Source: Chrysomallon squamiferum (lineage: Eukaryota; Animalia; Mollusca). Taken from it: a stretch of DNA of 64,000 nucleotides. The notes under the pieces are model-generated. The model made no database searches and was not told the DNA's origin. It worked only from the letters and a program-made list of their open reading frames with translations. Positions within the stretch are counted from its first letter, which is position 1, and each line of letters begins with the position of its first letter. The DNA lies in assembly GCA_012295275.1 (NCBI GenBank), contig CM022679.1, forward strand, positions 7,626,001 through 7,690,000, in the 5' to 3' direction. Shown here in pieces: positions 1 to 64,000 of this stretch. Both the position numbers and the translations under genes were made by a program.

Positions 1-233
1 CAGCGTATATTATTGGTAACCAATAAATAACTGTTCGTTTTCGCTGAAGGGTTAGGTCAATGATTTAATTAAACCCGACACGGACTGACGCGCATGTCCG
101 CCGTGTTACGTACTCTGAACGATTACGCAAGAAGTCAGAAAAACGCGCTGAACTTGCAGCAGGTTCGAAAAACGAGCTTTTGTCATATAAAAGAATGTGA
201 TAATAAATATATTTTTTGTGTTTTTGTTTAATG

Positions 234-753
234 ATGCACTGAACATATTTTAATTTAAGTGATGTGGCGTCATGTGTATGTGGTCGATTTTCGCACGGAA
301 AATCAGAGAGGAAACTCGCTTCCGCTAAGCGGTCACGTTTTCTTTGTTTTCTTTTCTCTTATCCTTTTTATTTTTTTTTTCTTAGTTTATTTTTTTTTTT
401 TTTTTTTTTTTCTTAGTTTTATTTTTATTTTTATTTTTTTCTTGAATATTTATTTATTTTATTTATTTATTTATTTATTATTTGTATTTTTTTTTTTTTT
501 TTTAGTGATTAGATGGCAAGAAAAAACATATCACTGCTTTAGGTAAGAGTGATAGAGTTCTTAAAAGCGAAATGATTTATATTGACTAAAATATAATATT
601 ATTAAAAATAAATAAATTAGTATTTTATGCACTGAACATATTTTAATCTAAATGATATGGCGTCATGTATGTGGTCGATTTGCGTACGGAAAATGAGAGA
701 GGAAACCCGCTTCCGTAAAGCAGTCACGTTTTCTTTCTATTCTTTTTTCTGTT

Positions 754-800
<47 letters not shown>

Positions 801-971
801 CTCTGTTTTTCTTTTTATTTATTTATAATATTTTTTGTTTTATTTATTTATTTATTTATTTTTTAAATTTTTATTGATTAGATGACAAGAAAACACATAT
901 CACTGTTTTAGGTTAGAGTGATAAAGTTCTTAAAGAGAAAGGGTTTATTTTTACTAAAGTATAATATTATT
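234..971. repeat. Diverged tandem duplication, period ~393 bp, probably a decayed SINE fragment with internal poly-T expansion
   Basis: atgcactgaacatattttaat...gagaggaaac(t/c)cgcttccg...polyT...gattagatg(g/a)caagaaaa...tataatattatt occurs at 234 and 627. SINE origin is from recalled similarity to a gastropod SINE, unverified. Confidence 0.8.
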
Positions 972-1061
972 TACAGGCAGTTAGTTGCCTTCTCTTTTTC
1001 TCTTACTTCAATTTGCATTAATTGTGTGTGTATTGCATATGTGTCGCTGTAAATATGTGCC

Positions 1062-1096
<35 letters not shown>

Positions 1097-1557
1097 GAGA
1101 AACGAAAGTGACTATCGGAGTAATTTGTCATCGTCTACAGGACTCTGTGAATATCACTTACAGAAAAACAAGTATGGATTTACGGGATCTCGCTGTATTA
1201 CCGAGCAACGCCTTGAGGCGGGAAGCTGTAGCGATGTGCTGTGTCTCTGTACACAGCTGATTACGGGGGGGGGGGGTAATACTGCTGAGACTTCTCGCTA
1301 ACTCATGTTAAATAACGTCTTGGACAATAACAAAAATAATTTTTCCCCAGCTATTGCTATTGTTCTTGTTTTATATATTTTATTTTATTTTTTTATTATT
1401 ATTATTATTATTATTTTTTTTTAAGTATTATTAGTTTTCATATATATATACTATATATATATATACTATTGTGGGGTCACTTGCTTTGTGCTTATCCATA
1501 TCCCCTTCTCATTCTCATGTCATTCACGCATTCAGACATATCTATCAAGCATACCCA

Positions 1558-1558
<1 letters not shown>

Positions 1559-1631
<73 letters not shown>
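1559..1631. repeat. (CT)n microsatellite
   Basis: Direct. Confidence 0.98.
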
Positions 1632-1634
<3 letters not shown>

Positions 1635-4600
1635 GTTTTTCGTATTCTCTGTCTGTCCGTGTGTCCGTCTACCTCGCACGGTCTTTCTTTCTCTCATATA
1701 TTTCTTTCTTTTTCATACTCTTTCAATTTTTCTTTGTTTTTCTTCTTTTTCCCGTTTTACATTATCCTCATAGATCGTCACACGTGAGACACGAACTGGA
1801 GAAGTCTGCAAGCTAAACTAAAAGGGCTTTTTTTTTTAACGTAGAAGTGATTTTCCTTAATAAGCAAGAATACGAAACGAAAGCAGTGTTTTCTTTTGTG
1901 TTTTCTTTAATAAGAAAAATCAGACACGTCTGACCAAAACGTGAACTTGCGACTATTATTATTATTTTCAAAAACGCAGACGACCGTTAATAAGCTTTCC
2001 TCCAGAATGGAATTAGTCATCACCGAACACCACTGCCAGGTGTTGATGTTGAATGATTAAAAATGTTTCTAATGCACGTGGATTTAACCATACGCTAATC
2101 AAAATGAAGCAGAGAGCGTCACAAATCCGCAGACGCCTAAAAAAAAAAATTACTATAGGATGAAATTCGATATAAATATTTCGACAAATAAAGCAGATTT
2201 TGTAACAAGAAGTTTCTAAGTTTTATATTACGTTTAGGGCCTCGTCAAGCATAAATCCGGCATTGGATGCATTCATACACAAAACATACAGCAGAATCTC
2301 ACTGGTTCAATGTTATAATTGTAGTCCTCAGAGTATATGTGTGTGTGTGTATATATACACATATATTCCTGTAAAGATCTTTGAACGTTTTATTTTATAT
2401 ATATATATATGCATGTGTGTGTGTGTTTCCTTTTCTTTTTGTTTTTGTTTTTTCTGTTTTTCTTTGCTCGCTAAATGATGTTGTTAAGTTCTTAACGTTC
2501 GACTACGACCAGACGAATGTAAGTCTTCTGTCAATATTACCAGTATCTTGATCCGCTAATCCGTGAAATACGAAAAGAAAAACCATCGAAACGAGACTAA
2601 CTTTACTGTGACTGCACATTTGTTTAGTTCAGCGTCAGGATTAATTATTTACGCGAAACGATCTGTAGATAAATCAGAGAATCGCTCAAATATCTCTGCA
2701 ATCTTTTCTCTGTCATGCTGCCCACCGGGCGGCTATCAGTATCGATATCTCTATAGTACAGCCGATGTTACAGTGACTGCTGGATGAATCGTGTTTCACA
2801 GAAACAGTATCAGTAACATCGAGTGTATTCTCATAAACTCTTCAGAGCAGAGTTTCTTTAACGGCTGAAAGGTAAAAAAAAAAAAAAAAAAAAATAGATG
2901 AAGGAGTCACTTCATTTACTGAGATTTTTTAAATATTATTATCATTGTTGTTCTGCTCTAAAAAAAAAAAAAAATAACTACGAATACCTTTTGAGTGATT
3001 AGTCAGCTTAAGTTGCTCTTTAATGTCAAGTGGAATTGGAAATGATATTAAAAGAAATGTATTGTTAATTATCTTTACATGCCTTTTTTCTTCTTTCTTG
3101 ACATATGTTTACGATGTTCAAAAACTGAAATAAAGTAGATACTTTACAAATGCAGTTTTTTTTTTTTTTTAATTTCTTATGTAACAAAATGAATTATTTA
3201 CATATAAAATTATTAGAGTATAAAAAAAATTGCAAATTTAGTCACAGGTGGGTTAAAAACTCGAGGATGAATCGAATGGCACTGAAACAGTTTAAGAAAT
3301 ACAATAGTGTTCTGAAAGAAATATCATGATGTCATATTTACAAACAATCGCCAGTTGTTGGTTTTTATTGCTGTTGTTGTTGTCGTTTTGATAACCATTG
3401 CTGAAGAAGATTTTATTGTTGTTGTTCTTTTTCAGGTTTTCAGGTTTTAGGTTTTAATTACGGTGAATGACGCAGTATTTCTATCTTCTTGTTATTACAT
3501 AGTTTGTTTCTTTGATGATCAATTTCCCTTTCATTTCACTTCCTTCTTTTTTAACTTTTTGTTGTTGTTGTAATGTTTGATTTTATAGTTTAGAGGGGGT
3601 TGTTATTGCCTGAGAAGTGTTCTTTTTGTTTTGAGGACGCGTTGATGTCGTTGTTTTATTATTCTTTTCGAAGTTTCACTTTAGAATTACAATTTGAGAA
3701 CAAGGTTCCAAAAAACAAAACTAAACAAAACAAATCAAAATGTCCACTGGTGGTGGATTCACCATTCCATGATGGCTAGTGTAGCATTTCGTAATTAATA
3801 TCAACTAGACAAGCATCCACTGACTTGTGTGTAGACCAATCAGAAACATAACCCGGAAGCGAAAGAAAGCAAACTGATCAGCTGAAAACAAACCAGTTTT
3901 GTAATCATGGACAGATGAATGTAATTTCAGTCTTTTCTCGTGTAATTTTACAGTCAATCCACAGCAGTGTTATTACTTCAGTTTTGAAGCGTCAGTACAT
4001 GACCAAAAGAAAACCAAAAATTTGACCAACTGACTCAGCGTATGACTCTTACAACAGGATCTGATAGAAGAATGCTTTATTAAAAATAAATTGTATTTAA
4101 CATTTCCTATCAATAAACAAGAGCTTATAAAAAAATAAAATATTTCTTGGTACTGTTTGTTGCCAGCGTTAATTATTCATCTTATAAGAAATCCGTTTAA
4201 TTTAAAGACAACATTTTGAATTTGACCAACACCGTAGAAGAAATATCTGTACTGAGAGAATTCACAAACATACAGAAAACCATAAATATTTTTGTGAAGA
4301 CCTCAGATATGGTAATGGAAAAGACAGAAAACGTCAAAGATCTTGTAAGAACCAGGCAAACAAGAAATGTAGACAGATCTGTTATTGACAGACACGTATC
4401 TTGGAAGATTCAGGGATTTTTCCTAAGACAAAAAGGTCAGTGCAACTTCCTCTTCCTGTATTCAGTGGCTTTGTTGTGGGTTTTCTTTTTTTCTGTTCAT
4501 ATTTGTTTAGTTATTGCAGTTGTTGTTTTGTTACTTTTTCTGGTTTTTTATTTTTTATTTTTAGTTCATACTGTTTAGTTATTGCAGTTGTTATTGTTTT

Positions 4601-5534
4601 GTTACGGGTTTTTTTTTTGGGGGGTTGGGGTTTTTTTGTGTGTGTGTATTTTGTTTGTTTCTTTTGTTTGGGATTCTTTGTTGTTTTTTTGTTGTTTTTT
4701 AATATTTTAAAAATAGTTTTAATTGTTTTTTATTTTTTGGTTTTTATTTTTGTTTAACTTTTTTTCTGGTTGTTTTGCGTGTTAGTTAATTAATAATGTC
4801 AAACATCTTATCATCATCATCATCATCATCATTTTTTTTCATCTCTTAAAAACGTTTTAAGGGGATTTGTGAAAGGACGATGTTCATTTTAATTACATGT
4901 GGCTGTCCACTGTTTGTAGACATTTTCTTCAATGTCACTGATTTAACCAATACTTCAGTAAAACGTTGGCGCTGAAGTGAATGCCAGACGCGTGTGGCTC
5001 TAACAGACAACCATTGTCAATGGAGTAAACTAGTTGATGAGGCTGTTTGAGTACATCTCTGTCTGCTTCCAGACTTTTAATTTCCAAGGACTTGTAAGCC
5101 CACAAGCGAATACCTAATAAAGTTCACAAAGGCAAAATACAGAATTTCAGAAAAGGGTCTGCAATTGTGGTGGAAAATATAAAGAAATAAAAAATAGTCT
5201 GCAAAAATAAATAAATAAAAAAATTAAATAAATATATAATATAACTATGTTGGATTTTAATACCCAAAGTAAATGCTTGATTTTTTATTTTTGTTCGTTT
5301 CTGTTTGTTTGTTTTGTTTGGCTATTGTTTTATTTGTTTTTCTTTATTTATTATTAATTATTTTCAAACGAATATATGCATTGAAAATTAAACTTTTTAT
5401 ACTGTTTAGTAGTTAGTCGGAACTGGAAAAACTAGAAAACACTATCAGAGACAAATTAATGATATTACCAAGAAACAAAATCAAAGCAAAAACGTGTAAA
5501 TTCTATATTAATTCACCTTTCTTTGAACATTATC

Positions 5535-5930
5535 TCTAGTTTTGACGTTATTATGATCATAGAATGAGCTCATATTTTGACAATAGTAAGGAGAACTTCA
5601 TCAAAAATATATATATACATATATATATACAATGATATTGTTTCTGAAGACTTTAACACTAAAAGTTTACATCGAAACAAACACAACTCCTTGCGACGCC
5701 ATTGTTAACGTCAAGGTGACTTCTTTTACGTCGTACTTGTGTCTATATAAGGACGACAAAAACAGAATGACGCAAGCCTGAGGGTTCTTTTTATAAAACA
5801 ATTGAACATCCACTACCCCGTTGATTTTTATCCGGGATGTGGAAAAAACGGCCCTTTTCAGGGCCACCCCCACCCACCCCCTCAATCTCATGAATGAGTA
5901 GTTCTCTGTTCATAATCCTATTGCTTTGCC
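5535..5930 (+). repeat. Histone-stem-loop-bearing local repeat, copy 1
   Basis: Near-identical to 8981-9240, 11420-11814 and inverted 14998-15385. TATATAA at 5744; stem-loop at 5850-5865; ends in (AAT)n. Confidence 0.95.
5846..5870 (+). terminator. Histone 3'-UTR-type stem-loop motif
   Basis: AAAC-GGCCCT-TTTC-AGGGCC-ACCC matches the metazoan histone mRNA stem-loop consensus; function here untested. Confidence 0.75.
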
Positions 5931-5980
<50 letters not shown>

Positions 5981-6127
5981 TAAATAAATATAATTAATTT
6001 AATTAATTAATTAATTAACTAAATTAATAAAATTAATTTAAAAAAAAAAAATATATAAGCAACAGTAATATTAAAAACAACAACATCATCAACAACAACA
6101 ACAATAATAATAATCAAATGTTCTTAT

Positions 6128-6374
6128 AGAGAGAAAGGACTACGTAGATACAGACTTGTAAATATACTCGTAAAAAAATACAAAATGTTTTTGAATGTAG
6201 TACAGGTCCACTATCAGCAGTCAGGCGGGTTATTGATTTTGCGGTGTAACAGAGTAATTAGGTTCGAATACACTTAATTCAACTATTTAGTCCCTCTTTC
6301 TAGCTCTGAAATACCACTAAAAACTACTATCGAATTTATTTTTATTTCATTTTATTATTATTTATTACTATTAT

Positions 6375-6434
<60 letters not shown>

Positions 6435-6561
6435 CAATTCATGCTTATCTTCTGTGGACAGTGTTTGTATCATATAACGAGAATCATTTCCTTTATTCTC
6501 TGAAACAATAGTTTGGTTAAAAGTTAGCAGATCATAATAACAATAATAAATGAAGAATGGC

Positions 6562-6613
<52 letters not shown>

Positions 6614-7252
6614 AAAAAGAAAGAAATAAAGAAAGAAAAGCTATATTTACGACGTCATAATGCCGTAGATTAAAAGCGTTTCTAAGTGCTTCGTGTTTTC
6701 CTTCTTTGCTAGGCGCACCACACCGGAATCCATTCGTAGATTGTGTCTATTGTGTGAATGAAATCTCGAAGTCAGAAGTCAGACCGATCACTAAATGTCT
6801 GCGTGAAACTGTCTCAGACCGCGATTTAATGAAGTTGAAAAGTTAGCATGACTTAACTTTATTGGTTTTCATTGTATCAGCAACCTTGACTTACGTCATG
6901 GTTTGACCTTGACGCTAATAAACGAAATTGTCGTTTTCTTTATGAAGTGTCGTCCATGAAATAAAGGTTATGTCATTATTTTGTTCCATTTTCATCCTCA
7001 TTCAAAAATAGTCCCACATTTTCATTACAGGACGTAATTCGATTAACTGGAAACGACTATTTTACTGGCAATAAGTAGAAACACAATTTGCTATGATAAT
7101 ATAATTATATTGTCCAATAGCTTTTTGAGTGAACAGCATTATTTGATTTATTTCGGTACAGAAGTTCAAAACTGTTGTTTTTATCTAGTGTTATCTAGTT
7201 TTATCTAGTTTTAAGCTGTAACATAAAAACAGAATAGACTGAATCCGTCACA

Positions 7253-7285
<33 letters not shown>
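6128..7285 (+). repeat. ~1.15-kb non-coding segment duplicated at ~10025-11155
   Basis: Long near-identical stretches (e.g. gctaggcgcaccacaccggaatcc; ttacgtcatggtttgaccttgacgc) differing mainly in microsatellite lengths. Confidence 0.95.
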
Positions 7286-7302
<17 letters not shown>

Positions 7303-7927
7303 TTTTTTAAATCTACCAGAATTCGTGCTATCGTAAATCAGAGCCCACCATTGGAGGTATGGGGAAATCAGCAGAAGAACGCTTGGTCAATGTCCGTACT
7401 TTTTTTTCTGAACGACTTTAATGTTAATTAGTTGTTCTGTGTAAATAACAAGTCGGTGTGTCTAGATATAACAATGAGGTTACTCTTGTAACGCAGGTGT
7501 AAGAATAACTCTAATGACAGAATTGGGACTCGTTATTTTCCTTATTATTTGTAATACGAACATTCAAATTAATTTTGGACAGGGAATAAAAAGGAGACGA
7601 TCTTATTGTTAAAATTTCCGGTTTAAAAAAAAATAATAATAATAAAATAAAATTAATTAGTTCTTGCAGAATGCACTTTTGTTAATTATGTCTCTAATTA
7701 GTATTAGTCGTGTTGATACAAATATACAGTAGGTAACAGGTTACGTAGCAGGACGCTGAGAAAAGAAAGAATGAAAGAAAGTCAACAAAAAGTAATTAAA
7801 AAACAAAATACAAAATATAAATTTACAAAGTGATTGCAAATCATAAATCTACATTTTCATATTTTATCATGGTCACCATAATATATACGAACGAAATACA
7901 TCATCCGATATTTTTTTCTTTTCTCTA

Positions 7928-7958
<31 letters not shown>

Positions 7959-8556
7959 CCTTCCACGAACGTATCTGAAAATTGCACAAACTGTCCACCA
8001 TAATGTATTAAAGTTCATGAAAATTACATATATTTTGCAGTCCTGAATGAAAAAAACATATTCGTTCAAGTAGATATGAAATGATAAATATGGCTGAAGA
8101 TGAAATAACGAATTTTTCATCACAGAGTTGCTCTGATAGTAAACAATAAATAAAACCTGGAATGAAACGTAACACATTACAAGACATTATCAAGCTGATA
8201 CAACATTATCAAGCTGATAAATCGGAATAAATACAGTGTATGAGACCAAGTGTGAAATATTTAAAAAAAAAAAAGGAAATCCTCCGATATTAGAAATAAT
8301 GTCTGCTGCAAACAAATGAATGAATAAATTCTTTAGTATATTATATGACACTTCAGACGTTTCAATATTAATGATTATTGTTTATTTTTATAATGATGAT
8401 ATACGAAAGATGATATATCGTTATCATTTTGTTGATTACTTTTATCGATCAACTGTCTGAGTTTTTTTGTTTGTTTGTTAAAGATCTATCCACAGACAGA
8501 CGAGAATGTACCGCGTACTTTAATATGTCCACCGAGGTATTCAGTTTTAATGGAAA

Positions 8557-8745
8557 ATTATCATTATTATTACCACTTCTACTACTACTACTGCTGCTGC
8601 TGCTGCTACTACTACTACTACGTCTACTACTATTACTTCTTCTTCTTCTACTACTACTACTACTAGTGCTACCAGAACTTACTACATCTACTATTATAAT
8701 TACTACTACTGCAACTATTAGTATTAGTATTAGTATAAGTATAGT
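8557..8745. repeat. Compound trinucleotide microsatellite (CTA/CTG/CTT/ATT)
   Basis: Direct. Confidence 0.9.
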
Positions 8746-8980
8746 TTCTAACGAAATCCACAGATCAAGTGATTATTAATTCATAATACTTTAATGCTGT
8801 TTGTTTTAATTTCACTTGCAAAGCGTAAGTAATTAAATAAAAGCTGTGAGGAATCACAGGTTCAAACCATGCCGCTACGTCATCTGGCTGTTATCAAATA
8901 CTGCTTGTGCTCTGTGACTGCTTAGAAAAAACTGTTCATCTGTACCTTCCTTACTATAGACGCATTTGAAAAACACAGCA

Positions 8981-9240
8981 CAGCGAAACAAACACAACTC
9001 CTTGCGACGCCATTGTTAACGTCAAGGTGACTTCTTTTACGTCGTACTTGTGTCTATATAAGGACGACAAAAACAGAATGACGTAAGCCTGAGGGTTCTT
9101 TTTATAAAACAATTGAACATCCACTACCCCGTTGATTTTTATCCGGGATGTGGACAAACGGCCCTTTTCAGGGCCACCCCCACCCACCCCCTCAATCTCA
9201 TGAATGAGTAGTTCTCTGTTCATAATCCTATTGCTTTGCC
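8981..9240 (+). repeat. Histone-stem-loop-bearing local repeat, copy 2 (5'-truncated)
   Basis: Direct sequence identity; stem-loop at 9160-9175. Confidence 0.95.
9156..9180 (+). terminator. Histone 3'-UTR-type stem-loop motif
   Basis: AAAC-GGCCCT-TTTC-AGGGCC-ACCC. Confidence 0.75.
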
Positions 9241-9820
9241 GAATATAATAATAATAATAATTAATAAATAAATAAATAAATAAATAAATTATTTAATTAA
9301 ATAATTAATTAACTAAATTAATAAAATTAATAAAAAATAAATAATAACAACAGTAATATTAAAAACAACAATAACAACAACAACAACAAAATAATAATAA
9401 TAATAATAATATTAATAATAATAATTATAATGATAATTATAATAATAACAATAATAATCAAAGTTCTTACAGTGAGAACTCTAATTTTGACGTTATTACG
9501 ATCATAGAAAAGACAAATTTTGACATAAGTAAGGAGAACTTCATCAAAAAATAGGTATATATACATATACAGCGAAACAAACACAATCAGAGAATGAATT
9601 GTTTCTAAGGACGACAAAAAGGTCTACGTAGATACACACTTGCAAATACAGATACTCGTAAAAAAAAAATACTAAATGTGAGTATTTTATGTATGAATCA
9701 TAGGAATCGCAGTGACCCTAAATCTGTTAACTTTGTGTTACTTAGTACTTACCATTATAATCAAGTGCAACCCACCCACCCCCTCAATCTCATGAATGAG
9801 TAGTTCTCTGTTGCTTTGCC

Positions 9821-9899
<79 letters not shown>

Positions 9900-10024
9900 A
9901 ATAAATAAAATAATAACAATAATAATAATAATAAATAAATGAATAAATAAATAATTTAATTAATTAACTAAATTAATAAAATTAATACAAAATAAATATA
10001 AACAACAACAACAATAATAATAAA

Positions 10025-10463
10025 CAGAGAGAAAGGATTACGTAGATACAGACTTGTAAATACAGATGCTCGTAAAAAAAAAAGTACAAAATATTTTTGA
10101 ATGTAGTACAGGTCCACTATCAGCAATTAGGCGGGTTATTGATTTTGCGGTGTAACAGCGTAATTAGGTTCGAATACACTTAATTCAACTATTTGGTCCT
10201 TCTTTCTAGCTCTGAAATACTACTAAATACTACTATCGAATTTATTTCTGTTTCATTTTATTACTATTATTTATTACTGTTATTATTTTTATTTTTATTT
10301 TTTTATTTTTTTATTTTTATTTTTTTTTTTTTTTTTTCAAGTTCATGCTTAATTTCTGTGGACAGTGTTTGCATTTCACTCAACGAGAATCATTTCCTTT
10401 ATTCTCTGAAACAATGGTTTGGTTAAAAGTTAGCAGATTATAAAAATAATAAATGAAGAATGG

Positions 10464-10501
<38 letters not shown>

Positions 10502-11124
10502 AAAAGAAAGAAAGAAAGAAAAGCTATATTTACGACGTCATAATGCCGTAGATTAAAAGCGTGTCTAAGTGCTTCGTGTTTTCCTTCTTTGCTAGGCGCA
10601 CCACACCGGAATCCACTCGTGGATTGTGTCTATTGTGTCTATTGTGTGAATGAAATCTCGAGGTCAGAAGTTAAACCGATCACTAAATGTCTGCGTGAAA
10701 CTGTCTCAGACCGCGATTTAATGAAGTTGAAAAGTTAGCATGACTTAACTTTATTGGTTTTCATTGTATCAGCAACCTTGAGTTACGTCATGGTTTGACC
10801 TTGACGCTAATAAACGAAATTGTCGTTTTCTTTATGAAGTGTCGTCCATGAAATAAAGGTTATGTCATTATTTTGTTCCATTTTCATCCTCAGTCAAAAA
10901 TAGTCCCACATTTTCATTACAGGACGTAATTCGATTAACTGGAAAGGACTATTTTACTGGCAATAAGTAGAAACACAATTTGCTATGATAATATAATTAT
11001 ATTGTCCAATATCTTTTTGAGTGAACAGCATTATTTGATTTATTTCGGTACAGAAGTTCAAAACTGTTGTTTTTATCTAGTTTTAAGCTGTAACATAAAA
11101 ACAGAATAGACTGAATCTGTCACA

Positions 11125-11155
<31 letters not shown>
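10025..11155 (+). repeat. Second copy of the 6128-7285 segment
   Basis: Direct sequence identity. Confidence 0.95.
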
Positions 11156-11161
<6 letters not shown>

Positions 11162-11419
11162 TTGCCGACATCTCCTCAACCTAATTTTATATGTCCACTC
11201 ACTTGATCTATTTGTTTTTATTTGTTTTTCTTTATTTATTATTAATTATTTTTAAACGAATGTATGCATTGAAAATGAAACTTTTTATATATTTTAATAT
11301 GTAGTCGGAACTGAAAAACTAGAAAACACTATCAGAGACAAATTAATGATATTACCAAGAAACAAACAAAAAAAAACCCGTGTAAATTCTATATTATTTT
11401 ACCTTTCTTTGAACATTAT

Positions 11420-11814
11420 CTCTAATTTTGACGTTATTACGATCATAGAAAGAGCTCAAATTTTGACATAAGTAATGAGAACTTCATCAAAAATATATAT
11501 ATACATATATCAGAGAATGATATTGTTTCTGAAGACTTTAACGCTAAAAGTTTACAGCGAAACAAACACAACTCCTTGCGACGCCATTGTTAACGTCAAG
11601 GTGACTTCTTTTACGTCGTACTTGTGTCTATATAAGGACGACAAAAACAGAATGACGCAAGCCTGAGGGTTCTTTTTATAAAACAATTGAACATCCACTA
11701 CCCCGTTGATTTATATCCGGGATGTGGACAAACGGCCCTTTTCAGGGCCACCCACCCCCACCCCCTCAATCTCATGAATGAGTATTTCTGTGTTCATAAT
11801 CCTCTTGCTTTGCC
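11420..11814 (+). repeat. Histone-stem-loop-bearing local repeat, copy 3
   Basis: Direct sequence identity; stem-loop at 11734-11749 followed by ACCCA. Confidence 0.95.
11730..11754 (+). terminator. Histone 3'-UTR-type stem-loop motif
   Basis: AAAC-GGCCCT-TTTC-AGGGCC-ACCCA. Confidence 0.78.
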
Positions 11815-11863
<49 letters not shown>

Positions 11864-12036
11864 ATTTAATTAATTAATTAAAAATATATATATAAACAAC
11901 AGTAATATTAAAAATAACATCAACAACAACAACAATAATAATAATAAATAAATAAATAATTTAATTAATTAATAAAAAAAAAATATATATAAACCACAGT
12001 AATATTAAAAATAACATCAACAACAACAACAACAAC

Positions 12037-12085
<49 letters not shown>

Positions 12086-14797
12086 GTAATAATTATAACA
12101 ATAATAATCAAAGTTCTTACTATGAGAACTGGTCTACGTAGATACAGACTTGCAAATACAGATACTCGTAAAAAAAATACTAAATGGGAATATTTTACGT
12201 ATGAATCACAGGAATCGCAGTGACCCTAAATCAGTTAACTTTGTGTTATTTGGTATTTACCATTATAATCAAGTGCAACATGATTTTTGCTTCATTAACA
12301 TATGAAATGAGTTCATTATATTTTACTAACAGCAGTAAATAACAGTCAACTTCTGTAAGACCACGTGTTACCTCACTGCTCCTGCCCAGTATTTGTTATT
12401 TAATTTAGAAATTAGCGCATTTCAACCAAAGCCATCTGCTTTTATCGTAATCACGTGCAAATGACGTCTGAAGCGGCCCCAATTACCGTTAAGTACTGCC
12501 ATTTGCCGACATCTCCTCAACCTAATTTCATATGTCCACTCACTTGATTTTCAGATAACAGAAAAGTATTATCTAAGTCACTTTAGTGATTTTTTTTTTT
12601 TTTTTTTTTTTTTTTAACTTAATGGCCAAAAACAGGCATTAACGAAACATCAAACAAATATATATATATATATCAGGTGACCTTGTGTTAAGTTCAGATT
12701 TAAGAAAGTTGACAAAAGAAAATAAATTCAGCTAAATGGAACCAGCAAATAATTAATACTTCGAATAACCCACTCTGTTGCTATCACCAGTGCCTGGTTA
12801 TAACTTTATTTTAATGCACTGGTATTAATTCAGATTTATAACCTTTTACCGTTACGGCGGAGCAGACACATTTTGAATGTCATGGCTTTAAACTAAGAGC
12901 CAAATGGCATGTTATATCTGCGACTCGGTGACACTAAATAGTTTTACCCACGAAACGTCCATCTTAGATTTAAATTATAACATCCACGTGACCACGATTC
13001 CTGTATTATCTCGTCAAACAGAGCTTTAAATAGAGCATTTGCTTTTTTGACGTTTTTTAATATTATATGTTGTTGTCGTTTTTTACTATTGTCTTAGTTG
13101 TTGCTGTTGTTGTTGTTGTTGTTTTTATTGTGACTACTACTATTATTGTTGTTATTGTTATTGTTATTATTATAACTACTAGTGCTACTATTATTATTGT
13201 TGTTGTGGTTGTTATTATTTGTTAATTTGTTTTAGTTTCACCTTTAAGGCAAGTAATGCGTGCGTGCATGTTTATCGTGAGTGTGTGTGTTTATCCATTA
13301 AAATACTGGCATTCCCAGCACTCATTAATAAGCGTTATTTCTACTCGATCACCCCAGGACTATTTCAATGGCTGTCTACTTCTTTCCGGCGTTCGTCAGA
13401 TGTCCAATGCATGTTTACGGCAATATCCGGACAACAAGGTCAACTGCTGATGATGGTTCAGCCAAAAGCAAACAAGCACTGAACTTCTCGAAGACTTTCA
13501 TGGCGATAATCGCCATGGGTGACATTAATTTCGCTTTCCTGCATTACAGGCCTGTTTGAGTCGGGGACAAAGCAAAGTGATCGCTAGATGCTTCGGTAAA
13601 TATTTACATAAAAGCAATATCGGACCCTACAAAACAAACAGAAAGATGCTCAATCTTTAGACTGCGTTTACTTACGCAATGAGCAAATGTTTGTGATACT
13701 GCGTTATAAATGCATGTCAAAATGTTTTGAGTGATCCGTTTGATAAAATTTAGCTAAAAAACAAAAAACAAAACAAAAAACGAAGAAGAAGAAGAAGAAG
13801 GAAAGTAAAAAAAAGAAAGAAAAAGTATTAAATCTCTGAATTATTATAACGTAATTTTAAAAACTGTTATTTTTATTTTCAACCCTTACTAAGTTTAACC
13901 TTTGTTTCCTTCTCTTTATTTCCTCTTTCTATCTTTTTCTTCTTTTCTTGCATCTTCACATTTTTATTGATATACGCGAATAGACACATCGAAACACATA
14001 CACGCGCGCACACATGGACATGCATACTCTTTCACTATTTTACGTGGGAAACAAAACAGTGAATAACACTTCAGAAAAACCAATACTATTCTTCTTTTAA
14101 TAAGTTCATAAAACTAAACATAATACACTCTAATTGCCACCAAAAGTATTTGCCGCATATGTGCAGCTCTTCTTTGGATTCCCTCCACAGTAATATTTCG
14201 TTAATAGCAATGATTACAGCTGGTGGGTTTCTGCCGATAGCATATGACAGATAACATATCAGAGCGTCAGTCAACAATTTTCAATCGTGTTTACATCCCG
14301 TGAAGATTCAAGCAATTCTGTCTTGGCTACATAATCCAGAGCTTCTTTGGTCTACCAGTGATAGTTAACATTAGTTTGTTAGAATGTTAGAGAGAACAGC
14401 AAGCATAACAGTCTTTATATTTTGGCTCTCTATAGTAGACGGGCGGCGATCTAGATTGTTTCTGATTTCAAAGCCGAGAGCCTAACGATTACATTATCGA
14501 GAATGGCATTTACATAAATAATAAATACGCCTTGTATGTATGATAGAATGGATGGGCGGTTGTATGTGAGTAGAATTATATTATAAATATATTGGCCAAC
14601 TTCAGATCTCATGTGAACTATAATCGTAAAAAAAGAGGGTTAAGAAAGTTTGTGAAATGTAGAATATTAAATAAATCGCTTGCAAACAAAAGTTCAGTTT
14701 TTCTCATGCACACATAAGCTAAACGTTTCTGGAAAATGTATACATTTTCTAAGTTTGTTGAGCCTGTTGATGTTTCTTTGATTCTTCTCGTTGTTGC

Positions 14798-14861
<64 letters not shown>

Positions 14862-14997
14862 TTGTTGTTGTTGTTGTTTTTATTTTTGTTTTTAATATTA
14901 CAGTTGTTTATATTTATTTTTTATTAATTTTATTAATTTAGTTAATTAATTATTTAATTAAATTATTTATTTATTAATTATTATTATTATTAGATTA

Positions 14998-15385
14998 GGC
15001 AAAGCAATAGGATTATGAACAGAGAATCCTCATTCATGAGATTGAGGGGGTGGGTGGGGGTGGCCCTGAAAAGGGCCGTTTTTCCACATCCCGGATAAAA
15101 ATCAACGGGGTAGTGGATGTTCAATTGTTTTATAAAAAGAACCCTCAGGCTGACGTCATTCTGTTTTTGTCGTCCTTATATAGACACAAGTACGACGTAA
15201 AAGAAGTCACCTTGACGTTAACAATGGCGTCGCAAGGAGTTGTGTTTGTTTCGCTGTAAACTTTTAGCGTTAAAGTCTTCAGAAACAACATCATTCTCAG
15301 ATATATGTATATACATATTTTTGATGAAGTTCCCATACTTATGTCAAAATTTGAGCTCTTTTTATGATCGTAATAACGTCAAAAC
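14998..15385 (-). repeat. Histone-stem-loop-bearing local repeat, copy 4 (inverted)
   Basis: Reverse complement of copies 1/3; stem-loop at 15062-15077. The adjoining AT/AAC tail is also inverted (~14800-14997). Confidence 0.95.
15057..15081 (-). terminator. Histone 3'-UTR-type stem-loop motif
   Basis: Reverse complement reads AAAC-GGCCCT-TTTC-AGGGCC-ACCC. Confidence 0.75.
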
Positions 15386-16466
15386 TTGTTGTTGTTGTTG
15401 TTATTGATTTTGGTGTTATTATTGTTGTTATTTTTGATGATGTTGTTGTTTTTGATTTTCTTCTTCGTTTCATTTTGCAACTGATACTGTCAAGAGAATA
15501 TCTGCAGCTCTGTTAGGAATGTAGCAAATGCATCTCGACTGACGTGGTTCATAAAATATACGATACGAATTTGTGTTATAAGCGGCATCTGTTTTACCGA
15601 GAATAAATTGACCATGACGCCATCTTTGGTAAATTATGACTACAAAGAATATCTGTCAGAGACGAAGTTGTGCGAAGAAAAAAAAATATATATATCCGTG
15701 CGTGTTTTAGAGTCAGCCAATTGAACTGGTACTAGATTAACGTTGTTATTAGTGATTTTGACGCGTAACAAATATGTCATGCAGTAATTGGAAGGGAACC
15801 GCCTGTCAGATTCTCGTCTTGTAAGTGTTAATTCTTAGCAATATGCAGGAAGTAACGTGTAAAAATTAATTTTTTCGAAATTAATAAATTAATGACAGAC
15901 ATTCTCATTTGGTTTCGAAGTGCATTATAATTATCAGCAGAATAAATGTCAGTAAATGTAACTCGGGTTGAGGTTCTTCCTGTTATTATTACCTTTTCTC
16001 CTCAACATCTTTCCGCTCATTTTCTTCTCATTCTTATTCTTTTATTCGTTAATATGTCTTCCTTTTCTTCATTTCTGAGCAGTAGATTTTTTTTTTCCCC
16101 ATACTTTTGGAGGATTGTATTACTGCTGTCAGCAATGGAAATACTGGTTAATGAAAACTGTCTTTTTTTTTTTACTGTTCAACATTTAGTTTTTCTTCCA
16201 TTGGGAGATTATTTTAATGTAGCAGCACACATCTCAGAAATAAGTTCAGAGGAACGAAATTATCATGTGAGACTGACTGAAAATTGTTCATCCATGTTTT
16301 GTTTTGTTTTTGTTGTTTCTTTATTAAGGAAAGACAAAGAATTCGTGTGAGTGTTTATATAATTTAACACAGTATAACAAATAATGAAGCAAATCTTTTT
16401 ATATATGTAAATATACTCGTTACAGTTTAAAAAAAAAAAAAAAAACTATCAAAGATGATGAATCCA

Positions 16467-16517
<51 letters not shown>

Positions 16518-19430
16518 CAACAACGATAACAATAGCAATAATAATAAAATAATAATTGAATGTCGTATAAAACTGATGAGCAAACTGTCAGTGCTCCAAC
16601 ACTCATTCTAATTATTATTAGTGACGACTGTTGTCAACTTGATTAAGATACCTGAATTTCTTTATAATAGAGTCATCTATATTTTTCATGGTAATTTCAT
16701 CTAAATTGTCAAAAACCAACATTTTGTGTCATTTAACAAACTTTGTATGTATGTTTTGGGGGGGCTAAGCTTCTGCGTGTTTTGACATATAAACAACTAA
16801 AGGAATATTAAAGTAAATAGTATCTTTAACTAGGGATGAATCTATTACAAAACTCAAGAAACTTAAGTTTCAGGTCTCTAAACCTACAAGCAGCTTTAGT
16901 CTAATTTTAATAAAAATCTAACATGTTGCTAATTTTTAAAAATCTGTTACAGAACAAACCATACAAGAACATAACAGTGGTTACCCAGACCTCTTTGTTG
17001 GTTGATAAGCATCCCCTAACAGTTCAAGTTTTTGGGCCCACCCCAAAAAATGTTACCGCTACTGTCTTTAATATAGTGTTATGCACATATGCCAGTGTTT
17101 CTGAACTATTTGTATACATTAATAGCTGTTTTGAAAACCATTATTATTATTATTATTATTTTGTTATTTCAAATAAACTGTTTTGTTTGTATTACCTCTA
17201 CTAATAAATGGACGTTTTGAAGCAGCACTGTTTTTTATTGTTGTTATTTTTTTATTTTTTTTATTTTTATTGTTGTTTTTGTTTTGTTTAGTTTTTTGTT
17301 GTTGTTTTATTTTTTTGTTAAAACAGAACTCAACATTACGCTAAATTACTGGCTTTAATCCATGCATTATGAGTTCTTAATATTCATTCAAAATAACAGA
17401 TTAAGACTTCTTAGATGTAATAAATCATTATATTTATATGATTTTTATTATCTGCTCGTCTCACGGTTAATTGCACTAGAAAGGACTCTGGTTAATTATC
17501 ACGAAAATGAAGTACCTAAGTTTTATATTAAAACATACTCCGTCAACATGTTTACCGCAAGAGCGTTCAGTGATGGATTATTCTGCATAATGTGGTCTTC
17601 ATCTTCTTTCTTCTTTTCTTTTTTCTTTTAAATCTGAGTTCAGTTTTGTAAAACTAATGCATTTACTTAAATTAATCGTATTTGCGGTGGAATGGTTTAT
17701 TTGATATATTTATGGCAATCTGGTTTCTTTTTTTTTGTCGATGTTGTTTTCGTTGTGTTTATCAATATTTGAGAAATGTAACAGTATATCTTTGTTATAA
17801 ATTCCATTATCCTATTTTCACAAGACTAATGTTACATTTTTTTCAAAAAGTGTAAGAATATCGGTAGTTACTGTACATGCGTGTCATTCAATACTTAATG
17901 CATTTTATGTATACTTTGTGATAAAAGACATATCGTATTTTTGTCAGAATATTCTGTTTATTGAGATATTTCAGTAATTAATTCTGGACAAGAAGTCTTA
18001 GATTTCTTTAACATAAAATACTGGCACTGGATAAAATTCATGGTGCTTAACGTTTTTATTAATGCAGCCAGTAGCCATATCATTCAGTGAAATTTAATTG
18101 ACCATTACAAAATGCAAAAATAAATAAATAAATAAATAAATAATAAAAAATAAATGATGTTTCCCAGAAAGAATAGTTAACATTCCAGATTAATTTAAAA
18201 ACAAATATAAATAAATAAAATTACAGATATGAAATATGCATGATATTAAAGATGTATCACTCATGCTTATCACATAATAATAGTATTTTTTTAAAGTAAT
18301 ATATATAATTTTTTTTTTTTATTTGTTTTATTTATTTTTTTATAAAAAAAAAAAATTTTGTCATTTTGGTTTGTTCTTGAGGGTGGGGTGTTTGTTTCTT
18401 GCTTCGTTGTTGATTTTTCGGCAAAGCATAAATTATCCATCCATCTTCTTTAACATCACAATCATGACACCAACATGTCGACATCGCATATCTCTTACAA
18501 CCAATAATTTAACAAAGTGTACAGTGTGACAACTACTGTTCCAAACAGTAACGACTTCTAACAGAGCGGAGGACAGATGCTCAATCAAATTACAATGTAT
18601 GTTTGTTCAGAGTAAAACCACCACAAAGCTTTACTCAGATCGAGATGTGAATCCGAAGTAAGTTAAATAAAGGTGACTGGTGATGTATCACTTGTAATTA
18701 AATTGCTCTATGTAGGTTACCCAGCCCCAGTGGGGGGGACACTAGTTTGAATTTTTTCTTGGTGACAGTAGATTGTTACAATCTTCTAACCCAGCATTAC
18801 TAGGGGAGTGTTAGATAACTATATGAAGTCTTATCTCTGTAACTAATCTGCTAACATACTAACCAAATACACACGGTAAAACAAGCATTACATGCACTGG
18901 GGCCCCTACCTACACACAACCATTTAATATTAATCATATATTTACTTACTGGTAATTTAAACAAAATTAGTTTTTAAACATTAGCAAATATCTTTAGTTT
19001 AGCATATTTATCTATTTATTGACCGTATATCACAACATACACAGATTAGCATGGGTCCTGTATGTTCTTAGGCCCCCAGGCAATTGCCTAGCGTGTCCAT
19101 GCATTAAGATTTAATTAACACTTTTAGCTGGGCTGTCGATTTCTGACAGGAATACCTTTCTCACAATCCAGCCAGTATCCCATAACTAATTCATATATGA
19201 GATAGTGCTGCTAATCCGTGTAGCAACTCAAATTATCTGCCAGCGCATTACATTTTCATCCTATCTCTAAACTCAAGAATTATAAAATCTTTTTTTTTTT
19301 TTTTTTTTTAAAAGTTACTTTGCACTACCAAACCAGTTTAATTTGTTCAATGGATATTAAATTTAAAGAAGAACAATTCAACAAAAAACAAAAATAATAA
19401 TAAAAATACAAATTATCATTTGGTATTTCA

Positions 19431-19436
19431 TTTATT
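19431..19436 (-). terminator. Candidate poly(A) signal for a ~3-kb TMEM94 3'UTR
   Basis: AATAAA on the minus strand followed by a T/GT-rich tract, near where CpG depletion fades. Many other AATAAA hexamers exist. Confidence 0.25.
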
Positions 19437-22400
19437 TTTTTAGACACGTCACTGTATAAAAAGTTATTACAGACAATTATACTTCTTACAACAGTATATG
19501 AGATAAATCATTAACAAAGTCTGAACTGTTCTGGCTTGAACAGAAAAAAAAAGAAATATCAAAATAATATACTTAGTAGGTGTGCATTCATTAATACAAA
19601 TGTTAGTTAAAAGAATATAAATTTATGTCTCTTAACTTAAAATGTAGCTTTGATGATACAAACAAAATAGTCAAAACAGATTCTGAATACTTCCAAGTTT
19701 TTTGTTCTGTTTTTACTTATCAGTCCAGTCTTAATAAATATCCAAATATAACAAACAAGAGGATAGTTTGAAAATATCTGAGAACCCCCACATTTTTGTT
19801 TTGACGTCATTCCATGCAGGGTGGTCCGATTTGTTCTAAAAAGATTTCTATCAGTATCATCTGATTTGTTATGATTTTATAATCATATTGTTATCATTGA
19901 TGACAAATCACCCAAAACAGAAAATAATAATTTGGAAGGATAAAGAATTTTTGCAGACTATTCATTCATACAGTCAATGTACACTTTAATAATGCACTGG
20001 ATACTAAAAGCAAAAAATGGTATTACAATAGATAAAATTACGATCTTTAATAAACTGAAGATCACAATAAAAAAAATAAAAAATACCCTGTGATTCATAT
20101 CATGATAACCTTTTTAAAGAAATACAGCAAAACTGGGACACAAGTTCCTTTTAACATCACTGTAGAACTGAAAAAGTAATTTTTGTGCAAATGGGAAGGC
20201 CTGCATTCATTTTGGATATGATGGAAGTTTCTTTGTCAGTGACAATAACCTCTCAAATTAAAATGATCCATTATAATTTAATAATAATATTTTAATCTAA
20301 CTTTATGCATTCATCTTTTGTGAATCATCTTCCTCCTTAAAAACCATTAGTAAAAAAACAGAACAGGAGAAATGCAATGATGGATGGATGGATGGATGAA
20401 TGGAAAGAAGGACTGAAATGTGGACAACCATTTTGATGGAAAGGAATTTTAACAACAGTAAAATAATATTGATATATATGATGGATTTCAATAATGTTTA
20501 AAAATGGATGAATGAATACTTAAGGACACCAAAGCACTAATGGTAATGACATATTGAATGTTTTTTATATATTGATTATTCCAGCATTGAAATCCGTTGT
20601 GGTTATGTCAAAGGCTACTTCTCAGTAGCAAGAGACGTTTTAATTTAATTAGAAAATAATTATATTCTCTGACATTCATACAAAGTATAATCAATAAAGC
20701 ATACAAGGAAACATGATACACTGACTGAGTTCATATTTCTGTTTGTGCAGATGCAAAATGTAATGACATGAAATCACCACTGTCCTGTTTGTTTAAGTAA
20801 AATTTTAAATAAAATGTTAAGTGTCTCAAAATTATCTCGAATGACTTTCAGGTGTATACCATACCTTACACAGAGGGATAGTGTTAATGATAAAATAAAT
20901 ATATAAAATGTGTACAAGGAAAGTAGGTTAAAAAAAAATGACTCTATGTCTTGTAATTTTTCTTTTATATTCTTTTTTTTTTTTAAATTATTTTTTTAAT
21001 TTTATTATTAATATTATCATTATTTATTTATTTATTTTTGTTTAAATAAATAAATAAATAATAATAAAAATCTTTTAACATTTATGTCTCAAGTTTGTTA
21101 GAGTTGCTTCCCTTCCCTATGCTATACTTGTTTCCTTTGTGATTTTCACATAACCATATTAAATTAGCTAGTGTCACTGGACTTTACACTATACAAAATT
21201 ACTGAGCCTTTTAGGCTATTCTAATCTTTACCAGAATTCTACACAGGAATTCTATTTCACTAACACAACCAGTTCATTGATGAATTTATCACTGAAATAC
21301 AAGGCAATATGATGTAACACAGTGTTGTATATGTTATGTATAAAATACAATACAGTTTGTACAATATTACATATAATACAAGTCATCTATAGACAGTATA
21401 TTATTACAAACACTAACAAACATTGTAAAATACTGAATCATTACAGTTTGTAATTACTGTGAATTATTTTGATGTTTATTTAATTTTTAAACAGCATGAT
21501 TTTCAATTTCCTGTAATAATAACAATAATAATAATAATAATGATAATAGTTATTAAAATAAAAAAATTAAAAGGGATAAATACAATTTTAAGTATATAAA
21601 TTTAAGAACTGTTCAGAGATCATTTAAATATAAATTGTTTTTCTGTATTTTTCCATCAACAAAAATGAATATTTTATATGAACTATCCTACATACAATAA
21701 ATAACAATGATTTTTCATTAACTATGACAGTACTAATTCTCTGACAATATTCAAATGAAATTATTGATGTTTTTGCTTAACCTTTTCTCTCTCATTTTTA
21801 TTTATTCTTTTCTTTTAATCTGTAAACAAGTGGGTTTGATTTTAATTTAAAAGGAATACATTTTACTCCATACAACACAATGTGACCTTTCTAGTTTATT
21901 TTTCTTCAAAAAATAACACTGCAATATAACTTTTTGAACACTTCTCATAGCAACCGTTTATATAATTTCATAAAAAGCTATTATTATTAAATATATATAT
22001 ATCAAGATATCTATAAATGTGATATGTTTTTTGTAGCATCAAAATTAACTTCCATCATGATTATTTATTTTATAAATTAATTCTGAATCTTCTCAATTGA
22101 TTATTTTTTGAACAACTGAAAAACACAATAATTACAAACATTATTTATATTTGTTAATGCATTTTCTTCATTATTTAAAATAATTCTTAAAAAACACTAA
22201 AATAATTTCCCAAAATACCTATGATTCAAAGCTCATAGTAATTTTTTTATCTACAAATTTTTTTTAAATATTGATTTTGGAGGTTTTAGGACTTTTTGGT
22301 TTTCTGTTACACCAGTTTTTGTTTTGCTAATCATTAAAACATTCTTTGTTTTTCTTCTGTGAATTTTTATATCTTTTTACATTCTCTTCAACGTCTTTCC

Positions 22401-22497
22401 AGTTTGCTAGATGTGTCTTAGATAACACCAAAATGAGCTTAGAATTCAGATAACCAGCTGTTGCAGACTTTTTTCACCTCACAGAAAAAAAGATGCA

Positions 22498-22570
22498 TTA
22501 CCAAGGGGAGTTCATTCCCAGTTTAGTACCAAAGTCAAGTCTGGCTCTCTTTTGTCTTCTCACAGACAAT
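22498..22570 (-). CDS. TMEM94: TMEM94 exon 29 (last coding exon)
   Basis: tag|LSVRRQKRARLDFGTKLGMNSPW-TAA. Confidence 0.96.
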
Positions 22571-22754
22571 CTAAAAATAAATGTTAAAATAAAAATAAAT
22601 GCATAAATCAGAAAACCAAAAATAACACAAATGAATTAAGACTTCCACTGAAACACTAAACCATAAATTATTATAAAAATAAATAAATATAAATAAATAA
22701 ATAAATAATAAAAACAACTGGTATATAAGAAATGTATTAGTTTTTATCAGAAAG

Positions 22755-22787
<33 letters not shown>

Positions 22788-25700
22788 CTGATTTAAATTT
22801 CACATCAGATACAGAAACCAAAAAGAATGATAATTATATTTTACAAACAAAATTTTTATCTCATGTAAAAGATTAAAAAGTTAAGATATTTCAGTACAAA
22901 GGTTTGGTGAAAAAAAAAAAAAAATTACAATTTGTGTGCTTAGTGGAACTGATAAAAACATAATTCAATAATAAGTAGCTATAATTTAAATCATATTTAG
23001 AAACAAAAATATTTAACCAAAATTTCTTTCTTTAACAATCAATCAATCAATATGAACTTCATAAAAAAAAAAACCCAAAAATCGAACATTTTTTTAAAAA
23101 AGTAGTATTAATAACAACAAGTAAAAGATGATGAAATAGAAAGAAAGAAATATTTAATTTCCACTTACTTAATTTCTCTTCTTTTGACCAGTTCATTCAC
23201 TGTTACTATGACAATTGGCCAAACAAGACCAAGAACCCAGACAGCTGGGTGGACTTTGGAAAGAGGCAGAGACTGTTTCACATAATTATTCTGTACATAC
23301 GTATCACAGACAAAATATACAACCTGCACAACCAAGCTGAAACCAGAAAATAAACACATCAGTAATAAGTAACAAATTGGTTATCAATGCTAGAGTCACT
23401 AACAAATAACATTTTCAACACTGAACTGACTAGTATCAACACCTGTCATTAATAAATATCAGGTTATCAACACTTGTCATTAATAAATATCAAGTCAATT
23501 ATCAACACCTGTCATTAATAAACATCCAGTCAATTATCAACACTTGTCATTAATAAATATCAAGTTATCAACACTTGTCAGTAATAAATATCAGTTTTCA
23601 GCATTATACTGACTAGTCACTAATATCAAGTCACTCATCAACACCAGTATGTACCAAGTAAGTTGTCAATGCTAGTCTCTAGTTATTTATTAGGACCAGA
23701 CTTACTAACAGATATCTTATCAGTTATCAATGATAGAAAAATAACTAATCAGTTACTCTATCCTTCATTGATAAATATCTAGTGTGATAAAAAGATATCA
23801 ACATTAGCATAAATGAGAAAAAAATGGTTTATTACATCTTCAGTATAATGAAAAAAAATTTTCAGAAAACATCAAAACAAATCAGAAACATAAATTCACT
23901 GATGAATTACAAAATAAATAATAAAAAAAGTTACATTAAATAAATAAGTGATTTTTATCAATCCTATTGTCAAATCTAATATTACAACCTATTTAAATGT
24001 TCTCTGTAAATAATTAATTTATAATTTATTAAATTCATAATCTTAAATCTGATTTAATGGACAACTTCCTTGCAACTAATTTAAAGAAAATTTTCTTTTT
24101 ACATGTCATCTCACTCTATATGTAAAATGAAAAATCTCTAACAATCCTGGCTTTTTCGATGTGTACTACTTATACTCATATTAACAAGTGACTCATAATG
24201 GCAAGCTACTGTTTCCAGTCTATTGACTACTGTTGTATGATTAACACAGAACTCACAGTGTTGGTGTTATAACTGACCACAGTCTGTTGGTGAATGGAGG
24301 TTTCTTCCACAGGTGGTCAGACCAGTGTACGTAGCTCATCGAAATACAAGCTGTAAAAAAACAAAAAAACAAAAATTAAAATAAAATAAAATAACTCTGC
24401 AGTATTAATTCAGGTAAACAGTAATAATAATAATTTAATAAAATGATCTGTTAATAAAAATAGCAGTAGTGGTAGTAACAAGTTGTAGTTGTAGCAGTAG
24501 TAATTATAGTGGTAGTTGTAGTAGTATTAATAATATAATAGTAATATTAATAATAATGGAAATATAATAATAATAGTAATAAAAATGATAATAATAACAA
24601 TTATAATGACAATAACAATAATAATACAATACAAACATCCAAGTACAATAACTGCCAGGCCATCCTAAATTCAAGGGAAATAACTAACATAAAAACCTAA
24701 TCTGTGTATTACAAGTAACAAGTTTTTATTTCCTTATACTTACCATAATACAACACAAGTAAGAACAAAACTATGTTCTGAGCCAGGATTAAACCTCCAG
24801 AGTATTTTTCATACCAGGTTTTAAATGATCTGTTAATACTGACATTACTGGAATTTCTGTGAAATAAAGTAAAAAAAAATATTAAAATTTAAGACAAACA
24901 CAAACAAACAGATTCAAATGATTTAGAAGAAATGTTTTTAAAAATTTTGTTTTAACATATTTAAAAACAAGTGAAAAAATAGTATACAAAATTGATAAAA
25001 AACTTATTTATTGTTTATTTTCTACCAATTTTCTTTTATTTTATTTTCTTAATTACTTTTTTTTATTTTTTTTTTATTTAGATGGAAAATGAGACAAAGA
25101 GAAATAAAGGGGCAGAAATTGAAACAAAGAAAAAGAATTTAATAAAACTACAGAAACAAATTAAGAGAGAAAACGAGTGAAGAGAGAGAGAGACAAACAG
25201 AATCTCAAAAACAGATGGAGTAGAGACACACAAAGAGAAACAGAAAATGACTGACTGTAAGAATGTAAGTAACACCTGTTTTATAAACAGTACCTGAATT
25301 TGTACACATCACACACATGTTGCTCTGCCTCCCAGCAGAATGAGTGCAGAGTGAGACCAAAGCAGAGGAGAGGTATGATCACAGACGGCAAGTAGCGCAA
25401 AGCAAACTGAACAGAAAACTGCAGTATCATCTGAAAATAACATCAGCAACATAATTTGTTTTAAAAAAAAAAAAAAAAAAAAAAAAATGAATAGAATGTT
25501 TATGAATAGAATGTTTGATGAATAATTTTCTTACAAAAAAAAAAACATAAAATAATTTTAATAAATTAATATAAACAACAACTGTAATAATAATTTTAAA
25601 ATAATAATAATAAATAATTAATTAGTAAATTAATATAAACAACAACTGTAATAATAAAAAACAGTAATAATAATAGTAACAACAATAATAATAATAATAA

Positions 25701-28700
25701 TAATAATAAAGGCAGAATGAATGAATGCATGAGGTTTTATTTTTACTTTCACTTTTTTGTAAATGGTCATGTTGTTGGGTTTTTTTAATTTTATTTCAAC
25801 TGTGGAGTTTTCTCTCCAAAACACAAAATATCATTAAACATTTTTATTGTACTGGACTTAACGAACAAAACTACCTGCTTATTAACATGGTCTTTATTCT
25901 TTCTTGTAGCTATGTTCATAATTCTAGGATCCACAGGATTGCCCATCAGACTGAGTCCTAGGAGAGGGATGACAACCAGGAGGAGCCAGAGGACGTGTCT
26001 GCTGGCCAGTATGGGTGGCAGGAGAAAAATACTGGCGAGCATTTGAGCAAGAGAGATGGACAGATTGAAACACAGCATCAGATAAAAACAGTTCCTCATA
26101 GCAAAGGTGAAGTGACGAGCCTGAAAGTAAATTTTGTTTTAAAAACATTTTAATAAAAATATGTAGAATAAAGAAAACAATTGTGGGATAGAGATGGAAA
26201 ACAAGGAATATAGGAATATAGAAGAATGAGATACATTATTAGAAAATCAGAAAAACAATAATACACTAATTTTGACTTTTTGGAATTCTTGTTAATTTTA
26301 GTACTCAATATATTATTGAAATAATTATTTAAAAAGACCTGGATTGTAAACTAAAAAAAAATAAATAATAAATTAATAACAATATAAATAACAAAATGGA
26401 AATATAAATTCAGAACAGATTATAAACACAGAATGAAATCAATTAACAAAGAAATTTTTTTAAATATTAATCAAATACCACCATGTGAAAAAAGAATAAA
26501 ATAAAATTAAAAAAAAAAAAATGACTATCTGTTTCAAAACTACATTAATATCCAGAAATTACAATCACCTACCTTATTATCTGTTTATAATTAATATCCA
26601 AAAATCTCTCATTATCTGTTTTAAATGATAATTCCGGAAAAGACTGAGTCTGTATTTTTAATAACACACCCACCTCTGCAATGAGCTGAACGAGACACAC
26701 ATTGTCTCTGTGTCTGAAGGAGATGGGACAAGGTATACTGAGTAGGGTGGTGGCCAGGTGGTTGGGTTTGATGCATTCGATGCTGGACACTTCAGATGGT
26801 ACAACATGCTTGGCACACAGCTGAGGAAACAGTGGTTCAATTCCAAAACTAGAAAAACAAAAATAAAATGTTTTTTTCTTTTTTAACCGACTGAATCAAA
26901 TTTCTGTGTAAATAGAATAGTGAAGAATGAGAATTAATTATGTATGGATTAATGATATTAAATGATGATGATGATGACATGGAAAAGAAACCTACCTGCA
27001 GTCAGCCTGTAAGAAAATTGGAGTGTTCTTCATGTTCATAGAACTGCCCAGACAGAGCACAACTTCACCGTATTCCTGCAGTATTTTCATCATCTCCTTG
27101 GTGGCTAAATAACACAACACAGAGAAACATAATTATACTGTGTAGTGTTTATATGACATGTATACACTCCTGTGTATCAATATATATCAATCCCAGCATT
27201 CATAAAAGACACACAGACACACACACATTGTCTCTCTCTCACACTCACACACTCATTTATGACATTTTAAAATTAACTGGTTTTTAAAGAATCTCCTTTT
27301 TTCATGATTATTTCCATTGTTGTTCTTGTTGTTCTTGTTGTTAATATTTTAAGGGTTTTATAGTTTATTTTGTTTCAAGGTTTTTTGGGGAGGGTTTTGT
27401 TTGTTTTTGCTTTTAAATTAACAAAACTGTGAAAAAAAAGTCAACCAAATTCCTAAATGCATTACATAGAAAGAAGCTGACGTATCTAACAAAACAATTT
27501 TATGACTATTACGTGTCTGTAACTCACTCTCAGGGGTGCAGTCTGTGAACAAATTGACCAGTAAAGGAACGTTATCAACACTTTTCAGATGAGGTCGAAT
27601 GTTCTCAATACCACGAGGTAATTTGGCCTGAAAATAAAACAATTTTTTTAATAACTGTATATATGATATAATTCACCTTTTGTTACAATTCTGAGAAAAA
27701 ATCATAATAATACGCTTAGAACACAGTGTTTTATTGCCTAAAGTGTCTACAGGAAGCAATTAATTAATTAAAATCACTTTTGATTATAGTTTTAGGATAT
27801 TTTGTAAAACTGGTCAACACTTTGAAAACTAAATGACATAATGCTTAAATACTAACAAAAAGAAGGCTTACAGTAGTACATAAATAAAGAAACCGTACCA
27901 CATTATCGAGTGCGCCAGTCAAACTATCTGTGTTATCGGTAACATAGCTGGACGTGTAGCGACTATCAGACTGGAAGTCAACATCACCATCACCATCACC
28001 ATCACCATCAGCATCATCCTCAGTACTAGAACTCCAGCCTCTCTTCCTCTCAGGTGCCAACAACCTTCCATCCTCAGCATTACCTGTCTTGTCGTCAGAA
28101 TAGAAAACAGTTGAGTTGTCAAGTGATTTCTCGGGTAACAACTGTTTCATCTCAAATCTGACCTGAGGTTCGTCCACGTTGATCATGCTGGGTGCACTGA
28201 TGCTGCGAGGGACCTGGATGTCGATGATGATGTTCCTAATGCTGTTCTGTGGATCTGGAACTAAGTGCTGACTGGAGGTGTGAGAGGGCAGCTGTGATGT
28301 GTCTCCTGCCACGTTGCCGTCTGCTGCTTTTCCTTCGTTGGAAAGAAGTGACACGTGACAGTTCCACCCGGCCTCCAGACCCATCTTCTCAGAAAATACC
28401 TGGAAAAAAAATTTTAGCTTTTTTTATTAAATTTTTTCAAATATTATGTTCATGTGGAATTATTTTTTTTTTTTTTTTTTTTTCCACCAAAAATATTTTA
28501 AAAAGAAAAATTAAATTTAATACCATAACAAAAAAGATTCACAAAATTTATTAATATTCAAATATAATTAAACTTTGTATTATTATTATATTTTTCTTTT
28601 GTTGTTGTTGTTGCTTTAATATACTAACAATATAAAAAAGGTGATTATTATGTCCTTAGTATGTTCTCAACAGAAAATAATTTTCAAAAGAACACAAAAA

Positions 28701-29498
28701 TAAAAATAAAAATGTTAATTTTACAATATTTTACTACAACAAAGTCTGTTAGATACAAAATTAGAAACAACTTTATACAAAAAGAAATATTTAAAATGAT
28801 TTACCCGACTTCGAAGTTCGTTTTCTTTAGAGAAGTGAACAAATCTGATACATGCACTCTCCAGTTTATCGATAAGCTGTACTATGTCCTGAAACAGTAC
28901 AGTTTAAAAATACATATTATTCTTTTCATTTTTAAATCATTAAATTTAATCCAATTTTATAAAATGTGCATTTTAAACTATGGATAAGACTAGAAGTAAA
29001 ATGAGAGTAAGCTTTCTTTCAACTGGATGTTTTTGCAAGTTGTCTTTTTTCTTCTATTTTTTTTTTGTTATAAACTGTATTCACTGCTTTTTGATCAGTC
29101 ATTTTCTTAATGGTTGTGGTTGAAATTAATGCTAAACTTAATACTGTAAACTTGATCTCTTAATATTCAGTTAATTTCTTAATTAATCCAGTATCACATA
29201 CCTGTCTTGCTTGATACTGAAGAGTTACCATGCCAATAAAGATCTGATTATTCTGTGTTTCATAGCAACCAGTAACATCATCTATAGAACTGACACTCTC
29301 TGTTTCCATCAGAGAATCAAAACTCAAAGATCTGATATCATTTGTTAACATATCTGATGAAATCACATCCTCTTGTTCAGCATAACTGTGAAAAAAAATA
29401 TATATAGTTAGAAAATAACTCAGCATATATTTTAGAATCAATTAAAACTATATTTTATGATGAATGAATGTATATATGATTATTTTACACCAATGCTT

Positions 29499-29529
<31 letters not shown>

Positions 29530-32500
29530 CTATATCTGTGTGTGTGTGTGTGTAAATACTTTCAGTGAAATTATGACTCTGACATTAAAACATTTAAAAA
29601 GGCTTGAAATTTTTCTTTTACGATGTAGGTCAAATGACACCAATAATAATTATTATTTTTAAATTGTAACATGAATGTTCCATTAGGGATCTAAAACTGT
29701 TTAAATTTAACTGTCAAACTGCTGTATAATGTGATCACCAACAACCCAGGACTACTGCAAGTCAAATTTTTTAATATTTTATATATATATTCTATATTTA
29801 TACACACATGCATGCACAGTATGTATATGTGTTTGAGTGGATGTACATGTACATATTTGGTGTTTATACGTATATGAGAAGGGAGTGTGTCTTTTATTCA
29901 TCTGTGTATCTGTGTGTGTGTGTGTGTGTGTGTGTGTCTGAATGTTTGTGTGTGTATATGTGTGTGTGTATACATATATACATATGTATGTATGTATACA
30001 GAAGGATGTACTCCTGCTGGTATAAACTCTGATCTTACTACTGAGATCTGGCTATGGACAAGGCTGAGCGACTATTGTGGTCAGGCAGCTGAATGTAAAT
30101 GTCTTCTAGAGCAGATCGGATGTTTCGTGACAATGGCCGATATGAAAAGGCAGTGCAGTACGTCGCCATGCTGTTCCGATGATAGAAATCCAGAATCTTT
30201 TTACTGTGAAACAAATGATGATATTATTATATCTACTATAAAAAATAATTATTATTTTTTTTATTATTATTATTTGTTAAAGACAAAAATATACTATATA
30301 AAATAAAGGACAAATTTATATTATCCTTTCAATAATAAAAATAATAAAATTTCAAAATACAGCATTGAACTAAAATACACAAAAATAGGACTAAGATGAA
30401 CTTCTTTTTAAATAACACAAAATATATACATTTCTCAAAATATTATATATTTAATTTTATATTTCTACAAAATAATATTACTGACATATTTAATACAACC
30501 ATGTGTTTAGAATAACTGTTTTAAATTAAAAATGTAACATGGTGAGATCAAAGAGCAAATTTATACAAAAATAAAAACACAACTAATTACCTACCGGTCA
30601 TTTTCTGTAAGTAAGCAGACGTCATTTCCTGTCCAGTAATCAGTACAGCTCTCTAACAAAATGTCTGCTGTCCCTTGTGACAACAACTGTGACATTCCTG
30701 TTAACAAAAATTAACAAAAATATTCAAATGAAAAACAAAATATGCAATATTTTCAAAGTCAGACATCATACAAAAATGTCCCTTATGACGATGATCTCAT
30801 TATGTTACACGAAATACTGACAGACATAGTGTACATACTTCATTAGTTAAGGATGGTAGGTTCAAATTAATTACATAATAAATATTAGTATGTTACAAGT
30901 ATATATCTTAATTCATTCAAAATAAAATAAAATTATACTTCTGTAGTCAGTGATTATAAAAAACATTAATTTAAAAAAGAAAACTTTATATGTATATTTT
31001 AATTTAATCAAAATAAAATTTTATTAGTCATTATCAAAACATTATTAATTTAAAAAACAGAATTTTTTCTTTATATTTAAATTTATTAAAAATAAAATTA
31101 CATCACTGCAGTCTGTTATTACCAAAGCAACATCAATTTAACAGAGTAAAAATAAGAGCTTTGCCTGTAATCTGATCTTTGACTACGACAGACATCATGT
31201 TTGGCATGGGAATCTTGTGCTGTATGAAAGATCGAGCTCTTTGGCTTCTTTCCTTGGCAGCTTCCTCTGCAGGCTGAAAAATAAAACAGTTAATTTAAAA
31301 TGATTAACACTACCAGCTATCAGGTTCACATGTCAATACTCAGCAAGTACTGAGCCAGTATTAAGAATTTTTCATTATGTAATTTTTCAATTTTCTCTAA
31401 TATTCTAACAGAAATATTTTATACCACTCTTTAATAAAATAATATTAAAACTGACTTGAAATATATTAATATTAATACCTTTTTGCAATATAATATTATA
31501 AATACTGCAACAATGCAATATCAGTACCATCCTGTGACATACTGATATAAATATTGTGCTGTAATAATATTAATCCTATCTCATAACATAACAATATATT
31601 TACCATCCTGTAATATATTAATATCAATACTGCCCTCTAACATAATATTAATAATGTCTTATAACATACTAACATTAATACTATCTTGGAACTGACAAAT
31701 GTTAATTTTGATCAGTAGCATGCTTATATTGTCTTGTAACATACTTATATTTTCTTGTAACATACTAATTATTTAGTACCATCTTGTAATATACTAATAT
31801 TTATATTGTAACATACTAATATTAATACCGTCTTATAATAATAATACTATTAATTCTGTCTTATATAGTCAACCAAAGCCATTTGTACCAAGATATGCGT
31901 ACTTAAACCTTCACCTGATGTAACTATTTTAACCTATTAATTTGTTTACTGATTTTAAGCAGAACAAACAAAATTACTTTAAAGACTGAGTTTGCAAGGA
32001 TTGCCTTTTTCTCCCTTCCATATTCAACCAAATGGTATACAATTTTGTTTTTAATACAAAATTAGTAATGCAAACTTTAAATTATGTTCAGTTTTAATTT
32101 TCTAAATATCAGCTCACCACTTGTCTGTACATTCCAAGAATCTCATGATGAGTAAAAGCTTTGACAGCTTTTTCTGAAAAACCAATCTCTCTGGCCAACT
32201 CGCACAGACATCTTAAAATAAAAACATAAAACAGAGTAAAATTAAGCTTAAGAATTTTAATTACCACTTCTAACAACATTTCTCCTTTAATAATTATTTT
32301 GTATGACAGCTTGTTTTATTAATCACATCATCACAATATGCTGTGTATTTTGTAATTCTCTTGGCAACAAATTGACGAAGGATTCAGAATTAGCAAGTTT
32401 CACTTGTAATAAAACAAAACTAAGCATTATGTGATGATTATTCTGGGCAAAAGCATAATGACATAAAATAAAAAATATATATAATAAATTGTATATAAAA

Positions 32501-35500
32501 AAAATAATGATAGAAAATTTTAAAAAACCTATATTTTAAAATTAAGAAAAAGTTTTTAAATATTAAAAAAAACAAAATGTAATAATAAGTTACATGTTCT
32601 GTTACTATTAAAATAAATTAAATAATTGAATTATTACTGATAACAGGCTAACCTGAGAAATTATTATGCACAAAAGCATATGCTGTTAATTACATTATGT
32701 GTTGTTAATTATATTAACTTTAATTAATAAAACTTTTCTGCTACCTTCTGTTAACTACTGCCACAGTTTCCTCTTTCTCCAGAGCTGCACACATCACATG
32801 ATCAGTGAACTGAGTGTACGCTGGCACAGTCGACTGTTCACAGGTATTCAACAATATGTTCAAACCCTGAAATTAATTAATAATATACACCTGTGTGCAT
32901 TTTAATACACCTTTTTTTAACAGTTATACAAGAAAACTTTATGCCATGACTTCATCTATTCCTATCTGTCACCTTAAAAAGGATATTTTTTTATATGAAT
33001 ATTCCCAACATACAGGAAAACACACACCATGGCTTATGATAAACCTAACATAGAGGGCTGTCTGGAATGGGAAACAGTCTAATAAGTAAACTACAGCTCA
33101 CTCAAAACATGTCAAATACTAATAGAATATTTAAAAGACACATACAAATACTTTTTTTTTTCCTGGGATGTTCTTGGAAAGGTCTTTGTTGTTCTTTTTT
33201 ATAAAATAAGGCCAAACTTAAGTTAACTTATTATGTACTTTTTAACTAAGTTTACTTTTAATTTATTTATTTATTTATTTATATTTTTTATTATTATTAT
33301 TTACAAAAGCCTATTATTTAGAAAATATTAACAATTACTTTGCTAAAATTAAAGACAATTTAAAAAGATTCACAGCTAGAAGCTGGGGATAAATGTTTTT
33401 CCCTCTTTCAGTAAATATTTTATTATTTTAATGACTGTATTTCTCTTTTTTTTTAGTTATTTAAAATATTTTTTAAATTAAAAAATAATAATAAAATAAA
33501 ATTTTGATTATAAATTTTTTATTCTTATTAACAAAAGTTCACACATAAAATGAGAATTATCAGTTCATGATCTCCAAATTAGACACTACGTTCTCATTTT
33601 ATTTTTATTTTAATATTTATGTTACTGTGCACTTTTATTTCATTTTTGCAGTTTCATCTCAAAACCACAGACAGAAATAAATAAATAAATAAATAAATGA
33701 AATTTAATTCAGACAGTAAAGAAAAAGAAAAAAGTTATTTCCGAAATGGTTCATTCCATTTACAATAACAGTCAATACAAAATTATCTGGTAATGGACTC
33801 TTCCTTCATCATGACTGTAAATTTATGATCTCTTAATGGAAGAGTTCATATTGTACTAGAGAGTGGAAAGAATCATCTGAACAAATAACATTATTCAGTG
33901 AAATATTATTTATTAATGAAAAAACAAAGTTTGATTTTCATCTCACAAATTAATTGCATATATACTCATATTTGTACTGATATAAAAAAAAAATATTTTT
34001 TTTTTAAAATCGTTAAGTACATGTACTTCTCTGACATTCAGACAAAAGGTCATTAGCTGTTAAAAGTACGTTTCACCTAGCCACATGCTACTGACTCGCA
34101 ACAGTGATGGATGGAGTCTGTATATTAAATAAAGATAGATATAAATGGTATATTTTGTTTAAATAAAAAAGTATCTTAATAGAGTGCTTTTTTCTTCTTG
34201 CTTTTTATTTTTTGTACATGAACATTGAATGACACATTTTGTACATCTGTGTATGTATCAAATATTTGTTATATAGAAATGTTAACTATTTTTTTTTTTT
34301 AAATTCATAAATAAAATTAATTAATTAATTAATTAACTAATTAATTATTTCAAAATCTTACATTTCATCCTGATAGAACATAACCATTATTAAAAAAAAA
34401 ACCCCACCCAAAATGAAATTTATTCACCATAGGTTTTTAACTACTGAAATATATTTATACCTATAGTTTAAGACAAATAGTAAAGTATATTTTAAAAAAA
34501 TAAAAAAAAAAAATAATAATAATAATAATAATAATTCTTTAGCATTGTATTTTTGAAGGCCATGGGGTTAATTATACTGTCATTTAAGCAATCACTTCCT
34601 TGGACTCTTCCAATCCGTACACCCTATAATAAAAATGGAACACACTGGTACATTTAACTGGCAGGTGTTAATACACTGTAACACAACTGCACTTTAGACA
34701 GAAGTGCAAAACACTTTCTGCACCACAAGTTTCAGGATATTACCTTTTTGTACTTCTGTGAGCTTCTGCGCCCTAAGTCTACTGAATTACAGTTACAGTG
34801 ACCTTTGACATGATCAATAAACCCTGCAAGTCATCCCTGTCTGCCTCAGCATGTGAAGAGATTTTTATTAGCTCAATTATTTGGCTCTGCATCGGACTGT
34901 TACTACTGTTAAAGCAGCATACTGTGATGTTCATAAGTGGAAATTTGGAAATAATAATAATAACTATTTTTGTTTATTATTATTATTTATAATAATAATT
35001 GTTTTGTTTTTTTATTTATTTATTTATAAAAATAATTGTATTTTTTTTTAAAATAAAAATTTAATATAAAAGAAATTATTTTGTTTTTGAGAAAGATTTT
35101 TTATGTTAATTAATGAAAAAAAAAAAAATTAAAAATTAAAATCCTGCTTTTAAAAAAAAAAGTTATATATGTATAACTTTAAAAAAAAGATTTTAATTTT
35201 TATGTGACTTTTTTTCATTAATTAATATAAAAAATCTGTCACAAAAACAAAATAATTTCTTTTAATTTGTATTTTTTTTAAAAAAAATCAGTTAAAAAAC
35301 ATCATAACTTAAGAAAGTAATGGTTTCTTTAAATTGTATTGTGTAATTATTTTATAACTTACCAGTGGCTTCAAAGATGTTACATGCTTTTTCCAAGTTG
35401 GATCATCAAAATGCAGTCCAAAGGCATTCTGAAAATAAAAAATTACATTAAAAAATTGTGTAAATATTTATAAAAGAAAGCCAATATTTTATTTTGTGGT

Positions 35501-35731
35501 GTAATCAATATTTGGTCAAGAATCACAACAAATAGTAAGATATTTTTTTACTATACAAGTTATTTATACAAGTTTAATTCTAACACCAAATATTTATCAT
35601 ATGATCCAAAATAGCCCTCTATACCTGAAACTGAATTTAATAATATACTAAATATTATATATTATACACACACACAATTTATGATTTGTTTGGTTAAATA
35701 CATACATATTGTTTATTTCATCCTTTATAAA

Positions 35732-35770
<39 letters not shown>

Positions 35771-36886
35771 TTATGAATGACACAAGGAATAAATAATCAC
35801 CTTTTACAATTAATTCTATTCAACACTTAGACTGCATCATTTTTATTAAATTAAAATTTAATTTCTTCTGAACCCACATAAGAATCAATAACACATTGTT
35901 TCATTACTTTTGTCAGTAAATTTAAATTATTTAATGTATTCTAGCCAGTCATCAACAGATAAAAAAAATAATTTAAAATTCTGTTTTTTTTAAATCTACA
36001 TTTGCACTGAGAATTATTATTATTTTATTAATATTTTTTTTTATTTTATTTTTTATTTTTTTTTTTTTTTTTAAACTTTAAAACTAAAAGAGATTGACTC
36101 ATTCCATCCATGATTGTTATTAAATAATTTGTATTTTTAATTCTTTTCTGCTATGTACATATATATATATATATATATATTCTGATTTTCTGATACATAC
36201 AACAGTTGACTGTCACTTGATTATCTATATATAGATAGACTGATATAGATATAGATATAGATATCAGTTTAAACATTATCAGACACAATATAAATATCGT
36301 AAAAAAAAAAGAGGAAGTAAATCAGTTATTACAACATTTAATTATACAGTAATAACTGATAAATATAATGCATAGTGGTCATAAACACAATTCTGCAATA
36401 TCACTGAAACATTTTGTTATTTGAGAATTTAACTGTGCAGGGAAAAAAAAAAAAAAAAAAAACATTCTTTACTGAAAGCATATAGTACTGCAGAAACAGT
36501 TTGTTAGAGAATAATATTGATTCATATTATGATATAAGTATGTGGCAAGATGACATTCTGTTGTACTAGATGAGGTTAAGATGATAATAAATAGTTATTT
36601 ACAGCATAAACAAGATTTTACACAATGAAGATAAATACTGTGTAAATATTCCAGAATTTAGTGTATAAAGTGCAAGTTAATATTTACACTATCTGGCAAA
36701 GAAAAAAAAAATGGTTAATTTAAATCAGAAAATAGAATTAATGTTAATAATAATAACTGTCTTATTGGAGAGAATAATAAAAATAATTAAATAAATAAAA
36801 CATTATTATTATCATTTTTTAAAATACTTTTAAATGTATACAATTTATTAAATGCAGCATAGCAATTTACAAAAAAATATTTAGAA

Positions 36887-36931
<45 letters not shown>

Positions 36932-39900
36932 GGAAACAAACATACTAATACATTCAGTCTATAACACTAAATACACAAACATATTTTATTTACTCTCTCT
37001 CTTTCACACTCACAAACAAAGGTCACCCAATAATACACCACTATTATATTAATATATTTTAATAAACACACACACACACAAATGCCTATCCTATATTACT
37101 AGAAGAGTCTAAATTCAGTATCAAGCAGAGTTCAGTTACACTGATGACACTGTGAACTTGAGCTGAACCTGCCTCCCTCCCCCTCACACTCTGTCATGGG
37201 TCAGGCCAGCTAGTACCAAGTGCACTAACATGTCCCGGATTGAGTGGGCTGTTGTCCTCCGGTGACTTCACTTGACCCTTGATTTGACCTCACTAAGGTA
37301 AACTGTCTGCATGGCTCAACTGTACTGGGAGTGGAAAATTAGCTGAGCAAACTGTGACATTAATAATATTAATATAACAATAATGGGCTTTACCCAAACA
37401 CAGTGGAATCACCCACTGTTTTATTGCCTGTAATTCTTTACAATTGTTTTATACACTTGAATATCCATCCATATATAAAGATGGATAGACAGGAATAGAC
37501 ATACACGTATTTTTGATTTCTTTGGTTTGTATACAGATTCATTGTGGGGGGTCCATTTTTTTTTTTTCATTTCATTTGATGCAACTGGGATGGCATTAGA
37601 ATTCTGTTTTTCATTTTGTATATTTAAAATAATGCAGTATTAAGAAAGATATTAAAATTATAAAATATATTCTTTCTTTTTATTTTATATTAAATTGCAC
37701 ACTTCTACAACTTAAAATTAAAAAAAAATATATATATTTAATGAATAATTTATTCAATCATATATAAGCAGAATTAGGACTTAACATAAAAAGCACAAAC
37801 TTGTTTTTATAAAATTAGCATTCATATTTCTAAATAATTGTAATCTTTAATTTACTTTTACTTTGTTTTTAATAATCCTGATAACTTTTCTGTAAAAAAA
37901 AAAACATATATATATATATATATATAATGAAAAGATAACATTTGAATTTTCTGATTAATATATGATGAAAACAGCAAAGGAGATCAATGCTTCTGAATCA
38001 TAAGCAGCTGGGAAAATGAATTATGTAGCATAGCATATTGAAAAAAAAAACCACATTAAAATTTAATGAAATATGGTAAAGCAGAAAATATTTTAAATGC
38101 ATCATGGGATAAAAAATTCAATGCCGAGCACAATATGGAAAACCTTAAACTTTTAAAGTTTCGGTAAGAAGAAGAACTAAATTAACATTAGTTGAATTTT
38201 TTCAAAATGTAAAACAAACAAATTAAAACTGATAACATTTGTCAATAAACTGTTTTTAAAAACAGACACAAAAGAACAAAAAACATATTTTGAAAATGTA
38301 AAATTTAAAATTATATCAAAGCATAAATTATGTAAAATTATATAAAATGTTGTACTGAAGATTTCAATTAATTTTTTTTTTTTTTTCAGTTTTTCCATGA
38401 AAAATAACTTTATCAGAATCAGTGGCATAACAAACATGTTCCATTTTGTTCAGGACACAATTTTATTCTATTTTATATTTTATTTTACTATTTTCTAAAT
38501 TGTGACTGAACACTTTATATTTGTAACCCTCAAAGATGTTGGAAAGTAGAAATATCAAAAAATAAAAAATAATAATAATAATAATAAATAAATAAAAATG
38601 TAGTAAATAAGATAATAATTTTAAGGATAAATACAATAATAAACTTGAGCACAAATGTATCTCATTAATATCAAATTTAAAAAAAGAACTATTCTGAATA
38701 ACAAAATTTAAATTAAACTGATTTTTCTCTTAAGAAATGACTGTGAAGGGAGAGGTTTAAAGGGAAGATAATTATGTGCAATAACATACAATCAGTCACT
38801 GTTCATTATTATTATTTATTTATTTATTTATTTATTTCTGGTGTTGTTTTTGCTGTTTTCCAGAGTCTGTTAGTATATATCAGATGACTAATGATCTAGT
38901 CTAAAAAAAGAAGCTCATTGTTTTCATGCTGTTATTTATTTAATCAGCAGCAGAAGATTTTTTGTTTGAAGTTTCCAAGAACCATCAATATGCATACCAC
39001 AACCACCATCATAACATTTCACTAACCCTGGACTATATTTCACTAATTACACCTACCAGTTCTCTAAAAAAAAAAATTTAATTGCTTATGACCATAATAT
39101 GTATTTTCTGTTTTCTAGGTTCTTATGACTATAAAATGTTTTATGTTTTGAATTTACAAAACTGATTTTTGATCATATCAAGTTATTTGGATTCTCCATT
39201 GACTGAAAAGTTCATTTCTTTTATTTTTAATACTGTGTTATTTATTATTTCTTTTTTGTCATAAATGTACACTGTACAGTTTAATGTGTGTCTTATTTCA
39301 TTTTAATATAATCTTTATACTGATGACCTGTCTAGAAAAAAAATCAAGGTGAGGATAGGCATCATTAAAATTATTAATTAATTCTTGTCATATACATATG
39401 AAACCTTTTTAAAAAAACAAAATGCAAGGGTTAATTAATTCTTATGATGTCAATGTAAAAAAAAATTAAAAATTAAAATCTGATTAATTCATCCTTGTCA
39501 TATTCAGGTGAACAAGTTCTGAAAACAAATTAATGATTTTAAATGTTTCATTAATTAATTACTGTCATATTCATATACGTGAACATTTTAAAAACAAATA
39601 AATTCTGTAATAATATTTAAAAAAACAAAAAAAAACCTCACCATGAAGTTAATTTCTAGAAATGTCTTCAATGCAAGACAGATGAGAACAGAAACAGCAG
39701 GAACAGAAATAGCCATTTAATTACAAACACTGGCAGATCCAACAATGAAACCATGATACCAAGGATGCATAAATATAAATCTATTCTATTTAACTGTTAT
39801 TTGTTTTTACATGCATGACAGACAATGTTTATTTTATTATTATTATGAAATATTGTTTCTGAAATAAAAATATTTTTTACTAAAATGATTTCAAAATTAC

Positions 39901-42900
39901 AAAAATTATGTCATGCTGAAAAGTGCAACTGAATGTTAATTATTATTTCTTTCTTTCCATTTCCATTTATAAATTTATGAACTGCTTATTGATAATATTA
40001 CTTCTTTTTCAAGTCAAAAGGACAATAATTTTATTAATATTATGAAAAAAAACAATTCCTACTAAATCTTGACAAAATTCAATGTTTTATCTTTACACAT
40101 CCACCCTCCATCATTTGGATCCACCAGTGCCAGAGAAAGTGAAAATGGAACCTAGAACTCACCACTTGAGAATAAAAACGTGAACCCAGTTCCCAACCTT
40201 CTGTGGCATTCTTCAAAAGTAAATTTATCAAAGTTCAAGTAACTATAACAACAAACCTCTTCAAAAGAGACTGTGACAGTCAACCATCTTGAACAAATAA
40301 AACACTATGAAGACACATTTTCTCAAACGACTGATTAAAAAGACAGGGAACACGTAAAATAAAAATGGGCAAAGATCAGCACACTGCTAAAACAAGAAAA
40401 GCCAAATTTCCAAAAATCCAGTTTTAATTTTCAGATTTATTCTGAATGACCTGTCTGATCATAATAATAATGGAGATAATATTTTTTGGGTTTGGAGTTA
40501 CATATTTGAACAAAATATCAATACAGTCTTACTTTTACAATTACTGATTTAAAAATGGCAGACCCCAAACAAAACTGGAAATTCATGTGTCTGCAGAAGA
40601 TTCACATCCTTGAATAATTATGTACAGAAACAATAATAATAATAATAACAACAGTAATAAAAGTATCTTCCTAAAATACAAATTTTCTACACCAAATATT
40701 TGTCTGAACGTTTGTTACACTAGAACTATCAATTAAAACAAAAACTAATACTGTGCTTGCATGTTTCCTTGCTTACATTCATTCAGTATTTATAATAATT
40801 TTATAAAAAAATAAACATTAACTAACCTTTTTGACTTCATACCAGGAAGGTTATTCATTTATTAGTAAAACATTTAAAATTTTAAACTTCAAAAGTTGTA
40901 ATGTATAAAAATTGAAAATAAACAACTGAGGGTAAATCATATTTGATGATTTTAAGCACATATGACTACTAATTACCTTCCAGTCTGAAACAGAAGTTTC
41001 TATCACACTACAACATACCAAACAACAGCAAGGAGTAACTATTACAAATCTGCTCTGAAGTTAAAGGCATGTAAAATAAAGACAAACAGGAAAAAAGAAG
41101 ACAAGAGAGTTAAATCTCTAAAGGAAAAACTGATTTGAGAGACTTTGAAAAAGAAATAAACAGTACTATCTACACTAAGGGATTTTTATATCTGGTTGAC
41201 CACTATAATGAATGAATGTCTAAAGACACCCTAGCACAAACAATTTATATCAGCTATTGGGTGAGGTTCACCACTATAATACTAAATAATCAAACAAGTT
41301 TAAAATCACCTTAGCATCATGTGTAAGATCCATTACTTCTATGTGAGGTGACAGAATCTGACCTAGAGAATAAAATAGATTTTTATTAAATTACTAATAT
41401 ATGTGTATATATTTATATATATATTCCTATTTTGTTATGAAAACGTATAATAAATTACAAATATAATTATATATTTATATTACCATCTTGTTATGAAAAG
41501 ACATTATCTAACCATTTATAATAATAATAATAATAATGATAATAATATTATAATAGTAAAAACAACAATAATAATAATAAGTACAATTAATTAGATTAAA
41601 GGTCCAGCATTCTTTAACCAAAATAGGTTTTGAAACACAAAATCCTTTCATATAGTCTGCATATTTTTTCCTCTTTTTTTTTTCATAGAATAAAGGATAT
41701 GTAACTGAACCATAAGCTATCAATATGTTGGCTGCTTGAAACAAGCTTCACATTTCAGAATTTATTGTTAAATGATGCCAGCCTGTTAAACTCTTTTTCA
41801 CTCTACAAGAAACATGGACACACTTACTACTTTTTCGGCTTGTTTCATTCTTTTTCTTCACATTCTGAGAGAAGTAGAAGATTTTCTCAGCAGACGGATT
41901 AGCCCAGGACAGAACTCCCTTTTTATCAATACAGCACAGTGACTGAAACAAAACAACACTACAAACATAACAACACACAACCATGTTTTCTAATTTAGAT
42001 CCTTTAAAAAAATATCTTGATCTTAAATACATTGTAGATGCAGCTTAAGAAATCTTAAAATATATCAAAAACAGATCAGATATTCTGAGTTAAAATCGGT
42101 TTTAACATTCAAAAGAAAAACAAAAACAATAATAAACTATTGAATGAATATTTGCGATAACATCTCAGTATATTTTAATTAACATTGGATGATTATTTTG
42201 TTTAATACTGATATTTAACAGGGGAAATAATCATGTAATACTTCCTGTAGCACCTGATTAAAACTTCAAAGTCATGATTAATTATTTAAATTTTTTTTTC
42301 TTTCCACAATGGAATAATAGCAGAATTTTTTTTTTTTTTCTTCTGTGATAATATGAGACTAAATAAATAAATAACTTTTTTACATTTCTGTTGGGACACT
42401 TACTGTGACACTTTCCAGTACGTGGATAATGTTGCTGTGTCTGGTTAAAACGAGGGCTTTGCCAAACAAAATGTCGGTGAACCATCTGGCAATCTTCTGC
42501 CAGGTCATGTTCACTCGGGCCTCCTCCACTGAGATTGTACTGTCACTGTCAAAACTGTTCTCATTTGCTCTCTGCGAAAACCAGTTAAATAATGAATAAA
42601 TAAACAGACAAGTCCACACAAAAATATTACAATATATTCAGATTGTGAATATTTCTTTCCAATTTTGCAACGTAACAAATTTTAAAACGGATACAAAACC
42701 AATCAATGAATTGGATAACCAAAGATTTGTTCTGTTACGGAATGTTTTTGAAGATGTATTTCAATTCTGGTATTATTTTTATGATATAATGATATTATGA
42801 TATAAAACGATTTTAAAAGAAAATTGTTTTCAAATAAAATATCCCAAGGGAGGTCACTCTTAATATATAAATATGCCAAGACACTTTAGTGATTTACCTT

Positions 42901-45900
42901 GAAATGTCTGGCAATGTTAAAAGCAGCAAATATTCTTGCTTGTCCATATATATTAAGAGACAACCACATCAATGGAAATATCATGGAAGTCAAAGGCAGA
43001 ACACTATGAACCTGAAAACCAAAACAATTTGTTTTTGAAATTCATGATATGATACACTGATACAAGATACAACATACTCCAGTGTCTACATGTTTATATT
43101 AATTTTACAATTTCAATTTTTAGTTTTGGTAATTTACTGTGTATATGCATACAATTTTGATTCATTAAGTATTTTTATAGATAAAAAATAAATTACTGTA
43201 CATTTCAGTTGATTAAATATTATTTTTAACAGCTTGTATATTTTGGTTTGTTTATTTACATCTCTATTTCTCAGTTGAATAAAGACTTACACATTTTTAA
43301 AATCAAATTTTCTGTTCAACAACCTTAATTCTGTGGTTTCTGATTTCAGAAGACACAGACACACAAACATGTCAGATTGTAACTTACAAGTAAAACAATG
43401 ATCATTTCAGTCCAGTGACCAACATGTGTGTCTAAGTAAACATATCTTAGTGTGTTTGTTATGGTCATCACAACCTGAAAATTAAAAATATCGATGGCTG
43501 ATAAGTAATATGTGTCTTGATATTAAATAACATTTAATCTTCATATTTTATCAGAATAATAATTACAAATTCACATAAAACATATTATAAGTTTTATCCT
43601 GCAACAAAATAAATATTAAATTAAAAAGAAGAAAATTTCTAACAAAATAAACTTTTAATGATCAAAACAGATAAGTTAAATATTTAACTTGATAAATGTT
43701 TTATCCTTTTTCTTTAACATTATGTAGCTTGATGGAATTGTGAATAAAATAAAAAAAATTATAAATAAATATAACAGGTAAAATAAACAGAACACTAAAA
43801 TTTGTATTTATCTAATATTTTTAGATTCTTTTTCATTTAATGGTAATGACACTTCTAATATTGTCAACAACAGAAAATACTGCTTTATTTACTAAACAAA
43901 AATAAATTTACAGTTAAAATACATCAAGTGTGGTCTTAGACTTTGCATAATTTAAATAATCCTGACAGAAGGTATAAAAATATATAGATAGATAGATAGA
44001 TAGGTATATATAACTTTAACTAAATAGGTCTTAAACATACAACAACAAGAGGAACTATTCTTCTTTCAAGCCACACTCTGACAATCAAGTGTTTTTCATG
44101 TTCCAACATGCTCACAGTTCGCTGAAGTTTGGAATCAAGAATACATCTGAAAAATAATAAACAATAAGAATAAAAATAATATTTTAACATTATATATCTA
44201 GCTATACATTGGCAGGTGTGTGTTAATTAGTTATTTATTATACATCAACTAATAAAATAAGTGTTCCTTAGTGAAACAAACTGAACAGTTTACATAGCCA
44301 TGATGTCTTTAACATAAATAATAATATTACAAAATGTCAACAATAAACAATATTTTATAAAGTTTTCAAAGCTATAGAAGACCTCAAAATAATAGTTTTA
44401 AAAAAAAAGAGAATTTCCTAATTAAAATCAAATCATCTTAAGTCTTATTAATGAAACTATTTAAAAAAAAAAAAAAAAAAAAAATTAATATTAAAAAAAC
44501 AATGTATGAAGTACTGTTCCTGTGTGTTATGGTATTTAATTTTGTGATCTAACAACACTTCCTTGATATTTACCTAATATTTTTAAGAATTGGAGTTTCT
44601 AACAGGATAAATTTCTTTGGTTTCAGTGGAATTGCAGCTCTGGGTTCATTAGGATTGTCTGAAAGAGTTTCAATCTCAGGAGCAAACACATCTCCTTCTG
44701 CTAGCTCCAAGTCTTGTGTCTCATCTGTTTGCTGGTGAAAAAACAGAATGCACAAATATTTTATGTTTAATTACGTTATCTGTTGAACAAACCTTTTGTT
44801 ATTTGAAAACAAAATTAATAATAACTATGACATTATCAACTGAATCTATAATATCATTTAATAAAAATGTTAAAAAATTTAATACATTTTAATAAAACAA
44901 GAATATAAATAACAGAATGCTTAAATTGCATTTATGAATTTCTTTTTTTTTTCTTTTTGGTTTATTTTGTAGGGGAGTGGGGTTTTTTTTAAATTAAGAA
45001 AAATTGCATTTAAATAAAATATAAAAATTTCTGCTACTAGTAATTTCTGCTATGTTCTCAAAGATTCATTTAAATGTCTTTTTAATTTATACACCTGTTT
45101 AAGAAAACAATGAGAATAATAAAACATATTCAATTACATTAACCAAATCTTTTTTTTTTTCTTGTTGAAGATTAAATTACATATTCAACAAAACAATTAC
45201 TGATTTCAGGAAATTCTGAAACAGTATTAAATGATTTGAAGTAAAAACATACTTCTACTTCTCTACACTTGGCTGGAACAGTCTGCCCAGGTCTCAACAG
45301 AATTACATCCCCTTTAACTAGCAGAGCGACAGGCAGATTGACAACATAACCATCTCTGTATGTCCACTGTAATGAGATACACGGCGAAAGAGGAGAATGA
45401 AGGTTCAAATAGTCATGAGGCTTCCATTCAATGTTTTTTAGTGATTCTGAAACACAAAGTTTGTATGTCGTAATTCAGAAAGAACCGTGCAGTAAAAATT
45501 TAACTTAATAATGTTTAGAACAGACCCAGTAACACATATCTTTTACTTGTATGTTTCATCCTTATATAGCATTGACAAATGTATAATTTTGTCAGGGACA
45601 AATGACAGACTAAACACACAGAAATTTGAACAATGGCTAAGAAAAAGTATTTATTGGACATTCTGTAGTAATTTATTAGCAAAAAACCAATTTAAGAGTC
45701 TCAAAATATTGAGATTAAAAAAACAAATTTATTATTTAAATTTTGTAGTTAATTTACTTCAAAATATATCAATTTGTATTGTTTCTCCAAAGTATTTATG
45801 TTAAAAATAATTGTTGTGACAGGTATCTCAAAAACACGTTTTACACATGGACACAGAAGAGCAAAGATAAACAAATTTATCACACAATTTATACAAAAGA

Positions 45901-48169
45901 GGAAAAATTAAACACCCAAAAAAAAAGATTTCAAAAAATAAAAATAATTTGTTCATTTAAGATGAATATTACATAGTTCTGAGTAAAAATAAGCTTTAAG
46001 TGATGTACCCCACATATTTTTAACGACAAGTCTTGTGAGTCTGTTCATCTCTGTACTCTCCATTCGAGTGTTCCACAAGTTCAAACCAGCATTGAAAAAC
46101 AAAACAAAGAGCAGAAATGAAGCCTCCACTAACCACCAGCCAATGTTAGGTCCCTCCCTGGAAATAAAAGAAGAAAATATTATAACAAAAACAATTGTCT
46201 GTGAATACAGTGAAATAGAATTATTGTTGTTTTTTTTTTCAAATATTTCTGAATTGTAACTAAAAATCATTAAGGATTAACTTTAATTTGTTTCAATATA
46301 TATATATATCAGTTTGTGCATAAAAACACAATATACATACCATCACCATTTCAAAACTAAAACTTCAGAATGTAACAAAAATACTTTTTATATATTTTTT
46401 TTTTTTTTGTGCTGACATATTTTCTTTCTCAACACAATAGAATTTAAAATTCTAGCCAAATTAATATGTATATTTTATAATAACTAATCAAAAGACATTT
46501 TCAACTAAAATATATGTGTGCCTGTGTTTGCATATATGCTTGTTTGCTTTTATGGAGTTAGCTTTAACAGTAATATTTGTTGTCAAATTCATAATACCTT
46601 ATATCAGTAATGAATAAATATGCCACCAGCAAGCTTATAACAAGAACACAAATGATGAAACAAGTCAACCAGTGATAGAGAGAGTGTATCACTGAGTGGT
46701 GGAAAGAATGAAACAGTTTCATCCAATTCCCTTTCTTTTCTTTTTCATTTCTGTTGATTTCCTGTACCAGTTCTTTGTACAAAGTTTTGAGAGCTTCTTC
46801 AGTTTTGTATCCATGTAACTCGAAGTACTGAGGAACATTATCAAATATATCCTGAAACAGACAACTGAAAAATTAATCTTAAAATATGAAATAACACAGT
46901 AATTGTATTACTTTAAGTATTACATATTATATTAACTGTAACAGGCATAAACTATTTGATATCTCATCAATCCTGAACTATTTTTCAAAGAATTTCTGAG
47001 ATTTAAATAAACTGCATCTTAAAATTTAATATTTATTTACATAGTAAAATTAATTTTAAAATATAAAACAAAAACAACAAAATTATATTATTAAATATAT
47101 TGATTGTAATTGAGTTTGCGGTTTCTTAAAAAGTATTTTTGAGGTTAACAGTAACTGCATCTTTACATTAATTATTTATACACTAAAATTTGCCTCCTAT
47201 CACAGATGTAGGCAAGCAGTCTGTAGCTTACTGACATATTAAAAATAGATATCCAATAAGCTGATTTGTTTATATCTAGAATGTTTTAATATACATACAA
47301 ATGAAAAATCTGAATAAATTTTACAGACAAAACAAATATTTTCTTAATAAACTGAAGGAAAACATTTCGAAAAAAGAAAAAAAAAGGTTAAAAAAATAAA
47401 TGTGTAGGATTTGTTTTATTCATAATACATAATGCAACTATACACTAATTTCTAGAAATAATGAAATGAACAAACAACTTCCAAAACTGAAGTTTAAATG
47501 AATGAAACATGGAAAAACTCCATAATAATAATAATATTAAATATAACGATATTTTTTACTTTTTATTGCATTACTTATATTTGCTTATGATCTTTTAGTC
47601 CTCATGTTATAAACACCTATAAATAAAACAACATCTTAACATGGGTAGAATAAAATTCACATTTTGGGGGGATGTTATATTTAGGACTTAGAATAAAATG
47701 CAGTGGCTGAATAATATTTCTTTAAAATGCAGTTCAATGAAAAATAATATTTTCCAAATTTTGTTGTTTTTGGGGGTTTTAATTTTTTTAGAATTGTACA
47801 ATGAATTTTAATATTTTTAATTTGGGTTGTTGTTGTTGTTGTTCGGGGGTGCAAACGTAAATTAAGGTTTATATAGTGATACATCACTTCTAATGATTAT
47901 GAAATAAATTTCTAGTGAATACAAAGTACACATTAAATAATTAGTACAGTGCTGATCATTCGTTGTTCGATTCGACGATTCGTCGGTAATTTGTGCTAAT
48001 CATCGACTGTTAATCGATTGAAACTGCTCCTCCGCAATATTTTTAATGTCCAAAAAACCCGAGATGTATATAAAGTATATATTAAGAAAGTATGACTTAC
48101 TGACAAAATGCAAAATTAATTATTTTAATAATTACAGTAAAATAAACGCATTCACCGGCACCTTACCAT
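22498..48169 (-). CDS. TMEM94: Transmembrane protein 94 (KIAA0195/ERMA), P-type-ATPase-like membrane protein; 29 coding exons, 4044 nt, 1347 aa
   Basis: Hand-spliced exons with consistent phases give a protein collinear with human TMEM94 as I recall it: WTYRDGYVVNLPVALLVKGDVILLRPGQ, LCCIDKKGVLSWANP, FDDPTWKKHVTSLKPLGLNILLN, QIFIGMVTLQYQARQD, FSEKMGLEAGWNCHVSL, AKLPRGIENIRPHLKSVDNVPLLV, C-terminus FGTKLGMNSPW*. Confidence 0.97.
23169..23336 (-). CDS. TMEM94: TMEM94 exon 28
   Basis: cag|LVVQVVYFVCD...VTVNELVKRREI|gtaagt. Confidence 0.94.
23433..23600. repeat. Minisatellite, 31-35 bp unit (ttatcaacacYtgtcattaataaatatcaag[tcaa]), 5 good copies with decayed flanks to ~23355 and ~23740
   Basis: Units read directly in TMEM94 intron 27. 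Confidence 0.88.
24257..24350 (-). CDS. TMEM94: TMEM94 exon 27
   Basis: cag|CISMSYVHWSDHLWKKPPFTNRLWSVITPT|gtgagt. Confidence 0.94.
24744..24856 (-). CDS. TMEM94: TMEM94 exon 26
   Basis: cag|NSSNVSINRSFKTWYEKYSGGLILAQNIVLFLLVLYY|gtaagt. Confidence 0.92.
25294..25430 (-). CDS. TMEM94: TMEM94 exon 25
   Basis: cag|MILQFSVQFALRYLPSVIIPLLCFGLTLHSFC...YKF|gtactg. Confidence 0.92.
25875..26120 (-). CDS. TMEM94: TMEM94 exon 24
   Basis: cag|ARHFTFAMRNCFYLMLCFNLS...IMNIATRKNKDHVNKQ|gtagtt. Confidence 0.94.
26674..26848 (-). CDS. TMEM94: TMEM94 exon 23
   Basis: tag|FGIEPLFPQLC...LLSIPCPISF...VQLIAE|gtgggt. Confidence 0.94.
26996..27104 (-). CDS. TMEM94: TMEM94 exon 22
   Basis: tag|TKEMMKILQEYGEVVLCLGSSMNMKNTPIFLQADC|gtaggt. 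Confidence 0.95.
27528..27627 (-). CDS. TMEM94: TMEM94 exon 21
   Basis: cag|AKLPRGIENIRPHLKSVDNVPLLVNLFTDCTPE|gtgagt. Confidence 0.96.
27899..28399 (-). CDS. TMEM94: TMEM94 exon 20
   Basis: cag|VFSEKMGLEAGWNCHVSLL...DGDGDGD...GALDNV|gtacgg. Confidence 0.94.
28805..28888 (-). CDS. TMEM94: TMEM94 exon 19
   Basis: cag|DIVQLIDKLESACIRFVHFSKENELRSR|gtaaat. Confidence 0.95.
29202..29385 (-). CDS. TMEM94: TMEM94 exon 18
   Basis: cag|YAEQEDVISS...NQIFIGMVTLQYQARQ|gtatgt. Confidence 0.93.
30039..30203 (-). CDS. TMEM94: TMEM94 exon 17
   Basis: cag|KKILDFYHRNSMATYCTAFSYRP...ARSQ|gtaaga (tandem alternative donor 3 nt upstream). Confidence 0.9.
30595..30697 (-). CDS. TMEM94: TMEM94 exon 16
   Basis: cag|MSQLLSQGTADILLESCTDYWTGNDVCLLTEND|gtaggt. 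Confidence 0.95.
31165..31273 (-). CDS. TMEM94: TMEM94 exon 15 (followed by GC donor)
   Basis: cag|PAEEAAKERSQRARSFIQHKIPMPNMMSVVVKDQIT(G)|gcaaag. Confidence 0.88.
31460..31865. repeat. Degenerate ~25-27 bp minisatellite (atattaataccatcttgtaacatacta-like)
   Basis: Recurring units in TMEM94 intron 14. Confidence 0.7.
32118..32211 (-). CDS. TMEM94: TMEM94 exon 14
   Basis: aag|CLCELAREIGFSEKAVKAF...MYRQV|gtgagc. Confidence 0.93.
32745..32866 (-). CDS. TMEM94: TMEM94 exon 13
   Basis: cag|GLNILLNTCEQSTVPAYTQFTDHV...VNR|gtagca. Confidence 0.93.
32980..33085. mobile_element. Possible decayed SINE fragment (related pieces at ~38935-39005 and ~41175-41265)
   Basis: aaggatattttttatatg..cccaacatacaggaaaacacacaccatggcttatgata resembles my recollection of an abundant gastropod SINE body; needs a repeat-library search. 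Confidence 0.35.
35036..35293. repeat. Long imperfect inverted repeat (fold-back) in TMEM94 intron 12
   Basis: Left arm aaaagaaattattttgtttttgagaaagattttttatgttaattaatgaaaaaaa..taaaaattaaaatc pairs with right arm gattttaattttta..tttttttcattaattaatataaaaaatctgtcacaaaaacaaaataatttctttt; centre agttatatatgtataact at ~35170. Confidence 0.92.
35363..35428 (-). CDS. TMEM94: TMEM94 exon 12
   Basis: cag|NAFGLHFDDPTWKKHVTSLKPL|gtaagt. Confidence 0.95.
41310..41362 (-). CDS. TMEM94: TMEM94 exon 11
   Basis: tag|QILSPHIEVMDLTHDAK|gtgatt; matches the recalled human YHLEMLSLSQD segment. Confidence 0.88.
41828..41942 (-). CDS. TMEM94: TMEM94 exon 10 (DKKGVLS, P-type phosphorylation-site-like motif)
   Basis: cag|SLCCIDKKGVLSWANPSAEKIFYFS...RKS|gtaagt. 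Confidence 0.95.
42404..42571 (-). CDS. TMEM94: TMEM94 exon 9
   Basis: cag|RANENSFDSD...HSNIIHVLESVT|gtaagt. Confidence 0.93.
42898..43011 (-). CDS. TMEM94: TMEM94 exon 8
   Basis: cag|VHSVLPLTSMIFPLMWLSLNIYGQARIF...HFK|gtaaat. Confidence 0.93.
43388..43474 (-). CDS. TMEM94: TMEM94 exon 7
   Basis: cag|VVMTITNTLRYVYLDTHVGHWTEMIIVLL|gtaagt. Confidence 0.92.
44041..44146 (-). CDS. TMEM94: TMEM94 exon 6
   Basis: cag|CILDSKLQRTVSMLEHEK...IVPLVV|gtatgt. Confidence 0.92.
44574..44731 (-). CDS. TMEM94: TMEM94 exon 5
   Basis: cag|QTDETQDLELAEGDVFAP...LETPILKNI|gtaaat. Confidence 0.92.
45253..45446 (-). CDS. TMEM94: TMEM94 exon 4
   Basis: cag|SLKNIEWKP...WTYRDGYVVNLPVALLVKGDVILLRPGQ...CREVE|gtatgt. 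Confidence 0.95.
46009..46157 (-). CDS. TMEM94: TMEM94 exon 3
   Basis: cag|EGPNIGWWLVEASFLLFVLFFNAGL...KNMW|gtacat. Confidence 0.9.
46598..46851 (-). CDS. TMEM94: TMEM94 exon 2
   Basis: cag|DIFDNVPQYFELHGYKTEEALKTLYKEL...LFITDI|gtatta. Confidence 0.88.
48167..48169 (-). CDS. TMEM94: TMEM94 coding exon 1 (ATG only)
   Basis: ATG|gtaagg donor in a CpG-containing region. Joins in phase 0 to exon 2 (M-DIFDNVPQ). In-frame TAA upstream. Confidence 0.7.
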
Positions 48170-48681
48170 TCGTATTGTCAATGACCATTACGCTACCGTT
48201 ATTTCATTAAAGGTTTTCACCATTACTCAGTATGGTTATGAAAAGAACAACTGGAATTTAGTCTATTATTTTCTTACTTAAAGCAAATTCCACCATTTTT
48301 CTGAACGACCAGATTAAAAAAAATAATAATAATAAAATAAAACGTGCAAAACCATATATAAAGAATATAATATAAATATTACGATCGGGAGAAGGGTTTC
48401 GTACTGATTTCTACATGTAAAATCAGCTTGTGGATATTATGATACCTGATTAATGTTTCAGTTCAAATGTTACTCAGTATAAAATGATATAGCTCTAATA
48501 CAAACTAGGAAATCACAGTATGAACGAATCATCTGTTATTCTGTAGGTCATTGTAATACAGTGGATCACTTTTAGATAGTAACTTTCTTTAAAACATTCT
48601 GTGGACATTTATTCCATAAAGAGCGGATGGGAGGAGAAAATTGTTGAAATGTCTGTTCTTCACAACTAAATCCGCATATGA

Positions 48682-48741
<60 letters not shown>

Positions 48742-50994
48742 AGTGAATCTGTATTATGATATGTTCTAATGTCTGAATAATTCATAACATACATAGTTTA
48801 TTATTTTATAGAGTAATGTTGTGTGTGAAGATATAATTTTAATACTTTTGTCTTTGTAAATTATTCTTTATGGCATCTTTTTTCTTTTTTTATCACCATC
48901 ATGTTGTTGTTGTTTATTTATTCAAAAAGAATCGTTTCATTTCGTTTTAACTTGTTTAATTTTTTTATTTGTTTGTTTGTTTGTTTTATTTCATTTCATT
49001 TATTTATTTAATTATTTATTTATTGTGAATGCTTGATCGTCAATTGCTTGTTTGTATAAGTGTTTATGTGTATATGTGTGTTTTGTTTTTCCATTTCTTT
49101 CTTCTTCTTTTTTTCCACATTATGTTTTTAAGAAAAATCTCTCCAATTCAACATAATTACCGATCAGGCAAACAACAGGCTGGAGTGCAAATACACACAC
49201 TAAGAGGTGCATACGTGCGTGCGTAGATGTGTATTTTGAAGAGAAAAAATTAAAATAAAACAGCTCTGTAAGTCCAATGATCTATGAGTGACCGTATTCA
49301 TATAATTAATTGCTAAGCGTTGTCATTTCAGTTCAGTTATGTTTTTGATTAATTGCACTTTTTCAGTTAGGTTTGTTTCCAAAAATAGAAGAAAAAAAGA
49401 AAGAAAGAAGAAATTGAATTAACACGTTTTGTTTGCTTTCCCACTGACTGTACCCGAATTATTACAATACAACAAAAGAAAAATTAATAAATACTGTAAT
49501 CTGATAGGTCCTTTTTATCTAATCGCATTTTCCTATTGATTCGCTATTGTACATTAGCAACAGACGTAGTTACGAGTACCAGTAGTTGTTTTCGTAACTG
49601 AAAGGATGTAAAATCACCAAGCAGTTTCTGCGGATTTGACGTGATTGAATAACAGACAATTTCCCGCGGAATGTAGTCATCATGTCTGGTGTATAGAATG
49701 TATTGCTACGGAACCGCTATTGCTTGTTATTAATAAAGATCTGAATACGACATTTTTAAAGTGATTTGTAGCACTAACAAAAATCGGTACATTGCCCACA
49801 TCTTCTAGATTTTTCTATTTTTTTATAATTCCATTTTTTTTTTCTTTCTTTCTTTTTGTTTTTTAAATTATGTTTGTTATCGCAAAAATATAATCAAATT
49901 TCCATCTAGATGGATTTCTATATTCATGACGAGATATTTCGATGTTTTAGCTGTATTCGATCGTGACCAGAAATAAAAATTAATTTGAAATAAAATTCTG
50001 TGATCTTGTTGAAATGAAATTCTGTCTTCCTGGTTCATATTAACTGCTAAAAATCGTTGCATGTTCATTTGAATATGTTAGACACGGCGAAAGAGTTTTT
50101 ATGATTTTATTTTTATTTTTGTTATTGATGTATTTAAAATAAGCCTGTAAGCGGTGTAAAGATCTAGGATTTATGGAAAGGTGGAGAATTGCAGCACGTG
50201 ATCGATTCAAGTTTTAAGACGAACTAAGAAATGATCTCGTGCAGAATATAAACATCATTAACAAGGCGTAAAACCAAGAATTTTTGTCGATTTTTATACC
50301 ACGTTAAATGGAAAATAATAGACTGACATAATTGACTTTTGCTTGTTCAGTTAAATAATTAAACCAGTTTAATCTTTTATTCCTAAGTCAGAAAGAAAAA
50401 ACGAAGAAGAAAAGAAGATAAAACAAAATCATTTAGATGTCTTCTTTAATTTTAATCACACTGCAAAAAAATATATATAACCTCCCTTCTGCGCCGGGTT
50501 TTACAGCGGATATCCACAAACATAACAATCGATATTTTACACATTAAACAAAACGAAAACTGTCTTCCTTTCCATCCTCCCTAGCGAGTTACGAAACACA
50601 TGACATACAGTTGGCAAAATTGCTTAATTGGTTGTTAAACCTAAAGGCAGGAATATCTAACAAAAATCAATCAGTAATGAGCTTTAATGAGAAACGCAGA
50701 CGACATGTGGTTCACACGAATCTGCTTCGGGCTTTCATCCACACCAGTCGGTTTCAAATAAATAAAATCACGCGACCTGCACATTACTCGAGCCGAACAT
50801 CGGAACTGCTGTTCATAATCAATGACATTTCATACCGCTTTGTGCGAACGCGTGTTAATATATTGTTTTGTTTTATAAATAAAACGGCCGAAATGTTAGT
50901 GGGCGACGAATACGCCGTACAGACTTATGTTACAATGAAATCACTTTGTGCAAAACTGATCCTACATTAATTGAATTATTATTATTATTATTAT

Positions 50995-51028
<34 letters not shown>

Positions 51029-51041
51029 GTAGTAGTAGTTG

Positions 51042-51079
<38 letters not shown>

Positions 51080-51689
51080 ACTTCAATAACGTGTTTTTTT
51101 TTGTTTTTTTTTAATAATTACATATTATGCAGTCGATCTTTCTAACATATAAATCTAAAATATTCCTTTTTTATAAATTCTCATATGTATACATGCACAC
51201 ACACACACATATATAAATACATATCTACATACATAAGATTTCATACCTACAGCATAAAAACTGAAAAGAGACGCCATTGTAAATACGTATTTACCAATTA
51301 AAATCATGGGGTTCTGTTACGGTTTCCTGCATCTTTTAATTACTGACCACGGATGCCATCGAAGTTTTATATCAGCCCACATAGATTTCTGAACAGACAC
51401 AGCTATCATTGGTTTTTGCATTTCACTATATTCAGAAACCAATGGCAGAACCTTGGAAACACCAGTGCTTTCATCATATTTGCTGAAAAAGGTTTTGTCT
51501 TAAATACTGTTTGATGTAATTTGCTTTATGTGGATCATCTATAACTCTGTGTGTCCTTCTTTTATCTATTTAATCATTCTGTCTGTTTAATCATTTTATC
51601 TGTCTTTTTAATCACTTTATCTCTATTTATATTTATATCTGTTTCTTGCTTTCCCTTTTTTCTCTTTTTCATTTGTCTTTCAATTGTTC

Positions 51690-51692
<3 letters not shown>

Positions 51693-51764
<72 letters not shown>
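51693..51764. repeat. (TC)n microsatellite
   Basis: Direct. Confidence 0.98.
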
Positions 51765-51766
<2 letters not shown>

Positions 51767-52217
51767 CTAAGCAAAAACAAACAACGAACTGCAAACATAC
51801 CAGTTATTTTGTTAATAAAAATAATTTATCACTTAACGACACGATAGTAATTAAATTTGACACTAGTAATTATAAATTTATCTCTTTTTTGTTTACAATT
51901 TTTTAAACAGATCAGTTCACAGATATTGCTTGCATGCACGGTTGGGTTTGAATGGTAAATATTTTACGTCATTTCTTTTACAACAGATATTAGTCAATAG
52001 CTGTTCATACTTAGATCAGTTCAGTTCACAGACGAACGAATTTGATACCGTTGATGCATTCAAATTAAATATTAAAATGGCGTTAACAAATACAAATATA
52101 CTTTCTAAAGAGTCATTAGGGAGATAAGTCTATTCCGTTGCTTATTAATATGTGGAATAAATAGCCAGACTCATAAGGTAAGATATATCATTAATTAATT
52201 ATCTGTAGTTGTTGCTG

Positions 52218-52280
<63 letters not shown>

Positions 52281-55200
52281 ATTTTTTTTGGGGACATATC
52301 ATATAATTTACTATAAACGAGTACTGTTTCAGTGGAAAGTTCCGATTTATTGATCTGGTAGGGTTCAAAACGATCGCAAGGGATGATAGGTTTGTAGTAA
52401 GTAAACTGTTCTATTGCATGAATGCACCAGGTGTCAGTCGTCTGCTGCAGACGTCTTGGGAAATCAGCAAGGCAGAAAAGCGCGCGGATTTTGCACTGAT
52501 TGTTTCTGCCATTCTGACTCATTATGACGAAGTAGAAACTAACTTTCAGGTAACACATTATTTACCTTAGACATAGAGATTTAAAACAAATGTATAATGA
52601 ATTTATATTCCTCACTGTGTGATTTACACATTTTGGAATATACTTATATTATGTGACGTGAAAGATCGAAGCGAAAAATAATTGTAAGTTATATCTACAT
52701 TTGATCTACATATGCAGTATTTGTTATTAGTAGTAAATAGTATTAGTAGCAGTACATTTTAAATACTTTTTTTTTTATTGAATATGTTCATGACCTTCTT
52801 TTGCTATAGACATAAATGATAAACATATTCGGAAGATCCATTTTCGAGTTTATAAAATAATTAATATTTTTATGTTGTTGTTCTATTTTTTCTTGTTTTC
52901 ATTCTTTTATTTTTATTTTATTTTATTTATTTTTTTACAAATATAAAATTACTGCATAATAGACGTATAGATAGATTTATTCGGTTGAATTCAGTGTTTG
53001 TTTTAGAATAAATAATCAAACAGAAATAAATGTAATGAAATAAAACAATACCGAAAAAAATATATGTGCTTTGAATATTAATCATGAATATGTTTGTAGG
53101 CCACAAGAGGTGGCCAGTTAATGAAAATGGCTTCTAGGCATGATTAGTGTCAATGGCAAATATTTTATTCCATTCAGAAATCCAGGGACAGAACACCGTG
53201 TAACTGTAACCTTGTTAAATGTAAGTAACATCACCGAAAAGAGCATGACGTTAATTGTGTTAACTACAGAGACAGTTATTATTTAAGAAACACCCGAATT
53301 AACCTTTACAACAGCAACAATCATAGCTTACGTACATTTTGTTTGTAGTTGTTTACAAATGTACCAAAAAGAAGTCTGTTATTCTTTACATATGAAAATA
53401 GATTTGTAATGTTTAATTTGGCTAGACACTAACGTAATTAACAACTAAATAAAAAATAAAAAATAAAAAAAAAAAAAAAAAAAAAAAAATAAATAGAAAC
53501 AGAAGTATTATCTGTTATGAAATCATCTGCATTTATACTAGAAATAACAGTCTAATACAAATGAAACGAGTTCCGGTTAGAACTCCCGGACAAAGAAATG
53601 CATGTACAAAACTAATATAATACAGTAAGATAATATAATAAATAGAAATTAACCACGATCGAAAAATGTGCACATAAATTAAAGATTACGTCAGTACGTT
53701 GGTTCCAAATGGTCATTCCTTTTTTATATTGATCTTACAACAGAAGAATGGGAGGGAGTCGTTAACTTCGTCGTAGAAGCAGTAGATGCGGAGGCATACA
53801 AAATATGCAAATGTTAGTAAATATAGGCGTGGGACAGGAACAGAATAAAGCAGAGATTCTGCTCTTCCCTGATGATGTGTAATCTAGCGAAAAAAAGACA
53901 ACTGACGTCTGATTAGCTGGCAAAGAATGAAGATTTGTTACTTCGTTAGTTTGTATTATGAATCTATTAGGAATTTTCAGTATGTTTGCCTTACTTCTTG
54001 TACTGATTACGAGTGTTGGCTAAGTACGAAGTATAGACAATTTATCTTGTCATGTTCGATCAGTGTTCGTTTGCAAAAAGGCTTTTTGTATTAGAGAACA
54101 AGAACGAATGACAAGATGGTTAAAAGATATCTGTTATTTCATATCTACTGTTACCTAAAACTCTGACGTTCTTCTCTTTTTTTTTCTCGCTTTTGTTCTT
54201 CTTGTTGTTGTTGTCGGCGTAATTGTTTTGTGTGGATTTTACAGTATAGTATACAATATATAATATCCATTCTAAAAGGCTATGTATCTGTATAATTTAT
54301 ATACATTTAAATTATGTAGTGCTGAAATTAGTTTGCGTGGGAGACTGAAAGACTTAAGTACATTCGAACTTTTTTTTAAAAGCTAAGATAATGATGTTAT
54401 CGACTGTAGAAAATTACTAATAATTATATGCAACATAATTACGAATTTGTTATGACATAATGTAAACAAAGCTCGGTCGTAACTGTATGAAATAATCTTC
54501 TAGTTGTCATGCGACCGTCAGTACATGCTTTTAAACTCATTTTGTTTATTCCTTGTTATTGTGTATAATTATCGTAAACACGGTGTAACCTGATAATTCT
54601 GTTCCTGGTGAGGTATATGATTATATTCTTTGATTTAAAAAAAACAATGTTACGGACTTCAATCAGAGTAAGTCATGAAGCGTATATTTGCATTTGTAAC
54701 CCACGTACAAAATTTTTTCATGTTTGTTCAAACATACCAATCAATAAATGATGTTGCAAAATTATATTCCAATTATCCAACTGGTAATTTGTCCCATTAT
54801 TATTGTCAGGAAAAAACTAGTTATTTCTTCCTATTTTTTTCTTCTTTATTTATTTATTTTTGTTTTTTCTTTATTTTTTTTTATTTTTTTAGAATTTTTT
54901 TTAGAGTGAGATGGGGGGTTGGTACTGGCAGAATGTTAATGGCAAAGTTTTTGTTTATTTTATTTTGCTGTTTGTTAGTGGGGACGCTTTCTTCTTTTTT
55001 TTTTTTCTTTCTTTTTTCTTCCATTTCGTGAATGTTTCCTATACACAGAATAGACTTTTCCTTTCATATGTTAATTTATACGATGAGATATTTGCAAAAG
55101 AAATGTTGCTAGAATTTTTGTGTATAACAATTAGTTCTGTCATTTTCAACAGAGTGTGCACTGGATAATTTTGGAATGTTTCCGTCAAAAAAAAAAAAAA

Positions 55201-58200
55201 AAAAAAAAAAAAACTGTTCAAACATTCCTTTCAATGGCACATCCTCTGACTTAACAATTCTGCCCAAGCCAAATATCTGTAGAATAACGTAATTTGTAGC
55301 ATAATACATGATAAAAGAGTTCCGGGTTTACAGAATCCATAATCACAACGTATCGATATCACATCCTGAAATTAATTCACACAGATAAATATAAACATCA
55401 GTATACAATAAAAATACCGACTGCTTGTTATTAAATTACGTTATCAGTAATTGCTTTTCTGATTGCTTTAGTCGGGTTTTCCCCCAAAGCCCTGATGATA
55501 TTAATTGCGAACAACATCATCATTACAACGTTTTATTACCAATAAAGTAATGTCTTCTTGTTGATAGTTTCATTAAGCAACAGACTAATGTATTCATGGA
55601 TTTAAGAATTCGCGGTTTCAGCTCTCGATTCTTGCAGTGATGACGACATTTAAGAATCGAGCCGAACTGAGTTAATGTTGCATGAAAATGAAATCCAACA
55701 AAGTTTAAAAGACGTTTTAATAACTGTATATTTAGATTACATTACAAAAAATAAGGGGAATTTAATACCAGTTATTTTATGAAATAACAAAAAATGACTT
55801 TATCAGAGAAACCGATATGATCTAATTAGGATGTTCGTGAAACGTGCTGATGTTCAGAACTGTGTGTCTTTAATATACAGTCTCAAAACAAAGCATATGC
55901 TACAAGTTACAGAGAGATCTTATACTTGTTGATTAAATCTGGCAAGAAGATGCGGTTCAGTTATCTGCCGATTGTAAACTGTGTAATTTATCTACAATAC
56001 AGCAGAGACTTTTAGCTACAACTTGCTAATAATTTGTGTTAAATATCTAAGTTCTTTGACTGATACGCCAGAGATTGTATTTGCAAGCAGACCAGAGCCA
56101 CTACCAAGGGAACAGTTCTTCAATCCTTGTAAGTGTTAAAGCTTGAGCAAATGGAATTTTACCACAAAAGCCACTTTAATAGACAAAACATCAGCTGTGT
56201 GGCCGCAACACATGGATACTTTAGAGATGAACGGCAGAAATAAACGTTTCATGGCAGAAGAAGAAAGGGCTTTTGCCTCTAAGTAAAAAGGCTTTTATAA
56301 GGACATCTGCACGCGTGCTAGTTAATTGTGCGTTGTGAAAACAGACTTATGGATTTCACATTAGTCTGAGATTTAATCCATTAGCAGGTTTGTCGTTGTT
56401 ATTCTTTAATTTAGTTTGTATTTATTTTTATATGTTTAATATATTTTACTCTTTTTTTAAGTTTTTTATTATTATTATTATTATTTATTTTTTTTTTTTT
56501 TTTTTTTAATTATTAGATTATAGTTGTTGCTATTGTTTTTTTTATTTTTTTTTAAGTTTTTTTTTTTTTTTCTAATGTAATGATTTTGTTTATTTTGTTT
56601 CTGATTTCTTGTAGTTTTAATCATTGTTTTCTTACATGTTATGGAAATTTATAGCAAATTTAATTCTGTTAGTCAGTGTCATGTTGAATTAATTGATAAG
56701 AGATGAATTATGTTCGTCATCAAAACTTTTAAATGATTTATCTCCAGCTCAGTTACAAAATTCTGATTGTTCGCCGAATAAATCCTCCCTGTCCATGAGA
56801 AGGTATATGTAGAAGATCCCTTGCTGCTAAATGAAGTAAAAGAATTACACAAGTAATGACGTCAATATAATTTATCTCTTGTGTTTTCACTTCATAAAAC
56901 AGGATATTTTAGAAAATAATTACAGTGCATATGAAAACATGCCGAGATAAACATTTGTTATTTTGTTAGTTCGTTTTTAATATTATAACAGTTAAATAAC
57001 ATAAAGCAAAATATAGGTGTTGGCAGATCTATAATTAGACATTCAGAAACCAAATACAGATTAAAATATTTATATTTCTTGTTGCTGCAGGGATAAAAGG
57101 TGACAGCATGCTGACATCTAAATTTTTAAAATAATCAGTTATGTGCAGCAATACAGATTAAAGATAAGAATTACAACACGCTGAAATAACTACTGCTCGT
57201 TGAAATCAACTATCGTGTGCTATCTTCTGTTTTGGCGTTCCTTCTGAACTGCCATCGTTTTCTCAAGAAAACAACAAACAGCATGAGTCTTATTCCAACT
57301 GTGTGATAATACGTGTATTTCGTTCCTTTCTAGCGAGTGTTAATCTTCTTACCAGCTGTATCTCACACCAGCTTCTCGCCACTTAGTCAGTGAGTGACCT
57401 GGATAATAATGATAATACACGTCAGTGTATATAATACTGAGGTGTGTAATATTGTTCTGGTGTTGATACCACTAGCAATGGCAAAAAGTGTAAAGTTCAT
57501 TTCTAATAAGTTAACATATATATATACAGGTTCTTTTTATTATTATTTTTTTCTTTTCTTTTTTTCTATATTTGTTATTAGTTAGTTATTGAATCACCGA
57601 GTTAGTTATTTATTTACTCACATCGTTACAGTTTTATTTATTTAATTATATATTTATTTACTCACTGACTTATTTGTGATCGATTATTTTATCTTATTTT
57701 ATATTTTATTAATGCCTACGAAATGTGAAGCTACATACAAATTTATACTTCAACACGAGCAGGATATATTTTTATCACCTAGTATTAAATTATAGCTTGT
57801 AGCGATACCGCGAAATCTAGGAAAAAAACAAAAAATGACATTTGTGGCACATGTCGATTGTAATTTCCAGACGAAATGAGATACAATCGAAGCTGTGTTT
57901 CATTTTTTTTTTCTTTCATTGATTAGTAAACGGATATGCAATGCTCCTGAAGAGCCAGACGTTTAAATGAATCAACAAATGGAAAACGACAAGGAACACG
58001 CATAACAAAAGTTATCTGCTCTATTCCTTTGTGTATCAAGGTTGATTTCTTGTTTTGTGTGTTTTACATTTGTCGGTTCGTGCTCGTGCTGGGACAGAAA
58101 ATCCCATCAGTTCGATAGAAAAATCAATTTTCATTAACAATGACAATTGAAAGAAGATAATTTTAATAAAATTTAGATATTTTTTTTCTTTCTTTCTTTC

Positions 58201-60862
58201 TTTTCTTTGATATTTACTAATTTATAACAGTTCACTGTAGAACAGGGCCTAGATACGAATCTGTGTTCAGTTTGATGGTAGCAAATCGAAAAAGTCTGTG
58301 AAAGCCAAAAGGAAAGAAAAAACGTAAAAACTGAGTGTTATTCACTTGATTTCCATGTGTACATAGAGCATCATGTATGCTTTGAGTAACAGAGAGGAAA
58401 ACCAGATATTGATTTTCATTAATAGCTTTAATTTTTTTTTATTATTATTATTACAAAACAAAATATACAAACGTTAGCAACTATATATATATAAAAATAA
58501 TAATAATAATAATAATAAAAAGTAAATGTTATTATAAAAATTAAAAAAATATGTTATTCCGGAAGATTTTATCTGCATTTTTATGAGAATCCTCCACCAT
58601 ACTTCAAAAGCCGAGCATCAAATTTCAAATAATAATAATAATAAGAAGAAGATATTCATTAATAATAAAATGAAAAAAGTAGCTAATAGTAATAAAAGGG
58701 AGAAAAAAAATTAAATAAAAGAACTGTATTTATTAGACAAATAAAACGGGCAGATAGGTCGACACGATAGCTAAGGTCAAGCAGATTAAATATATTTTTT
58801 ATTATATTCACAACGTTTAATAGTGATTTACTGATAATTACAAAAATGACTGTACTACAGACTTTGTCACTGTGTATTATTTGTTATTTTTTTATGAATG
58901 TCATTTTTATTGTTATTGCCTAATACGTCGTATACGTTTCTGTGTATGTGTAATTGACTTGTATATCATCTCTATAAGGACTGAGTTAAAGCTATTCATG
59001 TGAGTAAATAAACAGAAAATTGGAATAAACATGTACAAAAAAAAAAAATTGATTTGTAAAAATTTTGATACATAAATAACATATATTTGTTAAATGAAAT
59101 AAAAATATAGTTATAACTGGTCTCGATAATAAAACACAATAGTTCTACTTTTTCTTTGAAACTGGTCGTTTTTAGTTCGCTATGTGCAGTATATACTGGA
59201 CCTTACAACTTAATATAAAGCAAGCTGAAACGCAAATTGTCACTGAAACCATTTCAATTACAGACATAAATCCTTTAAATTGTCTAGACAGAGATTTTAA
59301 CTTTGTAGTCGTATACATGTATATATATCGTATATATGTTATTAGTAAGCTACTAAAACAGGAATATTTCTGCTGAGAACTAATAAAAAGTCAACATTTG
59401 AAAACTGATTCCTCTGTTAGAGTAAACTAATAATCATTTTTGTTCTTCTTAACTATTTAAGTCTTCATAGTAAATTAAGCGTAGAAATAACACAAACTAG
59501 TTGAGTTATCAGCAGGTCGTTAATCATTTACAAGTCTGTTTTTTGAGGATCTTTCTCAATAGTCTCTTGTTAATGTGATTGACTGCAGCTTTAACAGAAT
59601 AACAGTTACAGTTGTATGTAAATAAGTATTCTTTATATTGGTGTACTTGTGTAAGAACGTGATAAGCATTATTTGTTTATCTTTGAAAGATTTTCTGCAT
59701 TTGTTTATTTCTTTCAAAGAAAGATACTTGTATTAATTTTAGATTTGTGCAGTCATCACCTGTTATATATCTAGCTTTTATATCATTTCATTATTTCTGT
59801 ATTTAAATACATTCATTGTATAATAAAAGTGCATTATATAAAAAGACTGGCTTTGAAGTAGAGAACTGACATAAGGCATGTTTAATTAAATTGACTCCAT
59901 GTAAAAAGACTGGCTTAATAATAGAACATACACAAGGCGTGGTTAGATGAACGAAGCAGTGGGGGGGGCTGTTTATCTCTAAAATTACTATATGAGCGTT
60001 CTGGTTAACAGGAAGTCGGCATAAAATATATCTTGCAATTAATCGAAAACAAATGGCCCATTGCAACATATTGTGGGTTATCTCTCTCGTTATCTATCGA
60101 GTCCTTTCCAATAAGTGTATGTAGCCATGTAACTGGATATATTTTTTCCCTTTATTCGTTTTCTAATCGCATGAAATACATCGAGCCCATTTTTTTCTTA
60201 GCCGCTGGTATTTCAGTATTATACATGTATCTGGTATAGCAAAACGTCTGTAAGACAAAAAACGCGACACTGGAAAGCAGAGACAAAGAACGTGATTTTA
60301 GGTGACTTGTGTGTATAGCTTGCTGGAGAGTGAATCCAAGTACTGACAGTTTATCTGACAGTGTTGGACTTTTTCATGATATATTTTTATTATTGTTTTG
60401 GTAACAGCGGAATGAATAATCGAAATAAGCGTAGTCACTGTTACGTTATTTATTAAAAGGCAGGAAGATTTGAATTAAAATCACAATTTTTTTAATTAAA
60501 GTTTAAGTTATGTTATTTATGTAGTTGTATGATGGTGCTGTAGTAATGATGGTGGTATCGATGCAAATTGTTGTTGTTTTTATTGTTAATGTATCAGGAA
60601 GATGTATGTATTTCTGTAGTGTATTCTAAAGTATTTTTAGATGAAATACATCGTTATCATTCTGTCTTGTGTTCCAGTCTTTCTTCCCTAAACAGTGCGA
60701 TTCCAGAAGATCAGTCATTAATTGTGTATTGCGTGAAATATCTAATTTAGCCTTGTGTCGTCTGACATTTACACATCTCGTCATTTACCATTCGGTGTGT
60801 CCTTCAGACATCAGCATATTTATCTTCTAATTTTTATATATATAGATAGATAGATAGATTTT

Positions 60863-60897
<35 letters not shown>

Positions 60898-61555
60898 TTT
60901 TTTGTTGTTGTTTTTTTTTTTTTTTTTTTGTTGTCGCGGCGGTGGTTTTCAGACTTTTGGTGTGCCGTCTGACTTGGACTCATCTTCAGGAACAGCCTGT
61001 GCCCTACTACACTCTATGATCAGAACTCCTGACCATTCTCCAGAGATTCTGCTCTAAACGTTGTCGCTGACAAACATGGCTGCTTATCCCGTCTGTTTCC
61101 ATGGCACAAAACGTTAATGATCTACCGTCGTCACACTGTTCTGTGTTCAAGATTTTTTGCCTAACTCAGCAGAATTTTTGTCTGTTGTCATTCGCGAACA
61201 TATCTTTCAATATATTTCTTGGTATGACACTTTCTCTCTGATTTTGGCATATCTGTTGAGCTTACCGAGCGGTCAAACTTTTTTTTATCACAGTTCTAAG
61301 GTTCCACGCCTAGCAAGGGATCTTGATTTCTTGTATCATATTAAAAAGTCTTAAATCTCCAATGTTTATTCTACATAACTGTGTTTATAGGCTGACAACT
61401 CAGACTCACATAATCACTTAATAATGACTTCACCTGGACTAAAATAATTCTATATTTGTCATTTTATTGTGGATTGAATAGTTGATTTGTCTTATAATTT
61501 GAATTATCATTGTTGTTTTTTGGGGGTTATATTTTATTTATTATTATCATCATCA

Positions 61556-61614
<59 letters not shown>

Positions 61615-62285
61615 GTTGTTGTTATTATTATTTATTTATTTATTTTTGTTTATATTCATTCATCAAAAAAAAAAAAAAAAAACGAAATAAAAAAGAAAAC
61701 TAAATAAAATGAAATAAAAATTCATATATTTTCGTGTACAATACAAACAATATTATCACCACAGAGATGAAAGAGGACATTAAGTTAACTATATTTTTGA
61801 CAACATCTTTATTTTAAAACTCCTGCTTGGTCTGTATATTTTTATCTTAACGATGGGTGAAGATTTACCATTTTGATACTGATAATAAGAAAATGTGAGC
61901 TTTCCATTTCTACTATAATGATGATATGAAAGAGGATGTACGTTGCAGCAACTGCACGGTTTTGTCTTATAAACGCTTTCCCAGAGTTAAGAAAGCACAT
62001 ACCACAACCTTTGCTGAACCTGTATTTGGGCACTATCTGGAACGGGAAGTAACTCAAATGATGTACTGATCTTATGACTCATTATGCCTCTGAGCTGCTA
62101 TCCTTTATGTTAATAAACAAATGAATGGAAGAATGTTAATCTTCTTATTTTGTCTGAATACGTCAGAATTAGAAACATTTATATTTCTGAATGTAGTTTC
62201 AAAGCGCATAACTCGATGTTCCAACTGCTTGACTGAAGCTTTTCGAAAAGCTGATACTAAATAAATATACAACATAACTTACTTA

Positions 62286-62420
62286 GGCGTGCGCATGCAA
62301 AATGGCTAACTGCAATATTACATCAAATTACAGATTTTGGCAAAGCTTTTCATTTCAAGTTGAAGTCGACACACAGCATTGATCTGTTATACCATGAACT
62401 TTTGACGTCAGCGGCGGCAG
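62286..62420 (+). promoter_or_regulatory. Candidate promoter/enhancer upstream of the GPCR
   Basis: NRF1-like GCGTGCGCATGCA (62287-62299), YY1-like AAAATGGC (62299-62306) and palindromic CRE TGACGTCA (62403-62410), ~0.9 kb upstream of the ATG. Confidence 0.4.
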
Positions 62421-63283
62421 CAGCTGTAGTATGTGTGTGTGGCATCTGAGGTTCAGAGTGTTTAACTACGGCGACTGTTATTTAGACTTACCAGCGTTTG
62501 AATCGCTCATTTTCACTATTCTTCGTATACGTCCGTTTGAGTTACATTGCCTGTCCTCCAATCCGTAACTCTTAATTACTTGAAATCAAATCAGTCATGC
62601 GTTTTGGTGCCAAAACTGTGAACGTACGACTTGAAGAGCCGCTGTTAGATTACTTACTCCAAAAAAGAACGAAAAACAAAACTTGATTATTTCTGGTTTT
62701 TTTGTTGTATATTTACTGAAATTCTTTCTGTTGTTGAATTTAAGGCTCTTTGTATTTTAGACTTGGTTCCCTTTTTAGTTATGTTCTTTGTTGTTTTGTC
62801 AGGAGTGGGGTTTGGCTAATTTGTTGTGTTTTTTGTTTTTTATGTTTGTGTTTCTTTGTGTTGTTTTTTTTTGTTTTTGTTTTTTGTTTTTGTTTTTTGA
62901 TGGAATTTTATTGATGCTTTGATTTCGTTAATGTGTTATTTTTTAATTATTTTTTGTTGTTGTTGTAATCTTTTATTATTATTTTTTTAATTTTGATTAT
63001 TATATTATTGAAGTTATTTATTTATTTTATTGATGTTTTGTTGTAATTTTGATTATTTTTATCATCATTGCACAACATTCGATTTCTTGAACACGTTATT
63101 CTTCTTATTTCAGATATTACGTAAACACTTGTAAGAAGAAGATATTTTAATTCCTGTGGATATTCAAAATGACTACGTTTTCTCTTTTCTTATTTTTTAA
63201 ACACTGATTTTAAAACATGCTCACTGATGTGCCGTGCATACGAAAATGTAAAATATATTCAGGGAAATTCTCAGAAAACAGAC

Positions 63284-64000
63284 ATGAATGAAACGTTTCT
63301 AAACATCAGCAGAGAAGACGTCGGAGCCTTTCACACTCCTCATCAAAACCCGAGACTGATCAACGGCGTCGTCCTTGTGTTCGTTTCTGTCATCGGAATC
63401 GCGGGAAACTGTTTAGTTCTGTACATTCAGCACTTCAAGTGTAACCACAACACCTTCTCTCTGTTCGTCAAATCACTGGCCTGTCTGGACCTCTTCAACT
63501 GCGTGACCACGATACCGCTGGACATCACGATCAAAACAGTCCCCGATCTGACCACGATCAACATGGTTGCGGTGTGCAAGATTTCCCACTACATCGCCTA
63601 CGCCACCAGCATGTCGTCTGGCATGATTCTCTTCCTGATTGCTGTTCAGCGATACAAAAAAGTGTGCCAGCCTTTCAAAAACGACATTAATCTGAGAATG
63701 GCCAGAATCCTTTGTCTTCTGGCAGTCGCCGTTGGCGCGAGCATCAGCTCTCTGACGATTTTCGTGTCAGGTCCGGATAACGTTAGCGTTAAAGATGGAA
63801 ACGTAACCTTCGAGACTATTGTCTGTCGCGCAGAGAAAAGCACAAAAGGATCACCGTTAGCCGTTGCGTTCACGGTCATCCTTTACACGGCGTTCACTGC
63901 AGTGCTTCTGAGCGTTGCGGTCTTGTACTGTCAGATCCGCAGAAGACTTCTGAAACAAGCTAAAATGAAAGCTGTTTACCAGCAAACTGCCACGGACACG
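63284..64000 (+). CDS. Class A (rhodopsin-like) GPCR, intronless so far, truncated by window end after TM5
   Basis: Open frame MNETFLNIS...VIGIAGNCLV (TM1 GN), KSLACLDLF (TM2 LAxxD), VCKIS (C3.25), LIAVQRYKKVCQP (DRY position), ECL2 Cys, AVLYCQI (TM5 Y). N-glycosylation sequons NET/NIS. Alternative in-frame ATG at 63227. Splice-acceptor-like ttatttcag at 63113. Confidence 0.93.
   Translation, partial: MNETFLNISREDVGAFHTPHQNPRLINGVVLVFVSVIGIAGNCLVLYIQHFKCNHNTFSLFVKSLACLDLFNCVTTIPLDITIKTVPDLTTINMVAVCKISHYIAYATSMSSGMILFLIAVQRYKKVCQPFKNDINLRMARILCLLAVAVGASISSLTIFVSGPDNVSVKDGNVTFETIVCRAEKSTKGSPLAVAFTVILYTAFTAVLLSVAVLYCQIRRRLLKQAKMKAVYQQTATDT

What the first reader, a model, noticed from the sequence alone, without database searches (positions are those of the whole stretch)
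5535..15385. Amplified element with a perfect histone-mRNA 3' stem-loop but no histone gene
Seen: four copies (stem-loops at 5850, 9160, 11734 and inverted 15062-15077) carry AAAC-GGCCCTTTTCAGGGCC-ACCC with the 16-nt hairpin invariant. Each has TATATAA ~105 nt upstream, a CRE-like TGACG(C/T)(A/C)A, an imperfect hairpin (tccac..cccg/cggg..gtgga) just before the stem-loop, and a purine-rich GAATGAG ~25 nt after it. I find no H1/H2A/H2B/H3/H4 coding sequence nearby. Known: this stem-loop is the SLBP-bound, U7 snRNP-processed end essentially restricted to replication-dependent histone mRNAs. Inference: the unit could make a ~95-nt non-polyadenylated Pol II RNA (an SLBP decoy or S-phase-regulated ncRNA), could be a mobile element that captured the histone 3' end, or could be a histone orphon that lost its CDS. 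The copies are young, so invariance alone does not prove selection.
Basis: partly seen in the sequence, partly recalled or inferred. Interest (0 to 1): 0.85.

Follow-up and report, generated by a model that had tools for sequence, protein, structure and literature searches.

The report
Snail repeat carrying histone mRNA hairpin
Four neighbouring copies of a gene-less repeat in a snail genome carry a perfect copy of the hairpin that ends histone messages, but a more numerous sister form of the same repeat has different sequence at that spot, so the hairpin is likely a passenger on mobile DNA rather than the signal of a working RNA gene.

Summary
In detail: four exact hairpins (0 by chance), TATA 106 nt upstream, no histone gene in 64 kb. 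The genome is a gastropod's. The four copies are young local duplications; invariance of 16 nt is expected (P=0.61). Read sets show a repeat family: roughly 30 copies share a 52-nt core, only about 8-12 carry the hairpin, and a sister form (about 11-14 or more) leaves the sequence at the first base of the stem (depth is a rough guide). The purine-rich element starts at +24, against +9 to +14 in 14 of 16 real histone genes; the 'CRE' lies behind the TATA. Best reading (0.55): a non-autonomous mobile repeat, possibly Helentron-type, with a histone-type 3' end as passenger. A TATA-driven structured RNA stays open (0.2): the core is more uniform than its flanks and the upstream hairpin appears to covary. 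Expression is untested. This scan noted similar gene-less cassettes in other genomes; I also found transposase, MADF and LINE-like loci with the hairpin in other animals.

The parts
5850..5865 (+). Histone-type stem-loop, copy 1
9160..9175 (+). Histone-type stem-loop, copy 2
11734..11749 (+). Histone-type stem-loop, copy 3
15062..15077 (-). Histone-type stem-loop, copy 4 (inverted)
5675..5870 (+). Core of copy 1 (AAACACA to stem-loop); same core at 8986-9180, 11560-11754 and 15057-15251 (-); 6 variable columns in 196
5687..5782 (+). Long imperfect inverted repeat; the TATA box straddles its terminal loop
   Evidence: core without stem-loop z -1.9 as RNA, -2.5 as DNA
5744..5750 (+). TATATAA; predicted Pol II start about 5774-5775 (inferred from usual spacing)
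   Evidence: sequence; chance of TATATAA in a 60-140 nt upstream window 3.6%
5768..5775 (+). CRE-like octamer, downstream of the TATA, variable among copies
5776..5827 (+). 52-nt segment (15099-15150 in copy 4) that forms one contig without differences at about 27-32 times single-copy depth; holds candidate 3' subterminal repeat 5793-5804
   Evidence: table 8
5809..5843 (+). Imperfect hairpin before the stem-loop; diverged genomic copies keep a hairpin here with other letters (read by eye)
   Evidence: table 7
5866..5931 (+). Tail: C-rich tract, displaced purine-rich element (9-mer at 5889-5897, +24), ending at an AAT microsatellite
5322..5674 (+). Upstream blocks shared with copy 3 (from 11208) and in part copy 4; begins with an 11-of-12 inverted match to 5793-5804 in copy 1
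5931..7291 (+). Microsatellite and co-duplicated downstream block (paralogue 9821-11161)
9479..9576 (+). Rearranged fragment of the upstream block, no stem-loop
9771..9823 (+). Tail fragment that has lost the stem-loop
11162..11207 (+). 46-nt copy of 12503-12548 set in front of copy 3

Best explanation
This is one subfamily of a gene-less repeat family of a gastropod genome, likely a non-autonomous mobile element, whose tail carries a histone-type 3' end (stem-loop plus a displaced downstream element) likely as a passenger. Shown: the repeat family, the local duplications, the different tails, the displaced element, the lack of any histone frame. Inferred: an ancestor of the element ended in a conserved motif, a hairpin and a T-run, as Helentron-derived HINEs do; one lineage ran past that end and took in a neighbouring histone-type 3' end, from a histone gene or from a transposon gene that ends the same way; the downstream element then drifted 11 nt outward by growth of a C-rich tract; a sister lineage has another hairpin at that spot; and replication template switching at short microhomologies multiplied the unit four times within 10 kb. 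If a copy is transcribed from the TATA the hairpin would still bind SLBP, but nothing shows that this is selected. The transposition mechanism (rolling circle, about 0.3 of the 0.55) is not established.
For: Family size: one 56-nt contig covers 15099-15150 with no difference at depth 1692 in X3 (unique flank 53.2) and 151.5 in X2 (single-locus contigs 4.6-6.0). Contigs with stem-loop and tail: 445 in X3, 43 in X2, 54 in X1 (flank 8.2), about 7-8 fold; contigs crossing into the stem 619 in X3, about 12 fold. A contig that matches 15078-15128 and leaves at the first base of the stem has depth 767 (X3), 63 (X2), 2727 (X5) and shows as a loose end in X1: 4 of 4 DNA runs of organism A laid. Three further kinds of contig leave at 15107, 15110, 15114; the two loose ends at 15107 finish in a T-run in element sense. 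Diverged copies (85-90% alike) extend at least 150 nt upstream of the TATA (table 8), so the unit spread as more than a 95-nt RNA. Downstream element: best 9-mer at +24 with 2 mismatches (9.3% of random 45-mers do as well) against +9 to +14 in 14 of 16 Pfam-confirmed histone genes; profile score at the usual place -6.6 against -3.0 to 9.7. Copy 1 starts with an 11-of-12 inverted match to the conserved motif at the duplication boundary (chance 0.4-0.9% per boundary). Junctions carry short microhomologies. Precedent: a Culex Helentron carries histone gene fragments in 8 copies (PMC4067079, section 12 read). Histone-type ends occur on a DDE_Tnp_4 transposase gene, two MADF genes and before a LINE-like ORF1 in other animals.
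Against: The core is more uniform than its flanks (6 of 196 against 24 of 216 variable columns in three copies, p=0.002), although another duplicated block is as uniform (11 of 581, p=1.0). The 52-nt segment has no common variant where the 50 nt before the TATA have 8 (p=0.002; the table hides differences near contig ends). TATA-to-stem spacing fits a 95-nt Pol II RNA. Only 30 letters of each foreign tail are shown, so a stem-loop further out is not excluded; one diverged X5 contig ends on the first half of the stem 10 nt further out, and the sister shares AATCTCA with the tail, so the stem-loop may be old in the family and lost in the sister. A 12-nt insertion before the downstream element shifts but does not stop cleavage in mouse extract (PMC7026596, passages). 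The subterminal match is broken by two extra T in copy 3, was found after looking at several boundaries, and no empty site, autonomous partner or parent histone gene could be looked for (no genome held). Contig depth is not a copy number, and 79 and 32 pieces were not shown.
Confidence: 0.55

Rival explanations
1. A multicopy family of TATA-driven, structured short RNA genes. The RNA body (start site to the TCCAC/GTGGA hairpin) is the selected part; this subfamily ends it with the histone stem-loop and could bind or titrate SLBP, while others use another hairpin (with ATTAAA in its loop) or a T-run.
For: Core more uniform than flanks; 52-nt segment just behind the predicted start identical at about 30-fold depth; two diverged loose ends keep the hairpin with what look by eye like paired changes on both arms (table 7); the TATA + 78-108 nt + stem-loop layout without a histone frame recurs in 21 metagenome loci of other organisms, one in tandem 282-nt units with CCAAT boxes.
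Against: The same conservation is expected of a transposon's terminal motif and palindrome; gene conversion or recent spread also explains it. Downstream element displaced. CRE-like site lies behind the TATA and varies. TATA sits in a DNA palindrome. AWTAAA occurs in 12.5% of random 30-mers. The 21 loci were selected for a TATA, have no control scan, fall into about 11 unrelated groups and none resembles this unit beyond the stem-loop.
Confidence: 0.2
2. The unit is a terminal repeat (solo LTR/TRIM- or Penelope-like) whose promoter, R region and 3'-end signal are TATA, 95 nt and the histone stem-loop; the sister uses a poly(A)-type signal instead.
For: Promoter-R-end-signal layout; ATTAAA at the matching place in the sister; one locus holds part of the core twice 258-261 nt apart (tables 5, 8); tandem and solo TRIM repeats exist in bivalves (PMC6934838, passages).
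Against: No TG...CA ends, target-site duplication or primer-binding site at the boundaries printed; no tRNA in the window; no internal domain or retroelement frame seen; no hammerhead or other Rfam family at E up to 10.
Confidence: 0.13
3. An internally deleted histone orphon (H1-like promoter with AAACACA and TATA fused to its own 3' end), copied passively by local duplication.
For: AAACACA about 65 nt before the TATA (the 'H1 box' is recalled, not from a call); deletion-type loci exist, e.g. L004 with an ATG and an Ala/Pro-rich start 40 nt before a stem-loop; local copies arose by duplication.
Against: No histone codons left; no CCAAT in the promoter; AAACACA absent from all 14 histone promoters read, one of them H1, and from a diverged copy's loose end; dispersed diverged copies with other tails.
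Confidence: 0.12

Closest known systems
Metazoan replication-dependent histone mRNA 3' end (Rfam RF00032 Histone3; SLBP, U7 snRNP)
   Same: Exact 6-4-6 stem-loop with AAAC and ACC flanks, identical in sequence to that of real histone genes L044, L045, L053, L059
   Different: No histone frame; C-rich where the downstream element belongs (3 purines in +11..+20 against 4-9); best element at +24; score below Rfam's gathering cut-off
HINE / DINE-1-type non-autonomous Helentrons (PMC4067079, PMC7492417; passages read)
   Same: Non-coding, microsatellite-rich, clustered and tandem copies; conserved motif followed by a hairpin and, in some copies, a T-run; histone gene capture known in Culex
   Different: Subterminal repeat clean in one copy only; no inverted repeat seen beside it; no empty TT site or partner found; cargo is the non-coding histone 3' end, not coding fragments
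U7 snRNA (PMC5054213, PMC7026596; passages read)
   Same: About 68 nt from predicted start to end of the first hairpin; UCUUU box near the 5' end; hairpin of variable sequence; clustered copies
   Different: No Sm site behind the UCUUU box; the only near match (9 of 10) lies 40 nt on, inside the hairpin, and is broken in copy 3; no Rfam U7 hit
TRIM / solo LTR (biv-TRIM, PMC6934838, passages read)
   Same: Short repeat with promoter-like and end-like signals, tandem forms
   Different: No LTR ends, target duplication, PBS or internal domain seen

Membership tests
Replication-dependent histone gene | Conserved stem-loop with A-rich 5' and ACC 3' flanks | tested here: met
   (E about 1e-4; 28 bits, below gathering 34)
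Replication-dependent histone gene | Histone reading frame ending shortly before the stem-loop | tested here: not met
Replication-dependent histone gene | Purine-rich downstream element about 9-14 nt after the stem | tested here: not met
   +24; profile score -6.6 at the usual place, +2.7 when shifted 11 nt
Replication-dependent histone gene | Pairing with the species' U7 snRNA; RNA ending 4-5 nt after the stem; SLBP binding | not testable with these tools
   no genome, no raw RNA reads among the 11 runs listed
HINE / Helentron | 11-15 bp subterminal inverted repeats | tested here: inconclusive
   11 of 12 at 5322-5333 against 5793-5804, at the duplication boundary (chance 0.4-0.9%); two extra T in copy 3; copies 2 and 4 lack this end; at 2 mismatches hits are at chance level
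HINE / Helentron | 3' palindrome followed by 2-5 T | tested here: inconclusive
   hairpin 5809-5843; T-run follows it in the two loose ends at 15107, not in the window copies or the sister
HINE / Helentron | Short inverted repeat beside the 5' subterminal repeat | not tested
   none seen by eye in 5322-5360; scripts tested only the head of the next block
HINE / Helentron | Insertion at TT without target duplication; autonomous Rep/Helicase partner | not testable with these tools
   no genome held; copy 3 starts after GAT where the paralogous block goes on with TTT, one case only
U7 snRNA | UCUUU histone-binding box near the 5' end | tested here: met
   position 11 in all four copies
U7 snRNA | Sm site RUUUNUCYNG directly behind the box and before the hairpin | tested here: not met
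   no RF00066 hit at E up to 10 in 161 nt
LTR / TRIM terminal repeat | TG...CA ends, target duplication, PBS and PPT | tested here: not met
   boundaries printed, read by eye; true ends are blurred by rearrangement
tRNA-derived SINE | Pol III A and B boxes / tRNA head | tested here: not met
   no B box at 2 mismatches in 5328-5931; no tRNA
TIR MITE (Tourist/Harbinger-type) | Terminal inverted repeats | tested here: not met
   no inverted partner of the last 14 nt of the tail in 3500-17500 other than the copies themselves

The most novel reading that the evidence does not exclude
A mobile-element family of a gastropod makes a short TATA-driven structured RNA whose 3' module is exchangeable, and this subfamily has plugged in the histone stem-loop, so that its RNA is ended, stabilised or timed to S phase by SLBP and U7, or soaks up SLBP. 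It would be one case of a wider habit: Harbinger-type transposase and MADF genes and a LINE-like 5' end in other animals also carry the histone 3' signal.
Probability: 0.2. Interest if true: 0.82.

Novelty: new variant of a known kind. Interest (0 to 1): 0.42.

Why it matters
The histone stem-loop is taken to mark replication-dependent histone messages alone (PMC9745837 abstract start; PMC13525598 passages). As a passenger it shows one route by which mobile DNA spreads this signal through a genome, giving raw material for new SLBP targets. If transcribed and processed it would be a non-histone client of SLBP/U7 and a possible decoy. The side result, transposon genes with stem-loop and correctly spaced downstream element, makes the question directly testable and may matter more than this locus.

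Tried and rejected
Expression: two metatranscriptome runs (X8, X9; contigs only) cover the unique flank at depth about 3 and one diverged piece 15148-15213, and no contig covers 14998-15145; DNA carry-over is possible and contigs lose short RNAs, so this says nothing. Other species: organism B run X10 laid 0 contigs, relationship unknown. No relative of the unit in viral contigs (0), GTDB contigs (0) or the 64 loci fetched. Protein coding: the 49-codon frame ending at 5781 has no Pfam family; 25 variants give 4 silent and 21 replacement changes including a stop in the majority allele (neutral share 22%), plus frameshifts: not coding. Its start resembles ubiquitin residues 1-27 (13 of 28 identical; E 2.4e-7 is summed over 8 repeats of a polyubiquitin); 0 of 1500 random stretches scored as high, but the query was picked from 1.8 billion proteins and the variants do not move towards ubiquitin: left as a weak lead. 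U7 gene, spliced-leader RNA, hammerhead retrozyme, tRNA-SINE and TIR-MITE were considered and fail their defining features. A sharp module boundary at the predicted start site (my note) was dropped: most loose ends at 15145-15148 look like diverged homologues by eye, and the stretch laid ended at 15150. The loose-end letters were not folded by a tool, so the covariation is by eye only. The first downstream-element profile wrongly held L057 and a partial H3 and lacked L054; redid it on the 16 Pfam-confirmed genes; scores quoted for non-histone loci come. The bacterial promoter scan is not applicable. Literature: searches listed no paper on gene-less or transposon-borne histone stem-loops (listings only; most subscription papers are missing; the classic spacing papers and the survey of histone 3' ends in invertebrates were not held; no supplements were read, and invertebrate U7 sequences there could bear on the pairing test).


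Full report
Observation. The 16-mer occurs exactly four times at the stated places, with no further match at two mismatches and none in 100 shuffles. Rfam Histone3 hits all four at 27.8-28.3 bits, E about 1e-4, under the gathering score of 34. TATATAA is at 5744-5750, 106 nt before the stem; a hairpin at 5809-5843 folds better than shuffles (z -2.6); GAATGAG starts 27 nt after the stem. The CRE-like octamer lies behind the TATA, over the predicted start, and varies among copies. To test for histone remnants I took real histone genes from animal contigs found inside GTDB bins (43 loci, 30 distinct stem-loop contexts, 16 confirmed as histones by Pfam): tblastn of 23 proteins against the window gave one non-histone hit at E 0.087. 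The neighbouring gene is TMEM94, best hit Gigantopelta aegis at 53%, then Haliotis and Patella, so the genome is a gastropod's. No whole genome is held.

Local structure. Self-comparison shows nested duplications: 5328-6114 with 11216-12048, 5869-7291 with 9771-11163, 8980-9771 with 11554-12279, and an inverted copy at 14782-15386. There are also a head fragment (9479-9576) and a tail fragment that has lost the stem-loop (9771-9823). Junctions carry short microhomologies, and a 46-nt piece of 12503-12548 is set before copy 3; this suggests template switching (inference). The 196-nt core has 6 variable columns, so an invariant 16-mer has P=0.61. The core is more uniform than the flanks (6 of 196 against 24 of 216, p=0.002), but no more than another duplicated block (3 of 195 against 11 of 581, p=1.0).

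Family in the genome. Nine runs of organism A hold the stretch or part of it; I laid six of them and one of organism B, all as contigs. The unique flank has depth 8.2 (X1) and 53.2 (X3). One contig without differences covers 15099-15150 at depth 1692 in X3 and 151.5 in X2, about 32 and 27 times single copy (X2 single copy judged from three contigs of depth 4.6-6.0). Contigs with stem-loop and tail reach 445 (X3), 43 (X2) and 54 (X1), about 7-8 fold; those crossing into the stem 619 in X3, about 12 fold. A contig that follows 15128-15078 and leaves at the first G of the stem has depth 767 (X3), 63 (X2) and 2727 (X5, against 511 for the stem-loop tail) and is seen in X1 too. Its first 30 loose letters hold a 4-bp hairpin with ATTAAA in the loop and then AATCTCA, which also follows the stem-loop in the window. 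Other contigs leave at 15107, 15110 and 15114; by eye the first two keep the upstream hairpin with paired changes, and the loose ends at 15107 finish in a T-run. One locus holds 15111-15148 twice, 258-261 nt apart. Copies 85-90% alike reach at least to 15332. The tool warns that summed depth is no copy number, and 79 and 32 pieces were not shown; these ratios are rough. Against my reading: only 30 letters of each tail are visible, and one diverged X5 contig ends on the first half of the stem 10 nt further out, so the stem-loop may be old in the family and lost in the sister. Either way the sister multiplied without it at that place.

Processing signal. In 14 of 16 real histone genes the best match to the 9-nt invertebrate consensus (recalled) starts at +9 to +14; in all four copies it starts at +24 with two mismatches, which 9.3% of random 45-mers also reach. 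Purines in +11..+20: 3 against 4-9. Profile score at the usual place -6.6 against -3.0 to 9.7 (leave-one-out), +2.7 if shifted by 11 nt. The C-rich tract after the stem looks like a 10-11 nt expansion (inference). In mouse extract a 12-nt insertion moves the cut by about 12 nt but does not stop it (PMC7026596, passages); Drosophila needs both SLBP and U7 pairing (PMC3884669, passages). So processing is doubtful, not excluded, and the species' U7 is unknown.

What kind of element. HINEs have 11-15 bp subterminal inverted repeats, a 3' palindrome, terminal T's and microsatellites, and a Culex Helentron carries histone fragments (PMC4067079 passages and section 12; PMC7492417 passages). Here the shared block of copies 1 and 3 begins with an 11-of-12 inverted match to the most widely shared motif, 39 nt before the end of the hairpin (chance 0.4-0.9% per boundary), but copy 3 has two extra T and I looked at several boundaries. 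Membership is therefore inconclusive. LTR ends, terminal inverted repeats, Pol III boxes and a U7 Sm site were looked for and not found. The frame ending at 5781 evolves without coding constraint. The region 5687-5782 is a long imperfect palindrome with the TATA at its loop, which suits a DNA element as well as a promoter.

Elsewhere. A scan for TATA + 78-108 nt + stem-loop found 21 metagenome loci; 75 of their 92 frames of 85 aa or more were scanned (near-duplicate loci left out) and none hit any Pfam family, histones included; none resembles the unit beyond the stem-loop. In five related loci the stem-loop lies about 55 nt before an ORF with a CCHC knuckle whose relatives carry zf-CCHC or PRE_C2HC, as LINE ORF1 proteins do (the LINE label is inferred). 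Among the 30 contexts, six non-histone frames end 16-24 nt before a stem-loop with a correctly placed downstream element: a DDE_Tnp_4 transposase (L062), two MADF proteins (L026, L041), a RING protein (L064) and two unnamed. That transposase and MADF are the two genes of Harbinger elements is recalled. Earlier notes of this scan report gene-less stem-loop cassettes read as mobile repeats and a Merlin transposon with a histone ending in other genomes; I did not check them. Ten literature searches listed no paper on this (see Tried and rejected).

Verdict. Real feature, most likely a mobile repeat with a passenger histone-type end (0.55); short RNA gene family 0.2; terminal repeat 0.13; deleted orphon 0.12. 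New variant of a known kind; interest 0.42. Expression and the whole-genome view are the missing tests.

Noticed in passing
L062:1-873 (+), L026:196-651 (-), L041:201-998 (-): A DDE_Tnp_4 transposase frame and two MADF frames end 19-24 nt before a perfect histone stem-loop with a downstream element at canonical spacing: Harbinger-type transposon genes that may use histone-type 3' ends. Possibly more interesting than this window's finding.
   Followed up: partly
L064:204-893 (-), L055:3-881 (+), L057:155-514 (-), L006:753-1814 (+), L008, L017: Further non-histone frames (one RING finger, the rest without Pfam family) ending 15-25 nt before a histone stem-loop, most with a purine-rich element behind it.
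   Followed up: partly
L007:411-560, L016:1039-1180, L013/L014/L021: Stem-loop plus purine-rich run about 55 nt before the ATG of a LINE ORF1-like protein; the shared block begins 42-43 nt after unrelated TATA boxes in three variants. U7 cleavage could define the element's 5' end, or the element favours such promoters; TATA was selected for by the scan.
   Followed up: partly
L006:136-830 (-), L063:650-830 (-): Units of CCAAT boxes, TATA, about 65 nt and a histone stem-loop with no reading frame; tandem with a 282-nt period in L006.
   Followed up: partly
L009, L011, L015, L018, L019, L020: A family of TATAAAAG + about 80 nt + stem-loop units, 73-99% alike, no frame found.
   Followed up: no
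L004:1501-1607: TATA, an ATG with an Ala/Pro-rich start, then directly a stem-loop: looks like an internally deleted histone gene.
   Followed up: no
window 5632-5715 (+), 11519-11600 (+): The start of the short frame resembles ubiquitin residues 1-27 (13 of 28 identical); chance or a decayed captured fragment.
   Followed up: partly
window about 25800-46900 (-): TMEM94 gene, many exons, ending about 10 kb from the repeat cluster.
   Followed up: partly
window 35042-35287: 246-nt imperfect palindrome, 80% self-complementary, MITE-like, inside the TMEM94 span.
   Followed up: no
window 234-971: Direct repeat of about 370 nt at 82% identity.
   Followed up: no
window 9462-9480 and 12112-12130: 19-nt palindrome after the microsatellite, arms kept while the centre differs, next to a rearrangement junction.
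   Followed up: partly
L022-L064: Several GTDB bins contain animal histone clusters and transposon contigs, i.e. host contamination.
   Followed up: no
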